Positions 1-64,000 of a DNA stretch of 64,000 nt are shown here, piece by piece. How positions within the stretch are numbered: position 1 is the first letter of the stretch; each line of letters starts with the position of its first letter. Source of the DNA: Octopus vulgaris (Eukaryota); NCBI GenBank assembly GCA_951406725.2, contig OX597817.1, positions 126,046,001 through 126,110,000 of the forward strand. Direction: 5' to 3'. Position numbers and translations under genes: made by a program. Below the pieces are notes generated by a model. The model worked only from the letters and a program-made list of their open reading frames with translations, had not been told where the DNA came from and searched no databases.

Positions 1-219
1 TATCGGGTGCTCAGTAAATAGTAAAAAAATGCTTGAATAAAAATTTTTCGTTCTTTTTACTTAGGCATTGTCTACGAAAATCTGGGAACTCAAGGATGAT
101 AATATTAAACTCAGTTTGAAGCGGATTATACTGCGTGAAGCTCAACCATACACTAATAGCCGGCATGGGTGTGAACTATGTCGTATGTATATAAATATAT
201 ATATATATATATGAACTAT

Positions 220-1601
220 TCAAATATAGAGAAAATACAATCTTCAAAGTAATAAATTAGCTCTTAGGGTGTTATGTGTTCATAGGATTACCCGTATCTT
301 TAAATACTTTAGAAGCAGGTAATTAATAATAATATCACACTGTATATGTTTGTGACATAAGCTATTCCGGGTGACATATCATTCGTAGCCTATTCTCTGT
401 GATTTATAAAATTTTAATAATTACAATATGTGGTTACTCCTTCACAGCGGTGAATCTCTTTTATCAAGGTTGATATAACATACATTTATTTTGCAAATGA
501 ATTCTTAAAATTCTCACCTCCCCTAACTATGAAATAAACCCTCTAACATCTAATACTGTTCTATCTCGATAACATCCGTTGATGTACTTTAGATATATCT
601 TATAGACCCATTTCCAAAGGTAATTTTGTCTCTATTAGTATATTTATATTTTATTTTATCTTATATTAATAATAATATTTTGGCTATAAGTTATTCTATA
701 TACCAATACCATTATAAAAATATATTTTTTATTTTATTTTATTTCATATCCTTCTTTATATCATCTTTTTATAGTTACTATAAAAATTAAGAAAAAACAT
801 TCTTATATTTTATAAATGTTTATATTTTCATATTTTTATATTTTATACCATTATATACCTCTTTTATATATTTTCATAGTTTTTATAGTTTATAAATGTC
901 TTGATAGATTTTTTCATGTATTCTGTAATCTTATGGTATAATATATTTTCTAATTACTCATTATATCTTCTCAATTTTATATTTTATGCCTTCATCTATC
1001 ATTTTCTAAATATATTTCTACAGTTTTTATAGCGTATAAATTTGTGACAATTTATACTTCTTTCCTAAGATGTACTGTGAACTTTAATCTTATATTATTA
1101 TATATTCTCATTTTTTTAAATTATACATTGATTCATTATGTGGTTATAGGAGTAGATTTGTTTAAATATTGTAATTAAACGCACTCCTTTATATATTTAT
1201 ATCTTTAATTTACATACATTATGCATTAGATTTCATTTCTTACTATGTCGTATCTTTACCCATCCGTTTTTGAAGGGAATGGTTTTAATATCAGTTTAAT
1301 CTATGCTACACGTATTTATTGATATTATAAATAATTCCGTTATAATCCATCACATAATATTTTACAAGGATATTTTATACACAACATTTATAAAAATTCT
1401 TAATATTTCCCTTATATCTTAAATTATCCGGCAAGGAGTGGCTGTGTGTTAAGTAGCTTGCTTACCAACCACATGGTTCCGGGTTTAGTCCCACTGCGTG
1501 GCACGTTGGGCAGGTGTCTTCTACTATATACTCGGGTTGACCAAAGCCTTGTGAGAGGATTTAGTGGAGGGAAACTGAAAAAAGACCGTCGTATATATGT
1601 A

Positions 1602-1652
<51 letters not shown>

Positions 1653-2480
1653 ATGTGTATGTATGTATGTTTGTGTTTCTGTGTTTGTCTCCCTAACATC
1701 GCTTGGCAACCGATGCCGGTGTGTTTACGTCCCCTTAAATTAGCGGTTCGGCAAAAGAGACCGATAGAATAAATACAAGGTTTACAAAGAATAAGTCCTG
1801 GGGTCGTTTTCCTTGACTAAAGGCGGTACTCCAGCATGGCCACAGTCAAATGACTGAAACAAGTAAAAGTGTATTAACATTTTAAGTGCATCTTCTAGCC
1901 TTCATCTATATATTCAATTATATTCTGCTTTAACATTATAAATATGCTAAGTTACTATATGCCCCTTCCCTTATTCTCTGAACTTATATACCATCCCTAA
2001 TTTCTAGTACTTACTCCTTTACCTTTTCATGACCTTCCTCTTGAAGATGACAAACAAAATAAGTATTGTTAGCTCTTCCTATCATCCTTTCTTACAATTA
2101 TCTACCCCTCCTCATCTTGCATTCCAATTTTTAGCACACCAAGCCTTACCCTTTGATATAGAAAAAGAAAACGGATATAAGGTTCCAGTAGTTAGTCTAG
2201 TAGGCTGTCATGGTACTAATTTAATGATCTCCCTTTGTCTAGAATACAGCTACAAATAACCAAAACTTTAATTTTTGTTATTGTAGAGTACATTCCCCCT
2301 ACTCTCTTCGAAGTCTAGGTAACTAGTTTACTATTTCCAACTATCCTTGCTCCCGCCCTCACTGTAACCTCTAGTAATAGACTATTTAGACTATTTTCTA
2401 AACTCATTCTGCCATAGAATTGACAGGAGGGCCAATTTAAACATTTTGACCCCCAATTGTGACGCGAGTATGTTAAAGCA
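220..2480 (-). mobile_element. Highly decayed Penelope-like element (RT to GIY-YIG remnants), interrupted by a SINE
   Basis: Manual minus-strand translation gives scattered PLE-like words (LEVTVRAGARIV, a VTxLD-like motif near 2310-2330, AYSNLA, KRF) among many stops and frameshifts. Weak. Confidence 0.35.
1430..1870 (+). mobile_element. tRNA-derived SINE, family A (CORE-like), with internal (TA)n(TG)n
   Basis: tRNA-like head (GGAGTGGCTGTGTG..GGGTTTAGTCCC), CORE-like TTGGGCAGGTGTCTTCTACTATA and tail GACTGAAACAAGTAAAAG. Several homologous copies in the window. Confidence 0.85.
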
Positions 2481-2909
2481 ATTGGTTTCTACTTTGTGTT
2501 TGAAGTCTATATAGTCATCAAACGAAGACCGTTTTTTTGAAATGATGCAATATTTTCCTTAATCAATTAAAGGAGTCGCTTGAAACGGCTGTAATGAACT
2601 GATGCCTCTTCATCTTTGTTACTCATATATATTTATATATATAATGACAGTGAGAGAGAGATAGATAAAGATAAAGATTTTATATATGCAAAAATCTATA
2701 TATATATGGGTGTGTGTGCCTGATAAAATATGCACTGGCAGCGATTCATGCGTATTAAATTCTTCTAGGTTATGCCCCAGCATAGCCAATATCTAATAGT
2801 ATGAAATGTAAAAGGTAAAAGTTAAAAGATACATATATATATATATCTATCTAAATAATTAAGTATATGATATATATATGTATGCGCGTATGCGAGAAAG
2901 ATGAAAATG

Positions 2910-3013
2910 GAAAGGAAGGAAGAAAAAAGAAAAAAAAAGAAAGAAATAAAGAAAGGAAGAAAGAAAGAATCGAAGAAAGAATAAAAGAAAGGATGGAAGA
3001 AAGAAAGAAAGAA
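2910..3013. repeat. Purine-rich (GAAA)n-like simple repeat
   Basis: Directly visible. Confidence 0.9.
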
Positions 3014-3415
3014 AGGGGCGGGCAACTACCCCCTTTTTCCCCACAACGTCAGATGTCAGGCTGTTGACGACTATACTGGCAACTCCAAAGAGCATACTAC
3101 TACTACCACTTCATTGCATTATATTATATTGTTATATCCTATCATTATTATGTAACTTTATTGATGCGGCAAGAATTGTCTTCATATTTTTACCACAGAT
3201 ATTATGACATCATATTAAATTATTTTATCGGAACTGCAATGAGGTTCAACCCTATAATGAAAAGAGCACCACAGAAATACATTATATACAGAAGTGAGTC
3301 ACTAAAATATTTTTATACTGAGTACAGATAAGATCAAGAATGTAAATATTCACTTGCATGCAAGCACAGTGACATTTATACAGTTATCCATAGAAACGTT
3401 TTAATATATATACAA

Positions 3416-3437
3416 AGAAAGAGAAAGAGAGAGAGAT

Positions 3438-3474
<37 letters not shown>

Positions 3475-3513
3475 TACAGAGAGAGAGAGAGAGAGACAGA
3501 GAGAAAGAGAGAG
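3416..3513. repeat. (GA)n microsatellite
   Basis: Directly visible. Confidence 0.95.
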
Positions 3514-4059
3514 CAATGCTGATATAAATTCATACTTTTCTATATAATCTGTATATGTACCTGCACTTAGAATGATTCTAAGTTAGAAAAATCTACCAAG
3601 GAATAATATTTTGTGTTATAATTGAATTTATTAGATTTCCATTGGAAATTTTATATTTTCTGCTCACATATGTTTGTAATGCACGTATCTGTTTAACGCT
3701 TTTATCGTTAACTTTTTTTCAGTAATATCATTTAGTACAAGCGTAGGTGTTTTGATTGATGTGGCATTTTTGCTCTATACAAAATTTCATTCTTATCTTG
3801 AATTGAAAAGACATAGGTAAGAATGAGCTGATGACGATAATTGCTAACATTAAATTTCTGTTTATATGTAAAATACATATATTTTTTAGAATATGTTTTT
3901 ATTTAAATACGTTCTTTTGGTGAAAATATCGTTACCTTTTTCCTAGATTCTCCTCTACATATTATATATGTTCTCTTTGATGCCCTCAATTTGTAGTTGC
4001 TTCCACAATCACTTACGTCTCGTCTGATATAGCTATAACTAGAAGTGTTCCACTTGTAC

Positions 4060-4790
4060 CAATCTCCCTTATATTCACTGAAACTGTACATAAAATTCCT
4101 TATCTTAGATATCTTTGCAGTCAGTTTTAAGACGGTAGTGTAATTTTATTGGGGTTTATCAATATTTTCTAATGAGTTTGAATATAGTGTATGCACTCCA
4201 GATATCTTTGTGCTAGTATTATACTTTGCTTTGAAATTCTTGCCCGTGAAGTTAGAGCTAAATTATGAGTTGAAATAATTAATTTCCTTTCTTCATTTTC
4301 CCCTTAATAACCATAAAAGAATCGAATACTCACATGCTGAATTAATTCTTGTAACAGTTTCTGATTAGAAAAAGTTTGGCGATGAAGAACTTTTGTTTAA
4401 CGCGAGACACATTAGTCGGGGAAAACATTACTTCTAAGATGTTTGACAAAGAAATTAGTGTATGAATGTAAGATCGTATATGACAGAGGAACATACTCCT
4501 ATATAGGAGCGACCTCGGTAAATTAGAAAAAATGTCCATTAACCCACCATTTAAGTTCATTTAGAGATAGATAATAATTGAGCAACACGGGCTTAAACAG
4601 ACTAATGTGGCCCCATAGCTTTACCACAGAGTGGGAGATAATTGGTGCAGCCAATACGTATAGAATATGAATAAAAGATGTGAGCTATGTATTGGAGAAA
4701 TATCCCAAATATTTACGTCGGAACACAACTTAATAGTAGACTATGACCGGCCTTAAGATGTCGACTGAAACATGCTAAAGCTTTTAAAAA
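4060..4790 (+). mobile_element. Decayed Penelope-like element: RT C-terminus plus GIY-YIG endonuclease
   Basis: Plus strand reads HFP (4294), LVYECKI (4455), YSYIGATS..HLSSFR (4494-4565), EWEIIG..Y..RCELCIGE (4629-4698) and LNSR..RCR (4729-4765). This matches the GIY-YIG C-terminal pattern W.I...Y...RC.LC..E...LN.R...CRH of PLEs. Contains stops and frameshifts. Confidence 0.75.
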
Positions 4791-5718
4791 ATTTAATATC
4801 CGTATTAGGTAACTACATATCTCACACAAATATAGTTGAGAATGAAAGATAGAAGCCCATGCCCAGAATTTTTCTACTGCATATACTATCCTTAAATAAC
4901 CTAGTATATATTTCTTTTTCTTTACCGTACCCAACATAATAATTATCACAGCCATAGAAAACATTGAATAACTAAGAATGTAACATAGAACTGAACTAAC
5001 CTAAAATAAAATACATTACAAGGACTATACTTGAAATGAAGCGTATTAAGAGCTCACCTGCATCTACTGCAATGCACCAATAATACAGTAAAGTAAACTT
5101 TGACCGAATTGGATAGAATCCCGACCTTAGCGAGCAACTGGTGTGAAACCTAGGTCAACCACAGAGTTTTATAGCCATATCAGGTTTCAGATACAGACTG
5201 ACCTTCCCTCGCTTTCTCCTGAACACTATAACCAATTTAAAAAATGTGACACTGAATTCAATTCTCGTCGAACCAAACTGGCTGAAAGACTCCCAAACGA
5301 AGTTGCACAGAAAATTTTGCCACTGCATATGCAAGCGCTCACACTCTGTGCAGCTCAAACACGTATAGATCATTGTAACCATAAAAAATATGCTGCATAA
5401 CATACGGCAAAAGAGAAGGAAAGAAACTTTGAGCGTATAGAAGTTTCCATATTCTCTATCGTTATAATCATTGCAAATACACACTGCAAATATACATTGC
5501 AAACATCCAGTGAAGAGAACATGGAATTACCTATCGTAGCAATTTAAGTGTGCGTTATAGCACCTAGTAACCATAGTCGTGAAACACTAACCTAGAATAT
5601 AATATGAGAGCTAACACGGTGTCCACTCGGATAACGCGTTGATTAAAATTTATCTTTCTCCTTGTTCTACAATACATTTCAACGCTTCGAAAACAAACTT
5701 GTTTGTTTGCATCGGACG

Positions 5719-5764
<46 letters not shown>

Positions 5765-5772
<8 letters not shown>

Positions 5773-6367
5773 TCAATATAGGGTGGCAAAAAATTTCGTA
5801 GAATTTATTTGCCACCAGCGGCCTAGTGGGAAAAAATTAAATAGTCATAGACCATTTATAAGTTCAACATCACAATCAAGGAATGGCCATAATAGGCCAT
5901 TCACCCACTAGAAATAACAGCCAAAGCTTCAACCGCAAAATAACATCAATTCCGCAAACCAGGAGAAAATTAAAAAAAACATTTATCCTGTAATTTCTTA
6001 TACGATGCACCGTTTCATCTATTGTTTAATGGTAAACTAACCTGATTAAATTAAATCAAGCCAATCTTCCATAGGCCGATAGATTCGTCAGTAAGAAACA
6101 GCCAAGATCCGAGCAGATATTATCACGAGGCATCTCTATCCCTGCCTCGGCAATATCTGACCTAAAATTTTCAAATCATCGCACTCGCGCCAAATTTATC
6201 GGCAGCAAATATAAGCCGCCGATTCCATTACGGAATTAACCACAAAATTCATAATTAATCAATATAGGGTGGCAAAAAATTTCGTAGAATTTATTTGCCA
6301 CCAGCGGCCTAGTGGGAAAATATTAAATAGTCATAGACCATTTATAAGTTCAACATCACAATCAAGG

Positions 6368-6369
<2 letters not shown>
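5765..6369 (-). mobile_element. HHR-bearing retrozyme/pLTR-like element: 486-nt unit plus 119-nt terminal direct repeat, between (TA)n tracts
   Basis: 5765-5883 is nearly identical to 6251-6369 (offset 486). Internal hammerhead. (TA)n on both sides. No ORF of note. Confidence 0.85.
5994..6098 (-). ncRNA. Type I hammerhead ribozyme
   Basis: Minus strand: TTTCTTA-CTGACGA-ATCTAT[56 nt]ATAGAT-GAAA-CGGTGCATCG-TA^TAAGAAA. 7-bp helix I, 6-bp helix II, near-palindromic helix III, GUA cleavage triplet. Confidence 0.9.
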
Positions 6370-6418
<49 letters not shown>

Positions 6419-6421
<3 letters not shown>

Positions 6422-7218
6422 GTGGTTAATCTATAGAGTTAATCTATTTTTTCGTTATTTTTCATTTGTCCTGCCCGATTACATTCATGGCGTGTTGAAT
6501 TAATGCTTGAGAACAATTCTTTAGTGGTGGATTCCCTTTGCGGATATATTTCTAGCGTTAGAGTGACCACATGTGGTCTCTCTCTTATTACTTGTATTAA
6601 TAATTTTTACTGTATCCCAGTTTTTTCGCTAGGCCACTTGGTGTTTTAAATTGATGTTATTAATTAATATTCAATTTTTTTCACCCTTATTGTGATTTTA
6701 ATTCTAAATTAATATGTTCTCAAACTGGCAGTAAATTACTGGGGTAGTATTTACATCCGGTATTTTGAACGTGCCAGGAGTGAGGATATTTGAACGTAAC
6801 TGCAAATGTAATCGGTTGTGCCGTTCGCCTTTGCACGGTTTCGTATGGATTTTGGCGTTCGGTTCAGCAAATTATATTTTTGATATACTCTACTGAGGAT
6901 TCGAAAATGATTAGGTAAACTTACTCAATCTATTAACGATGAAACAATTGTATAGATTTAATCTATTTTTTCGTTATTTTTCATTTGTCCTGCCCGATTA
7001 CATTCTTGGCGTGTTGAATTAATGCTTGAGAACAATTCTTTAGTGGTGGATTCCCTTTGCGGATCTATTTCTAGCGTTAGATTGACCACATGTGGTCTCT
7101 CTCTTATTACTTGTATTAATAATTTTTACTCTATCCCATTCTTTTTCGCTAGGCCTCTTGGTGTTTTAAATTGATGTTATTAATTAATATTCAATTTTTT
7201 TCACCCTTATCGTGATTT

Positions 7219-7220
<2 letters not shown>
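6419..7220 (+). mobile_element. HHR-bearing retrozyme/pLTR-like element: ~519-nt unit plus ~266-nt direct repeat, between (TA)n tracts
   Basis: 6434-6699 is nearly identical to 6953-7219. The HHR lies immediately before the second copy, and the first copy starts at the cleavage site. Confidence 0.85.
6887..6958 (+). ncRNA. Type I hammerhead ribozyme
   Basis: ACTCTA-CTGAGGA-TTCG[33 nt]CGAT-GAAA-CAATTG-TA^TAGATT. The other repeat copy reads TAGAGT, a perfect helix I partner. Helix III is the palindrome CAATTG. The first helix II pair is a T-T mismatch. Confidence 0.8.
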
Positions 7221-7263
<43 letters not shown>

Positions 7264-7271
<8 letters not shown>

Positions 7272-7563
7272 TGAGGGTACTACTATTCGTAGATACCAAC
7301 ACGCTAAGAGGGACCAATGCGGTCAAAACTACTAAAAATAAACAAAGTTTTGCATTCGGTAAAATTTTGTTTATTTTTAGTAGTTTTGACCGCATTGGTC
7401 CCTCTTAGCGTGTTGGTATCTACGAATAGTAGTACCCTCAATATAATATAAATGAATATTTTCAAAGAGGAAGAATTTACGGATTTTTTCTCTTACGAGG
7501 TTTTTCACGGTGACTACTGATAATTTCTTTTAAAGATTTTATCCTCAATTGTTAATTTAATTA
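7264..7563 (+). mobile_element. Fold-back element (about 90-bp hairpin plus unique 3' tail) between (TA)n tracts
   Basis: 7264-7346 is the reverse complement of 7366-7448. The tail ends TTTTATCCTCAATTGTT, like the element ending at 35097. Confidence 0.75.
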
Positions 7564-7587
7564 ATATATATATATATATATATATAT

Positions 7588-8116
<529 letters not shown>

Positions 8117-8329
8117 CAAAATCACGATAAGCGTGAAAAAGTTGTTTTATGTCCTTAACATGTCCCTGTTACCAAAGACTGTATATATATATGTAATGTA
8201 GCAATTTGCAACAACCAATAATTAACGCAACCAAACTTCCACATGTTACTTTTGACAATCTTTTTCCAAAGAGTGAAACCGGTAAAGTAAATAAACATCT
8301 TTTAAATTGCATTTTCAAACCTTCTTTCG

Positions 8330-8364
<35 letters not shown>

Positions 8365-8368
<4 letters not shown>

Positions 8369-8632
8369 TTTATTTAAAAGAAGCAAGATTATAACAAAAG
8401 CTGTTACTCGAAGTTTCACATTCCCGTTCGCCGGAGAATTTTGTTAAAATAGAACAGAAATAATAATTGTTATGTCGGTTCTATTTTAACAAAACGTCCG
8501 ACGATGGGAGTGTGAAACTCTGAGTAAAAGCTTTTGTTATATTTCTGCTGCTTTTAAATAAAGCATATTACTCTTCCTTTCGTATTATAGTACACTTTTT
8601 CCACCTTGTTTCACATTTATGTGCTTACTCCG

Positions 8633-8634
<2 letters not shown>
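8365..8634 (+). mobile_element. Fold-back pLTR-like element with a variant minimal HHR in each arm
   Basis: About 8368-8455 is inverted at about 8478-8563. Plus arm: CCGACGA-TGGGAGTGT-GAAA-CTCTGAG-TA-AAAG (8498-8530). Minus arm: CCGGCGA-ACGGGAATGT-GAAA-CTTCGAG-TA-ACAG (8401-8434). Confidence 0.7.
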
Positions 8635-8676
<42 letters not shown>

Positions 8677-9154
8677 TATATATATATAACGGCGCCCCAT
8701 CATGGCCACATTCAAATTACTGAAACATGTAAAAGGAAAGAATGAAAGACTATTTTGTGGGGTGGCCTGTCTGTGTATGTGCATATGTGTATTACAAATG
8801 AGCAAACATGCCTAAAACATCAATCTTTCCATTCTCATGTACTTTTAAATATTTCTGTGGTTAAGTATATTACAAGCCTGTTATTAAATCTCACCGCGCA
8901 TATTAGATCAGAGTACTAGTAAGAGAATTCAACATAATCCTCCAAATGTCGAATTACTGAAATTCTTGAACCGGATGATAAGAGTTCATGCATTTGGCAG
9001 TTTTGTATACATATATGCGACGTTATATTTCTACAGAAGGGACAATCCGAAACTGAAAAAATGCAACGATCTCCAACAATGAGTAAGAAGAGCAGGTCTT
9101 ATTTTGATATTTGGAAGACTAAAGGGTTTAGCTATTATTATTTTATATTGATTA

Positions 9155-9365
9155 GCAGCGAGCTGGCAGAATCGTTAGCTCGCTGGACGAAATGCATTGC
9201 AGTATTTCACTCATCGCTACGTCCTGAGTTCAAATCCTGCCGAGGTCGACCTTCCCTTTCATCCTTTCGGGGTCGATAAATTACGTACTAGTGCAACACT
9301 GGGGTCGATGTAATAGAATAGTCCCCTCCCCACAAACTTCAAGTCTTGTGCCTTTAATAGTAAAT
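9155..9365 (+). mobile_element. tRNA-derived SINE, family B (Deu/Nin-like central domain)
   Basis: GCGAGCTGGCAGAATCGTTAG head, GAGTTCAAATCC B-box and CCTTTCATCCTTTCGGGGTCGATAAA domain. Many copies in the window. Confidence 0.85.
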
Positions 9366-9794
9366 GATTATTATTCTATCTTCAATTATATGAAACTTTC
9401 GCTTGGTTTCTCACAGGCTTCCAAAATCTGTGGCTCATTGAAAATTGGGCTTATGTACTGATGTATCTCAGGCAACATGATTAGAGTTCCATATCAACCT
9501 GTACAGTAATCCCTCGCCATATCGCTGTTCACCAATCGCGGTTTATTATTTAAGCTTACGCCGATTCTTCTGTGGTGTTTTATAGCAAAGTAAATATACA
9601 CAAATCATGAAAAATAATTAAAAGACTATACAGAACAATACTGTTTCCACTTCGCGGATGTTTGCGTATCGCAAGGGGTTTCGAACGTAACACTAGTGAT
9701 AGTCTAGGGGTTACTGTATATCATTAAGACCATAACGTGTTAAGCCGTATGATCGTGAACTTTTGAAAACATATATTATTTAACCTATTATAGA

Positions 9795-10024
9795 TTTCTT
9801 TACTGCCCACAAGGGGGTAAACACAGAGGGGACAAACAAGGACAGACAAAGGGATTAAGTCGATTACATCGAGCCCAGTGCGTAACTGGTAATTAATTTA
9901 TTGACCCTGAAAGGATGAAAGGCAAAGTCGACCTCGGCGGAATTTGAACTCGGAACGTAACGACACACGAAATACGGCTACGCATTTCGCCCGGCGAGAT
10001 AACGTTTTTGCCAGCTCGCCGCCT
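9795..10024 (-). mobile_element. SINE family B
   Basis: Reverse complement of the family B consensus, full length. Confidence 0.85.
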
Positions 10025-10380
10025 TATTTAATCTATTATAGCTAATTAAGTCCCCTTGTATTCTAATGCCTTTTATTGAAATTTATATTGTTTTTTTTAT
10101 TTACCTGCATTTTGTACTTTGTTGTATTTCATCTTGTTTCAGCTTCTTCGATATCGATCCTAATAACGGTGTTATCCTATTATCTTACTAAACTGAAAAT
10201 AGGGCAGTTATAGAGATATGATCAATACAGCTGCGGGTGACACAGCACGAACAGTTTTATTCAAATGCGTTGTTTATTAAGTACTGGCCGTTGTTTATTT
10301 TTTACCTATCTTACGACGGCGAAGGATATGCATATATATTTGCACACTCACTTGTACAAAGACACACACAAACATACAAA

Positions 10381-10412
<32 letters not shown>

Positions 10413-10660
10413 GATTCATGTGCAAGAGCGAAACTCGCAATATCGATGTTTTGAACATGAGACAAGTTACTCATAACTTCGTTGTTTGAAAATGAGTCAA
10501 CATTATGCGACCCCTCTAATTACGCAAACGTCCGGACCGGCGACTACATATGTGAAATTTACGTATATTGGATATCTGAATTATTAAAACTCAAATCTAT
10601 TACTATTTAATGCAGGTAGTACTAAAACTCTGCTATTAATATATTAAAGCATTAGATAAT

Positions 10661-11535
10661 GCGGCGAGCTAGCGGAGTCGTTAGCACACCGGGTGAAATG
10701 CTTAGCGGTATTTTGTCTGCCGTTATGTTCTAAGTTTAAATTCCGCCGAGGTCGACTTTGCCTTTCATCCTTTCGGGGTCTATAAATTAAGTACCAGTTA
10801 CGCACTGGGGTTGATATAATCGACTTAATCCGTTTGTCTGTCCTTGTTTGTCTTCTCTGTGTTTAGCCCCTTGTAGGCAATAAAAAAATAGGTATTTCGT
10901 CTGCCGCTGCGTTCTGAGTTCAAATTAAGCCGAGGTTGACTTTGCCTTTCACCCTTTCGAAGTCGATAAATTATGTACCAGTTACGCACTGGAGTCGATG
11001 TAATCAACTTAATCCGTTTGTCTCTCCTTGTTTGTCCCATCTACATTTAGCCCCTTGTGGGCAATAAAAAAGTCTTGAAAGGTGGCGGGCTGGCAGAAAC
11101 TTAAGCACGCCGGGCGAAATGCGTAGCCGTATTTCGTCTGCCGCTATGTTCTGAGTTCAAAATCCCCCGACGTCGACTTTGCTTTTCATCCTTTCGGGGT
11201 TGATAAATCAAGTACCGGTTACGCACTGGAGTCGATATAATCGACTTAATCCGTTTTTCTGTCCCTGTTTGTCATCTTTCTGTTTAGCCCCTTGTGTGTA
11301 GTAAGGAAATAGGTATTTCATCTGCCGCTACGTTCTGAGTTCAAATTCTACCGCGGTCGACTTTGCCTTTCATTCCTTCGGAGTCGATAAATTAAGTACC
11401 GGTTGCATACTGGGGTTGATTTTATCGACTAACACCCTCCCCAAAGATTTCGGGCCTTTCTCCGTCTTTAGATTCTGAATTCAAATTCCACCAAGGTCGA
11501 CTTTATCTTTCCTCCTTTTGGGTTCCATAAAATAA
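10661..11535 (+). mobile_element. Head-to-tail cluster of about 5 SINE family B units
   Basis: Full units start at ~10661 and ~11081. Headless units start at ~10891 and ~11312, and a partial unit at ~11460. Confidence 0.85.
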
Positions 11536-13076
11536 AGATCTACGATAGTCTTGTGTTATTAAATAATATAAATGAATGAAATATGTATCTGTCTTCCATA
11601 CATATTTTATCAGTGTTGCAAATGAAAATGGACATTACTTTTAAGACTATAATCAATCGTGCTCTTCATGCTATATATGTGTGTATTGTGTGTGTCTGTG
11701 TGTCTGTGTGCCTGCGTGAGTGCTTAAAGCACAAATATCATCCACTATTTGTGTTAACAGTCTGTTTTCATGTAATGCGGCAGAGAATTATATTTATCGA
11801 ATTGTCGGCTTGTAAAAATTTTTTTCCAATCTGTCATTATAAATTCACTTTTACGTTGTTTTATATTATATTTTATTTTCATCGTGGACAAGATATTTAG
11901 GAAAATGAACTTTCTTGAACTACGTTATCTTTGGTATGGTTTTCTTTTCCACTTGATCTGCATTGATCATTGATTTCTTTTATTATTGGAAAAGACTTCT
12001 AATCTGATGTGTACAAGAAATTGGCTGGAAGCATGTTATTTGACAGCTTGAGAAGCCCAAATGAAAGGATTTTAGTCAGCTGTAGATTTTAAAGTGTTTT
12101 AGTTTGTTTTCCCAAAACAGCAATCTAAATACAGAATTTTGTAACTTATTTTTTATTTGTATTTTGCCGTTCTTGAAAATAAAGTTATATACTATGCACA
12201 GGGGATTGTGCATATGTAAATCTAATTTTATATCCTTATTTATTTGGTCTGACATGATGAATGAAAAGTGGGAGAGAGTGAATGTCTCAACATATGTCAG
12301 TTTTGCAATGGATGCAAATTGACACGCTTTCCCTAATTATATATAATGCATACACATACACATATCTATATATATATATATATACAGAGAGAGAGAGTGT
12401 GTGTTTGTGTGTGTGACAGAGCGTATATATATTGAATGTGACAGACCGGTGCTGGGTTCAGGTAGATAGTTAAATAATATGATGGGAGAAAGGGTTCTCT
12501 GAAGACATAATACAGTAAATTCATTGACGTTTTGCACGCAGCAAAGACAGGTTTAATCGAGGTTGAAGTCTAAGCAGAAAGAAAGATAGAAAGAATGGCA
12601 AATATGAAACGATAAATAAATAAATGTCAGTCATGTAAGAATAAATACTATATACAGAAATGTCTAAAATATATTTGTAAAATATAAAGAAGATGTTTTA
12701 TATAAAATCGTTGAAATAAAAGAAATATAAATGGGGCTACATATTTGCCTTTTGTAAACAGACAAATGGCGTTTGAAATTGCGTATTTTGCAAGGATATC
12801 ACTTCATTATTAGTAATTTTTTTCCCCTTTCGGTAGCTCCAAAATATGACAGCACCAAGGTGCTTTCTAATGAAAATCAGTCGTTATGGGCAAATATTTG
12901 ACGAGTTGGAAGTACCTTGAGAAAAGTGGCTACAATTTGGCATTCCAGAAATTTGTCATTCAGGTTCCAAGAGCTGCATTCAAATGAATTCCTTTGTAAT
13001 GGAAGATATACTGTTTGTTGTCTTTGGATATGAGAAGATATCGTGAATTTACATCACCCCTTATACCCACTTTAGC

Positions 13077-13169
<93 letters not shown>

Positions 13170-13190
13170 TATATATATATACGTGTGTGC

Positions 13191-13276
<86 letters not shown>
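13077..13276. repeat. Compound (TA)n(TG)n(TA)n microsatellite
   Basis: Directly visible. Confidence 0.95.
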
Positions 13277-13278
<2 letters not shown>

Positions 13279-14460
13279 CTCAAAATCATTCGTGGTGTGG
13301 AAAAAGCCGGATGACGTTTTATGTTGATATATGACCGTAAGTAACATATATGTGATATATACTACCAAATTTGTTATCTTCCCATTTTCGATCAGAAGTG
13401 CTGTTTATGTCTTCTGCCAGGATTTCGTTGTATGGTAAAAAAAGGTTGCAAAGTTTCCGCGCATTGGCATAGGAGAAGACGTTTTAATAACTTACTGAAA
13501 TATTTTCACGGCATTGAGATACTTGTAATTAAATTACAATCTGAACACAAAACAAAAATGAGGAAAAGAAACAATTACAAGGCCTTTATCTTGTGGGATA
13601 AAAAGACAGGAAAAGGAGATGCTGTGGTTTGGTTTATTTCAGGAACGTTTTCGTGACCAGAACTTTCGAAGGGATTTATAAGTTATCTAATTATATAGTT
13701 AGCATCAACTTCCTTAATAATAAGACATCTTTCATTAATAATTATTTTTCTTATCAAAGTAATGAGAATAATTATGTGAAATTTTCTTTGCACTTGGTAT
13801 TCGGAAATACTACACAGTCTGAAGTACTTAATCTCAAGATTCTATCACCGGAATTCGAATTCTTTTATATCAAATAATATAATCTGTGCATAATTATACT
13901 TTTTCTAACATTACAGCAAATAGGTACTGTGTCTTTCATTAATTTGTTATATCAGTTTCTAAGAATTTATTTCTTGAAATACTTTTTTTAGATGGAACAA
14001 AAGAGAGCATACATTATGTATAACAATAGGTAGAATTATTTAAAGATACAATCACAATACGTAGGAAACATGTGATAAGTTACTAAACCCATTAAAGTGA
14101 TTTTGGGAAAGATTTAAAGAGATGAAGATAATGCAAAACTTAAACTATGTTATTTTATGAAATTATTCGCAATGAAAAAAAAACATATGTTTGCCTATAT
14201 AGACAATTTTGCTCTATTCAATATGCATTGAAGTTCCTAAGTAATTATATGCGCAAAGGTTTCTCTATTATTACAGTAATGGAATGAATTTATTCGTCAG
14301 TTGACTACAAAATTAGTGATTATATTCTCACATCTTATTCATATGTGTCTACTAATCTATATTCCGTTTCTACTTTATGAAAACAAGATATACTCCCTTA
14401 TAACACTGGTATATATATATATATATATATATGGGTACATGTAGTGTTATGAGTGCTGGT

Positions 14461-14504
<44 letters not shown>

Positions 14505-15599
14505 CTCGATACGTGTGTGTGTGTTATGTCACGTTAGCAATGTTATATCACCTACTTGAGGTAACAGCCATATTCTAGTTAAATGACACCTCACTAATTG
14601 ATGGTAATTGAAATGAAAATAATTTGCACTGTGATATTTGAAACAAGAAATGGGGAAGATGGAAATTTCACAATTTAATTACTGTTCTCTGTTTTAGGAT
14701 TAAGTTAGGGCTGATTTATGATTAAACATCAACAATGAGAGTGCGATGGAGCTTCTACGCACCACCCCTCACTACATATTAGCTGTCTTTCCTTTGAGTC
14801 ACATGAACGATATAGTAATAGATACAAAATATGACGCAGTAGACGTAACAACAAATCGCATATTACCATAAGAAGAGGAGACTATAATTTCTCTTTTGAT
14901 AATATACATTATATTCTATAAATAAGAGGTCGACTCTAGAAAGGATAGTTATTATTCCCAATTGATCTGCATTCGAATTTCCATGACAAAAGGACGTGTC
15001 TAAATGCAGCTTGGTAGTTCGTTCAGTATTTTTTTGTGATGTTCTATACTGTCTGCTTACCACTAGATACTGTTGATTTTCTGTTACATGTGATATAGCC
15101 GTATTTTGTTGCAGGCATATATTGAATATAAAATAGGTATGATGACCTACATGCAACACGAAAAGAAATTATCGTATGATTCAACTTCCCTCCTGTTGTC
15201 GGAGAAAGTGAACAAACTCCAGCAACAGTTTTGTGGAGAGATAATTGTGAGAAATGAAGAATTAATAACTGAAATTAATTTAATTGCCCAGGGAAAAAAA
15301 ACTATGACTCTTGAATGCAAGGTGCAATTAGTGGCTGTAGATGCTTACAAAGTTTCAGCTTAAAAGGCATTTAACATTGGTGAAAAAGTATTACATATTT
15401 TCTTAGAATGATTTACATAATTAAATAATTGCAATGGATTATTACCTTGTGTATTCGTGATTAAGTTACGATACACTAAAAGACATATCCAAAAACAAAA
15501 CAAAACAAAAATTACACTTGACAAAAGCCCATGACAATTTCCATCTGAAATTAAAGGGGAGACGTTTTTATATGATTTAAATTTTACTCTGTGGTAAAA

Positions 15600-16215
<616 letters not shown>

Positions 16216-19157
16216 CAAGAGTAAATAAAAATATATTTTGTATTTTGCTTATTAAACATATGGAAGATATTTGTAGCTCTTTACTATTGTGTGGTTACCA
16301 AATATAATGTTATAACACTCAGAGTTGCAGCATGCATGTAGTTGAGGGAAAATTGATATTCAACAATTTCTGTATTTTCTACGCTGTCACTATCTCGTCG
16401 TTATTCTTAGCCAAGATTCAATGCGGATATCTGAAATATATTCGGTATATTACTGGTATATGACGCATTCTGAGCAGATAAATAAGTTTCACCCGGGCAA
16501 GTATTAAGCTGACAATAGTAAATGGTGCAAAATGTTTAGTAGCATTAGAACCGCGCTGTACATTCTAAGCTAGCAAAACTAGTGGAAAAATTTTCTGCAA
16601 TAAATATTGCGTTCTTTTCATTTTAAAAGACTCACTTTTGTTTGTTGTTAACAATAAAAGTCAATCGAATTGACCTCAATGCACTGGAGATATTTATTTC
16701 ATCGTCTACAGAGGTATAAAAGATAAAAATCAATACCTTCAGAACAGAAGCCCAAAATATAGAAGAGAACTAAATGTTACATCGCATTTAATCCAGCGAT
16801 CTGATTTCTGAAATAACACTACCGCTTTCATCTATCTAATGAATATTAAAATTTGTCCGGAATCTTCGAGACATGTAAATGTAATAAAAACTGCTTTAAG
16901 CAGAGGTGCCAGCGAATGACATCAATTGAACATATCCCCAACATCGTTAGATGGATAGATAACAATGAGGTTATTATTGACACATTTTAATTTCAATGCT
17001 TCATAGAAAACTCAAGTAGTTTATAGTCACGATAAAGAAATTACCGATTTTCACTTTAAGTCTGTAAAAGGAAATGTTTCATAAAAGAATACCGATTTTT
17101 CCCTAAAGAAAGTACAGGTGACATTTATGTAAAACTGACTTGAAGTGTCTGAATATGAATAGTCGGCAAATTATATCTTATGATGTCTTACAGCTCAATA
17201 TAGTTCTGCAGGCAAATTACTTGGAATCAAACATATGACACTAAAACTTTGCTCCTTGGTGTCAAAGAAATCTGCTGTAATTGCTTTCGCTAACAGATGA
17301 ATATTTAGTGCCGGCTTGCTTTTATAAACCTGTTTCATTTATTTTTTTTCAATATCTATGAATTATATCACGTATAACAATATTAAATAGATTATCGTCC
17401 ACTTGGATATACGAAATGGATAGTAAATATATGGATGGAAAAATATTTCGAAGAGAAATGTGAGTCAGAGTTGGCGGAGGCTATAAGATTTTGACTTACC
17501 GGAAGAAAGATCAAATTTTGTTACTTATCAATAAACTCCACTGTCACTATATCTAAGATTCTTTAATTCTTATAGACACAACACATCAGCCTAATGTAGC
17601 AGTTTGAATTATTGCATTCAATAAGTGGAGTAATAGTCAAAATACATGTTGTTACTTTGATTTACAGTGTTCATAATTGTAAAACTTGCTGTAAAGTTTT
17701 CTGAACTATATATATTGGGTTTTTTTTTTGCCATGCTCATGTGAATTTCAAAATCGCTAAATAATTGCTCCATTAATCAAAATTTTATTATTCAGTAAAT
17801 GAACTTCCTTTTCTTTTTTTTTTTATTTTTGCTTATATCACTACATATTATGCAGAAATAGAGGAAAACCAATCGAATGGAACAAATAGTTTTTACTACA
17901 GTACCTGTTTTGTAATAACAGTAACAGAATACAAAGATGAGAACTATCCAACCACAAATATATAAGAAAGAGATGAGGAAAAACACAAACGAATTAACCA
18001 TTCACTTTCCCATTACGCTAATCCATTTAGATAATAATTGTTTCTTTAATTGAGTGATTAATCAAATAATTGAATCACCGACATCTGTTGATATGAATTA
18101 GGCAACGATGTATTTTGGTACTATTAAAAATGTTATGTTTAAAATTTGTTTTCAAAATTGCCTCTTTCTTTTTGTAAAATATGAAAAGAAAATTTAAATA
18201 AATTGGTTATTGAGAATTTTGCTATTGAGTTTATTGTTTAATCTTTCTGTAGAAGAATTAGTGACTTCTTGTTCTCAATCAGTATTTGCTTATAACAGTA
18301 ACTTTTGACATTGTAAAATATGAGATATTGTATAGTAATATATTATTTGTAATTATTGTAATGATATGCATATAAACAGAATGTGACTTGTGTTGAATTA
18401 GATTCTAAATCAGACCACACCTAATAAACGTGTTACATAAAATTTTGTTCCTAAGTGCACTTCCTACAAAACGGAATATTAATCTATTCTGATATAAATG
18501 AAGTTAGCAGCTAATTTCTCAGAATAATTATGTAATTAATATTAAAAAAGACACGTAGAAATGTTAAAATAATATTGTCAATAAAAAATTTCCGGTAGAT
18601 TGCAGGTTTCCCTTGGTAATATTGCACTGGCTTTATTTATTTAAGAGCAAGTAGATTGATGTAGCCATGTTTGTGATAGGGTAAATAGATATAAAACGTT
18701 TTTCAAACATAGTTCTTCAGTGACTGATTACACATCGACGTTGAAATCATTCTAACTTCGTTAGAAGATATGAAAGAATTGTTAAATGTCTGCTTCTCAT
18801 GCATAAGTTAACAACTTTGACATCACTATGCGGCACATTGAACACTGGTGCTCACTGCCATCGCTATACTGTCATCTAGCCAGTCATCTAACGTAGTGAA
18901 TTAGGGAACATAAAATATTTTGAAAGCCGATTGCATGGAATGTATGCGCAATTTCAGAACCAGCCTGTCGCTGAATGTGTCATAGTTATACTGTTTAAGG
19001 ATTAAGTGAAGAGTACACGTGTTTGTGGAATAACCTGACACTTCTATCATAAATTATCGATTTATATTTTACTGCTCAAAAAACACGTATAATCCTTATC
19101 AATATCACCACCTTGCTGTTTCGGTCTACGAAAGATTTTACACACACACACATACAA

Positions 19158-19224
<67 letters not shown>

Positions 19225-19807
19225 CCTGTATGCGTTTATAGATGCGTGTGAGTGATATTGTGTGTGTTGATTTTATGAGCCAACAACAATGCCTTTACAT
19301 TGTTATTCGATTATGTGCGAAAAAAAATAAAAGAGAAACATTCCTTAAATCACAACGTGCCGTCAGCAAGAAGGAAATATACCAGATAGTACAGTTCTAT
19401 TTATATTATGTCTGCAATAGTAAGTTACAATGTCGATTGGCGTGAACATGTCTAGAACATTCGAAAGTGCTGACCTCGAGTTCAACATCAAGCACGACAA
19501 CGACAATAAAAATAACAAAGGCAACAACGACGCAGATAACGACGTTGACGACGACGATTGGGCCTGTTCTTGAGTTGATGTAGAACTACGTATGAATAGA
19601 ACTATGAATGAAAAGAAAAGAAATTTACAATATAGCTGAACACTCAACTATAGGTTCCACGTCGAACATCAGAGTTCTGTAAGTGATTAGAATTAATTAG
19701 CGATAGTTGATACGTTACTGTACAACTATTTACGTTCTACTGTATATGAAGTTCTATTGTATGTAGTTAGAGGTTTACTTCGAAACCACATTCTTCTGGT
19801 ACAAGTA

Positions 19808-19978
19808 CCTATTTCTATACTACCCACAAGGGGCTAAACACAGAGAGGACAGACAAACGAATTAAGTCGAATATATCGACCCCAGTGCGTAACTGGCACT
19901 TATTTAATCAGAACATAGCGACGGGCGAGATACCGCTAGGCATTTCATCCAGCGTCCTAACATCTCTGCCAGCTCGCA
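19808..19978 (-). mobile_element. SINE family B, internally deleted
   Basis: Reverse complement of the family B tail and head. Confidence 0.75.
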
Positions 19979-20245
19979 CAATGTTTCCTACCGGTCATGT
20001 TTGGGGAAAGGAAGAGTAAAACAACAAACGGAGTGGGAGTGAGTGATAGTCAGAGGCAGTAAAGCATTCGAACAGACTTAAAAGTTGACCTCGGCGGAAT
20101 TTGAACTCAGAACGTGTTCAAGTACCACCGTGTGAGCCATTGGGCAAGTGTCTTCTACTATAGCCCCAGGCCGACCAAAGCCTTGTGAGTGGATTTGGTA
20201 AAAGGGAACTGAAAGAAGGCTGTCGTATATATATATATATATATA

Positions 20246-20737
20246 TATAATTAACATCAATTTAAAACCAGTGGCCTGGGATATAAAAAAATCTGAAAAT
20301 TCAGAAAAATTGTATTACATGCGTATCAGAAGGGATGACCTCTAAGGGGACATCCAATATGCTAGAAATAGATCACCTACGAATTATCTTCTGCCAGATC
20401 TGAGACATTTGAAAATAACCCCAATGTAATCGGTATAACTGTACACACGGTGAATTTTATGAGGACAACCTGGGTATAGTTCTGCAAATTGTATTGAATT
20501 AGAACGGTAGTACTGAAGAGCCAGAGACGTTGTTACGTAAGTAAAATCGTTAATGGCGAAACTAGTCATCGATTAATTCTTTATTTTGTATATATTCATT
20601 TGTCTTACCCGCTTATGATCTGGCATTTGCTGAATTTTTCTAGAGAACATTCTTTTCTTTTGTGGTTAGATCGTAGGTGACCTATTTCTAGCTTACTGAA
20701 TGTCCACTTAGTGGCCATCACTTCTTATACGCATGTA
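20246..20737 (+). mobile_element. Fold-back HHR element related to the 6419-7220 family
   Basis: 20316-20382 is inverted at 20671-20737. TTCATTTGTCTTACCC..GAGAACA resembles 6461-6516, and 20248-20280 is the reverse complement of a 6630-6665-like segment. Confidence 0.75.
20505..20572 (+). ncRNA. Hammerhead ribozyme (helix I degenerate)
   Basis: CTGAAGA-GCCA[30 nt]TGGC-GAAA-CTAG-TC^. Perfect 4-bp helix II, palindromic helix III, GUC triplet. Helix I pairs poorly. Confidence 0.65.
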
Positions 20738-21504
20738 TATATATATATATTTGTATACATGTATGTATGTGTGTGTGTGTGTGTGTGTGTCTTTGAGTCT
20801 CTGTGCCTATAACTTAGTGATTAAGCGGAAGATTGCGATAGAATAAAAGCTAGGCTTTAAAAAAATAATGGGTCGATTTGTTTGAGTAAAATTCTTCATA
20901 GTTGTACCGCAATCTAATGACTGAAATACGTATAAGATAAAGTATCGAGGGATAAGTGTCTTTTTAATCTTGTGACCAATAATACAGAGTATCAATTGCC
21001 CATGAAAGCACATCTTAACTTTTCTGTTAGCCAATATTGTGGCGGTGAAAAACAAATAATGCTTATAAAATGGAACACATTTGATGGGAGGTCTGCCTGT
21101 ACGGGAAGGAAATGTTCTGAACTTACACAACAAAAACAATCTGCAGTTCACTCTAGACGAAAATTTTCGTACAAAAGTGAGTGTTTATTTCAGCATTATA
21201 TCTATGTATGAAATCCTAGTAGTTATGATAACAACGGAATATTATTACAAACTTGCGGCAAGATTTAATTACAAAATGTAAGTTTATCATAATTAAATAT
21301 ATTGATATTGATTGTAAGTCTTGAATTACAACATCAATACATACAAAGTAATGCGTACAAACAGATATACATATATTTTCTATCAGTCAATCAATCAGTC
21401 AATCAGGCTGTTTATCAATTTATCAATCTCTTTCTATCGGGCATACTAGCCCGATTAAAATTTGTTTCATATGTGCTTGTGTATGTTTGTGTGCGTGTGC
21501 GTGA

Positions 21505-21541
<37 letters not shown>

Positions 21542-21643
21542 TGTGTCTGTATATAAACTCATATCTGTATCCATTTTTCTAGTAATCTAACTATATCTCT
21601 ATCTATATCGATCATTTTATCTCTCTCTCTCTATGTATGTATG

Positions 21644-21709
<66 letters not shown>

Positions 21710-22324
21710 TACAGAACATAGAAATAATGGTTTACGTAACTTCATTTATTTTATACTTATCAATGGCTTACAATTAATTCGGATATGCTTTTGGGTAGGA
21801 TCATAATTTGACAATTTCAGCCAATAACTGAATGACTGAAAATACGGGAGAACGCTACCTATGGTATCTTCTTGAGAGCTGCAAGAAAGCAACTGCCAAA
21901 GAAAACGTTAAGATTTGGAATTTCGTTATCATCGTATTATTACGGAGCTAGATATTCTATTTTAAGTACTCAAACTTAAACCATTGTTTACTCCCTCTAC
22001 AAGGACTTAATGGTACTGACGCCAGTAGGGAAACCTGATAACCGACCGCGTCGTTATGGTCAGGGACAGGCTGTTGGTGATTACAATTGTATTTAGAAAA
22101 CATTGTCTGAGGTAAGTATTTAAAAGGGTCTAAATCTATTTACTATGAACGGTGATAGAAATGAGACAGACTTGTAAACAGTTTATTTACATGATTAAAA
22201 CCTAAATACTAGTAACAATGAATCCTAAATAAACTATGACTGATAAAGCAGCAATAGCACTAAGATTTAAATATAATCCCACAATACAAGATTAGGACAT
22301 AACTAGTTATGGATTGTAGAGTAA

Positions 22325-23465
22325 ATAACATTATTTACAATGGACGGAGTGGTGTTCTCACCTTGTTTGTTGTTATCATAACGTCTTCTGGCGGAATTTC
22401 GTACCAAAATGAAGTACACTGTTCTCATTCCTAAAGTATGTTATTTTTCTGTTGATATTAATTTTTCAAGTCCCTGCCTGGGATTGAACTTAGAATCCGA
22501 AGCTTAGAAGTCCACGCTCTTATTCACAATACTACATGATCATGGGCAATAATAGAGTGAATTTTAGGGCTTATATACCTAGTATTTTATTTATTCTTAA
22601 TACTGGTTCCCATCTTACATTCATATCTGCACTAGGTCTGCTTATTGTGTCCTAGAATATGTGCAGCCTCTTTCAATTTTTGTATTTCCCAGAGGTGTTA
22701 TCTGTCGATTATATTAACTACATCCCACAGCGGAGGGTTGTCTCCGTTTTTCCATACATGATCGGGTATACCTGATTTTTCAACACGTCTACATTGCTTA
22801 TTACTGGTGATAATGGCATACTCATAGCTAAACACTCATCCTGTCGATATATATCAGTATCTACTTTGAAGCAGGTAGTTTCTACGCAGAAATTCAACAT
22901 TTCCATCAGGTTTTCTATTGGTAGAGTAGTTCGTTCTTTCCGAGAGGTATCCGTTACTAGTTTGTCTTGAATCACCAATATTGCTTCATTCGTTGAGACT
23001 TTAATAAACAGACTTATCACATCTAGACTCACCATCTCATTGTATCCAATGGGGGTATCCTTGATCAATTCTGTGAAGTGAACGGAATTCTTCACATACA
23101 ATGTTGACTCACCGGCTAATGGACTGATTATACTCTCAAGGAAACAGGCTCAGGGAATGACATGCCGAACCTCCACAGCTCACTATATGTCTTAATGGAA
23201 ATCCATCCTTATGAACCTCCAGGAAACCGTACATATGTGGCAGCTTACTGCAATGTTGGGTCCGTTGTCTGTACTTCATTGGTATGAAATGAGCATTGTT
23301 CTTGATTAAGATCTGTGACAATTTCCACTCTGTTTTCAGAATTGAGTCATTCTTTATTTTGCTGTAGCTACCATCACTTATGAGACTTTCTGAATTTTCC
23401 GAGTATTCAGACTTGTTCATCAGCACCGTAGCGTTGCCCTTATTAGCTGGAAGTATTATGATGGA
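22325..23465 (-). mobile_element. Decayed Penelope-like element (RT, GIY-YIG C-terminus, 3' UTR/pLTR with tRNA-like module)
   Basis: IILPANKGNATVLM, LPHMYGFLEVHKDGFPLRHIVS, MVSLDVISLF, YRQDECLAMSMPLSPV (ORFs 23136-23426 and 22718-23101), then KLKEAAHIL near 22650-22680. The 3' region is homologous to 51960-52095 and 54361-54560. Confidence 0.9.
22468..22536 (-). other. tRNA-like module in the PLE 3' region (degenerate)
   Basis: Minus strand GTGAATAAGAGCGTGGACTTCTAAGC..CTAAGTTCAATCCCAGGCAGGGAC aligns to the tRNA-like module at 54397-54458. Confidence 0.55.
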
Positions 23466-23801
23466 ACTGTACTAAATACAATACACATTTAACGCTTGAT
23501 AAACTGAATTCAAGAGATGAATTAACTGCTGATGACTATTGTAAATTATTTCGATTAAGCGAAAAAGAAATATCACAAGCCTCACTTATTACCGACAATT
23601 GACATGAATTTAGGGACGATACACTCTACATTTTTCTCTCTCTGGATAAGAGAAGACAACTGTATACTCTAGGTTGTGGAACCATGTTATCTCTAAGGCA
23701 ATTTTCTATGCTGATTTTAGAGCCACAGGCCTTTAGATAATGGACTCATAAAAAATAATAATGCATAATTTAAAAAAACTTCGACGTGAATAACATGGAA
23801 A

Positions 23802-23892
23802 GTACAATCACACATGTTCTTATATAGGCCTCCCATTCTTTCTTCTCTCAATTTCTCTCTTCCTCTATCTCTGTCTCATACATATATGCATA

Positions 23893-23952
<60 letters not shown>

Positions 23953-24196
23953 TATGCATATATCTATGAGACAGATAAGAGAAGAGAGAAATTAAGATGA
24001 GAAAGAGAGAAAGAAAGAATGGGAGGCCAATATAAGAACATGTGTCATTGTACTGTTTTTCTGTGTCCCATTCTATAGAAGAGCGTAGCTCGAAACGTAA
24101 AAGACTTTTTCTATTCCTGAGCGTTATACTAATACATCTCTTTGTTTTGTACACCACATGTCTTCGTCTTTTGTTTTTTCAGTAAACTCTCCCTAT
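23802..24196 (+). mobile_element. pLTR 3' end with degenerate minimal HHR, preceded by an inverted duplication centred on (TA)n
   Basis: 23802-23895 is inverted at 23950-24053. It is followed by CTATAGAA-GAGCGTAGCTC-GAAA-CGTA-AAAGA (24073-24104) and a tail ending CTCCCTA-(TA)n. Homologous to 56570-56709. Confidence 0.7.
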
Positions 24197-24198
24197 AC

Positions 24199-24242
<44 letters not shown>

Positions 24243-24245
<3 letters not shown>

Positions 24246-24463
24246 AGAGAGATAATGGTGTCATTGGGACCCAAACGTGTCAGGTAATGCTGAATAAATG
24301 CTATAGACAGACCATAGTTAATGTCCAGATTCGGTAATTTTGCGAATAAAGGTTTCAACGTTGGTTCTATGTCAGCGTGTGTATATAAGAACTTTTGAGT
24401 AATAATATAAAAAAACAAGGCTGTGTAGAGCCTTGGTTTTTTTTATCTTAATACACAAAAGTT

Positions 24464-24470
<7 letters not shown>
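24243..24470 (-). mobile_element. Small fold-back element between (TA)n tracts
   Basis: TATATAAGAACTTTTG..ACAAGGCT (24382-24422) is imperfectly inverted at 24429-24470, with a unique tail at 24243-24381. Orientation is inferred by analogy. Confidence 0.55.
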
Positions 24471-24533
<63 letters not shown>

Positions 24534-24926
24534 TAGATATATATGCACACACATCTTTGAAAACTACTTCAAACTCATTTGTTACTGGCATACACAGAGT
24601 GCCATCTACTTAGTGCTTCTATATAAACACATTCTGAAAAGATATGTATGTTTTATATGTTGAACTACAATTACATTTGTTAAGCCACAAGCAAAACGCA
24701 AATTTAATGTGAAAAGTTGGATTATATTCATTGAAAATAACTACGTTATGTGGAAACATAACGATATATTTGTACTTTTAAAATGTTCATATCTTAGGTG
24801 ACCTTATTTTTGAAATATCCAGATTGCCTTTTGTTTATATAGAAGGTGATTGTCCTACTGACGATTAAAAAGATAAGTTTCATTCCTGGTGAAGATTTAA
24901 CTGATAACAATTACAAGGACACGTAT

Positions 24927-25378
24927 ACTCTTTTACTCTTTTAGTTGTTTCAGTTATTTGACTACGGCCATGCTGGTGCACCGCCATTTGTCGAGCAAAT
25001 CGACCCCAGGACTTTATCCTTTGTGAGCCTAGTATTTATTCTATCGGTCTCTTTTGTGGAACCACTAAGTTACGGGGACGTAAGCACACCAACATCGATT
25101 GTTAAGCGATGGTGGGGAGCCAGGCACAGACACTCACAAATATATACATACATACACCCACACACATATATATATGTGCATACACACACATACACACACA
25201 CACACATATATATAAATAGAAGATGGGCTTCTTTCAGCTTTCGTCCACCAAATACACTCACAAGGTCTGCCTGATGCTATAGTAGGAGACACTTGCCCAA
25301 GCTGCCACGTAGTTGGACTGAACCCAGAATCATGTAGTTGGGAAGCAGGCTTCTTACCTCACAGCCACTCCTGCGCCT
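24927..25378 (-). mobile_element. SINE family A, full length
   Basis: Reverse complement from GGCGCAGGAGTGGCTGTG to the AAAAGAGT tail repeats. Confidence 0.85.
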
Positions 25379-25409
25379 ATAAGAGTGGTGATACTTACAC
25401 GTAGGTTAA

Positions 25410-25625
25410 GGAGGCGAGCTACAAAAATCGTTAGCAATTCGGATAAAATGATTAATAGCATTTCGTCCGTCTTTACGCACGTTTGCAGTTCAAATTTCGC
25501 CGAGGTCGACATTACGTTTCATCATTTTGGAGTTGATAGAATATTAGCTGGACAACGTAATGTCAATGGAATCGACTTAACCCCTCCTCCGAAAAGGCGT
25601 CCCATATACCAAAATTTGAAATTGG
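25410..25625 (+). mobile_element. SINE family B, decayed
   Basis: GGCGAGCT..AGTTCAAATTTCGCCGAGGTCGAC. Confidence 0.7.
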
Positions 25626-26084
25626 TATGTCCACGTAGATTTACAGTATAAAAATTAGGAGGCAAAACCAAGCCTGTTGAGATTCGAAATTGAATACTCT
25701 AAGGTACTTAGACTAGCATTTTGTTCGTTTCTACGCGATAATTATTCTGTGAGGCACTATCTCACAAATATGTTTACAGGTGTAAAATAGTTAGAAACGT
25801 TCCATTTATGCAAGCGAGATAATTGAATGCTATCACGCATGGAAGGTAGCACACTCGTAGTATCGATTTACCAGAAGGAATACTCAAGAGAAGGTAAAGA
25901 AATGTATAACTGCATCATTTGACTGGTCGATTGGTTTAACACTACCATCTTCCTTTCGCCCTATTATTAGTATAAAAATTATGAAAAGTGTTCATGGAGG
26001 CTGCTCATCTTCTGATTCACATGCATTTTCAATAGAGGAAAAGGCAAGGCAGCGAGATTGCAGATTCGTTACCGCGCTGACATG

Positions 26085-26785
26085 CCATTTCTTCCGAATT
26101 TGTCATCGACGACAACATTTCTAGAGAGTGTGCTGCCAAGGCAGGTGAACTTGCCCACCGCGTTCAGTCGCTGCCCGTTGATGGTGATGTTGGGTTCAAC
26201 GTAGGGTTTGGTTGGAGCTGGCTTATACATTACCTTAGTCCTTTTTGTATTGATAGTAAGGCTACAGTTGCTGCAGGTGCCAGAGAACAGGTCAATACTG
26301 TGCTGCATGTTGGACTCAGTGGCAGCATTGAGAGCGCAGTCATCGGCGAACAGGAGGTCGTTGACGGTGTCCACTTAAACCTTGGTTTTCGCTTTGAGCC
26401 TCCCGAGGTTGAAGACTGAACAATTGAACCGGTACTTGATGCCGATGCCTATGACTGTGTCCCTGAAAGCATCTGTCAGCATGGCTGAGAACGTAAGGCT
26501 GAACAAGGTGGCAGCAAGGACACATCCTTGTTTCACTCCGTTGGAGACAGGGAATGGATCAGAAGTCTCTACGTTGTCCTGTATCCTTGCCAGCATTCCA
26601 TCGTGTAGTTGTCTTACGATGGTGATGAATTTTCTGGGGCATCCTTACTTCGCCAAGATTCTCCAGAGACCTTCTCTACTAACGGTATCAAAGGTCTTGG
26701 TCAGCTCGATGTAGGTGGAGTAGAGGTCGACGTTTGGCTCCCGACACTTCTTCTCTGCAGCTTTCTAGCAGCAAACACCATGTCG
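26085..26785 (-). mobile_element. RTE-clade LINE reverse transcriptase fragment
   Basis: IELTKTFDTVSREGLWRILAK, GVKQGCVLAATLFS, DLLFADDCAL, LTINTKRTKVM, FTCLGSTLS. Confidence 0.92.
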
Positions 26786-26794
26786 AATTCACGT

Positions 26795-26945
26795 ACTGAC
26801 TTCAAATGGTGCCGGGTTTAATGTTGTCAGTGTTGTCTTTCATCCTTTTAGGGTCAATAGATTAGGTACCAGCTAAGCACTGGGGTCGATGCAATAGACA
26901 TACTCCCGCACCTTAACTTGCTCGTCCTGTGTCAATATTGAAATT
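26795..26945 (+). mobile_element. SINE family B fragment
   Basis: CTTTCATCCTTTTAGGGTCAATAG..CACTGGGGTCGATG. Confidence 0.7.
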
Positions 26946-27539
26946 TTGTTAGGAATATTGTGAATATTTTTCCTCTTAGATATTTGCACATTAAAGACAG
27001 AAAAAAACTTTACAAATCTATCAAGTTCAGGAACTTAAGACCTTGTTAGGATATTAGAAATAGCCATTATAATTAGAATGTTTATCTCTGGAATTATATG
27101 GAAAGAATTACTTAGATAAGGTAGCAGATGTGAAATTAGGTAATCTTTCTACGCTTAACAGCAAACAAATCTAAAATCTTAATGTTTTACATTAAAATTG
27201 AATAATAATAATTAACGGTAGCGACGAAATAAGAATTCATTCAGTTATAAACAATAAAATCAAGAAAAACAACTACAAAAACTAGAACGGAGATATATTT
27301 TACTAGTTGAAATTAATGGATAAAGTTATAATAGTTCCTCCAAATTTCCAAATAATATCAATATAATATAAAACAAAAGATAATCCGCGGCTGTAAGCGG
27401 TTCGAATTCAATTAAAAATTCTACTGGTATGAATATCTCAATTAAATTTTATGGTCTTATCAGCTATCTTGTTAAGTTTATTAATCATCTAAATTCTAGT
27501 AAGGAAGAGAAATTTAGAAATTTAATTGGATGGATCTGC

Positions 27540-27880
27540 GTTGTCGTCGTTGTGTTTGTCCCAATCATCATCATCATCGTTGTCGTTACAACAATCATAA
27601 TGAACTTTGTCGTCATTATCATCATCATCGTCATAGTCTTCGTCACAGTTGTCTTCGTCGTCATCATCCCAACCACCACCACAACCATCACCACCAGTAC
27701 ACCAGGATCATCATCAGCATTATCATCAGAACTGCAGTAAATGCTCCTGATGCCAGCATTGCAGACTCCGCCTTCGATGTTTTTTATCTTCTTCCCGCTT
27801 ATCATCATCATCATCATCATCATCATGATTACCACCACCACAACCACAATCAAAACCACCACCACCACCACCATCTTCAC
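27540..27880. repeat. Mixed trinucleotide (CAT/CGT/CAC)n low-complexity tract
   Basis: Directly visible. It explains the poly-H, poly-I and poly-V ORFs. Confidence 0.9.
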
Positions 27881-29334
27881 TAATGTCAATGAATAAAGAG
27901 AGAATTTACGATAAGAAAGAATTCTCAGCTATATTTTTCTTAAATCTCTACTGCAGTAACATGAAATATTATTATTGTTGTTAGTGTTAGTATCATAATT
28001 ATTGTTATTAAGGCGGCAAGGCGGCAGGAACGTTAGTGCCTTGAACCAAGTGCTTAGCGCTATTTCGTCCATCTTTACGTTCAGAGTTCAAATGCCACCA
28101 GGGTCTACTTTACCATTCACAGATTTAAACTCAGCATTTAAAGCAGCAGAAGATAAGATGTAAAGGAATTTTACCGAAGTTCAGCAACTCTGCTAATTCT
28201 TTGCCTTCTGGACATTAAAATAATTTTAATGATGCTGCTGCTGACGGGGATGAGGATCATGAGAATGATGATGATTGCAGTAATGACAATGGAAGCTACT
28301 GCCATTGTGCGACAACCACAAAGATAGCAGCGAAGTTAGCAGCAATAACGACTGCGTGAAGTTGCTGGTGACGATGATATTAATAATAAATAAATTGCTG
28401 GGTATATTTATGATATTAAAGTCAGATATTTAAGGTTGATAGTGAGAGAAACGTTATTGTGTTTATAAGTATCATAATGCGAAAAAGACCATTTAATACT
28501 GCTAATGATATTTATGGTGTGAATGACGTTGATGGTAATGAAGAATATATATCATGATTATGATGACGGTGACGCCGAAGATTATGTAGATGACGATGTA
28601 TATAGTAAGGATAACGATGATGTAGCTGATGATGTTTGTGATTATAATAAGCAAGATAATGAAGACATAAGTATGGATTGCAACGGCTGTTATCGCATTA
28701 AAAGTAATCCTAATTACCACGTGAGATACAAATACTCATTGCTTGATCGATGGAATAACGTTTACGATACTGTTTTCATGAATCATTAGAAACTTTTAGT
28801 TTCAATATCTCCCTCTCTCAGATCAGTTGTTTATTCTTTTTTCTCTATGTTTGCAAAACTTCGTCGATATTCTTCGCCTGTGTCTATCACAATAGTGACA
28901 CTGAAAACATCTTTACAAACAGTTATCATGCCATTACGCTTTCACGGTAATGATTGGGGGTTTTCTCATTTCGTGTTTCACTTACTTTTCTTCTGAAATT
29001 GTAAGTAAAAACCTTCACCGATTTACCCGTGAATGAATTGGTTAACCTAACAACAGTTCAAAAAGACCTGTCTTGCATGGTGCGTATTTGCCTCATTATA
29101 TTTTCTTATTTCTCGTTGCTGCAAGCTACACGTTGCCTGGAAATTTTTGCTGTGGCATTTGCAAAAACAATTATGTCTACGCATTTAGTATGTTAAATGT
29201 AAATTGTATATAGAGCTGTATAATTGATTCCGCACCTTCTCTTCTGCAATGATATGACATCATTTCACGTTTATATTGGAAGATATATTTGAACAATATA
29301 CTATATATCGTTTTCAGATTTTGACAGAAGGATG

Positions 29335-29490
29335 AGGGCTTAACTCGATTACACAAACTCCAGGTTCTAATGATTTTTATTCTATCGACCCCAAATGGAT
29401 GAAAAGGAAAGTTGACTCAGAACATAATGACAGATGAAATGTTGCAAAGCATTCTGCTCGGCGCGCTAACGATTCTGCTAGTTCGCTAGT
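29335..29490 (-). mobile_element. SINE family B, decayed
   Basis: TATCGACCCCAAATGGATGAAAAGGAAAG..GCTAACGATTCTGCTAGTTCGC. Confidence 0.65.
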
Positions 29491-29964
29491 TACGATATGC
29501 TCTTATATATTAGAATCAGTAATGGATTTCACTCTATTATTGTTGTAAATGTTTAAAAGCTTATAAATTGTTTGAAAGTATGTTTAAAATATTTGCAAGT
29601 CTTGTAGTATGAGTATCGTGTTAAATAGAGTATTCTAGATTTCTGAAGTATGATTGACATGAAGAACCGAGAAATAACACATTCGATCTGACCTATTGCT
29701 GAACCGCTTTTGTAATTGTTCAAAACTAGTTCAAATTTAAATGGACGATCAATTCATAAAGTTAGACCCATAGCAATAAGGAGATGAAATTCCCTAATCT
29801 CATCTTTCTCTTCTCGTTCTTCTCCTTCAACAAGATTAACTAGGGTACTGCTGCAGCTGCTGCTGCTGTTGCTACAATTACTATTACTATAACCACAACA
29901 AAAGCACCTCCTCCTCTCCTCCTCTTTCTCCTTCTCCTTCCCCTCAGTCTCTTCCACCTCCTCC

Positions 29965-29983
29965 ACCTACTACTACTACTACA

Positions 29984-30040
<57 letters not shown>

Positions 30041-30068
30041 GCTGCTACTACTGCTGATGCTGATGCTG
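29965..30068. repeat. (CTA)n/(CTG)n microsatellite
   Basis: Directly visible. Confidence 0.95.
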
Positions 30069-30294
30069 CCATAGCAGTAAGATGAGATTCCCCAAAAAAC
30101 GTTCGTTATGAAACCTATCATTTTAAATGGCAGGTCAAATCTCTTAAGTAGTAAAGTTGAAATTATGAAAAAACTGAACTGAACACTTCAAATTCGCATT
30201 CAATCAAAAGTTCTCTATTGATCCTGAAGTAATCAATGAAATCTTTCATAATCTAACTTGAGTAATTTGCAGAAGATAAGTACTGTTATTTAAA

Positions 30295-31760
30295 TAAAAT
30301 AAAAATTGCAATAGTAAAGCTCTTGGACAGGATGATATTCTCAAAGACGTTTACACGCATCACAGTTGGCAGCTTGTAAGAAATTTACCCAGATTCATCT
30401 GTTCGATCTGGGAAACTGGATCTGTTCTCCAACAGTTAAAAAAATGCAACTATAACACACTTGTATTTAAACAAAGGGAAGAATATTTTATTTGATAATA
30501 AAAAGGGAATACATTTGCTGTGAATTGCTGGAAAAATATTTTCGACAGTGTTTCTTAACTGCGTCAATAAGCATGTATTAAACCACATGTATTATTAATC
30601 TCAATATCGATTTGGGACATAAATAATGCCGTTAGGCAATTCAAGCAAAATATTAATTTCTACATGGTCTTTGTCGAGTTGCCCAAGGTCTTTGACACAG
30701 TGAATAATAAATTGATGAAGGTAACAGTATCTCTACACGAAGGAGTTATAGCAACAGTGATAACTAACGGTCAATGTCCAGAGGTATTTTCTGTCTCTAC
30801 TGGAACTAAGCAGGGCTGTTTTGTTTTGCTCCTGTACTGTTGCCATATTCTTTCCGATGATGCTCCCAACATGCTTTTAAGGGTTACTATGAAACTGCAA
30901 AATTTCAGTATTGTACAGATGGAGATCTACTACATGTAAATGGACAAGGCTTCGGGACAAAGAAAAAGACAAAGGAAGCGATTCTAACTGAATTTCTGTT
31001 AGCTGCTAATTGCACTGTGATTTCTCATACATTTGAGGGAATTCAGAAAATAGCTGACAGATTTGCTGCTGCAGCTCATGCATTTGGGCTTACTATTAGC
31101 ATTCAGAAGAAATACGTTTTATTCCAACAAAGGCCGGGGACAGATTATAGTGAAGATTCGTATGTGACAATAAGCCACTCAAATTACGTCATTTAAATAT
31201 CTTGAAAGTACAATAAAATCTAAGAGTACTTTTGATTACGAAATCAATGTAGGAATATTTAAGACTACAAGTGCTTTTGGAAAACTTTCTCTTCCTTAAT
31301 GGAATTAACACGACGTCAGATTTAAAACTGAAACACGTGTATATACATAATTTATTTTGAGTACGCTTTTGTACGAGACTGAAACACGAACTCTCTATTA
31401 CAGACATATAAACAAACTTGAAACTTTTCACATGTGCTGTCTGCGCAATATCTTCCACATAAAATACATAGAATACGTAAAATGTATCTCCACCATCGAA
31501 AGCATGCTTTTCAGAATTCAATGCATTTGGTAAAGACATGTTGTTCGTATGCAAGATGATGGCATTCCGAAAATTCTTTTATATGGCCAACAAATAGAGG
31601 GATTGTGTGGTAAAGCAGACCTGTCCTTAGGTTTAAGGAACAGTTGAAACAATCTCTAAAATCGTTACATCTTGTTTAAGCATCTTTCGAAATGTATTAT
31701 CAACATCGACGTAAGTACCGTAAAAAGTGTCATGTGGCAGCTAAACAACCGGAAAAACAG
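30295..31760 (+). mobile_element. Old RTE-clade LINE (RT region and C-terminus), heavily decayed
   Basis: KALGQDDI, MVFVELPKVFDTV, GTKQGCFV, FGLTISIQK, FKYLEST, HVVRMQDD GIPKILLYG, LRFKEQLK. Confidence 0.8.
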
Positions 31761-31999
31761 AACAATTAAAGGATTATATCCTGCAATCAACAGTCATATT
31801 TATTCACTCCCTGGCAAACCATAATCTTCAACGTCTCTATTGTTACTTTAAAGCAAAAGCAATACCTGGACTCAAATTGTATTCACACCCCCAACGCAAA
31901 TAGATGCAACATCTCTTATTTTGCCTTATAATCATTTTTTTATATCTTTTATTTCAAACATTCATACGTCAAAATCGAGGTGAGTGACTAACGTTATTA

Positions 32000-32215
32000 A
32001 GGCGGTGAGCTGACGGAACAATTGGCACACCGGGCAAAGTAATTAGCAACATTTCGTCTGCCTGCTAGTTCTGAGTTCAAATTCCGCTGAGGTCAACTTT
32101 GTCTTTCATCTTTCTGGCTCGATAAATTAAGTACCAGTGAAACACTGGAGTCGATGTAATCAACAGGTCCCCTCCCCTAAAAGTTCAGGCCTTGTGTATA
32201 TGGTAGAAAGGATTG
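32000..32215 (+). mobile_element. SINE family B
   Basis: GGCGGTGAGCTG head through GTTCTGAGTTCAAATTCCG and CACTGGAGTCGATGTAAT. Confidence 0.8.
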
Positions 32216-33239
32216 TTGTTTTTGTTAGAGTGTTGCCTTGGCAGAATCAGTAGTTCTAATTCCATAAAACGGAGAGAGGAAAAGAAAGAAAGGAGAGAGA
32301 GGGATGGAGAGAACGGAAGAGTATGTAGGCAATGAGTTTTCCTGTCGCTATACTACCAAATTAGCTGACATTATGCTACTGGTCTGAATTCAATGATTAG
32401 TAATGTCTCTGGTGCATCGCTATTACCTTAGCAGCAAATCATATACTTCGGTGCTAGTTCCCATTCACATTCATAACATCTTACATGTATACACGAGCAT
32501 CGTGAAAGAAAGATTTGCTCACTGTGTTGTATGTGTCAGAGAACAAAACACCTTCTTTGACTCAAATTAGATTTTTTTCTGTGGCAAATGACTGCATTTT
32601 TTGTTATTGCCGATGCAGCTGCTACCCTTGTTGTTCTAGTTCTTGTTTTTGATGCTTCTCCTATTATTCTTATCAGTATTACTAAAACTGCTGACATTGC
32701 TGTTTTGTAATCGTTATGATGTACTTATTTACATGCGTACATTGTGCTCTAAATTAAATTTGCTTTCCTTTTATCTCCTGCACATTGTTTAATTATGTTT
32801 CACTTGTCTGTTTTGAAAGTGTGTTTGTCTGACGAGAAGCAATCTTTCTTTCAATTTTGACAGAAACAGAAAAATAAAGTATGCCCCAAAGGACAAACAT
32901 TATGTCACCGACATATGGTAGACATGAAAAACAGTATAAAGAATTATCCGCTACTTGCACATATTTTCTTGTGCTTAGTAATAAATCCGAATTCCCAGGA
33001 TCAAGATAAAGTCATAGATTTTCACAATGATATTTAAGAACACTTAGAACAATGACGACGACGATGATGATGGTAGTAATAATAATTACAAATTTTGGCA
33101 GAAGGCCGGCAAGTGCTCAACTGGTAACGTTTTATCTATTGCTGAAGGATGAAAGCTAAAATAGACCTCGGAGGTCTTTTTGGGCTCCTGCAGTCTTGCA
33201 TGCATAGCGGGATTACTATTGAGACTTACGGTAACATGC

Positions 33240-33615
33240 TATTCGTTCTTTTCTAGCACTTTCTTGATTATTCTGGCTGTGCCAAGGGGAAAACCGTTTG
33301 CAACAGTTCTACTGGGAACTCTATTCCAATTTCCTTTATATTACCCATGATGCTTTCTGATTCTGTTCCTAAGGACCCAACAATAATTGGCACTATTTTC
33401 ACTTTCATTTTCTATAGCCGGGCTATTTCGTACATAAGAGGCTTGTATCTATCTATCTTTTCACTTTCCTTCTTGAATATTCGTGGGTCAAAGGGACATG
33501 CAACGTCAACTGTATAGCATATGTAGAGCACCTTGTCCACCACCAATAGGTTCGGTCTGTTGTGCTCTAGAACAGAAGTATCTGTGTGAAGGGTTACCAT
33601 ACAAATCACAAACAA
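33240..33615 (-). mobile_element. 3' fragment of a restriction-like endonuclease (REL) non-LTR element (R4/Dong-like)
   Basis: HNRPNLLVVDK..VDVACPFD.RI.KKE.EK..RY..L.YEIARL, followed by VPIIVGSLGT. Confidence 0.8.
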
Positions 33616-33689
33616 TGGTAATAGGCTATCGCTTTATCATTATTAATATCACCATCATCATCATCATGGTCATTATCCTCATCGTCTAG

Positions 33690-33890
33690 GCTGCGAGCTT
33701 GCAGAATTATTAACACGCTGGAAGAAATGATTTAACAGCTTTTCGTCCGTCGTCACGTTTTCAGTTCAAATTTCACCGATTTCTACTTTGCCTTTCTGGG
33801 TCGATAAAATAATTTCCAGTTGAAAACCGGTGTCGATGTAATGGAGTTATCCTCTCCTCTGAAATTGATAGCCTAGTGCCAACATTTGAA
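33690..33890 (+). mobile_element. SINE family B, decayed
   Basis: GCGAGCTTGCAGAATT..CAGTTCAAATTTCACCGA..GGGTCGATAAAAT. Confidence 0.7.
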
Positions 33891-34039
33891 ATCATTGTCG
33901 TCGTCATCGTCGTCGTCGTCGTCGTTGTCGTCGTCGTCATCATCATCGTCATCCTCATCATTATTATTCAGTTCTAGTGTTTATATCACGTGCTTTTAGT
34001 ACCCCACTGAATGCTCCTCCCGGTGCCTTGAGTATATGC

Positions 34040-34420
34040 TGTCGTTTGTTTAGGTGTTATTTTTTGTATATTTAAAATATTTTATGCAGGCTATGTGCAG
34101 GCCAAGCAGTGCTATTTTCTGCATCTTATATACATTCGTAAGACATGGTATTTTAGATATATATTTTCTGTGTGCATTTTAAGAATAGTTTATGCACCTA
34201 TTATTATAGGGATTATATCTCTTTTTAGACCCCGTATTAAGCTTAACTCTATTTCCAGAGTTTTAAATTTCCAGACTTTTTGTTCTTTTTTGAAATACAT
34301 TGTCATTTGATTAGAAGGCACCCTTTACTTGGTGGTCCTGGACGACACTATCTGGTCTGAGAGCTTTGTTTTCTTTATATGTGTGTATTGGCATTTCCAA
34401 GTGTATGGTTGTTTTGTTAT
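34040..34420 (-). mobile_element. Second REL-domain non-LTR 3' fragment
   Basis: MPIHTYKENKALRPDSVVQDH aligns to WDMPIYTDREMKANRPDIFVRDH in the 52339-53055 ORF. IIPIIIGA follows downstream. Confidence 0.7.
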
Positions 34421-34564
34421 TATTATTCGTCGTCGTCGTCATCATCATCATCATCATCATCATTATCATCATTCTACTCATTGAGGGAAATAATTCCTTG
34501 AATGAGTAGAATGTATGACCTAATTTATTCAAACCTTGTCGATCGTGCTATCTTTTGATGCACG

Positions 34565-34621
<57 letters not shown>

Positions 34622-34630
<9 letters not shown>

Positions 34631-35094
34631 AAAGGGCTTAGTAAAATAAATTACTTTGCCGCATACTGAACTCATTAGAAATAGCAGCTAAAAAACTTTT
34701 TAAAACTATTTCCAATACTTAAAGAAAATCTCTCTCGTATAGTGTTTGCTCAATTCAACTCACGAAAGTATGAGGGTAGAAACATTAAAAAATCAAATGC
34801 AAAGGTTATTTGAGAACGTACGTTTCAAGATTAGTCAAAAACGACACTTCTATCATCAGCTCAGAACTCCCTGGTTTGGATTTGAAAACACTGAAAGTAG
34901 GAGCATACCTTTTCGGCTTCTCATCGCCTCCGAAGATCTAAAACAACAGTTTCTAATGAGTTCAGTATGCGGCAAAGTAATTTATTTTACTAAGCCCTTT
35001 TATATAATGTAATAATTTGAATTCGCCTTAAATGGTCCCTTTGCATACTGAATACTTGGTGAAGTTGATTAATTAATTTTACCCTCAATTGTTG

Positions 35095-35097
<3 letters not shown>
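34622..35097. mobile_element. Fold-back HHR element between (TA)n tracts
   Basis: ~59-bp inverted arms at 34623-34681 and 34950-35008. HHR on the minus strand inside the spacer. Tail ends TTTTACCCTCAATTGTT. Confidence 0.85.
34811..34863 (-). ncRNA. Type I hammerhead ribozyme
   Basis: Minus strand: TGAG-CTGATGA-TAGAAGTGTCGTTTTTGACTAATCTT-GAAA-CGTACG-TT^CTCA. 4-bp helix I, palindromic helix III, GUU triplet, first helix II pair mismatched. Confidence 0.75.
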
Positions 35098-35167
<70 letters not shown>

Positions 35168-37289
35168 GTATATATATATGACAGCATATAACATTTCGTT
35201 TTAGAAATAAAATGTTTTACGCTGATTTCTTTCGCCAAAAACAACCACGTGTCAGCTTTTTATCGTAACTATGCATTTAAATTGATCATCTTTTTTGTTT
35301 TGTATTTCTGCCTATCAGACATAGCCTTCAAGTATAATTGACTCTTCTAATATTTAAGTTTTTGTTCAATTATCGCAACGTTTCATAAAAGAATTCCAAT
35401 GAAAATTATTGCGATTGTCGCAACGTTTGATTTAAAACATTGATAAAAACATTCCGTCTAATTGATGTTCTTCACTGATTCAAAGCATGATATACTATTA
35501 TTGTACATACATACGTTTCCGTTTCTATTTTCTAGTCATCTGACACAAGGTTTTAAATTTACCGTCAGCGACACACATCCGATACAAAATTTCGCTGCAA
35601 TATTGAACAAGTTATTTTATATTTTCAGGTACTATTGCATTTCTATTGTATTAAGGTTACTTCAGCGTTTCTGAAAACACTGCATCATGAAGTTTCGTTT
35701 TCACCACATGTTTCATTAATAAAACCTTGCACTAAATGTTACTCTAAGACATTTCGAAATTCACCGTCCAAGAGGACTCGCTTTTCCAGGTCTGACAGCA
35801 GGAGAAACAAAGTTTGAGCATATTTGAGAATTATAATAAGGATTTTTTCTTTTTGTGTGTGTGTGTGTGTGTGTTGTTAAACAGTTGATTCACGTTGATC
35901 AAATAGGTAATTCGTATATAATCGAAGGCTTTTCAATCACCAGTACGTTGACATTTTAATTTAAACGTCATCTCCATATAATGTTTTTAAACTTTCATAA
36001 CAATTAATCTCAATAGAAATATTCCTAATTAGTAATGCCATGTAATAAAAGTGAATCTGATTAACTTGAAAAGATAAACAAAAAGTAATGGATTATCGCA
36101 ATCATATTCCCGATGAGTTTCCGGGGACATTTTTGCGCGTCATAGAACTTTAAAGGATTCTGACGTTTTCGTTTTTTGATTGTGTTGGCAGACCTCTATG
36201 CATTTCATCTTACGTGACACCAGGAAAAATTCAGAAATCATGCAGAATTCTAAAAACGATACAAATTTGTTGCAGCTTTGGAATATGTTGCAACATGTTA
36301 TCCTAAAATAGTTCATAAGTTAGTGTTAATAAGGATATTATAAATTATATTCTGAAGATATCTCAGTAGATTAAAAGAAGTCTCCTTAATTTCCATTGAT
36401 CAGCAGTTGTGTATGGCCAATGAATCGTTTAGGGAGAGTAATTTTGACGTTGCAAATTATTTCACTTATCATGAGAGATTTGTGTATATTAGACTCAGCA
36501 CTATGTTAAATCTTAGAGATAACTTTTCATGTTATCTTTTTTAAATGTTATGATGGTTGACATGATCATAATATCGAGTTTGCTACTAGCACAATGAAAG
36601 AAATTTGAAATGGGGACAACCGATGCAAACATAGCTTAGCGTTAGAGGGAAAAAAAAGAGAATTGTTTGGGTTACAAATCATGTCATCTCTTCTTGTGTA
36701 ACATATAAGTGTTGACTAGTCTTCCTAATAGCTTGGCATTCTATTCATTCTGTCTTTATGGAACAGTGGGAAGGACTGACAATGAGGCACTGAAATATGC
36801 GACTTATATATCAATAGACAATATATCTGTGGATGGACAGTAACCACTCATATTTACGTGTATGGCATTTGGAAGTTTTCAATACATTGCCATATTTTCG
36901 TGGCCGAAAAGTTGAAATCTCTTTTGTCTAAATATATACACTTAGTATTAAATACTTATCTCAGATGTATGTGAAACAATGATATATGGTAAAATACTTA
37001 TTTGATTTGCTTGGTTTTAGTCTAACTATTTAGGGCTGGGATATGAGTACGCTATATTTAGCCTGAAGTATAAGGTATGCATTTCTTTTTCGAGTAGTGT
37101 TTTCATAATTGAAAACAAAATTAATTCAGTGATAAGGACAACAATTGATCATAGTGAGGAACATAAACTGAGAAACATAACATTCAGTTCTAATTCCTTA
37201 TTTAAAATTAAGTTTGACAATACTCACGATTCCATATAGAAAAAATGTTTTATTAACAAATCAACATCTACCTAATTGAAGCAGGAATC

Positions 37290-37615
37290 TTTGAATTGTT
37301 TCAGATTTCGACTATGGCACGCTGGGGCACCGCCGTGAAGAATGTTTACTTGAATGAAGCAACCCCAGTACTTATATATTTTTAAGCCTGAGACCTATTC
37401 CATCGTTTCTTTTTTCGCCGAACTGTTAAGCTACTCAGATATAAGCACAACACTGTTGTCAAACCGAAGTGGGGGACGTCGTGAGACACAAAGATAAACA
37501 AAGACAAGCACACACACACACACACTGCATGCTATTTTCTGTTACTGTCTGCCAAACCCACCCACAAGGATTTGGTCAGCCGAGGCTGTAATTGAAGACA
37601 CTTATCCAAGTTGAC
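37290..37615 (-). mobile_element. SINE family A, decayed
   Basis: GCTGGGGCACCGCC..ACCCCAG..CACAAGGATTTGGTCAGCC..GAAGACACTTATCCAAG. Confidence 0.7.
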
Positions 37616-38273
37616 ACTACAAAACTATATTCAGATTGGAATAGTACTATACAACAATCTATACAGTCATTGTCCTTATGTATGACGAAGGGCGAAAGTT
37701 ATCAACAATTTGATGAGTTGTGAAACATACTTGTAATAGAATAAACTACGCAAACAAACTTATGAACCACGTTGTGCTCTCAAATGAAAAGACAAAATTC
37801 CAATTGATTAAAAATAAATAAATACGTCTTTAGTTTATAGGTAATGATTTCTATGTTAAATCCTCAAACAAAGTCTCTTTTACACTCAGCATTTCTCTGA
37901 CATGTCCAGTACAAGCTATCGGTGTTTATTGCATTCACAAACTTTAAAATGAAATTAACCACACAGCAGCATAATTGACTGCTGTGCTTTTAATGAATCT
38001 ATAAGTTTTTTTTCATCTTGTTTGTATATTTATGCAAGCATACAGTACACGTAGGTACACACTGATATGCACCACTTCAATGTAAAATTGCATATATATA
38101 CTAATCTATATTAATACTTATTTATCAATGTATATATACATAGACATTAGAGTATATACATATATATCTACATGGATAGGTGTGTATAAATATAAATATA
38201 TATATATAAATATACATTATATACATAGATATGTGCGTGTGCATATATATATATATATATGTATATATACACA

Positions 38274-38307
<34 letters not shown>

Positions 38308-39280
38308 AATATATATATATATATACATAAACATAAATACATGCTCGCTTATGTCTGTAACATCTGATCAATTCAGAAATAGTTTTATATGCGTGTGTGT
38401 GCGCGCGCGCGTGTCTGTGTGAGAGTGTGTGCGTGTGTCTGTGTGTGCTTGCTTGATTATATTCATCTATGCATGTATAACAGTTTCAGAAGTTACATTT
38501 TATTCAGATTTCCATATTTTATAACGAAAAAATCCTCAACTTTGGGTGATGTAGAAATAACTTTTGATGCGTTAGTTTTCATTTTTCAACCGATAACGCT
38601 CGATATTTTAAAGCACTGAAATAACTTGTGCTACATTAGGTTTGTTGCAAGTATTAAAGCAGAAGCCAAAGTTGAAATCATTCCATGGAGCGAGCGACAA
38701 ATGCAGAATCTGTTCCCAGTTCAGAAATTTCACACTTCATTTCTTCATATCATAAACATTACATATTTTCCCACACAACGACCAACGCTTTATCTCACTG
38801 TGACGCAGGGATACGTGAATACACATTAGCAAATAATTGAACTTGAAAGTCTAATACCTATTCATAGACAAGTATATATGATGCTTACACAAATAGATGT
38901 AGAAACATTTACAGAAATATTTATGTACATACTCACATACACACGCACACATACACATACATTTGTACACATGTTATATATATATATATATAAATGAAAT
39001 GTATTTATTACATCTAACCTGTACATGCATATAAATTTAAGCATGTGAGCAGAAATATCTTTCTTATCTCTCCGATACATATAACTTTATACATACTGCA
39101 TATAAACATACAAAATGTACAGAAATTAACACACATGCGCACACATATGTGGGTAGGTGTGCGTCTATGCGAAACTCGATAAATACATACATATATATGT
39201 GTGTGTGTGTGTGTGTCCACGCGTGTGTGTGTTAACACATATGTAAGTAAAATTTGAAGTATATAAACTCACAAGAAGAT

Positions 39281-42200
39281 AACTAGATTCTCAACTAATA
39301 AGGACTGGTAAACTAAAATCTATCTGTAACAGCTCTGCTTAGAACTCTAAATTAATTATGTGACGGCTTTTTGCCGTGAACTCTAAAATATTGTAATAGC
39401 TTTCGCTGACTTCAATGTGAGTTTTTGCAATATTTCTTCCTTAATACATAACTGAATTATTATGGACTTGTTTCGTATAATTGCCATTTCCTTTTTGTCT
39501 AACCGTAACAAACGTGGGGGCTACTCAGGGATATCGAAGAGACATCCCCCACCCAAAAAAAAAGATCTATTTCATTTTTCTGCATAACCTCTTTTTTTTT
39601 TGACTGAAACCAATAAAACAAAAATGTCTTTTAAACTGTCGGATTTTCTAAAGTCCCCTATCTGTGAGGCAGTAGGTACCTTGCGCAAATCGGATCTGTC
39701 GGACATTTCGGCGCACTTCAAATTTAGGGCTAAACCTGCTATGAGGAAGTGTCAGATCTTGAAAATTGTTTTGAATCACTTCGTCGATGAAGTCGACTTT
39801 GAACATCATGTTTTAGAGATAGTAACGGAAGAACCTTCAGATGATTTGGAAATAAAAAAGGCTTCAGGTCCAATTAGAAATGAAGTTAGGAAAAGAAATT
39901 GAGCTTAAAAGATAGAAACTTCTTTTCCTCCCTCAAATCTTCCCTGTTTCGAAGTTGCGAGATATGCCAGACTAGTTCTTCCTTTCAATGAAAAAGAGGT
40001 AGAGAAGTATTTTCTACATGTCGAAAAGGTTTCTGAAAACATCAAGTGGCTTAAGGAGTCGTGGACTATGCGACTGCAAAGTATGTTGCCAGGTAAAGCT
40101 CAATACACATTTACGGCCTTATCTGCAGAATAGCGTTCAGATTATGATCTGGTTAAGGGGACATAACTAAACACTTATGAGTTAGTACTCAAAGCTTATC
40201 AACAAACATTCAGGAATGCTCATAAAAGAGACAATGAGATTTTTGTAGAGTTTGCTAGGAAGAGAGAAACTTTCTTTGATTGGTGGTGTAGTTCTAAGGT
40301 GGTCACATATGTTGATATCTTGAGGCAGTTTTGATGGAGGATTTCAAACAGAGTGTTCATTCCGATCTCAGGATATATTTGGATGAAAGAAAGGATGGTG
40401 TTTTCTCATAATGCCGCTATGTTGGCGGATGACTATTACCTGACTCACAGCGATTCTTTTTGATCATCGTCTTCTGGTTCAAAAGGGTTTGTTCCCGGGT
40501 AGGAGTTCAGGTCTTGCAGGTTCCAGTTGTGATAGAACGAGATCACTTTTTTTCGGAGAGGCGGTCCCATTCACCCTAGCTTAATTCTAGGATTCCCACT
40601 GGTTTTGGTCCTGTATGTGCATATTGTAAGAGGCCAGGTCATTTGATTCCGGCATGTCCCAAACATATCAGTCCACGGTTTTCCCAAATGCTTTTGTTTC
40701 TGTCGCACCTAATCCTTTCTCTTTGGAGAGTTTTGATTGTGAAAGAGAACTTCCAGATTCCATAGTTCGGAAGCTTTTGTCCTTTGTATACAAAAGTTCC
40801 GTGTCATGGGTATAATTCTGCCATTAATATTTTGCGGGATACTGGAACTCTCCAGTCCCTGATATTGAAGGATATATTTCCTTTCAGCGAACTCAGAGGT
40901 TTCGCTTCAGACTATAGGTGGCTATTTTCTCGCTCCCCTCCATTTTGTCAATTTAACAGCAGATTTGATTTCTAGTGAGGCGAAAGTAGGTGTTCTTGAC
41001 TCTCCTCCAGTTCCGTGTGTCGATTTATTGATCAGAAGTGATCTTATGGGATCCAATGTGTTGCTGATCCCATGATCACTGTTTCTCCAGAGAGTTCAGC
41101 TAGTACAGAAAAGATAGAGGAGGATTTTTCCGGTATTTTTCTTTCTTGTGAAGTTATTCGTTCGATGTCGAAAGACATCTCTTCCAAGTCTTCTTTACCT
41201 AAGTATTCCATTTGTGATTTGTCAGGTAATTTCATGGATCATTCTTTTTGCAAGGTATAAGCATTCTTTCTAGAGAGCAATTTGTTAGTACGCAGAGTGA
41301 GGATGCTGACTTACAGAAGTTAGCTAATAAGGCTATTTCTTTTGAGGAGATTAGCTAGATTCCAGTTTGCTACTGCTTTCGGGATGATATTATGATGAGG
41401 AAATATAGACCACCGGACATTTCCGCGGGGTATGTGTGGAAAGTGTACCATCAAATTGTGGTACCTAAATTGTTTCGGAATCATGTGCTTTCAATGTCAC
41501 ATGAAGGTCCCATGGCAGATAAAGCATCTGAAAAAATTTGGTATATTTCGTTTTGCCTAGTTTGGATCAAGATGTGGCTGAATTTTGTAAAAACTGCCGT
41601 GCATGCCAAATTGTTAGAAAACATTTCAGTCATGTTGATTACTTACCTAAGACTAACTCTGTTACTTGGTGTCCTCTCACTATCATATGTGCTTCTGCCC
41701 GATTTCCTCAAGCTATTCCTCTTCGTAGGATTGCCGCTCTTGTGATTGCAAAGGATTTGGTTTTCTGTATCTGCATTGTATATCATACTTCAGTGTTTTA
41801 CTTACGATGTTAAGTGTATTATCACTGTTATTGTTACAGAAAGCGTTTGTGATACTTTCGTTACCCTAAGTGGGTGTGAGTGTTAGGAAAGTGTGTTTTC
41901 CTTGGAAATAGGAGACAGTGAATTCTGTTTCGGCATGTAGATGCGAACCTGAATTTATAGAATTCCCCTTGAGGTTACAACGGCCTTTTCTCACGGAAAA
42001 TGCAATGGTTGACAGCAGTGACGCTCAACACATGGCCTGCCAAATAAATTCATATATTTCCCACTTGACATTTTTGACCTCTCCTATGGCAGAAAAAGCT
42101 GAAATTAAATAAGAGGCACCTACAAATGTTTTCCATTGTTCTCGGTGACATCTCTCTCTTTTTCTCATTTTTCTGCGATAATTATACATACCAAAATTCC

Positions 42201-42743
42201 ATAAGCCAAAGTTAGTGAGTAGAAGGAGTTGGTTGGATGAAGACGACAGGAGACGACTATGATATTTACAACTTACACTAGCACGCTTTAGTATGACATG
42301 GGTCATCCTCTCTTTCTATGTCGCTGCTAAAATGACCAGCAGAATGATTGCATCTTTCTGTCTTTCGCCTCTATCTCGCTGTCAGAATCTACATACTACT
42401 ATAACCAACGTAAACACCGTACAAACACAAGGAGATAAAAAGATCAGACTCCTTTTTGTTTTCATTGCCTTTCTGAGAATTTGGAATGAAACAAGGAAAT
42501 TGACGACGTCGATCTCCAACACGAGATTTTCAAACAGTAATGACTGGCAAACTCAAATCTATTTGTTACAGCTCTAGTTCAAGCTCTCACATTTTGTGAC
42601 GGCTTTGTGCCGGGAACTCTAAAATATTGACAGCTTTCGCTTAGTTTGGTGTGGATTCCTGCAACATTTCTTTCACAATGCATAATTGAATTATTATGGA
42701 CTTGTTTGTCATATTTACTGTTTCCTTTTGTCTAATCGTAACA
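39281..42743 (+). mobile_element. Decayed Gypsy LTR retrotransposon of Gmr1 type (gag-PR-IN; RT/RH deleted)
   Basis: Truncated 5' LTR at 39281-39510 matches ~42520-42743, and both end CGTAACA. The 3' LTR probably starts at TGTTAGG 41881. Gag MSFKLSDFLKSP..LRKSDL; PFNEKEVEKYFLHVEKV..W..ESW; zinc knuckle CAYCKRPGHLIPAC (40616); protease ILRDTG (40827); integrase HEGPMA..CKNCRACQ. Confidence 0.88.
39515..39532 (+). promoter_or_regulatory. Primer-binding site, tRNA-Pro-like (degenerate)
   Basis: TGGGGGCTACTCAGGGAT lies 4 nt after the LTR end. The canonical tRNA-Pro PBS is TGGGGGCTCGTCCGGGAT. Confidence 0.7.
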
Positions 42744-42962
42744 ATAAGCATGTACATGCGTGCGTTTTGCCTATTGGTGTAGATAAGATGGGCATGCAAT
42801 ATTGGCATTTCCTCTTTGATGGCGATGTTCATAGCGTTATAAATTATCTGCAAACGTTTTTAAATACACGCCAACAATCTTCATTTAACTGGTCATTAAT
42901 TACCTCCTGCACTATGTCAATATATATATACATATATATATATATATACATATATATATATG

Positions 42963-43008
<46 letters not shown>

Positions 43009-44012
43009 TATATATATATATATATACATACATACATATATGTCCGCGTGCATATATGTGTGTACATATATGTATACACACCCATATACATACATATACG
43101 CACATGCACGCGTATTACTAGAGAGAATGGCAGACCCATAATCATTTTTAGCAATTTTCGTTCCTTAATGTTACATAATTGAAATGGATGTATGGTGTTA
43201 ACTGAAGAAGTGATTGGCATTGACACACAGATAAATCAAGCCAAGATGTGGTTCGAAGAAGCACGATTTTATTTCATCCTATTTGCATCAGGTATGTGTT
43301 TAGAATGAAGTCAGGAAGTAAATATAAAATACATTGTAATATATGAATTGAGGTCAAGTAATAATTGTGATGCATTTGTTATCAATGCACCACTTGTATG
43401 GTGAGTTGGTATGCTCACAGCGTTCGCTAACTCCTGTAGGTGCCTATGCATTTATTCCTTTTTCTCTTGTGACCAATCTGAACATTGAATATGTGACACC
43501 TGTACACATACTATGTGGCAGGAACACTAAACTTGTACTCATTTTCATGTGTATAAGGGAAGCAATGGGTAAGAAGAACAACGTAAAAGGTAACAATTAT
43601 GATAGTGGAATATATACATTATCTCTTAGTCAAGTACTTTCATAATTACATACATCGATACGTATAAATACTATATATGTGTATAAATATGTGTGTATAT
43701 ATGTTTGTGTATATATATATATACATATATATTTATACACATACATACACACACATGAATATCTACATGTATATGTATGTAAACGTATCGATGCATGTGA
43801 TTATGAACCCACTTCACTAAGTGATAATGTATACATTCCACTATCAACGTTGTTACTTTTTACGCTGCTTTCTTACCCCTTTGCTTCTTTTACATACATG
43901 GAAATGAGTACCAGTTTAGTTTCTTGTCACGTAGTCTGTGTACAGCTGTCACATATATATATATATATATATATATATACACGCATATAAATGCACAGAT
44001 ATACAAATACAT

Positions 44013-44170
44013 ATACGGCGTCTGATCAATAAGCGTCCAGATTGCAGCTAAAGCACGCAAAGGAAACAACATGCTTGGCAAAAATTGACATAGATCTCTG
44101 CTGTGCATGTGCACTTGGTTTTAGCGTTCATATCCCATGTTTAATGTATTTTGTACTAGCAGCAATGGGT
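44013..44170 (+). mobile_element. Possible Tc1/mariner terminal fragment
   Basis: TA-CGGCGTCTGATCAATAAGCGTCCAGA resembles mariner-type TIR starts after a TA. No partner TIR found. Confidence 0.35.
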
Positions 44171-46504
44171 AATGTGCGTATAGTTTCGCTGAAAAAGTGT
44201 GCGAACTTTATGAGTAACTTGATAGGATATTATCTAACACTGAAAAAAACTGGATTTAATATATTTTTTCTGTGGACAATGTATATATAATGAGTTGTAT
44301 GCAATAATGAATTATAGTAAGATTGCTATTACCTATTATGAAGAGGACCGTCTACTTCAGAGACTAAAATACATATAAGTCAAGAAATTGATACGGAGGT
44401 TTAAGGAAAATATTTTGAATAGTGCCATTAGCATTAACTATCAACTTACAAATACCAGTGTAGATTAGATGAAGACTGTGAATAAACTTTTAACATCTGT
44501 ATCTAAATCTCTCCTTCTGAGAGCATTTGAAATCGCGAGATATTCTTCTGTCATCAGCGGTATTTACATCAGTATCATTACAAATGACATGTATTGGTTT
44601 CTGCCGGGACAGAGAATAAGGGTAACACGATATCTGACATCCCAATGTTCATTTGGGATGCAATGTATACACAGTAAAAAACTGTCGGTTCTTCATAAAT
44701 ATTATAACCAAGTTTACAAAACCCATAATATCTAAATTATACAGATGATATTCAACTTCTCCCATACTACGCATGTCCAAGGCATGAATAAATAGAGAAA
44801 CAACGTAAAAGGCTAGTATACAAAGCATAACCTGAAAATCATCATCCAAATATATATCTAGCAACTGAAAGTGATGAACTTAACTATAGACCTTTATTAG
44901 CTGTCAACGCTTCAATGGGGACATCGAAGGAGTATATAAAAATTACTAACCACTTCCAGTATTTTGAAACAGAATTCAAACACTAACAGAACTGAGCTTT
45001 CTACTAAAGAATTACATTAAAAAATGTATGCGCGGGTGGCCTATGTCTGAAACTGAAGGTCCTACAATCTCACTCAGATTCAAATATTGAAACGTGGATA
45101 GGAGCTTGTAGAATCTGCATTATTTGCCGGTCTGAATAACCTTCCTTATCGCAAGGATATAGGCGGTGTCATTGACAAACACCTATCTAAATCTGATGCT
45201 CACTTCAATATAAAGAATACAAAAAAATATATATATTCGATTAATTTTGGAGAATTGTTTTTCGCAATAACATAAAGAACATGTACAACTGAAAAGCAAA
45301 CATGACGATTTGAACAATTGTAGTCCCAATGTCTAATTGAGAGTGGTTATAAGATCACCATTGGAAATTTCGACCAAATATAATAGTAAATTCAAACAAC
45401 CACATTTGAATTTCAGTGTCTCTATAAAGGGGCCTGAATATATCAAATTAATATACACTAACCAATAAGATGCTTCAACGAGAGACAGTTCTTTCTGCGA
45501 CCTTAACCTTTTAGTAGTCAGTCGCATTCAGACAGAATTCCTTTATATTTTGAAAATCTATGGAAGAAGCGACTGAATTATCAATTTCATTCGCTCACAT
45601 ATATACAACACCACCCACCCGCACAAACATTTGTATCCACGCCGCACGAATACCATAACATAAATACAAACACTATAGTTATAGCACACGCGAGCGCTCG
45701 TACACGTACACGCACATGCACACATATCCCCCCCACACACACACACACCTAGTGGATACCTCACAATTTCAGCCCTGGAAATCACTTTCTCAAATTTTCG
45801 TCAAAGAAAACAATAGTAGAATTTATTTCCCCAAACATCCGAATAGTGGGATGGAATGCTGGACGGAGTGGTTACTAAATAGAACTATTTATCACTAGAG
45901 CTACGTTGTCATGCATAAGCATGTTCTTAGAGCTAATGACCTAAAACGCTGATGCTAATGCAAATGATTAAGTAAGTAGTCGTGGGGTATATGTAAATAC
46001 GTGTATATTTACATGTGATTAATGAGCATGAACCAACACACGGGGCTTCATATTTGAAAATGTAAAATCGTTTTAATATGAAACATATTTCTAAGCTTTT
46101 TTTTTTCTTTCAGGCGTTCGGCACCACTGATTTGGAAAATTTTAATTCAAGAAAATAAATTTTGTTTTGTTTTAATATATAAAGCGTAACGATTGATAAA
46201 CATAAAACGTGAAATTAAAATTTATTACGCGAATAATTAATTATTTCGTGTTTATCATCGGAATGAAACGTTCTTTTATATATTAATGAAGCACGAAAAA
46301 ATGATAGATTGTCCTATCTGCTATTTAACTTCACTTCAAGGATATCCTTATAAAATCTCCAGATTACTTAACGCTATAAATATTTAGAATTAAATGCAGA
46401 GACGATGCCTGTAGTACATAATGTACTGTGTATTTCAAGTTGAAGTGGTTCAGTTCAAATTTCCAGAATTCTTAAAAAAAAAGGTTATGGGAGAAAGATC
46501 GTTA

Positions 46505-46944
46505 GGATCTTTTCAGTTTGAACGGCAGTTTTTAACATAATTTTTAGGTAACTTAAAATTTTAAAACTTCATATACTGGTAGAATGTGTTTATAAAACAC
46601 CTTTTTCTCTTGGTTTTTTGAGAAAATTCTATAGTTTGTTAGATATTTGTTGTTTTTTTCTTCAATTTCTGCAATTTCAACCAATCAGTGATGTCTATTG
46701 AGTTAAAAAGCATTCTGTGCCGTATGGCTATGTCCCTCGTTTAAGAAACAGATTGGGTTTATTTACATTTGTGAAGAAAATAGTTACCCTTCCCCCACTC
46801 CTAACCCTAATACTAACCCTAACCCTAACTAACCCTAACCCTAAATGTGATTGAAATGCAATATATCAATTCTAGGGTCATAATTATGGGTGACAATTTC
46901 ATATGGCACCGCTTGAAAAACTGCCGTTCAAACCGAAAAGATCC
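46505..46944. mobile_element. MITE, Merlin-like, with internal telomeric repeats
   Basis: 29-bp TIRs GGATCTTTTCAGTTTGAACGGCAGTTTTT / AAAAACTGCCGTTCAAACCGAAAAGATCC (1 mismatch). Perfect 8-bp TSD GATCGTTA (46497-46504 and 46945-46952). (CCCTAA)n at ~46800-46844. Confidence 0.88.
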
Positions 46945-47998
46945 GATCGTTATGTTTATTTATTAGTCTTCTACAAAGCTGTGTATAAAATTATTAAATA
47001 AACCATCAATGACAGGGACCTCGCACTTCTTTTAACGGCCAGTGTAGAGGAGAATAAAACAAGAGTTTAGAAGAAGTAAGATAAATATTTTATAGCTCCT
47101 TTTTCATAGCCCACAATTTCTTTCACACTTCTCATTTACAGAACAAAAAATAATATTACATTGGTTTCCATTGAGACGTGGGTTTAATTTAATTTGCATA
47201 TGATTGAAAATATGACAAACATGTATGAACGCTGCTGAATGTAAACGCCTTTCTTTTTTTTTTAAATTTTCTTTTTAACCTCTAATGTAAGAAACTGAGA
47301 CAATTTTATGACGTGAATAAAATTTGTTAAGAGAACTGATTGAATCTGATCTTTCGTTTTACTGATATAATCTGTTCTAGAGTATTACTGGTAGACGTAT
47401 AATCAAATAAAAAGAAATAAAGGTAAATATAATTGTAGAAAATTTATACAAAACATATCACCCATAGATATCATAATGTTTTTCCACCCTCTGTAATTGT
47501 TCTCTAAACCAAGCATCTATTTTATCTATGCATCAATCTATATGGGTTTGCTATTCATTAACTTGAACATTATTGTTATGAATATCATTGACGCGAGAAG
47601 TTTTAAAGATTTGGATCACATACGACAACTTCTGCTTCACAGACATGCAGTCGAATTTTTTTTGTTTATCTTAACACACTCTGATATTCTAATCTTTTTT
47701 GTTGCATACATTTTATTTCTGGCTCACCAAACACGCTTATCTCTGCTCTTCTTTTCAATTTACACACTTCCATACTCTGTATTTCACACACTCCATAAAA
47801 TCGCTGGAAATATCTCTATGTGATAGCATACGATTGTTATTAGACTCTAAGTTGTAGTTGTCCAGTCCGAACAGATGACGTATGAACACATCAGTATTAT
47901 AGATGATTACATTTCATTTCTAGCAGAAATCATCCATCAGACAAAATAAATAGCATAACATTTTGCTTAAGCATTATGAAAATCTAAGCAAGCTTATA

Positions 47999-48197
47999 GA
48001 GTTTTATAGTCACAAAAGATCAATGTTGAATAGCCGCAACTATCAAACTTGTTTAAATTATTGTTTGTTATTTTCTTAATATTTTATTAAAGTCTAAGGA
48101 AACATATGGAGTTTTATAGTCACAGATGATCAATGTGGAACAACCACAAGTATCAAACTTATTTCAATTATCGTTTGTTATTTTCTTAATATTTTAT
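47999..48197. repeat. Local tandem duplication, period 110 bp
   Basis: GAGTTTTATAGTCACA..TTTTCTTAATATTTTAT at 47999-48087 and 48109-48197. Confidence 0.85.
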
Positions 48198-51100
48198 GTA
48201 ACTTTCTTCAGATTAATTCATTTCTATTATCCCGATGAAAGTGTTTTACTCTGTATTTTTAAATAGACGTTTCCCAGCTTTGTCGTTGTTATTATTTTCT
48301 TTTTGTATGTTACAGACTGTTCTTATCATATGCTAGTAATATATCAAAATAATATAACATATAAAAGTAATGATTTGGAAGTGATGTCACTGAATATGCC
48401 ATTAGTATTCCAGCCCATGTTTCATAATTCATGATTCCATTAAAATAAACTATGAAATATGGCAGTTTCATTCGTTTATCAAAATTGTTTTTTTTTATTT
48501 CGCGTTTTGTTCTTTGAGCGGTGTTTCATATTTTTATTGCATACTACATCAAGATTTTCCAGAATTGTTGAATGATTTTACATTTTCATCATAAAGTATT
48601 CTAATAACTGTCACAAATTTGGAGGCAATGTTTCAAGATAAACGTATTTATTTAATAGAGTGCAGATTATTTATAGATGTCATGAAAAACTAAACAATAT
48701 AATTCAGTGAAATAGTTACATTGAAAACGATATAAATTTATTTAATTAACGCATATATTTTATAAAGGATAACTTCCAGTTATTGGGATAAGTTATCAGC
48801 AAATGTAAATATAAACTGTTCATTTGAATGTTTTTTTTTTCGGTATAAAATTTAAAACTAAAAGCTATTTGTTTTTGCCCTTTTACACTTTTGCATATTT
48901 TGCTTGTTCTTTGTCAAAGTAAACTAGCTCTGTAGTATATTTTCTTCATGTCGAATCGAATGTATGCTTTTGGTTGTATAGCAATTCCGTTCTACATCAA
49001 TTCGATTGTACGTCATTTATCGATAAACATATAAGCACTCCCTAGCTGCATTAGAAATGCCTCCCTTCCTCTTTCTGAGCTTCTTACAAATCTATTTAGT
49101 GAAAAGTCATATTCTATAACTAAAAAAGAACACACCATATTGGTTTCCAGGAACAATTCTAAAATGACAGAATTGGTGTAAAATAAACCAAGCACAAAGA
49201 ATATGGAAACATACATAAGCAGATTATATCATTAGGTAGAAAATTACATGATGCTCTCATGGATGACTTTAGAATAATTATGAAAGAGGTATGCCCAGGT
49301 AAATTTGTATGTATGTGACCTGCCTCATGCTTCTAGGGTCCTGAGAAATTGTTATCAAGATGACATTCATTCCGTGTCAGTCTTGATAAGGCTAACATAT
49401 GCTCGAAAACATTCAAGGCTTGAAATTCACGTCCTTTTTGTTACACTTAGACAGCATCGTCGGGACAAATAACGCAACATATTCCGTTGCACTCGCTAAA
49501 GGAATTGTAAGTTCTGTGACTTCTATCCGTCAATTAAGTAATTGTAATATGCACGAAAAATCGCATTATTTCTGTACCTCATTATAAGTATAACCATTAT
49601 TTGTTCGCGGATTCAGGAAGCTAAAATTCAAATTTCTTCATCGCCTCCAAGATTAATTCTGATTTAAAATGTTTTTAAAACTATTTGCAACAGAAAGTAG
49701 AAGCGTACTTCTGGTATATCTCAGTACAAGTACAAAGCTTGATGAATAGTCATTTCGAAATACTATGTTATTTCTTTACAATCACAATCCTTCATATCAT
49801 AATCATAATATATTATGCTAGGTACATTGAATTAGTCAAGTGATATATTCTTTGGGTAACTCCCCATCAAAATACGTTGCTGTGTTGAGCTGTGGGAAGT
49901 AGTTAAATGCAAATAAATATTGCAAGTTTAATGATTTCCAAATGCAGCTACATTCATTAATAATTTTAAAGGAAATGTTATCAACCAGCTTCTATAATAA
50001 TTTGTCACCACTTACCGTCAACGTGAGCAAAATATACATATTACAATATAGGATGTTCTTAAGACGTATCTCCGAAAAAATAATGCTTCTTTCTTGTTTT
50101 AGCATTATTTCACGGATTCTGTCGTAAGATATTCTAAAAACCACATCTTATAGCACCAGTAATTTATGAAAGACTGCCTTGTGTTTATAGTTGCTATTGT
50201 TTAGAACGATGTCGGTCTATATCGAGTGTGCATCGAATCATCTTGACGTTCCATTAGTCATTACCCTGTCTTTTGTTCAGGCCTGATACTATGCGATCCA
50301 ATGTGTTCTTTATTACTAAAATGATAGTGTGTAGCTGGGATGTGAAGTTTTTCGGATCGAATGGCCTTTTGCCACTTCATTTCTGTGTTTACATACATCT
50401 AGGCTACTTTGTAGAAAACATCTCTGTTCAAATGCATTTTAGTAATGGCTAATGCTGTCTTTTATATTAGCGCCAGATTGTCTCAGACGTACGCCTTGAT
50501 ATGTATGTAGCTGTAGAATGTACTAAGTCTTGGCATTTTTATCTGTGACAGCTTTCGCACTATCATCATTGTACATATCAAAAACTGTCCTAATATTAAT
50601 GATATAAATAATGTTTTTTTATTTTAAATAGCTAAATCCTCTTAGTGAGTCTATTGATTGGTAGCATTACACTTTCTCAAGCGTGTTCAAATATATCAAA
50701 GTAAAAAGATTTTGTCTAGTGGTGAACACATATGCTCATGGATTTATACTCACACAGAAACATATATACATTCATACATTCACACAAAATGACATATTTT
50801 CTTTCCGATAGATAATGATCAATGCATATTTATGATTTCAATACCTTTTAAATCATTCTTTTGTTATTAATAGATACAGATTTTCTTCATAATACACTTC
50901 CTGTTTCCTACTCTCTTCAGTGACACAGAAAATAACATTATTCACTCATTCCTAAACTGTCTCCAGAATATCGTCTCAAAGGCACCTTCAATTATGATGT
51001 CTAAAGTACATTGTCTAGTATTTGATTTTTAGTGTTTAGTAGATAAAATGAAAATCGTCAAACGTAAACAGGATTCAGGCAACAAATAAAAAAAGGCAAC

Positions 51101-51931
51101 TCATAGGTTAACAAACATATATGACAATAATTTTTTAAACAATTGTTTAGTTAAATTATACAAAACTGAATTGTGTCTAAGTATCACTTGTGCCATTTTA
51201 TCCCCTATATAACCAACGCATCCATAAATACACATGTGCAAGTGCACGCAAAAATACACACACACACATATATACATACGTACATACATACCTACACTGT
51301 CCACAACACATGAGCACCCAAATGCGCGGCACGTCAACACACATAACTAGTGGGATAGAGATTTATAGATAGATAGATCGATCTAGAGAGATAGGGAGAC
51401 AATGAGCGAGATAGAGAGAAATAGAGCAAAAGAAATAGAGAGATGCATCCGGGTTCTCCGTAGGGTCTCCCAGCGAAATTACAACGGCTTGAAATATGAA
51501 TTTAAGAGAACACGCATCCAGAACATTAAACAAGACGTTGACCATGAAAGCATGTTAGAAAAAAGCGTGCACAACGTAAACCTTTATTACTTGAATCCCA
51601 ATATGGAATTCCTTATTATAGGTAATAGGTTATATTTTGCAATGTTGCGAAAATATGATGATGAAATATAAATGTTTTAAATGTTTATGTAAAATATAGG
51701 TTAAATAAAGATATCTAATGAATTATTAAAGAATGGTGTATGTATATGGAAGAGTTTTACCTATACTATTTCAGAAATATCATGACGCGGAGTAGGAGTA
51801 TATGGACAATTTAAATGATCAAGTAATATTAACATGTATTTTCATGACTGAAACATAAATTTGCAAAGGATTTCTACATAAGTTTATGAGAATTCAGAGA
51901 ATTTCAGATAGAGTGAATAATAATAAAACTA

Positions 51932-52100
51932 CAGCTCTATATTTAAGAGATGGGGTATTATGTACATTATTTACATTATTTGCATTTGACAGATATTTGT
52001 CCTCATCTTGTTTGTTGTTAACACAACGTTTCGGCTGAAAAGCTGTCTTGGAAATATTTCGAACACTGCGTACTCATTCCTAAGGTATTTTTTGATGTTG
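51932..52100 (-). mobile_element. Left arm of inverted PLE pLTR (3' half of a minimal HHR)
   Basis: Minus strand GGAATGAG..TTCGAAATATTTCCAAGACA[deletion]CAGCC-GAAA-CGTT-GTGTT-AACAACAAACAAGATGAGGAC. Homologous to 22330-22440 and 54541-54605. Confidence 0.7.
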
Positions 52101-52139
52101 TTATTATTATTACTATTATTTTATTATTATTATTATCAT

Positions 52140-54270
52140 TATGATTCAGTAGTATATTTTTTATATCATGCTTTCACTTCAATACCGAGCACAGCTCTGT
52201 GTGCCTTGGGTATGTGCTGTGATTTGTTGTGATGCTCTGATGGTTATTGTATGGAAAGCGTTCTGCATAGGATGTGTGCAGTGCCTAGTAGTGCAATTGT
52301 CTGTATGTTATATGTGTTTGTAAGTCCTGGTGTTTTTCTTATGTATTTGAATATTTTTTTATCATGCCTAATGTACCTATTATGATAGGAATTGTTTCTG
52401 TTTTTACATTCCACATTCTGGTTACCTCTATTTCAAGGTCTTTGTATTTTGAAAGTTTCTCCATTTCTTTTAGAGATACGTTGTCATCCGCTGGTATTGA
52501 TACATCAATTAGAAAACATTGTTTTTCTTCATGATCTCTGACAAATATATCTGGTCTGTTGGCCTTCATTTCCCTATCTGTGTATATTGGCATATCCCAG
52601 TGTATGGTTGCTTTCACGTTTTCTGTGACCTTTTCTGGTGTGTACCTATACCATCTTTTTTCTGTTGTTATTCGATAATGTTGGCATAGTTTCCAGTGTA
52701 TATAAGTCCCAACTCTGTCGTGTCTATGAATATATGCTTTCTTAGCCACGACTGGGCAGCCAGAGATAATATGATTCATTGTTTCTTGTCCATCTCCACA
52801 TATTCTGCAGTTACTTGTTATATTTCTTTTCATTACATGTCTTTGGTAATTTCTGGTGGGGAGGCTTTGGTCTTGTGCTGCAATTAAAAATTCTTCTGTC
52901 TCTGCTTTGAGTTCTGAGCTTCTCAACCATTGTTGGGATTTTTCTTTGTCTATTTCTTTTACATTTAGTTTAGTCCAGTATTTACCATGAAGGGGCTTTT
53001 CTTGCCATCGTTTTATCATGGTTCGTTGCTGTTCTATTTTCAGTTTGGATTTCATTTGTTTTATAGCTTTTGTTGTACCTTCATCTTCTTCTTCTTCTTC
53101 ATATTTGTTAGGTGGTATGATTTCTTGTTTGTATATGTCAGCTTCCTTAAATACTGAGAACAGTTTTTTGTTTTACTCGTGTTTTGCGGCTATTTGTATC
53201 AGTTTTCCTTCCTTCTGAAGTAGATATTGTTTGCAGTCCTATGGTAGTTATTTTATTGTAGTTTTCCAGCTGTATAAGGCCTCTACCACCATCTATACGT
53301 TGTATATATAGCCTTTCTATGTCAGATTTTGGGTCATGCATCCTAGACCCTGTCATTATTTTTCTTGTTTTCCTATCTATTTTGGTCAGTTCATTTAGTG
53401 TCCAGTTAAGGATATTGTAGCTGTAACTTATAACTGGGACGGCTAAAGTGTTGATGCCTATTATCTTGTTTTTAGCATTGAGCTCTGTTTTCAGTATTGA
53501 TCTAACTCGTCTATAGTATTCTTTTTTTATTTTCTCTTTCATTTGTGTGTGTTGTGTCTTATCAAACGCCTTTTTGTAGTCGATCTAGGCCAGAATAAGG
53601 CCTTTCTTCTTTCTGTGGCTGACTTCAGTTATGGCTTTATTGATCAATAGTTTACAGCCATATGAGCCTTTGCGGCATCCTTTCTGCTCTTCTGGAAACA
53701 GGTTGTTTTCGTCCAGGTGCTTGTTCAATCTTTGCGATATCACTGCAGTAAATGCTTTGTACATTGTACGGAGACAGGTTATAGGTCTGTAGTTTTCTTG
53801 TTTTGCTGCCTCATTTGTTTTGGGAATTAAGATTGTTTTCCCCTTCGTGAGCCACTCAGGCATTGTCTCTGGCTCTGCCAGTATGTTGTTAAAATTTTCA
53901 GCCAGCTTTTTGTGCATTCCTGTTAGATATTTCAACCAGAAATTGGGATCTTGTCATGCCCAGGTGCCTTCCAGTTGCTTAGTCTTTGCAGTGCCTGGGT
54001 GATCTCTTCAGTTGTTATGGGGGTCCAAATTTGCTCAGATGCTGAGTTTGTTGTTTTAATACTCCGTTTTCCTGGTTGTTCGTTCCCCGTCCATATTTCT
54101 CTCCAGAATTCTTCCACTTCTTCTGCCGTTGGTGCTGCAGTGATTTCTATTTTATTTTTGCCAAGTTCTTGGTAGAACTTTTTGGGGTTGGAGTTGAACT
54201 GTTTGTTTTGTTCAAAGAAACGTTGGCGTTTCTTGTACCGGCGGATCCTTTGTGCTTTGGCAAGGATATC
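52140..54270 (-). mobile_element. R4/Dong-clade LINE (RT N-terminus, CCHC, REL), 5'-truncated and internally deleted, within (TAA)n
   Basis: NWKAPGHDKI, YRPITCL, EQKGCRKGSYGCK, IDYKKAFD then a jump to the thumb region, GGRGL, CRICGDGQETMNHIISGC, RPDIFVRD..LIDVSIP..KEMEKLSKYKDL. (TTA)n on both flanks. Confidence 0.93.
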
Positions 54271-54341
<71 letters not shown>

Positions 54342-54360
54342 GTTGTTGTTGTTATTATTA
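54271..54360. repeat. (TTA)n microsatellite, mirrored by (TAA)n at 54459-54524
   Basis: Directly visible. Confidence 0.95.
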
Positions 54361-54458
54361 TTCGGGTCACTGCTTGGAATCGAACTCGGAATCTTGGGTT
54401 TAACAGCGCGGCCTACTAACCCCAAGAATCCAAGTTCGATTCAAAGCAGTGACCTGAA
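54361..54458. other. Inverted pair of tRNA-like modules at the centre of a fold-back PLE insertion
   Basis: 54361-54400 is the near reverse complement of 54418-54458. Contains a GTTCGATTC B-box/T-loop and a CTACTAA anticodon-loop-like hairpin. Confidence 0.7.
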
Positions 54459-54527
<69 letters not shown>

Positions 54528-54605
54528 ATCGAAAAATAAAGAATGAGAACCCAGGGTTCGAAATTTCCCCAAGACACCTGATGAAAGCTGGAGGATATAT
54601 CAGCC
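54459..54605 (+). mobile_element. Right arm of inverted PLE pLTR (5' half of a minimal HHR)
   Basis: (TAA)n..GAATGAGAACCCAGGGTTCGAAATTTCCCCAA-GACAC-CTGATGA-AAGCTGGAGGATATATCAGCC, truncated just before GAAA. Confidence 0.7.
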
Positions 54606-55899
54606 TAACCCACATCTAACCCATGTTTTCCCCACTCTCGCCTCCCCCACATCCCACCACCACCACACCATATATCTATCTCTCTACCTCTCAATATATA
54701 TATATATATATATATGATTATACACATATACATACATAGATTTGTATGTGTGTGTGAGTGTGAGTGTGTGTATACGTATTTATGTATATATATGTATATA
54801 ATATTTTAACTCATTTTAAGTAAAACGTTCAAAAATGAAACGAAACCAGTTAAATTTGAATTATATGTATGTGTGTATGTGCGCACCTGTTTATACATAT
54901 ATCAATGTGTGTTTTATGTATTCATATACGCACACACGCACAGACATATTGTTCGCAGGTATACTCTGACCCGGAGTAATAGTACCTGTCAGGTTCTTAA
55001 CTCTGGGTTAACTAGCATATGTGATGATACTATATGTAAGTGCGTGAATGCAGAAATAATCTTGCTTTGCGACAGAGCGAGCATTAAAATCTGCAGGTTG
55101 TAAGACACCCACACGTTTGTCACAGAATCTGTATAGAAGAAGAAGATTCTTATCTAAATCCTGTGGTTTCACGTGATTACTGGTTATTTTGCTATGGCAC
55201 AACTATACAAACTAATCACAGAGATTTAGAGAGTGGTTTCAGTGCTATACAAATGCATATCACACTAACCCGATGATGTATTGGTAGTTACATGATGACC
55301 TCATTTGTCAGCCAATCTACTAAGAGTCCTAAAGCGAAAGAAGTGAGGTGACGTGTGCAGATCTAAACAGTTGAATTGTAGAATAGGTTACAAAGTTGTC
55401 TGTCACCTAAATTGCAAATCATGCAGATATGTAAGCGAGTGAATAGATTTCTGCGAGGTCATAAATGAAAAATGTGAAATGCCGCTACAGAACAATAAAC
55501 AAAAAACGGTAATCCTCTGTCAAGATGGATCAGTCACCATATATATATATATAAATACAAGAATAACCAATACCCTCCCCAGGACTCCAAATACTCATCA
55601 AAAACACGAAATGGGAAATTCCATTGAACACATCACCACGAAACAAAGCACCCTCACTCAAACGCACAGAAACAATATTCATGAATACTTTTTTGGGACA
55701 GAAATATAGGAGAAATACGAACTCCCCATGTCCGAGACACATCTCACAAAGAGAAGACTTCAAATATGACGAACGAAGTAGGAAGGTCTCCCGTTCGAGA
55801 CATTTCTTCCACAATAACCAGCTCTTCCAAACAGAATATAACTAGTAAGACAACCGCACTCAGAGCCAACCACAATAGATCAAGAGTTTGTGGACTGAC

Positions 55900-56709
55900 T
55901 ATTAACAGGAACTCCGTATACAAGACTAACCATTTTTGAGATAAACTGGGCCACAACAGGGACACTCGATGGCACCAACTAAATATGAGATTTCGAAGGT
56001 TATAAAACTCTCACATAAAGCTTTTTCGAACCAGGAAATCAAAATTCTTGCTAAGGGATTGATGTGCACCTCAACGCCACAAATTTCGAACCTAAACGAT
56101 ATACAAAATGATATCCAAGAATTCTGCAGAAAACTTCGCATCACTGAAGAACTGCTGGATAAAGTTAATAATGATCAATCAATCCTTCACAATAAAAGTA
56201 ACTACTGTCCGACAAGCGAAAAAAATCAAACTCTGGATAATTTTGTGATGTGATATCCAGTTACCGCTACAATTTACTCCCAACCCCAAAATTTAAAACA
56301 AATACAAGTAGAGAAAAATGTGAAATCATCAATAATCTCAAGGAGGATGACACAATAATTATAATAGAAACTGACAAAGGGAGTACTGTAGTTATCATGG
56401 ACTCAGAAAAAATACATAAACACTACCCTAATCTTCCTTCGAGACAATAGCTACTATGAAAAAAATCAACACCTACAGTCAATCCAAGATAATGACCAAA
56501 TTGTCTACCCTTATTCACAAGTTCATCATGATAGATCGCTACTCACTACACATTATTTTCTCTCCTAGTTTCTTTCTGTGTTCCTTTCTAACGAAGAGCG
56601 ATGGCTCGAAGCGTTAAAGATTGTTTCACTTCCCGAGTGTTAAACTAATACATGGTTGTTTTTTACACTACCTGTTTTCGTCTTCTGTTTTTGTTGTGAA
56701 ATCTCCCTA
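55900..56709 (+). mobile_element. Internally deleted Penelope-like element (N-terminal/RT start fused to pLTR)
   Basis: VIKLSHKAFSNQEIKILAKGLMCTSTP..DIQEFCRKLR and NLKEDDTIIIIETDKGSTVVIMD, then a pLTR with degenerate HHR (CTAACGAA-GAGCGATGGCTC-GAAG-CGTT-AAAGA, 56588-56620) ending CTCCCTA-(TA)n. The 5' boundary is uncertain and may extend to ~55300. Confidence 0.82.
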
Positions 56710-57489
56710 TATATATATATGTATACATACATATATACCTGTACTAACTTTATACTGTGTCACTGTGAAATGTTGATTGTTTAAAATATTGTAGTACAGC
56801 TATGTCGGAATAAAATACTGTGCAGTAAATTTCTCAAATTTGGCAACTTGCGCAGTAATAATATGTGTGTTTATGGGGGAAAATATAAAGAAAAACTTTA
56901 GGATTACTGGAATGTAAATATTTAAAATATTTTAGGTAAGTTTACATAGAAATATAAATACGTCAACCTTTAAAATTGTGTCAGAATTAGAAATGTATGT
57001 CGATATTGTTTGTGTATTTAGTTGTTAAACTATAATGCCTGCAAGGTATGGTTATTTAATATCAAAATCTTGGATATTTCAAATTAACGTCTATAGAATA
57101 GTTGATGAATGTCTAGTTAAAGTAATTGTAATACACAATTGTTAGTGTTAAGTATTGAAAATAAGCAACGACTAAGTGCGTGTTTGCATAATGTAATCGG
57201 GTTATAAATTATAGGGAATCGTGCAAAATTAATTAATAAATAACAATGTAAAAAGCAATTGATAGAAGTTAATAGAATACTTTTCTAACAACGGCAAATT
57301 TCTATAAAATCTTTTAAGTTTTCAAGGAGTAAAATAAATAAAGATTTATCAATAATAAATAAAAATTAAATAGATGTAAATGATAATATGGAAATCCTTG
57401 TTATCAAATCAAATTTTACTAATTCAGATGCAATTATGAGGGGATTGGCTTAATCGACGATATGGACACGAATATCTGTCCGATTTAAG

Positions 57490-57700
57490 TCGACGACTTG
57501 GCAGAATCGTTAGCACGCCGGAGAAAATACTTCGCAGCATTTTGTTAGCTTTTGCGTTCTGAGTCCAAAAGCTGTCTAGATCGACTTGCCTTTTGATAAT
57601 TCAGGGGTTGATGAAAGAAAGTACCAGTAGAGCACTGGGGTCGATGTAATCTATTAGAACTTTCTCTGAACTTGCTGGCCATGTGTCAAAATTTGAATTC
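57490..57700 (+). mobile_element. SINE family B
   Basis: TGGCAGAATCGTTAGCACGCCGG..GTACCAGTAGAGCACTGGGGTCGATG. Confidence 0.75.
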
Positions 57701-58274
57701 AATTTACCTTGGAGGAATGAACCGCAAATCTTAGTTCAGTAGTGTTTGGAATTAACATCAGAATCTAGAAGAAATACCGTGTAGAACTTCATCTGACACA
57801 TTAGCGATTCTGCCTATCTACCATACTTTCTCTAACAAAATATATTTAAAATAAATTTATAATTAGTTCAGACATACGTACAATAGTCAGTGGTATATTG
57901 TTATTTCATGTAATAGCAACTAAAAAATTAAATTTGAATAAGTTTTCAAAGGAGAAAATCAAAATCCATTAAATCATTAGATTACGCTGCTGTAGGTCTT
58001 AAGAGATTAGATGGGAGCTAGGGAAAGAATGCAGTCGATTATACGCTAGGAAATTCTGTTATTCGCTTCATATTGGTTAACGAAAAGTTTAATTTTAATA
58101 AAATATGAGAAATTAGAGGAGTCCATTAACTAACTAGAAGAAACTAATGTAATATTTATTTGGAGAACCTGCAAAATAACGAATAAAAATATAATCTAGT
58201 TAAAATTCACTAAGAATTTCGAGATTTCTATATACATCTATATCTAGATTTTGATATATATGGAAAATTCTAAG

Positions 58275-58548
58275 ACTCCGCCGGTTACGACGATGAGGGT
58301 CCCAGCTGATACAATCAACGGAACAGCTTGCTCGTGAAATTAACGTGCAAATGGCTGAGCATTCCACAGACACGTGTACCCTTAACGTAGTTCTCGGGGA
58401 TAATTAGCGTGACACAGAGAGTGACAAGGCTGACCCTTTGAAATACAAGTACAACTCATTTTTGCCAGCTGAGTCGACTGGAGCAACGTGAAATAAAGTG
58501 TCTTGCTCAAGGACACAACGCTTCGCCGGGAATCGAACTCACAACCTT
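58275..58548 (-). mobile_element. tRNA-derived SINE, family C
   Basis: Minus strand GGTTGTGAGTTCGATTCCCGG (B-box) followed by GTTGTGTCCTTGAGCAAGACACTTTA, a conserved SINE central-domain-like motif. Confidence 0.7.
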
Positions 58549-58663
58549 TATTTCAAGCTACTACATATCTAATGATTAGCAACGTGAACAAGATTTCACT
58601 CTGCGCTAGACAGCTATTTAAATCAGAGGTAATATCGAGTATATAAGTAACAATTGCGCTACG

Positions 58664-58742
58664 TTGTATTTCTGCAACAAACTTGTTATAAGTATATCCT
58701 TTCTACAAAGGATATACTTATAACAAGTTTGTTGAGATACAA
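58664..58742. repeat. Perfect 28-bp inverted repeat with 4-nt loop
   Basis: CAACAAACTTGTTATAAGTATATCCTTT-CTAC-AAAGGATATACTTATAACAAGTTTGTTG (58675-58734), with imperfect extension. Confidence 0.9.
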
Positions 58743-58944
58743 AAGTTAATATCTTATGCAATTCAGAATGTCTGGCACTGATAGAAATTTAGTAATTTCT
58801 CTAAATTTCTAGCATACATTTTTAAATACATAGATGCATACATACATAAGTACATTCATATGTGTGTATGAGTGTGTATGCGTGCTTATATATGTGTTCC
58901 ATATGAACAAAATAAACACGCACATACCCACATATTTACATATA

Positions 58945-59053
<109 letters not shown>

Positions 59054-59159
59054 AGAGGTTAAAAAATATACAATAATTAATACCAATATTGGGCAAATCC
59101 GATCACATTTATTTAAATATTATCTTGGTAAGAAATGTAGTATAATTAATAGATTTTAG

Positions 59160-59450
59160 AGACTATGGAATGCTTCTGCTTCAGTTATGTCTGATTTCTG
59201 GGTAACAAGAAGTAATCAAATTATGAAAAACTTGTGGAAGACCCGTTCACCATCTTTTCAACATTTGGCTTCAGCAAGGATATCAAAGTACATTTCCTGC
59301 TTAGTCATCTAGAGAACTTCCACGAAAATTATTGTACAAAATGTGATGAGTAAGGAGAAATATTCCACCAAGATATTGAGACCATGGAGGCTAGGTACCC
59401 GCGCAGGTGGAACACAAGCCTGATGGATGTCTACTGCTCGTCTCTGCAAA
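59160..59450 (+). mobile_element. DNA transposase C-terminal pseudogene fragment, Chapaev3-like
   Basis: WNASASVMSDFLGN..SNYEKLVED..IKVHFLLSHLENFHEN..DE*GEIFHQDIETMEARY...W..LMDVYC matches the K.HFLHSHLD.FPEN.G..SDE.GERFHQDI..ME.RY...W...DYCW motif. Superfamily assignment is from memory. Confidence 0.7.
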
Positions 59451-62400
59451 AATACTGATGTGATGCAAAGAATATGTTCACTCCTGGTGTAGCTGAGACT
59501 TCAGTTTGACAGAAAAAAATATATTATAAAATGTATAATTAAACACTTTGTGTAATATGTTTTTTAAACAAAGAAAAAATGTTCTAATTAAATTGTGTTA
59601 TTTTCTTATTTCATTTAATGGCAAAAGTGAGAATTACTGTTAAATATGATTTCTTATACCAAAGAATTTAACACAATAAAATTTTCTGGCGGCACATCTG
59701 AACCCATACCATCAAATTGCAATAATACTGATTGCAAAACTCAAGACAAAGGTTGTTTCGAAAATGTTCCCTAATGTTAATAATAAAATAATAATAATAG
59801 CAGCTGACTATCCCTATTACTTTTGGCAAACGAATATAATTGCTCTTAATTATAGAGTAAGCTATAGAGAAGAAACTTGATATAACAGACGAAAACTGAC
59901 TCTACTTTTGAAATAAAAAAGCCAATTTTAGTCTATATCAAGTTAAAAGCAGACTACAGAATCTGATATGCTGATATATTTATATGTTATATATTTTATT
60001 GCTTTCTTCCTAATTCGTTGCAGTTGACGTGATATATCATTTTGTATTTACGGAACACAATACTCGTTTGTTGTATGATTTCATTTGTACGAGTTTTGAG
60101 ACATATTCAATATTATTTGGAAAACGTAGGAATTACCTAATAAGGAAAGGAGGCTTACTAGCATATCATGATTGATATGTTGAATAATTTTAGCATTCCA
60201 AAAGTAGTGAATCGCTATCATTGAAATCAACTCTGGTGCAGCAGATTTATGGTATAAAAAGAGATACAATTAATCTAAGTTGTCTACCACTGGGATATCT
60301 TGGAATACATTTGACCTTGTAACCTTCATTTATGTAAGATGGTAGGGTGTAATTTTGAAGAATTTAAGATGATATATCCACCAAGTTGACAAACGTGAAA
60401 GACTTGTTGGGCTGATCACCTTTCAAACGGATTACAACATTTGAGCTTTATTTTAGTCTTTTTTTTGTGTCACACTTTACGTTCCATTCTATTTTTTGTA
60501 TATTGGCAAGGCTAGTAGATAAATGCAAGCAATAATCAGTTACATATATCGGGAAAAGTTTCTTACAGTAAGCATCAAGTAGTTGACTCATGCAGACAGT
60601 GGTAGAAGTTCGTAAGTATATTGATTTATAATGATATGTTTAGTAATCATATAATTTCCATCACTTGTATAAGATATTTTGTTTAAACGCTTTTGCTATG
60701 ATTCTTTGAATAAGCAATACGCTCACCGGATTTCTCCTCTACTAAAGTTTTAACCTATTGATGAGTACTCCTGTTGCTTTTTATCAATTTAAAGCCTTCA
60801 TCTTAGCGTTCCAACGTTGGCCTCTGTCCAACGAATAAAATAATAAATATTTAGTGAATACTTTCAAACGTTTGAGTATATCGTTGAAAATACATAATAA
60901 AAACAAACAAATAATGAGCCCGAAATATTCATTATATTCCTGGTTTTAACACATTAGGTTATGGTACGAGGGAAAATTACCTGCTAAATTTCCAAATCAC
61001 ATTACCACATAGATTATGTTTCGTTCGCTCAGGATATGTATTGATATGGGACAATAACTATAACTGAAAGCTAGTATTCATTAACCACATTTGCACTACA
61101 TTTGTAGAATGGAAGTTTGTGTTGTTTTTTCTGGCATTCTTCGTAGTTTTTCTTCTTCAAATGCAATATAAAAAAATTATTTTTACGTTCATTAAAATGC
61201 ATGTATGTTTTACATTTAGTCAGTCATAATAAGTTGAAGCCTGGACTTAACATGAAAACATAGATAGAATTTTGCTGTGTCTGAGGAGAGTCATTCTGAT
61301 TTAATGCCTTTTTAATTTACACGCCGGTTACTCAGGTATAATGTCAGTTTCATGATGTTCCCTACTGTTGTTCTCGCATGTTTTATTGCAATGTTAATAG
61401 TTTTCCTGATATTATATGTAATCAATGATATCATCTTTTGGTATTATTTTGATCCACGTATGAAAATTAACATACTGATATGCATACTTCATTTCAAAGT
61501 TATTTCAAACGGGATCATATTTGGTTGGGTAAGATTTAAGGATGTTTAGCTGATATTTCTAACAAGTAGAGAATCTCACATAGATTGCATCTGATTATTG
61601 GTTTGCATCATTGACAGAAATTTATAGCCAGCAAAACAATAACATATGAAAAACTTTCTCTATCACTTTATTCCACACACTCATGCCTTTTATGGAATAA
61701 GATGCATGTGTCTATCAATCTAGCAATTAATCTTTTATCTTGTGAATGCAGATTTCGTATTCATGACAAACATTCGGATTATCACACATAATCTTGGTAA
61801 TACATTTTAAGCTAGTTTCCTTTTAATCAAAAAGTGGATGGGACGCAAGAGCTAAATTCCAGTTACGTCAAAATAGCAACCCACATCATGTTCCCACGTT
61901 TTGCGCTTGACGATGTCATATTATGAATGAAGAACAGGACAAAGACTAATTTCCACACTTGAACATCTTGAACCTTACAAATGTGTTCCCATGCTGGAAT
62001 GTTAATTTAGGAACAGTGATTCAATCTCGTTTTGTAGTTAAAGTTAATTTAGCTAATGTGTTTCAAATTACTGAAATAAGACGCTACATTTTCTAATTTA
62101 ATGATTCTAAATGCTCATGTAAAGATGGAGATAATTTAAGAACTGCTGATGTGCTAAACATTCTAAATTCATTACGCTCACAATCAATACTATTGACCCC
62201 TTTCATTCTCTGTAGACATGTGCAATATTCACAAGATGAAAGTAAGCATTTAAAATATATTGAAATTACCGTGTTCCGTTTGCATATCGAAATTGCTAAT
62301 TTCAAAATATTTATTTATCTAACATATTCATATTTACGTACGATCGCAAAAGAATTCCACGTACTTTCACGATCCACTGAGAAAAGTAAACAGGCACCTT

Positions 62401-62924
62401 CAAGTCATATTCAGATATCGTAAGACAATAAATGATATTTGGTCCTTTACTCTGACACGTTTAAAAAGATAGAGTGACTAACATTGAAACATTCCTACTC
62501 GTAAGTTTGCTAGAACATACCTTATCTGTGGGCTAAGCAATGTCAGAAGCTGTGCTTTGTGAGGCACCATTATCACTGTTACATAACTGGTCGACATTAT
62601 TATTATTTCTAGATATTAAATGTCGTAGCTAATGTTGTATGACAAACTAGAAAACTAGAAGAAAAATTTGAAGATGTACCAGTCACCGTAGTATTCTTTG
62701 TAATAGTTTGAAATATACACTCCTGATAATATTCATAATCCAGAGAAGTGAACCAGGAGTTAGCAATCAGAAGAATTACACTGGGAGTATTCAAACTACA
62801 CGAACGCAGATGTTTATTACTACTTGATGGATTTAGACGTAATCTGGAATATACTTGAGATCTAGTACAGTTCCCGCCTGGATAATTTAGCCCTATTTAC
62901 TCAACTTATTTAATATGTATCTAT

Positions 62925-63293
<369 letters not shown>

Positions 63294-63295
63294 AT

Positions 63296-63388
<93 letters not shown>

Positions 63389-63629
63389 TAATGTCGAGGG
63401 ATCGAAGCGTAGGGAGAAAGTTAGCTTCAATCAATCCGTAGTAAATATTAAAAAAACACATTTTCAGGAACACTAGTGGTTTTTTTGAGATGGAAGGTTG
63501 TGGATGTTTTTCGAGCCGAAATGCAATAATCTGAAAACAGTTCCTATTATATTTCAAGGTAGGCGAATAAGAATACAAATGCTACAGAATGGACGAAATC
63601 GCAGTCTGAAATGCATTTGATTTGAAATA

Positions 63630-64000
63630 TTCTCATAAATTGTTTGGGTCAAGATTGATACTTTCTATAGCATGGTGGAATCTTTCCTTGGTAATTTTAC
63701 AACATAAGTTTACAACATTTATCTTTTTGTGTACCTTAGGGCCAGACTGTTGACTTTTAGGCATTATCGAAAAATTTATTTTTTCACGCAGTAGGCGATG
63801 ACCAGTCCAGCTCTCTGCTCCTCTCATGACACGAACGTTAGAAACATCTTTCATATCACGTTTTCTCATCAAAATATAACGTATGAGATGCCAGTCTTTA
63901 GATCGTGAGTGCATCTAGGTGGTTTTGTATTTATTTTTCTGCTTAAACAAAGTGCTGGTAACAACCAGATTATTCTCAGTTCAAAACGTCAAAAGAGCTA
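63630..64000 (-). mobile_element. RTE LINE AP-endonuclease fragment
   Basis: LVVTSTLFKQKNKYKTT*MHSRSKDWHLI.YIL.RKRDMKDV..VRVMRGAESWTGHRLLR. Confidence 0.85.

Follow-up and report, generated by a model that had tools for sequence, protein, structure and literature searches.

The 605-nt insert embedded in a (TA)n run of the window (the whole 64-kb stretch of Octopus vulgaris DNA analyzed here, to which all coordinates refer) raises the question of which kind of RNA was copied into this site and which enzyme inserted it. The insert is composed of a 486-nt unit and a 119-nt repetition of the same unit: the direct repeat (5765-5883/6251-6369) is 99% identical at a spacing of 486 nt, with a single difference at 5835/6321, and the longest stop-to-stop frame wholly within the element comprises 54 aa, i.e. 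there is no ORF. The terminal repeat, the (TA)n on both sides and the lack of an ORF had been noted in a preliminary description of the locus and were reproduced by repeat and frame scans. The anatomy of the copy is given in Table 1; positions in the unit are designated by the coordinate q (q1 = 5765), with the RNA reading from high to low q and the predicted cut at q237/236.

Table 1. Coordinates of the retrozyme copy and its flanks in the window (strand "." for the target repeats).
Feature	Position	Strand	Remarks
Single-armed retrozyme insertion, 1.24 units	5765..6369	- (RNA sense)	3' end 5765 = site A; 5' truncation 6369
Repeat unit, 486 nt	5765..6250	-	units across the family 481-493 nt
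Second pass into the unit (terminal redundancy), 119 nt	6251..6369	-	length varies between copies
(TA)n target, 3'-end side	5720..5764	.	(TA)n run itself spans 5720-5767
(TA)n target, 5'-end side	6370..6418	.	tandem-repeat run
"Tail" of 104 nt separating the two 3' ends	5765..5868	-	site A = 5765
Site B (5869) and hairpin 5881-5902	5869..5902	-	predicted hexaloop 3' edge, just downstream of the hairpin
GC-rich hairpin immediately preceding site A in RNA sense	5782..5816	-	fold
Hairpins 6115-6159 and 6198-6223	6115..6223	-	fold
Type I hammerhead	5993..6099	-	stem I 6099-6092/6000-5993 (8 bp), stem II 6084-6079/6022-6017 (6 bp)
Hammerhead core CUGACGA; GAAA	6091-6085; 6016-6013	-	descriptor scan
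Hammerhead stem III, palindromic tetraloop	6013-6002	-	GUA triplet, predicted cut between 6001/6000

The single mid-element hammerhead of the preliminary description was recovered as one type I ribozyme on the minus strand, the sole match of both a strict and a one-mismatch descriptor on the two strands of the window. The label "textbook" given to it is appropriate for the core and not for the periphery: stem II carries a long inserted hairpin, 68 nt separate the core from the GAAA, and a palindromic loop caps the short stem III. Rfam did not detect the hammerhead, neither at the gathering score nor at E<=5, probably because stem II contains this stretch of 68 nt. Across the family's 12 commonest variants, core position N7 takes all four bases and the other core positions are constant. 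With singletons omitted, 21 of the 62 distinct variants remain, each observed two or more times; in these, 99.3% of the cells are paired, and compensatory pairs in stems I and II, two in number, have changed on both sides; this pairing score was reached by 4/500 shuffles, kinship among the sequences inflating such scores. The loop-3 palindrome of an older subfamily has changed from UGCA to UAUA by a double change with its self-complementarity kept, a retention that fits the dimeric hammerhead model of PMC4209133. The freedom of N7 within a constant core, the compensatory pairs and the retained palindrome suggest, at the level of sequence, a ribozyme under selection, and self-cleavage of the family transcript is predicted from the conservation, the covariation and an excess of cDNA stops before the cut (see below).

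Folding in circular mode yielded a highly paired predicted circle (MFE of -150.2 kcal/mol, z -5.7 versus 40 shuffles, 67% paired) in which the three hairpins pointed out previously are formed; the antisense strand reached z -9.0 too, and the high degree of pairing is thus not strand-specific. Sites A and B are both placed in hairpin loops of the circular fold, each preceded by a GC-rich hairpin and the motif UUGAUU; in the consensus fold the B loop is retained and the A region is unpaired. The whole-unit covariation analysis (36 units, 136 pairs) revealed one compensatory pair and none in the hairpins 6115-6159 and 6198-6223, so that folding energy is the single support of the hairpins outside the ribozyme.

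The window copy is a member of a large family: the 2.8-Gb assembly contains 767 exact occurrences of a 23-mer that covers stem III of the hammerhead together with the cut site (control 0). A first set was made up of the 47 loci listed for C1 and the initial part of C2, all of which were taken, and of 13 top matches. The tracts of the fetched loci are <0.1 to 14.3 units long, and the identity of the window copy to other copies is up to 99%, with zero differences over q22-200 to a short insertion with both ends (L168). The arrays contain at least two consecutive hammerhead-bearing units, as against one in the window copy. The 5' ends show no preferred phase in the unit (105 ends, chi-square p=0.51), and there is neither an LTR architecture, the ends varying in phase, nor any protein coding. 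Judged by its sequence traits (hammerhead in each unit, tandem units, non-coding, self-paired predicted circle), the family is assigned to the non-LTR retrozymes; this element class is already known, and the family shows unusually clear mechanistic footprints. Contigs of the runs X1, X2 and X8, whose RNA status is a guess, and of X16 cover the unit between (TA)n flanks; such coverage is uninformative on strand, ends and circles, the unit junction being present in genomic arrays too. Eight contigs of X16 have (TA)n loose ends at 5869, the site B junction, and since X8 and X16 bear other organism labels, the family may be common to related species.

The preliminary description had expected the copies to share the 3' end at 5765 and to differ in the length of their redundancy. 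The redundancy length does vary; the 3' ends, however, fall at either of two sites, nearly always against (TA)n: site A (5765, q1) with 703 and site B (5869, approximately q105) with 466 exact (TA)n junctions genome-wide (control 0 for each), 104 nt apart. Two such 3' ends are the "tail" signature of Penelope-like elements (PLEs), at about three times the published length of 30-40 nt, and further traits of PLE mobilization are present in the family, namely (TA)n microsatellite targets, 5' truncation and head-to-head inversion. A tail at one end only of inverted PLE insertions has been described before (PMC8557442, PMC3846280), and in the PLE termed PAc the tail is defined by two reverse-transcription start sites (PMC11167929). 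A literature search retrieved no retrozyme with a two-end signature or an approximately 100-nt tail and no counts of arms sharing a template; supplements, which lay outside this search, could list related families or longer tails.

The two ends are strictly combined. Of 41 head-to-head inverted pairs, 35 were A+B, none A+A or B+B, and 6 had an unclassified end (p=3e-11). A second set, assembled so that the choice of loci would not favor the hammerhead, took in all exact A junctions listed for C1 (52) and C2 (44), with 18/96 overlapping the first set: these 96 A-anchored loci comprised 68 A+B insertions, no A+A, 8 with another end and 20 single arms, B+B pairs being undetectable by design. The two arms of one insertion agreed at 1036/1048 family-polymorphic sites (773 expected if the templates were independent), and their divergence was 0.68% compared with 2.96% from locus to locus; in one locus (L107) the arms differ at a family polymorphism, with arm-specific alleles. 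The stopping points are coupled as well: where arm A stopped at q140-243, arm B stopped before the cut in 17/18 cases, otherwise in 7/50, and a replicate on C2 with criteria fixed beforehand gave 10/11 versus 4/19 (p=3e-4). The simplest reading is a single RNA molecule per insertion event; alternatively, sibling transcripts of one locus may have served as the two templates. A collision of arm A with site B was considered on the basis of 8/52 loci on C1 and was rejected, because the signal was not reproduced on C2 (2/44).

The form of this RNA can be approached through the behavior of the arms at the cut site, which is passed by 98/164 arms, by 34 of them twice or more. The scissile bond was scar-free in 184/184 passes (178 identical, 6 variant elsewhere) in a sample chosen in part for an intact site. 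Within the last 36 nt ahead of the cut, stops amounted to 28/128 in the first pass and 5/69 in later passes (p=0.006; strict rule, a looser one giving 31/128 for the first pass), compared with 2-8% for first-pass stops in the nine other intervals. The first-pass excess belongs mostly to one subfamily (15/29 versus 1/11; stratified p=0.014; p=0.17 without that subfamily). An initial stop test (5 observed versus 4.5 expected) had been biased, because its loci were picked for carrying the hammerhead; it was discarded and redone on the A-anchored loci. Templates that were partly cleaved linear pieces and partly closed would be expected to give such an excess confined to the first pass. In addition, 11 locus-private variants were fixed in every pass in 10/34 loci, 9 of them in both arms, 27 distinct homogenized haplotypes were found among 37 loci, and inherited unit-specific variants were limited to 1 in 5418 in-register cells. 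Copying of a circle is, on this indirect evidence, plausible and the probable origin of the multi-unit copies.

The strongest competitor retains the same PLE priming at two sites and dispenses with the circle: multi-unit copies would be made from uncleaved linear read-through transcripts of arrays. The two ends, the A+B pairing and the scarless junctions are accounted for equally well, and such a template fits an in-register variant of locus L093 that both arms share in their first pass and in no other, as from a linear multimer, as well as the neighboring copy of a 519-nt family (described below), in which one cut site was crossed and synthesis stopped at the next. In line with it, unprocessed RNA was the dominant substrate of the green anole PAc in vitro and hammerhead mutants were without effect on insertion (PMC11167929). 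Linear copying, however, can neither lengthen arrays nor spread a mutation to all units, yet the family has its many homogenized haplotypes and next to no inherited unit-specific variants; a constant chance of meeting a cleaved 5' end would predict the stop excess in every pass, yet later passes are at background. Moreover, hammerheads with a short stem III cleave better in tandem (PMC7229834, PMC4209133). Linear read-through as the source of the multi-unit copies is regarded as rather unlikely.

Growth at the DNA level, i.e. insertions of at most about one unit followed by minisatellite-like tandem duplication and conversion, draws on the long arrays L065, L080, L095 and L104-L106, whose unit-specific variants recur with a period of 2, 3 or irregularly, indicating that later DNA-level duplication or multimeric templates contribute too; local amplification from PLE terminal sequence is also discussed in the preprint 10.64898/2026.07.22.740005. 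As the general origin of the arrays it is improbable, given that both inverted arms exceed one unit with one haplotype in 12/68 A+B insertions, that 5' ends occur at all unit phases, and that a first duplication requires existing redundancy, the very thing to be explained. That the unit is a pseudo-LTR or the 3' end of a coding PLE and the copies its truncated forms is highly improbable, even though PLEs characteristically show such an end pattern, (TA)n targets and inverted arms (PMC8557442, PMC3846280): the unit is devoid of an ORF, an arm extending beyond one unit runs back into the unit, arrays reach 14 units, and 0/138 fetched loci continue from an arm into a PLE ORF (tblastn with one Neptune-type protein, which a distant RT could escape). 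The idea of a permuted copy made around a 486-nt circle therefore survives; periodic units and scattered 5' ends were found, the circle itself being a putative template.

The enzyme is likely supplied in trans; the element does not contain the ORF with RT and GIY-YIG domains that characterizes autonomous PLEs. Intact PLEs with both domains are present in the same genome as many 781-aa frames with a C-terminal GIY-YIG domain and a CxxxxxCxxC linker, a motif ascribed to the Neptune and Nematis clades (PMC8557442). In the 781-aa family, too, there are two ends, separated by 38 nt, and the inverted copy L046 shows one of them at either terminus; other coding PLE families sampled have tails of approximately 33-43 nt, not 104. 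A blastn comparison of the unit with 34 GIY-YIG-centred regions (from the 148 matches listed of 6136 candidates) revealed no shared terminus, and three GIY-YIG matches without PLE similarity had no long ORF at the match. The 781-aa family (L043-L050) is a young one; several of its copies include a further ORF upstream, and a U3-A8-type hammerhead accompanies its tail of 38 nt. Within the window, decayed PLE-like coding fragments lie at 55930-56553 (37% to the N-terminus of the 781-aa protein) and at 22718-23471 (read from the translation), both without a Pfam match.

Several other elements accompany the insert. The same (TA)n run harbors a copy of a second retrozyme family (6432-7222, plus strand; 519-nt unit, 1.5 units) with a type I core at 6893-6899; the base of its stem II is mispaired (U-U), its stem III is palindromic and minimal, and the 5' end of the copy is no more than 2 nt away from the corresponding cut site. 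This family has two 3' ends approximately 104-106 nt apart, paired in 11/13 distinct two-armed loci, and the long tail is thus not unique to the 486-nt family. An inverted 3'-end fragment of the 519-nt family (8065-8140) adjoins a long (TA)n. Hammerhead-like motifs with a U3-A8 core variant were observed near (TA)n at 8240-8295 (plus strand) and in L106, L062, L090 and L063, and the flanks of the fetched loci contain many unrelated hammerhead families, several ending approximately 135-145 or 190-260 nt past the cut site. A near-perfect 99-nt inverted repeat (96%) beside (TA)n at 7253-7459, with miRNA-like Rfam scores below threshold only, may represent a short insertion with two arms from a different family. 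Where the arms of short insertions meet head to head (L199, L224, L203, L194, L178), short A/T repeats are reiterated in up to approximately 8 copies of an 8-10-nt unit, which could result from telomerase-like reiteration by the PLE RT or from templated insertion by a repair polymerase.

Compared with the metazoan non-LTR retrozymes (Cervera & de la Pena 2020, PMC7229834; Li et al. 2026, preprint 10.64898/2026.07.22.740005), the family shares tandem non-coding units, each a few hundred bp long and with one type I hammerhead, low GC, a highly paired predicted circle, dispersal as monomers to multimers and co-occurrence with PLEs. Its 486-nt unit is larger than the approximately 170-400-nt circles of invertebrate retrozymes and within the 51-972 bp consensus range of the preprint. 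The long hairpin inserted in stem II sets it apart, as do the two-end tail, the (TA)n targeting and the paired inverted arms, which are not reported for retrozymes in the available text of these two sources; circle expression has been shown for metazoan retrozymes (PMC7229834), whereas the octopus circle is predicted from the genome. With the EN+ PLEs of the Neptune/Nematis/Naiad and Poseidon clades (PMC8557442, PMC3846280, PMC11167929) the family has in common 5' truncation, partial tandems, a head-to-head inverted copy, (TA)n targets and an optional tail at one end; in contrast to their RT/EN ORF, 30-40 nt tail and minimal hammerhead, the octopus element combines the absence of an ORF with a 104-nt tail and a full hammerhead, and it lacks sequence similarity to the coding PLEs sampled from its own genome. 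Plant LTR retrozymes (PMC7229834, PMC7761336) are likewise non-autonomous, hammerhead-processed and propagated via a circular RNA intermediate (a putative one in the octopus), but carry their hammerheads, of type III, within LTRs and possess PBS/PPT as well as target duplications of 4 bp, in contrast to the type I hammerhead and the permuted variable ends described here.

The reading preferred here is that of a non-coding hammerhead repeat with two fixed 3' ends, inserted in trans by a PLE RT/endonuclease that primes both (TA)n strands on one RNA, which for copies longer than one unit is likely the 486-nt circle; as a whole it is probably correct. Tandem arrays would be transcribed, their hammerheads would free monomers, and a host ligase would close them, as in other animal retrozymes. 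The PLE protein would cut both (TA)n strands, and cDNA synthesis would start at A on one and at B on the other, as the end pattern suggests. Each cDNA extends over 0.05 to 14 units; the two occur as a head-to-head pair, or a single one is retained, which is the case in the window; cleaved linear RNA would cause both arms to end shortly before the cut site, and closed RNA would allow them to cross it scar-free and to circle again. A more specific version, twin-primed rolling-circle reverse transcription, is put forward tentatively: one PLE dimer may start two cDNAs at duplicated stem-loop cassettes 104 nt apart on one circle, both being pasted into one (TA)n cut, with cleaved unligated RNAs giving the short inserts.

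The role of the window copy itself has to be revised. It had been proposed as a template of circular RNA; with one hammerhead, its own transcript cannot be cut twice and no 486-nt monomer is released, so that the copy is likely a product of the circle and not its source. Multi-unit arrays elsewhere in the genome would be the source of circles, and a transcript of the window copy could yet provide a cleaved 3' piece bearing both start sites.

Repeats of non-LTR retrozymes are described as lacking a conserved motif that points to a helper element (PMC7761336), and their mobilization mechanism "remains to be elucidated" (10.64898/2026.07.22.740005); the mover of animal retrozymes and the use of the circle as template are left open in the accounts of PMC7229834, PMC7761336 and the preprint. 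The octopus family offers countable footprints on both points (the pair of start sites, the strict A+B pairing, a single haplotype in each insertion and the coupled stopping), and for testing in vitro it provides a defined substrate of 486 nt whose start sites are mapped, along with intact PLE ORFs of the same genome. If the proposed mechanism is true, these footprints would be direct evidence that the circles of animal retrozymes are true transposition intermediates mobilized by PLE proteins.

Follow-up and report, generated by a model that had tools for sequence, protein, structure and literature searches.

Does a retrozyme repeat begin where its ribozyme is predicted to cut? Insertion ends, twin arms and homogeneous arrays in a hammerhead-bearing family of Octopus vulgaris

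In a 64,000-nt stretch of Octopus vulgaris DNA (hereafter the window; contig OX597817.1, positions 126,046,001 to 126,110,000 of the forward strand), a direct repeat starts at the very position where a hammerhead ribozyme is predicted to cut, raising the question of whether the insertion preserves the end of a cleaved RNA. Self-comparison of this copy aligned 6432-6702 with 6951-7222 (96.3% identity over 272 nt) at a spacing of 519 nt, or 520 nt past a 1-nt indel. The GTA^ cut predicted after 6952 and the start of the upstream repeat, TAGAGTT at 6434, were both confirmed as an earlier sequence-only reading had placed them. Read along the plus strand, the (TA)n target tract on the 5' side (6370..6418) is followed by a 5' junction stub (6419..6433, consisting of GAAGT, then G, then GTTAATCTA), one cut-to-cut unit (6434..6952, 519 nt, 33.9% GC), a second, 3' round covering unit +1..+267 (6953..7219) and the (TA)n target tract on the 3' side (7221..7266). 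The second round, taken earlier as 266 nt, is thus about as described, at 267 nt, and stops at the long, or 'tail', 3' site, making the window copy a long-end arm; the family's other fixed 3' end, the short site at unit +164, lies at 7109..7116 (ACTTGTAT), with a tail of ~103 nt between the two sites (7117-7219). No target-site duplication is discernible around the copy. The unit (folding z=-4.6) holds no ATG open reading frame of over 50 aa, the longest on the plus strand being 50 aa. The segment represents 1.5 turns of a non-coding element of ~525 nt, truncated at the 5' end and inserted into a (TA)n tract; the earlier unit length of 519 nt holds as the cut-to-cut spacing here and is specific to this copy, other natural cut-to-cut units measuring 521-537 nt and one rearranged unit 557 nt. 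Copies of the family are dispersed through the genome, and a one-off local duplication is therefore rejected as the source of the repeat.

The predicted type I hammerhead, recognised by motif and covariation, occupies 6887..6958 on the plus strand. It comprises stem I (6887-6892/6953-6958, with a G>T change at 6957 in the window copy), the core CTGAGGA as hammerhead box (6893-6899), stem II (6900-6903/6937-6940, with U.U at its base and a long loop), the GAAA box (6941-6944, in GAAAC-AATT-GTA ending at 6952) and a 2-bp stem III formed by the palindromic ACAATTGT, with the predicted cut after 6952. The CUGANGA and GAAA boxes, an NUH triplet, three helices and an open helix I are all present, and the motif has a 2-bp helix III, a 4-bp helix II and a loop of 33-43 nt. 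Subfamilies among the fetched loci diverge by up to 26%, and a young relative is 59% identical and collinear; this young subfamily bears the most canonical ribozyme, with G-C at the base of stem II and GUC. Stem I occurs as CTCTA/TAGAG, CTCCA/TGGGG, TCCTG/CAGGG and TTTGG/CCAAA, and stem II as TCG/CGA, CCG/CGG, CTG/CAG, TTA/TAA and GCTA/TAGC. Across 22 sequences 91.7% of cells were paired, with two-sided changes in 10 of 12 pairs, a level reached by 0 of 500 shuffles and by none of the slid controls (32-47%); these sequences were hand-picked for diversity and are related, so the score does not stand for a probability. The core is invariant across subfamilies except at N7, which together with the covariation indicates selection on the predicted hammerhead fold. 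In Rfam no hammerhead model reached the gathering score or appeared among the 40 matches to E=10, probably on account of the long loop II. The ribozyme fold was absent from the minimum-energy structures of both the 101-nt region and the circular monomer, which are uninformative on the ribozyme.

The start of the window copy is less clean than the predicted cut alone would suggest. The sequence-only reading had seen only a coincident TA upstream of the repeat, which understates the homology: the 9 nt of GTTAATCTA at 6425-6433 are an exact, templated copy of unit +5..+13 and occur only twice in the window, in the stub and at unit +5..+13 itself (the chance of such a match being ~1e-3 given 100 nearby sites). 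Moreover TAT matches both -2..+1 and +12..+14, and this microhomology renders the breakpoint ambiguous over -2..+2. The GAAGT of the stub resembles, in 4 of 5 letters, a 5-nt aborted inverted short-end arm, a likeness that is suggestive only.

The sequence-only reading took the cDNA to have ended at a ribozyme-made RNA 5' end. For the window copy this would mean that the reverse transcriptase (RT) reached the ribozyme-cut 5' terminus of a linear multimer, ran off it and then moved back to copy +13..+5 a second time, an explanation that we consider unlikely and that is compatible with copying of a circle as a rare event. It fits the position of the window-copy end and that of a second copy, L016, which ends at -1 at the distal junction. 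However, all 3 nt of the TAT microhomology come into play only if cDNA synthesis extended past the scissile bond, and (TA)n flanks favour TAT joins. A pile-up of 5' ends at the cut was examined in five ways, none of them positive. Of the copies containing unit +8..+30, one in 100 ended at the cut site, the window copy itself (100 of 127 matches listed; the leading-base filter of this survey missed L016). Among arms parsed from 190 loci, none of 30 stops within 3 nt of the proximal junction and 2 of 17, the window copy and L016, stop at the distal junction (P=0.09), falling to 1 of 16 (P=0.38) once the window copy is set aside; 17 arms among those listed read through the distal junction. Overall, the 264 arm 5' ends include 2 that lie no more than 3 nt from a cut site, where 3.0 would be expected.

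In the older subfamilies, about 389 junction matches yielded 11 ends inside the cut window, as compared with 4 and 14 in upstream and downstream controls of equal width, all of these tallies being made by eye on filtered lists. The matches comprise 368 with G at -3, from a genome-wide pattern, and 21 without it; the latter divide into 11 that stop inside the cut window (2 ambiguously) and 10 that read through with a change. The upstream control had its 4 ends in 9 rows, and the downstream control its 14 in 83 rows, the latter taking in a wider subfamily range and its ends having no measured denominator. The 11 cut-window ends give P=0.06 against the upstream control alone, a point in favour of run-off, and P=0.29 against the mean of the controls. 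For the young relative, 9 of 78 nearby ends among the matches listed lie at -2..+2 where 12 are expected, and the 78 ends (100 listed of 112 matches, less 19 read-throughs and 3 duplicates) are scattered over 26 positions, with 4 at +1 (P=0.35). The 16 young-relative loci that were fetched agree with the by-eye tally, and the end-finding filters catch about 70% of ends. By another pattern, with 2621 junction matches, cut-site ends make up less than 1% of passes in the young subfamily. A few single loci lean towards run-off: both arms of L324 and of L325 end at +1..+4, and L331 (3256-3686) is the single case of a jump from +1 straight to the CTGA of the ribozyme core, skipping stems II and III.

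A ribozyme-cut 5' end as a general rule for the family is refuted by the lack of any excess at the cut. The 5' ends of other copies are scattered, and the start of the window copy at the predicted cut is likely a chance or microhomology-guided stop; the coincidence alone is weak evidence and not evidence of cleavage. The absent pile-up is in line with findings for an anole element, ribozyme mutants of which still insert in vitro and in which no reads end at the cut (PMC11167929). With regard to an active hammerhead in the retrotransposed RNA, the functional-looking ribozyme stands by covariation, although the 5' end contributes nothing to it; support for activity would come from covariation, seamless junctions and homogeneous multi-turn arrays instead.

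If not at the 5' end, regularity is found at the 3' end. Family copies are TA-flanked and 5'-truncated, and their 3' ends fall at two fixed sites, unit +164 and +267, beyond which (TA)n begins. Inverted pairs joined head to head are frequent, and a short end was joined with a long end in 64 of the 69 pairs with two canonical 3' ends (P=2e-14; 30 of the 99 pairs in all were set aside for a non-canonical end). The same short-with-long pairing holds in 15/15 and 12/12 inverted pairs of the young relative. In 51 of the 64 pairs the long arm re-copies sequence that the short arm also copied. The earlier view of a retrotransposed, partial-tandem, Penelope-type unit of cut-to-cut length is borne out by these features: a partial tandem pseudo-LTR (pLTR), an inverted 5' copy, a tail at one end and a microsatellite target are all present in the family. 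No RT and GIY-YIG endonuclease reading frame was found in the element, and hence it is not an autonomous Penelope-like element; judged by its sequence traits, which include the absence of coded protein and a GC content under 50% (33.9%), it is a non-LTR retrozyme, i.e. a non-autonomous Penelope-like element. The window copy has a single complete ribozyme where the available text of a 2026 preprint (bioRxiv 10.64898/2026.07.22.740005) calls for two in an 'active' element; other copies of the family have two complete ribozymes.

Comparison with known systems helps to place the family. Metazoan non-LTR retrozymes also carry a type I hammerhead in each low-GC, non-coding tandem unit, and the 2-bp helix III with U.U at the base of helix II recalls the axolotl HHR_Amex2, as far as the accessible parts of Cervera and de la Pena 2020 (PMC7229834) describe them; tandem cDNA copied from a circle and mobilisation by Penelope elements have both been suggested for that group (PMC7229834; bioRxiv 10.64898/2026.07.22.740005). 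The long loop II differs from those retrozymes as described there, and the unit of 519-537 nt lies above the 150-450 bp given in that source and within the 51-972 bp given in the accessible text of the 2026 preprint. Fixed 3' ends, inverted twin arms and within-locus haplotypes, as seen here, do not appear in the accessible descriptions of metazoan retrozymes; for these, RNA circles are shown, whereas the present family is known from genomic DNA. The family also resembles Penelope-like elements, especially the Anolis Poseidon (Frangieh et al. 2024, PMC11167929) and TA-targeting clades (Craig et al. 2021, PMC8557442). Common features are the partial tandem pseudo-LTR, 5' truncation, an inverted 5' copy, a tail at one end only, two internal RT start sites, nicking of both strands in AT-rich DNA, and read ends that do not mark the ribozyme cut site. 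Unlike these elements, the family has no open reading frame, a tail of about 103 nt against their 30-40 and, in a relative, up to 13 turns, and no sequence link to an autonomous element was found. What matters more than the coincidence at the window copy is the footprint at the family level, the element itself belonging to a known kind.

This footprint is clearest in the young relative, whose 2621 junction matches include arrays of up to 13 turns (12.8), often on both arms. Inverted twin arms with multiple turns are seen at L244 (117-5516; G000:C8:39661617-39667016), where the arms have 7.7 and 2.5 turns, and at L274, L275 and L276. Over 30 loci, turns diverge by 0.36% within an arm and 0.38% between arms, as against 2.9% between loci. 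Variants private to a locus, relative to these 30 sampled loci only, are fixed in all turns of both arms at L244, L279 (five variants), L280 and L283, and 22 young loci hold 21 haplotypes, partly nested. Junctions free of indels number 113 of 113 in the young subfamily and 114 of 115 in older ones, counted with a motif that requires intact flanks. Given the low divergence within as compared with between loci, and the seamless junctions, each insertion looks like a clone of one monomer, which fits what copying of a rolling circle would predict.

Homogeneity, unit length and occasional mixing of templates (as at L244) would be explained if an RT that had reached the cut 5' end of a linear monomer jumped onto a cut 3' end, whether of that monomer or of a different one, a route that needs an active ribozyme and no ligated circle. 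Such jumps should often fail or leave a scar at the cut, however, and the one scar in the older junctions and none in the young, together with the lack of excess ends at the cut, make this route very improbable.

Some variants are only partly fixed. At L244, turn 2 carries one such variant on both arms and turns 3 and 5 carry two that are linked; L274 has one in 4 of 13 turns and L278 one in 5 of 6. These need a second template, later exchange or an assembly error. They would also fit templates that were long uncut linear RNAs, with arrays growing and being homogenised at the DNA level by unequal exchange or slippage and the ribozyme acting at another stage or rarely. Tandem duplication of DNA is indeed seen at L155 (1494-3387), a 594-nt local triplication of a rearranged insertion. 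Uncut RNA is moreover the dominant substrate of the anole element in vitro (PMC11167929), and the accessible text of Li, Clavereau and Pollet 2026 (bioRxiv 10.64898/2026.07.22.740005), which links vertebrate retrozymes to Penelope pLTRs, reports that of 9 Xenopus dimers 1 cleaved and 8 did not, and proposes local amplification. Against growth at the DNA level, both inverted arms are multi-turn with private variants common to the two, the longest arrays belong to the youngest subfamily with its most canonical ribozyme, and recurrence at more than one locus is limited to 3 of 52 minority variants, two of them at the same turn. Likewise, no recurring difference between turn 1 and turn 2 was found in 147 arms apart from columns of TA overrun, a result by which a fixed tandem master is also rejected. 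We regard the uncut-template explanation as rather doubtful on balance. At a truncation of ~0.5% per nt, the family's length would not be maintainable from linear templates alone. The signal is weaker in the window's own subfamily, which has at most 2.2 turns and in which, over 147 arms, loci differ from one another by 6.3% and internally by 4.0% and 3.1%; older arrays may have collapsed.

The reading that we favour, and hold to be probably correct, is that of a ~525-nt element with a covarying hammerhead, inserted by Penelope-type RT copying of a ribozyme-made RNA circle, with a start in the window copy set by chance or microhomology. Tandem copies would be transcribed, paired hammerheads would excise the monomer RNA, and the monomer would be ligated into a circle. 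A Penelope RT-endonuclease dimer would then nick both (TA)n strands and prime at two internal sites, +164 and +267, each primer rolling round the circle until it detaches at some random point. Both cDNAs would be joined head to head, or one arm would abort, as may have happened in the window copy. The footprint of the ribozyme would accordingly be sought in the unit length and its renewal rather than in a pile-up of ends. The stronger form, in which the dimer primes one ribozyme-made circle from both nicked target strands, at two fixed internal sites and for up to 13 turns, so that every insertion is a clone of a single monomer, seems to us evenly balanced between right and wrong. If true, it would join internal initiation by Penelope elements to the long-proposed circular intermediate, and would explain why the ribozyme is conserved despite being dispensable for integration. 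Circular intermediates and Penelope mobilisation have been proposed in PMC4209133 and PMC7229834, in the portions accessible. A search by title and abstract opening, with most subscription papers outside its range, returned no report of twin-primed rolling-circle copying being evidenced in a genome. The literature leaves unsettled both the retention of hammerheads by Penelope elements and the agent that moves animal retrozymes (PMC8557442, PMC7229834, PMC11167929), and the young subfamily, whose ribozyme junctions exceed 2,600 and whose arrays look clonal and start sites are strictly paired, is a substrate for testing circle-templated, twin-primed reverse transcription. Four contig sets, presumed to be RNA, include sequence of the family, in some cases spanning the cut site; contigs cannot show ends, strand or circles.

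A search for an autonomous partner, which covered 29 other loci of the L009 RT family, 20 further loci and 30 short-loop ribozyme loci within a non-exhaustive genome search, found none. Fragments of Penelope-type RT and GIY-YIG adjoin family copies at L005 (2227-3294), L009 (2685-3302) and L027 (2423-2962), with Pfam RVT_1 at the cut-off and GIY-YIG below it; we take these endonucleases to be Neptune-like. The RT family at L009 has 1947 candidates in the genome and a 3' end different from that of the present family, and was rejected as partner since its 29 other loci have no similarity to the unit and, by eye, appear to carry a different small ribozyme. The C31 repeats were likewise rejected, being segmental duplicates without an open reading frame. 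At L081 (1020-6540), long pol-like open reading frames, presumably Gypsy-like, separate the arms of a twin insertion.

Other elements of related interest are found in the window and beyond. A second, unrelated hammerhead element lies on the minus strand at 5765-6369, head to head with the window copy across the (TA)n tract; it has a 486-nt unit, a 119-nt direct repeat and a predicted type I ribozyme (6091-6001) with an 8-bp stem I and a 6-bp stem II, and it starts at unit +118 rather than at its cut. Other hammerhead families are abundant too; these, with 763 matches in G000 (e.g. L297/L298 and L314/L315), share the palindromic stem III, have a short stem II and often form opposite-strand pairs 75-140 nt apart. 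The segment 7253-7459, with TA-flanked inverted arms of 99 nt (96% complementary) forming a perfect hairpin with sub-threshold Rfam microRNA hits, is likely another small twin insertion. On the minus strand at 8117-8140, a 24-nt piece past a long (TA)n matches the long 3' end of the window copy in 23 of 24 positions, including two letters that distinguish its 3' round from its 5' round, and is perhaps another family with the same terminal motif. Finally, 9158-11535 contains five to six copies, in both orientations, of a dispersed repeat of 160-300 nt that we assume to be SINE-like.

Follow-up and report, generated by a model that had tools for sequence, protein, structure and literature searches.

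A coding PLE family of Octopus vulgaris carries a tRNA-like head, fixed in the repeat between its stop and start codons, and we lean towards the reading that this head served as the internal Pol III promoter of the element, with initiation just upstream of the head. The family was encountered in a window of 64,000 nucleotides (contig OX597817.1) in which 51931-54605 is a dead remnant, namely a head-to-head pair of 5'-truncated Poseidon-type PLE 3' ends. This pair was later split by a Dong/R4-type insertion into the (TAA)n of the left arm. The genome searched comprised 2.80 Gb, and arms were aligned to the family consensus by blastn and pairwise alignment (Table 1).

A sequence-only reading of the same DNA had described 51932-54605 as a PLE pLTR displaying the order tRNA-like module, (TAA)n, GAATGAGAAC and hammerhead. 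This order was confirmed at 51932-54605 and both arms are indeed PLE; the Dong/R4-type LINE, which occupies about 52145-54270, had been overlooked. So had the ORF start codon within GAATGAGAAC. The two heads meet head-to-head in the 54400-54410 region, and box A is absent from both arms because the right head begins at position 19 and the left one at about position 28. The hammerhead that had been reconstructed by joining the arms proved to be a real family feature, since an exact pattern of the intact core gave 1,875 genome matches versus 0 for the reversed control, but neither arm at 51931-54605 is intact. Neither arm holds a complete ribozyme: the left arm (predicted cut between 52025 and 52024, minus strand) has no CTGATGA box, and the right arm ends at CAGCC before GAAA, with A replacing the family's G10.1.

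Table 1. Features of the inverted pair and of the second copy of the family in the window
Feature	Position	Strand	Description and basis
Left-arm pLTR tail	51931..52097	-	Start-codon motif mutated, hammerhead without CTGATGA box, full 3' tail; 78% over 185 nt versus family consensus
Minimal type I hammerhead, 3' half (left arm)	52020..52037	-	Helix II 3' strand, GAAA, palindromic CG, cleavage triplet GUU, helix I 3' strand; sequence and family core pattern
Degenerate (TAA)n	52098..52144	-	3' tail of the Dong insert and rest of the left-arm spacer; sequence, plus (TAA)n after Dong 3' ends in other copies
Putative Dong/R4-type LINE, 5'-truncated, broken	52145..54270	-	In the (TAA)n of the left arm
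Left-arm (TAA)n spacer	54271..54360	-	TTA when read on plus; sequence
Left-arm tRNA-like head, 5'-truncated, box B only	54361..54410	-	Head consensus positions about 28-77 by alignment
Right-arm tRNA-like head, 5'-truncated at position 19, box A lost, box B kept	54400..54458	+	90% over 59 nt, positions 19-77
Right-arm (TAA)n spacer	about 54461..54522	+	Sequence
GAATGAGAAC	54541..54550	+	ATG at 54543-54545, predicted start codon of the family's 836-codon ORF
Minimal hammerhead, 5' half (right arm)	54573..54605	+	Helix I 5' strand, CTGATGA, helix II; truncated before GAAA; sequence and alignment
Decayed ORF remnant, same PLE family	22571..23470	-	ORF nt 860-1545 joined to 2285-2508; blastn 84% and 80%
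pLTR of the ORF remnant	22328..22570	-	Spacer of 29 nt, then a decayed head (about 22465-22541); TAA run missing; GAATGAGAAC kept at 22421-22430; core of the hammerhead deleted; tail present

A second copy lies at 22325-23470, where the same module order had been proposed (22325-23465). It displayed 80-84% identity to the family consensus, is 5'-truncated and has lost ORF nt 1546-2284. Its head (76% identity) does begin 29 nt 3' of the stop codon and GAATGAGAAC is kept; of the rest of the proposed order, the (TAA)n run is missing and the hammerhead core deleted.

The repeat unit of the family is composed of the ORF stop, a 29-nt spacer, a head of 77 nt that holds boxes A and B, then (TAA)n, 24 nt, the ATG and an in-frame minimal hammerhead. 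A 24-nt head motif gave 1,745 genome matches versus 0 in the control; this exact-pattern count, like the 1,875 hammerhead cores, is a lower bound on copy number. The family consensus, derived from genomic copies, displayed one open frame of 836 codons running from the ATG of GAATGAGAAC to the stop. The hammerhead sits inside this frame, with its predicted cut 70 nt 3' of the ATG, and relative P0003 also reads through the hammerhead and shares the same hammerhead-encoded N-terminus. In tandem copies, the upstream repeat provides head and start codon for the downstream ORF. Published hallmarks of PLE minimal hammerheads are one additional base preceding G10.1, pairing of G10.1 with C11.1, and a loopless helix III that is palindromic (PMC4209133). 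All were found in the family core, including the palindromic 15.2-16.2, and the predicted fold contains helices I and II. The sequence-only reading had allowed that the consensus might lack an intact core; the consensus core was intact.

At the protein level, inspection of the consensus ORF revealed DKG, YVDD and a terminal VYSIPC..GET / CCHH region corresponding to a GIY-YIG-type endonuclease. RVT_1 was called on natural copies and PF01541 on some homologues, and a Pfam search of a natural copy gave no GIY-YIG call. Inspection also found no Zn-finger in the RT-EN linker, a criterion that separates elements from Neptune and Nematis (PMC8557442). By these structural features, the family is a putative member of the Penelope/Poseidon clade. 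The search yielded no intact ORF; among 150 RT hits, the longest frame free of stops measured 569 aa. Long pieces displayed a mean identity of 91.7% to the consensus, and the family looks inactive from its sequence. A P0003 search for a second, head-less Poseidon family in the genome matched mostly known places of the head-bearing family.

Counted from the ATG, the ends of element copies lie near +122 or +155, which leaves a 30-40 nt tail at one end of insertions. An upstream sense repeat was present in 18 of 22 ORF-start copies, and 13 of these 18 reach 5' of the hammerhead cut, which points to uncleaved RNA as the template; the cut as 5' end of the template was ruled out on the same count. 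Among 70 head-anchored copies (the head matches that come first on the first chromosome), an antisense partner was classed in 37. Tandem arrays of the short unit, as envisaged by the sequence-only reading, were not encountered in this set (0/70 with a sense tail within 600 nt upstream).

The LINE nested in the left arm was recognized by its RT, CCHC finger and restriction-like endonuclease (ORF pieces; RVT_1 and zf-RVT domain matches), and its C-terminus matched R2 proteins (E 7.6e-5). It displayed 90-93% identity to a genomic copy, and 140 scored copies had at least 90% identity. A TAA-type run occurred 3' of the LINE end in all 23 copies in which the end motif was found (30 loci examined). 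Dong elements target TAA repeats (PMC3812793), and Dong-R4 is listed in octopus as active (PMC13282606, Table 1). Both the restriction-like endonuclease and the (TAA)n setting are shared with Dong elements and nothing unusual was noted in the insert, which is most simply a Dong/R4-type LINE.

The head is part of the PLE and not a separate SINE, since it follows the stop codon, at a distance of 29 nt, in 40 of 44 distinct ORF-end copies (three loci give both arms). The four head-less ORF ends are deletions or rearrangements, an empty pre-insertion site being seen in none, and contigs under four other organism labels also span the ORF end into the head. The proposal of an autonomous PLE family with a tRNA-derived module captured in its pLTR was thus borne out for the module; "autonomous" fits the ancestral element only, as no ORF has remained intact. 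The same counts bear on the idea that head and (TAA)n are an independent SINE inserted in some PLE copies, an outcome that the sequence-only reading had itself named. A head followed by a simple-repeat tail is SINE-like in look, and the head of another host SINE is alike at 46 positions (z 5.6). Moreover, a PLE tail occurred within 700 nt of the head in 57 of the 70 head-anchored copies, leaving 13 without one. Yet these 13 run into assorted secondary insertions or flanks instead of one alternative body; two pairs of copies resemble segmental duplicates. Separate alleles are likewise absent: non-CpG variants were equally frequent in long (41) and short (126) copies (26:15 versus 81:43, p 0.85; 23:5 versus 89:19, p 1). 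Because short and long copies carry common variants, the module is not an independent SINE, and because none of the variants of short copies are their own, there is no sign that these copies propagated as a lineage. We consider the independent-SINE explanation largely refuted and highly improbable.

Boxes A and B are intact in the consensus head (index 7 and 52), whereas neither ARAGORN nor Rfam recovered a cloverleaf. ARAGORN returned 0 genes down to -ps70, and Rfam, run on an intact copy, recovered neither a tRNA (at E 10) nor a hammerhead. Over the 64-kb window, ARAGORN likewise returned 0 genes and Rfam only microsatellite noise. By inspection, about 5/7 acceptor pairs and 3/5 T-stem pairs are left in the consensus. 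The head is therefore tRNA-related without being a cloverleaf. Its best match was host tRNA-Arg(TCG), with 49 identical positions (z 7.4 versus shuffles), other isotypes being close. The comparison covered a minority of isotypes (Arg, Ala, Thr, Cys and Lys genes and two odd calls from 30 sampled loci), and tRNA-Arg(TCG) is a candidate donor only. The SINE head mentioned above is nearly as close to the PLE head and, given its 46 shared positions, a SINE may be the ancient donor. Comparable heads were not found in related PLEs of other hosts, where 0 of 47 displayed the A and B box pattern within 400 nt past the ORF and 28 of 47 seem to end at the endonuclease. One ARAGORN match in relative L381 lies upstream of the ORF match and looks like an unrelated insertion.

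The 5' ends of copies were distributed unevenly. In a hammerhead-anchored set (70 of the first 72 copies among the matches listed), 20 ends lay within 50 nt 5' of the ribozyme, another 16 in the TAA run and 8 within the head; a further 23 fell at +3 to -30 of the head start and 3 lay beyond it upstream. Thus, of the 26 copies that extend as far as the head start, 23 stop there, versus about 22% expected from the downstream loss rate (binomial P 1.6e-12), and 11 of these 26 end at 0 to +3 in this unselected set. Among the 70 head-anchored copies, 13 continue natively upstream and 16 fold back; the other 41 begin at the head, 40 of them within 8 nt. In this set, which was chosen for an intact head start, 21 of the 41 copies that are neither native nor fold-back start no more than 1 nt from the first G of the head. 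Likewise, 1 of the 18 ORF-start copies with an upstream repeat extends beyond the head.

A structural feature of the same place has to be weighed against a promoter. The last bases of the spacer are an imperfect inverted copy of the head start, and the resulting hairpin is predicted to be the strongest of the unit in 30-nt windows (-9.6 kcal/mol, top 0.7% of windows). As modelled, this hairpin could stall the reverse transcriptase or prime fold-back, a promoter not being required. Fold-back at the hairpin is the likely source of the frequent palindromes, the genome-wide junctions among the 1,745 head matches comprising 320 palindromic versus 153 native ones. It is accordingly quite possible that the head is a passenger, i.e. 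an old tRNA or SINE fragment fixed in a short 3' UTR. Transcription would then be by Pol II, from a TATA-less internal promoter or by host read-through, with hairpin stalling or fold-back giving short and palindromic copies. The rank of the hairpin among windows, the centring of the 16 fold-backs upon it together with the excess of palindromic junctions, and the alleles common to short and long copies all agree with such a passenger. So does the tested promoter of Penelope, which is TATA-less and carries a spliceosomal intron (PMC2377424). On the other side, 5' ends gather at the hairpin loop (0 to +3) and not at the stem base (about +10), boxes A and B are intact though the cloverleaf is lost, and the absence of T4 runs versus three kinds of control (see below) is left unexplained.

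Runs of four or more T, which act as Pol III terminators, were absent from the sense strand of the consensus, both in the 2,505 nt of the ORF (0 runs) and in the non-coding part (0 runs). Expected numbers in the ORF were 2.9 by codon shuffles (P 0.023) and 4.3 by base shuffles (P 0.010). The Dong ORF displayed 3 T4 runs in 2,430 nt, as expected, and a Neptune-type PLE of the same genome and same T content 8-9 in 2,343 nt. Related elements from other hosts (106 related loci, 47 with a frame of at least 1.2 kb) displayed T4 runs in 46 of 47 ORFs, with at least four in all 23 ORFs of at least 2 kb; the sole T4-free ORF is partial (1.4 kb). The absence is not a consensus artefact, because 116 kb of natural decayed copies gave 0.47 T4 runs per kb, any one site being present in at most 8 of 65 copies. 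G4 runs were likewise absent from the ORF (expected 1.06, P 0.28). Among host tRNA genes, T4 or longer runs occurred within 40 nt in 33 of 40. The consensus protein contains little Phe (2.4%; 28 long homologues, 3.3 ± 0.7%), and so does P0003, which may be either cause or effect.

Several observations count for the promoter reading of the head: its fixation after the stop codon, boxes A and B, the pile-up of 5' ends, the lack of T4, and the lack of TATA, CCAAT and CRE motifs near the head. By inspection, the repeat of the Neptune-type PLE of the same genome displayed many CCAAT, CRE and TATA-like motifs. The Penelope promoter of D. virilis, which lies in the same region, counts in the same direction (PMC2377424). 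Pol II may nevertheless act where a TATA box is lacking, because the one PLE promoter found to have been tested, that of D. virilis, is itself TATA-less. Several points count against the promoter reading. The hairpin alone could give the pile-up of 5' ends. RNA-seq (see below) displayed equal strands and no start site. The T4 result comes from one family with a P of about 0.02, with G4 also absent and one T4-free relative known. Translation of uncapped RNA would be needed and is unexplained; besides, short copies have no variants of their own and no intact copy was found.

If the head was a promoter, Pol III would start a few bases upstream of it, near -6. Such a start fits the start-to-box A spacing of rodent SINEs, and a cDNA end there would still be able to fold back on the hairpin. 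From any 3' repeat, a short head-to-tail RNA would be produced containing everything that the protein of the element needs. We propose that truncated copies could act as built-in SINEs because this short RNA would hold all that the protein requires. From an upstream repeat, Pol III could read through the terminator-free ORF. Reverse transcription would begin internally on uncleaved RNA, by analogy with Anolis Poseidon. A more far-reaching version is tentative and in our view rather doubtful: a coding retrotransposon transcribed end to end by Pol III, with a promoter captured between stop and start codons, T4 purged from its 2.5-kb frame, its uncapped RNA translated and its head-keeping truncations serving as ready-made SINEs.

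Defined 5' ends could also arise by processing, if RNase P recognized the head as a tRNA mimic and cut a long Pol II transcript at tRNA +1 to yield short templates. The copies that begin within 1 nt of the first G in the selected set (21/41), those that end at 0 to +3 in the unselected one (11/26) and the alleles that short copies have in common with long ones would agree with this. RNase P requires acceptor and T stems, and of these about 5/7 and 3/5 pairs are left in the inspected consensus, with no cloverleaf seen by relaxed ARAGORN or Rfam. As the absence of T4 would also go unexplained, processing by RNase P appears unlikely. Three RNA-seq runs (whose species label may differ) displayed equal depth on both strands without start or end pile-up, and depth on the ORF was far below that on the repeat. 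This pattern fits passive read-through of embedded copies and is silent on Pol III.

Retroelements are usually divided into coding ones using Pol II and non-coding SINEs and TRIMs using Pol III (PMC10886601, PMC5786205). If the promoter reading is true, a coding PLE with a tRNA-type promoter and a terminator-free frame would cross this divide and would explain in a simple way how PLE-mobilised SINEs, among them the hammerhead elements of Schistosoma, could arise. A repeat of 300 nt makes two matters testable, namely what drives PLE transcription outside D. virilis and whether a natural element has its Pol III RNA translated. Should the head be a passenger instead, the family would clearly illustrate how a structural hotspot shapes the truncation of PLEs and their palindromes. 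Many repeats labelled SINE in the octopus genome may be PLE ends. The literature covered, in its available text and including PMC13282606, PMC8967140, PMC7761336, PMC5786205 and PMC4494074, described no coding PLE with a tRNA-derived promoter; Repbase, SINEBase, the octopus repeat library and supplements were outside this search and may already list the family, perhaps under a SINE label. Animal retrozymes derive from PLE repeats according to a preprint, the available text of which has no mention of tRNA, Pol III or promoter (bioRxiv 10.64898/2026.07.22.740005).

The closest known relative in organization is Poseidon of Anolis carolinensis (PAc). Like PAc and Penelope/Poseidon PLEs in general, the octopus element has a single ORF with RT plus a GIY-YIG-type endonuclease at the C-terminus, tandem and inverted pLTRs, and a minimal hammerhead with palindromic helix III (PMC11167929, PMC8557442, PMC4209133). 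It further resembles PAc in its ORF start, which lies 5' of the hammerhead cut and overlaps the hammerhead, and in its two element ends, about 33 nt apart and slightly more than 100 nt into the ORF. The use of uncleaved RNA as template is also known from PAc in vitro (PMC11167929). Unlike PAc, for which no tRNA-like part is described in the available text, the octopus pLTR is almost wholly composed of the tRNA-derived A/B-box head and (TAA)n. Also, the whole hammerhead lies inside the octopus ORF, with the cut at +70 versus +26 in PAc, and the lack of T4 runs in the ORF sets it further apart. D. virilis Penelope likewise has its promoter region in a pLTR provided by the 3' UTR of an upstream copy; in contrast to the octopus PLE, this promoter is TATA-less and LINE-like with a spliceosomal intron, and no tRNA-like part is described in the accessible portion of that report (PMC2377424).

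Small-RNA-derived Pol III promoters within terminal repeats are known from the TRIMp3 elements Cassandra, Helenus and Ajax, where they were probably acquired via SINE insertion (PMC10886601). Those are non-autonomous LTR elements of less than 1.3 kb, the autonomous partners of which are argued to need Pol II (PMC10886601), whereas in the octopus PLE it is the coding element that bears the tRNA-like sequence. A hammerhead preceded by a Pol III promoter is likewise known, from the Schistosoma elements Sm-alpha and Sj-alpha, which are non-coding, often tandem and described as released by cleavage (PMC6765202). The octopus module differs in belonging to a protein-coding element, in its dispersed or inverted short copies (0/70 in direct tandem) and in a cut that does not define the ends. 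The promoter and hammerhead arrangement is thus already known in Schistosoma SINEs, and a fixed tRNA-type head in a coding PLE is a new variation on it.

The (TAA)n spacer of the Poseidon-type Penelope-like element (PLE) family serves as a landing site for Dong, the Dong/R4-type LINE. Beyond the copy in the window, Dong pieces were found inside or adjoining this spacer at six further loci (L003, L008, L064, L116, L139 and L175). Another TAA-inserting repeat was also present in or next to the (TAA)n at three loci (L116, L157 and L179). The window itself carries an older Dong-like fragment, together with many copies of a different SINE-like repeat, some of them inverted or arranged as partial tandems.

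Further repeats in the window
Feature	Positions	Strand	Remark
Other SINE-like repeat, copies	9136-11525; 19908-20115; 25407-25533; 27995-28121; 29415-29486; 31998-32196; 33688-33878; 57486-57657		
ORF fragments	26069-26714; 30571-31196; 39588-39902; 41359-41745		apparent RTE-type RT and LTR-element pieces
Dong-like fragment	33957-34415	(-)	older, 68% identical

Since the final bases of the spacer between the ORF stop and the tRNA-like head form an imperfect inverted copy of the first bases of the head (window 22541-22555), the junction suggests that the family acquired its head by fold-back capture. Within the coding tail, the family consensus displays a 9-nt tandem unit (e.g. window 51960-52000) whose copy number differs among elements, a variation that preserves the reading frame. 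Poseidon-like ORFs were also recorded on contigs of prokaryotic MAGs (loci L451-L476), where they most likely reflect contamination of the bins by host-animal DNA.

Loci L343, L353 and L364 represent a young Neptune-type PLE of the same genome, with 781-aa frames intact in many copies. By eye, an ORF fragment of the window (55945-56253, (+)) resembled the N-terminal part of the protein of this Neptune-type PLE; blastn of this fragment against L343 gave no match. Downstream (3') of the ORF at these three loci, the terminal repeat consists of CCAAT units and CRE units (TGACGTC) in an array, with a TATA-like box after them; it is a predicted Pol II promoter of variable length, comparable to that of an LTR.
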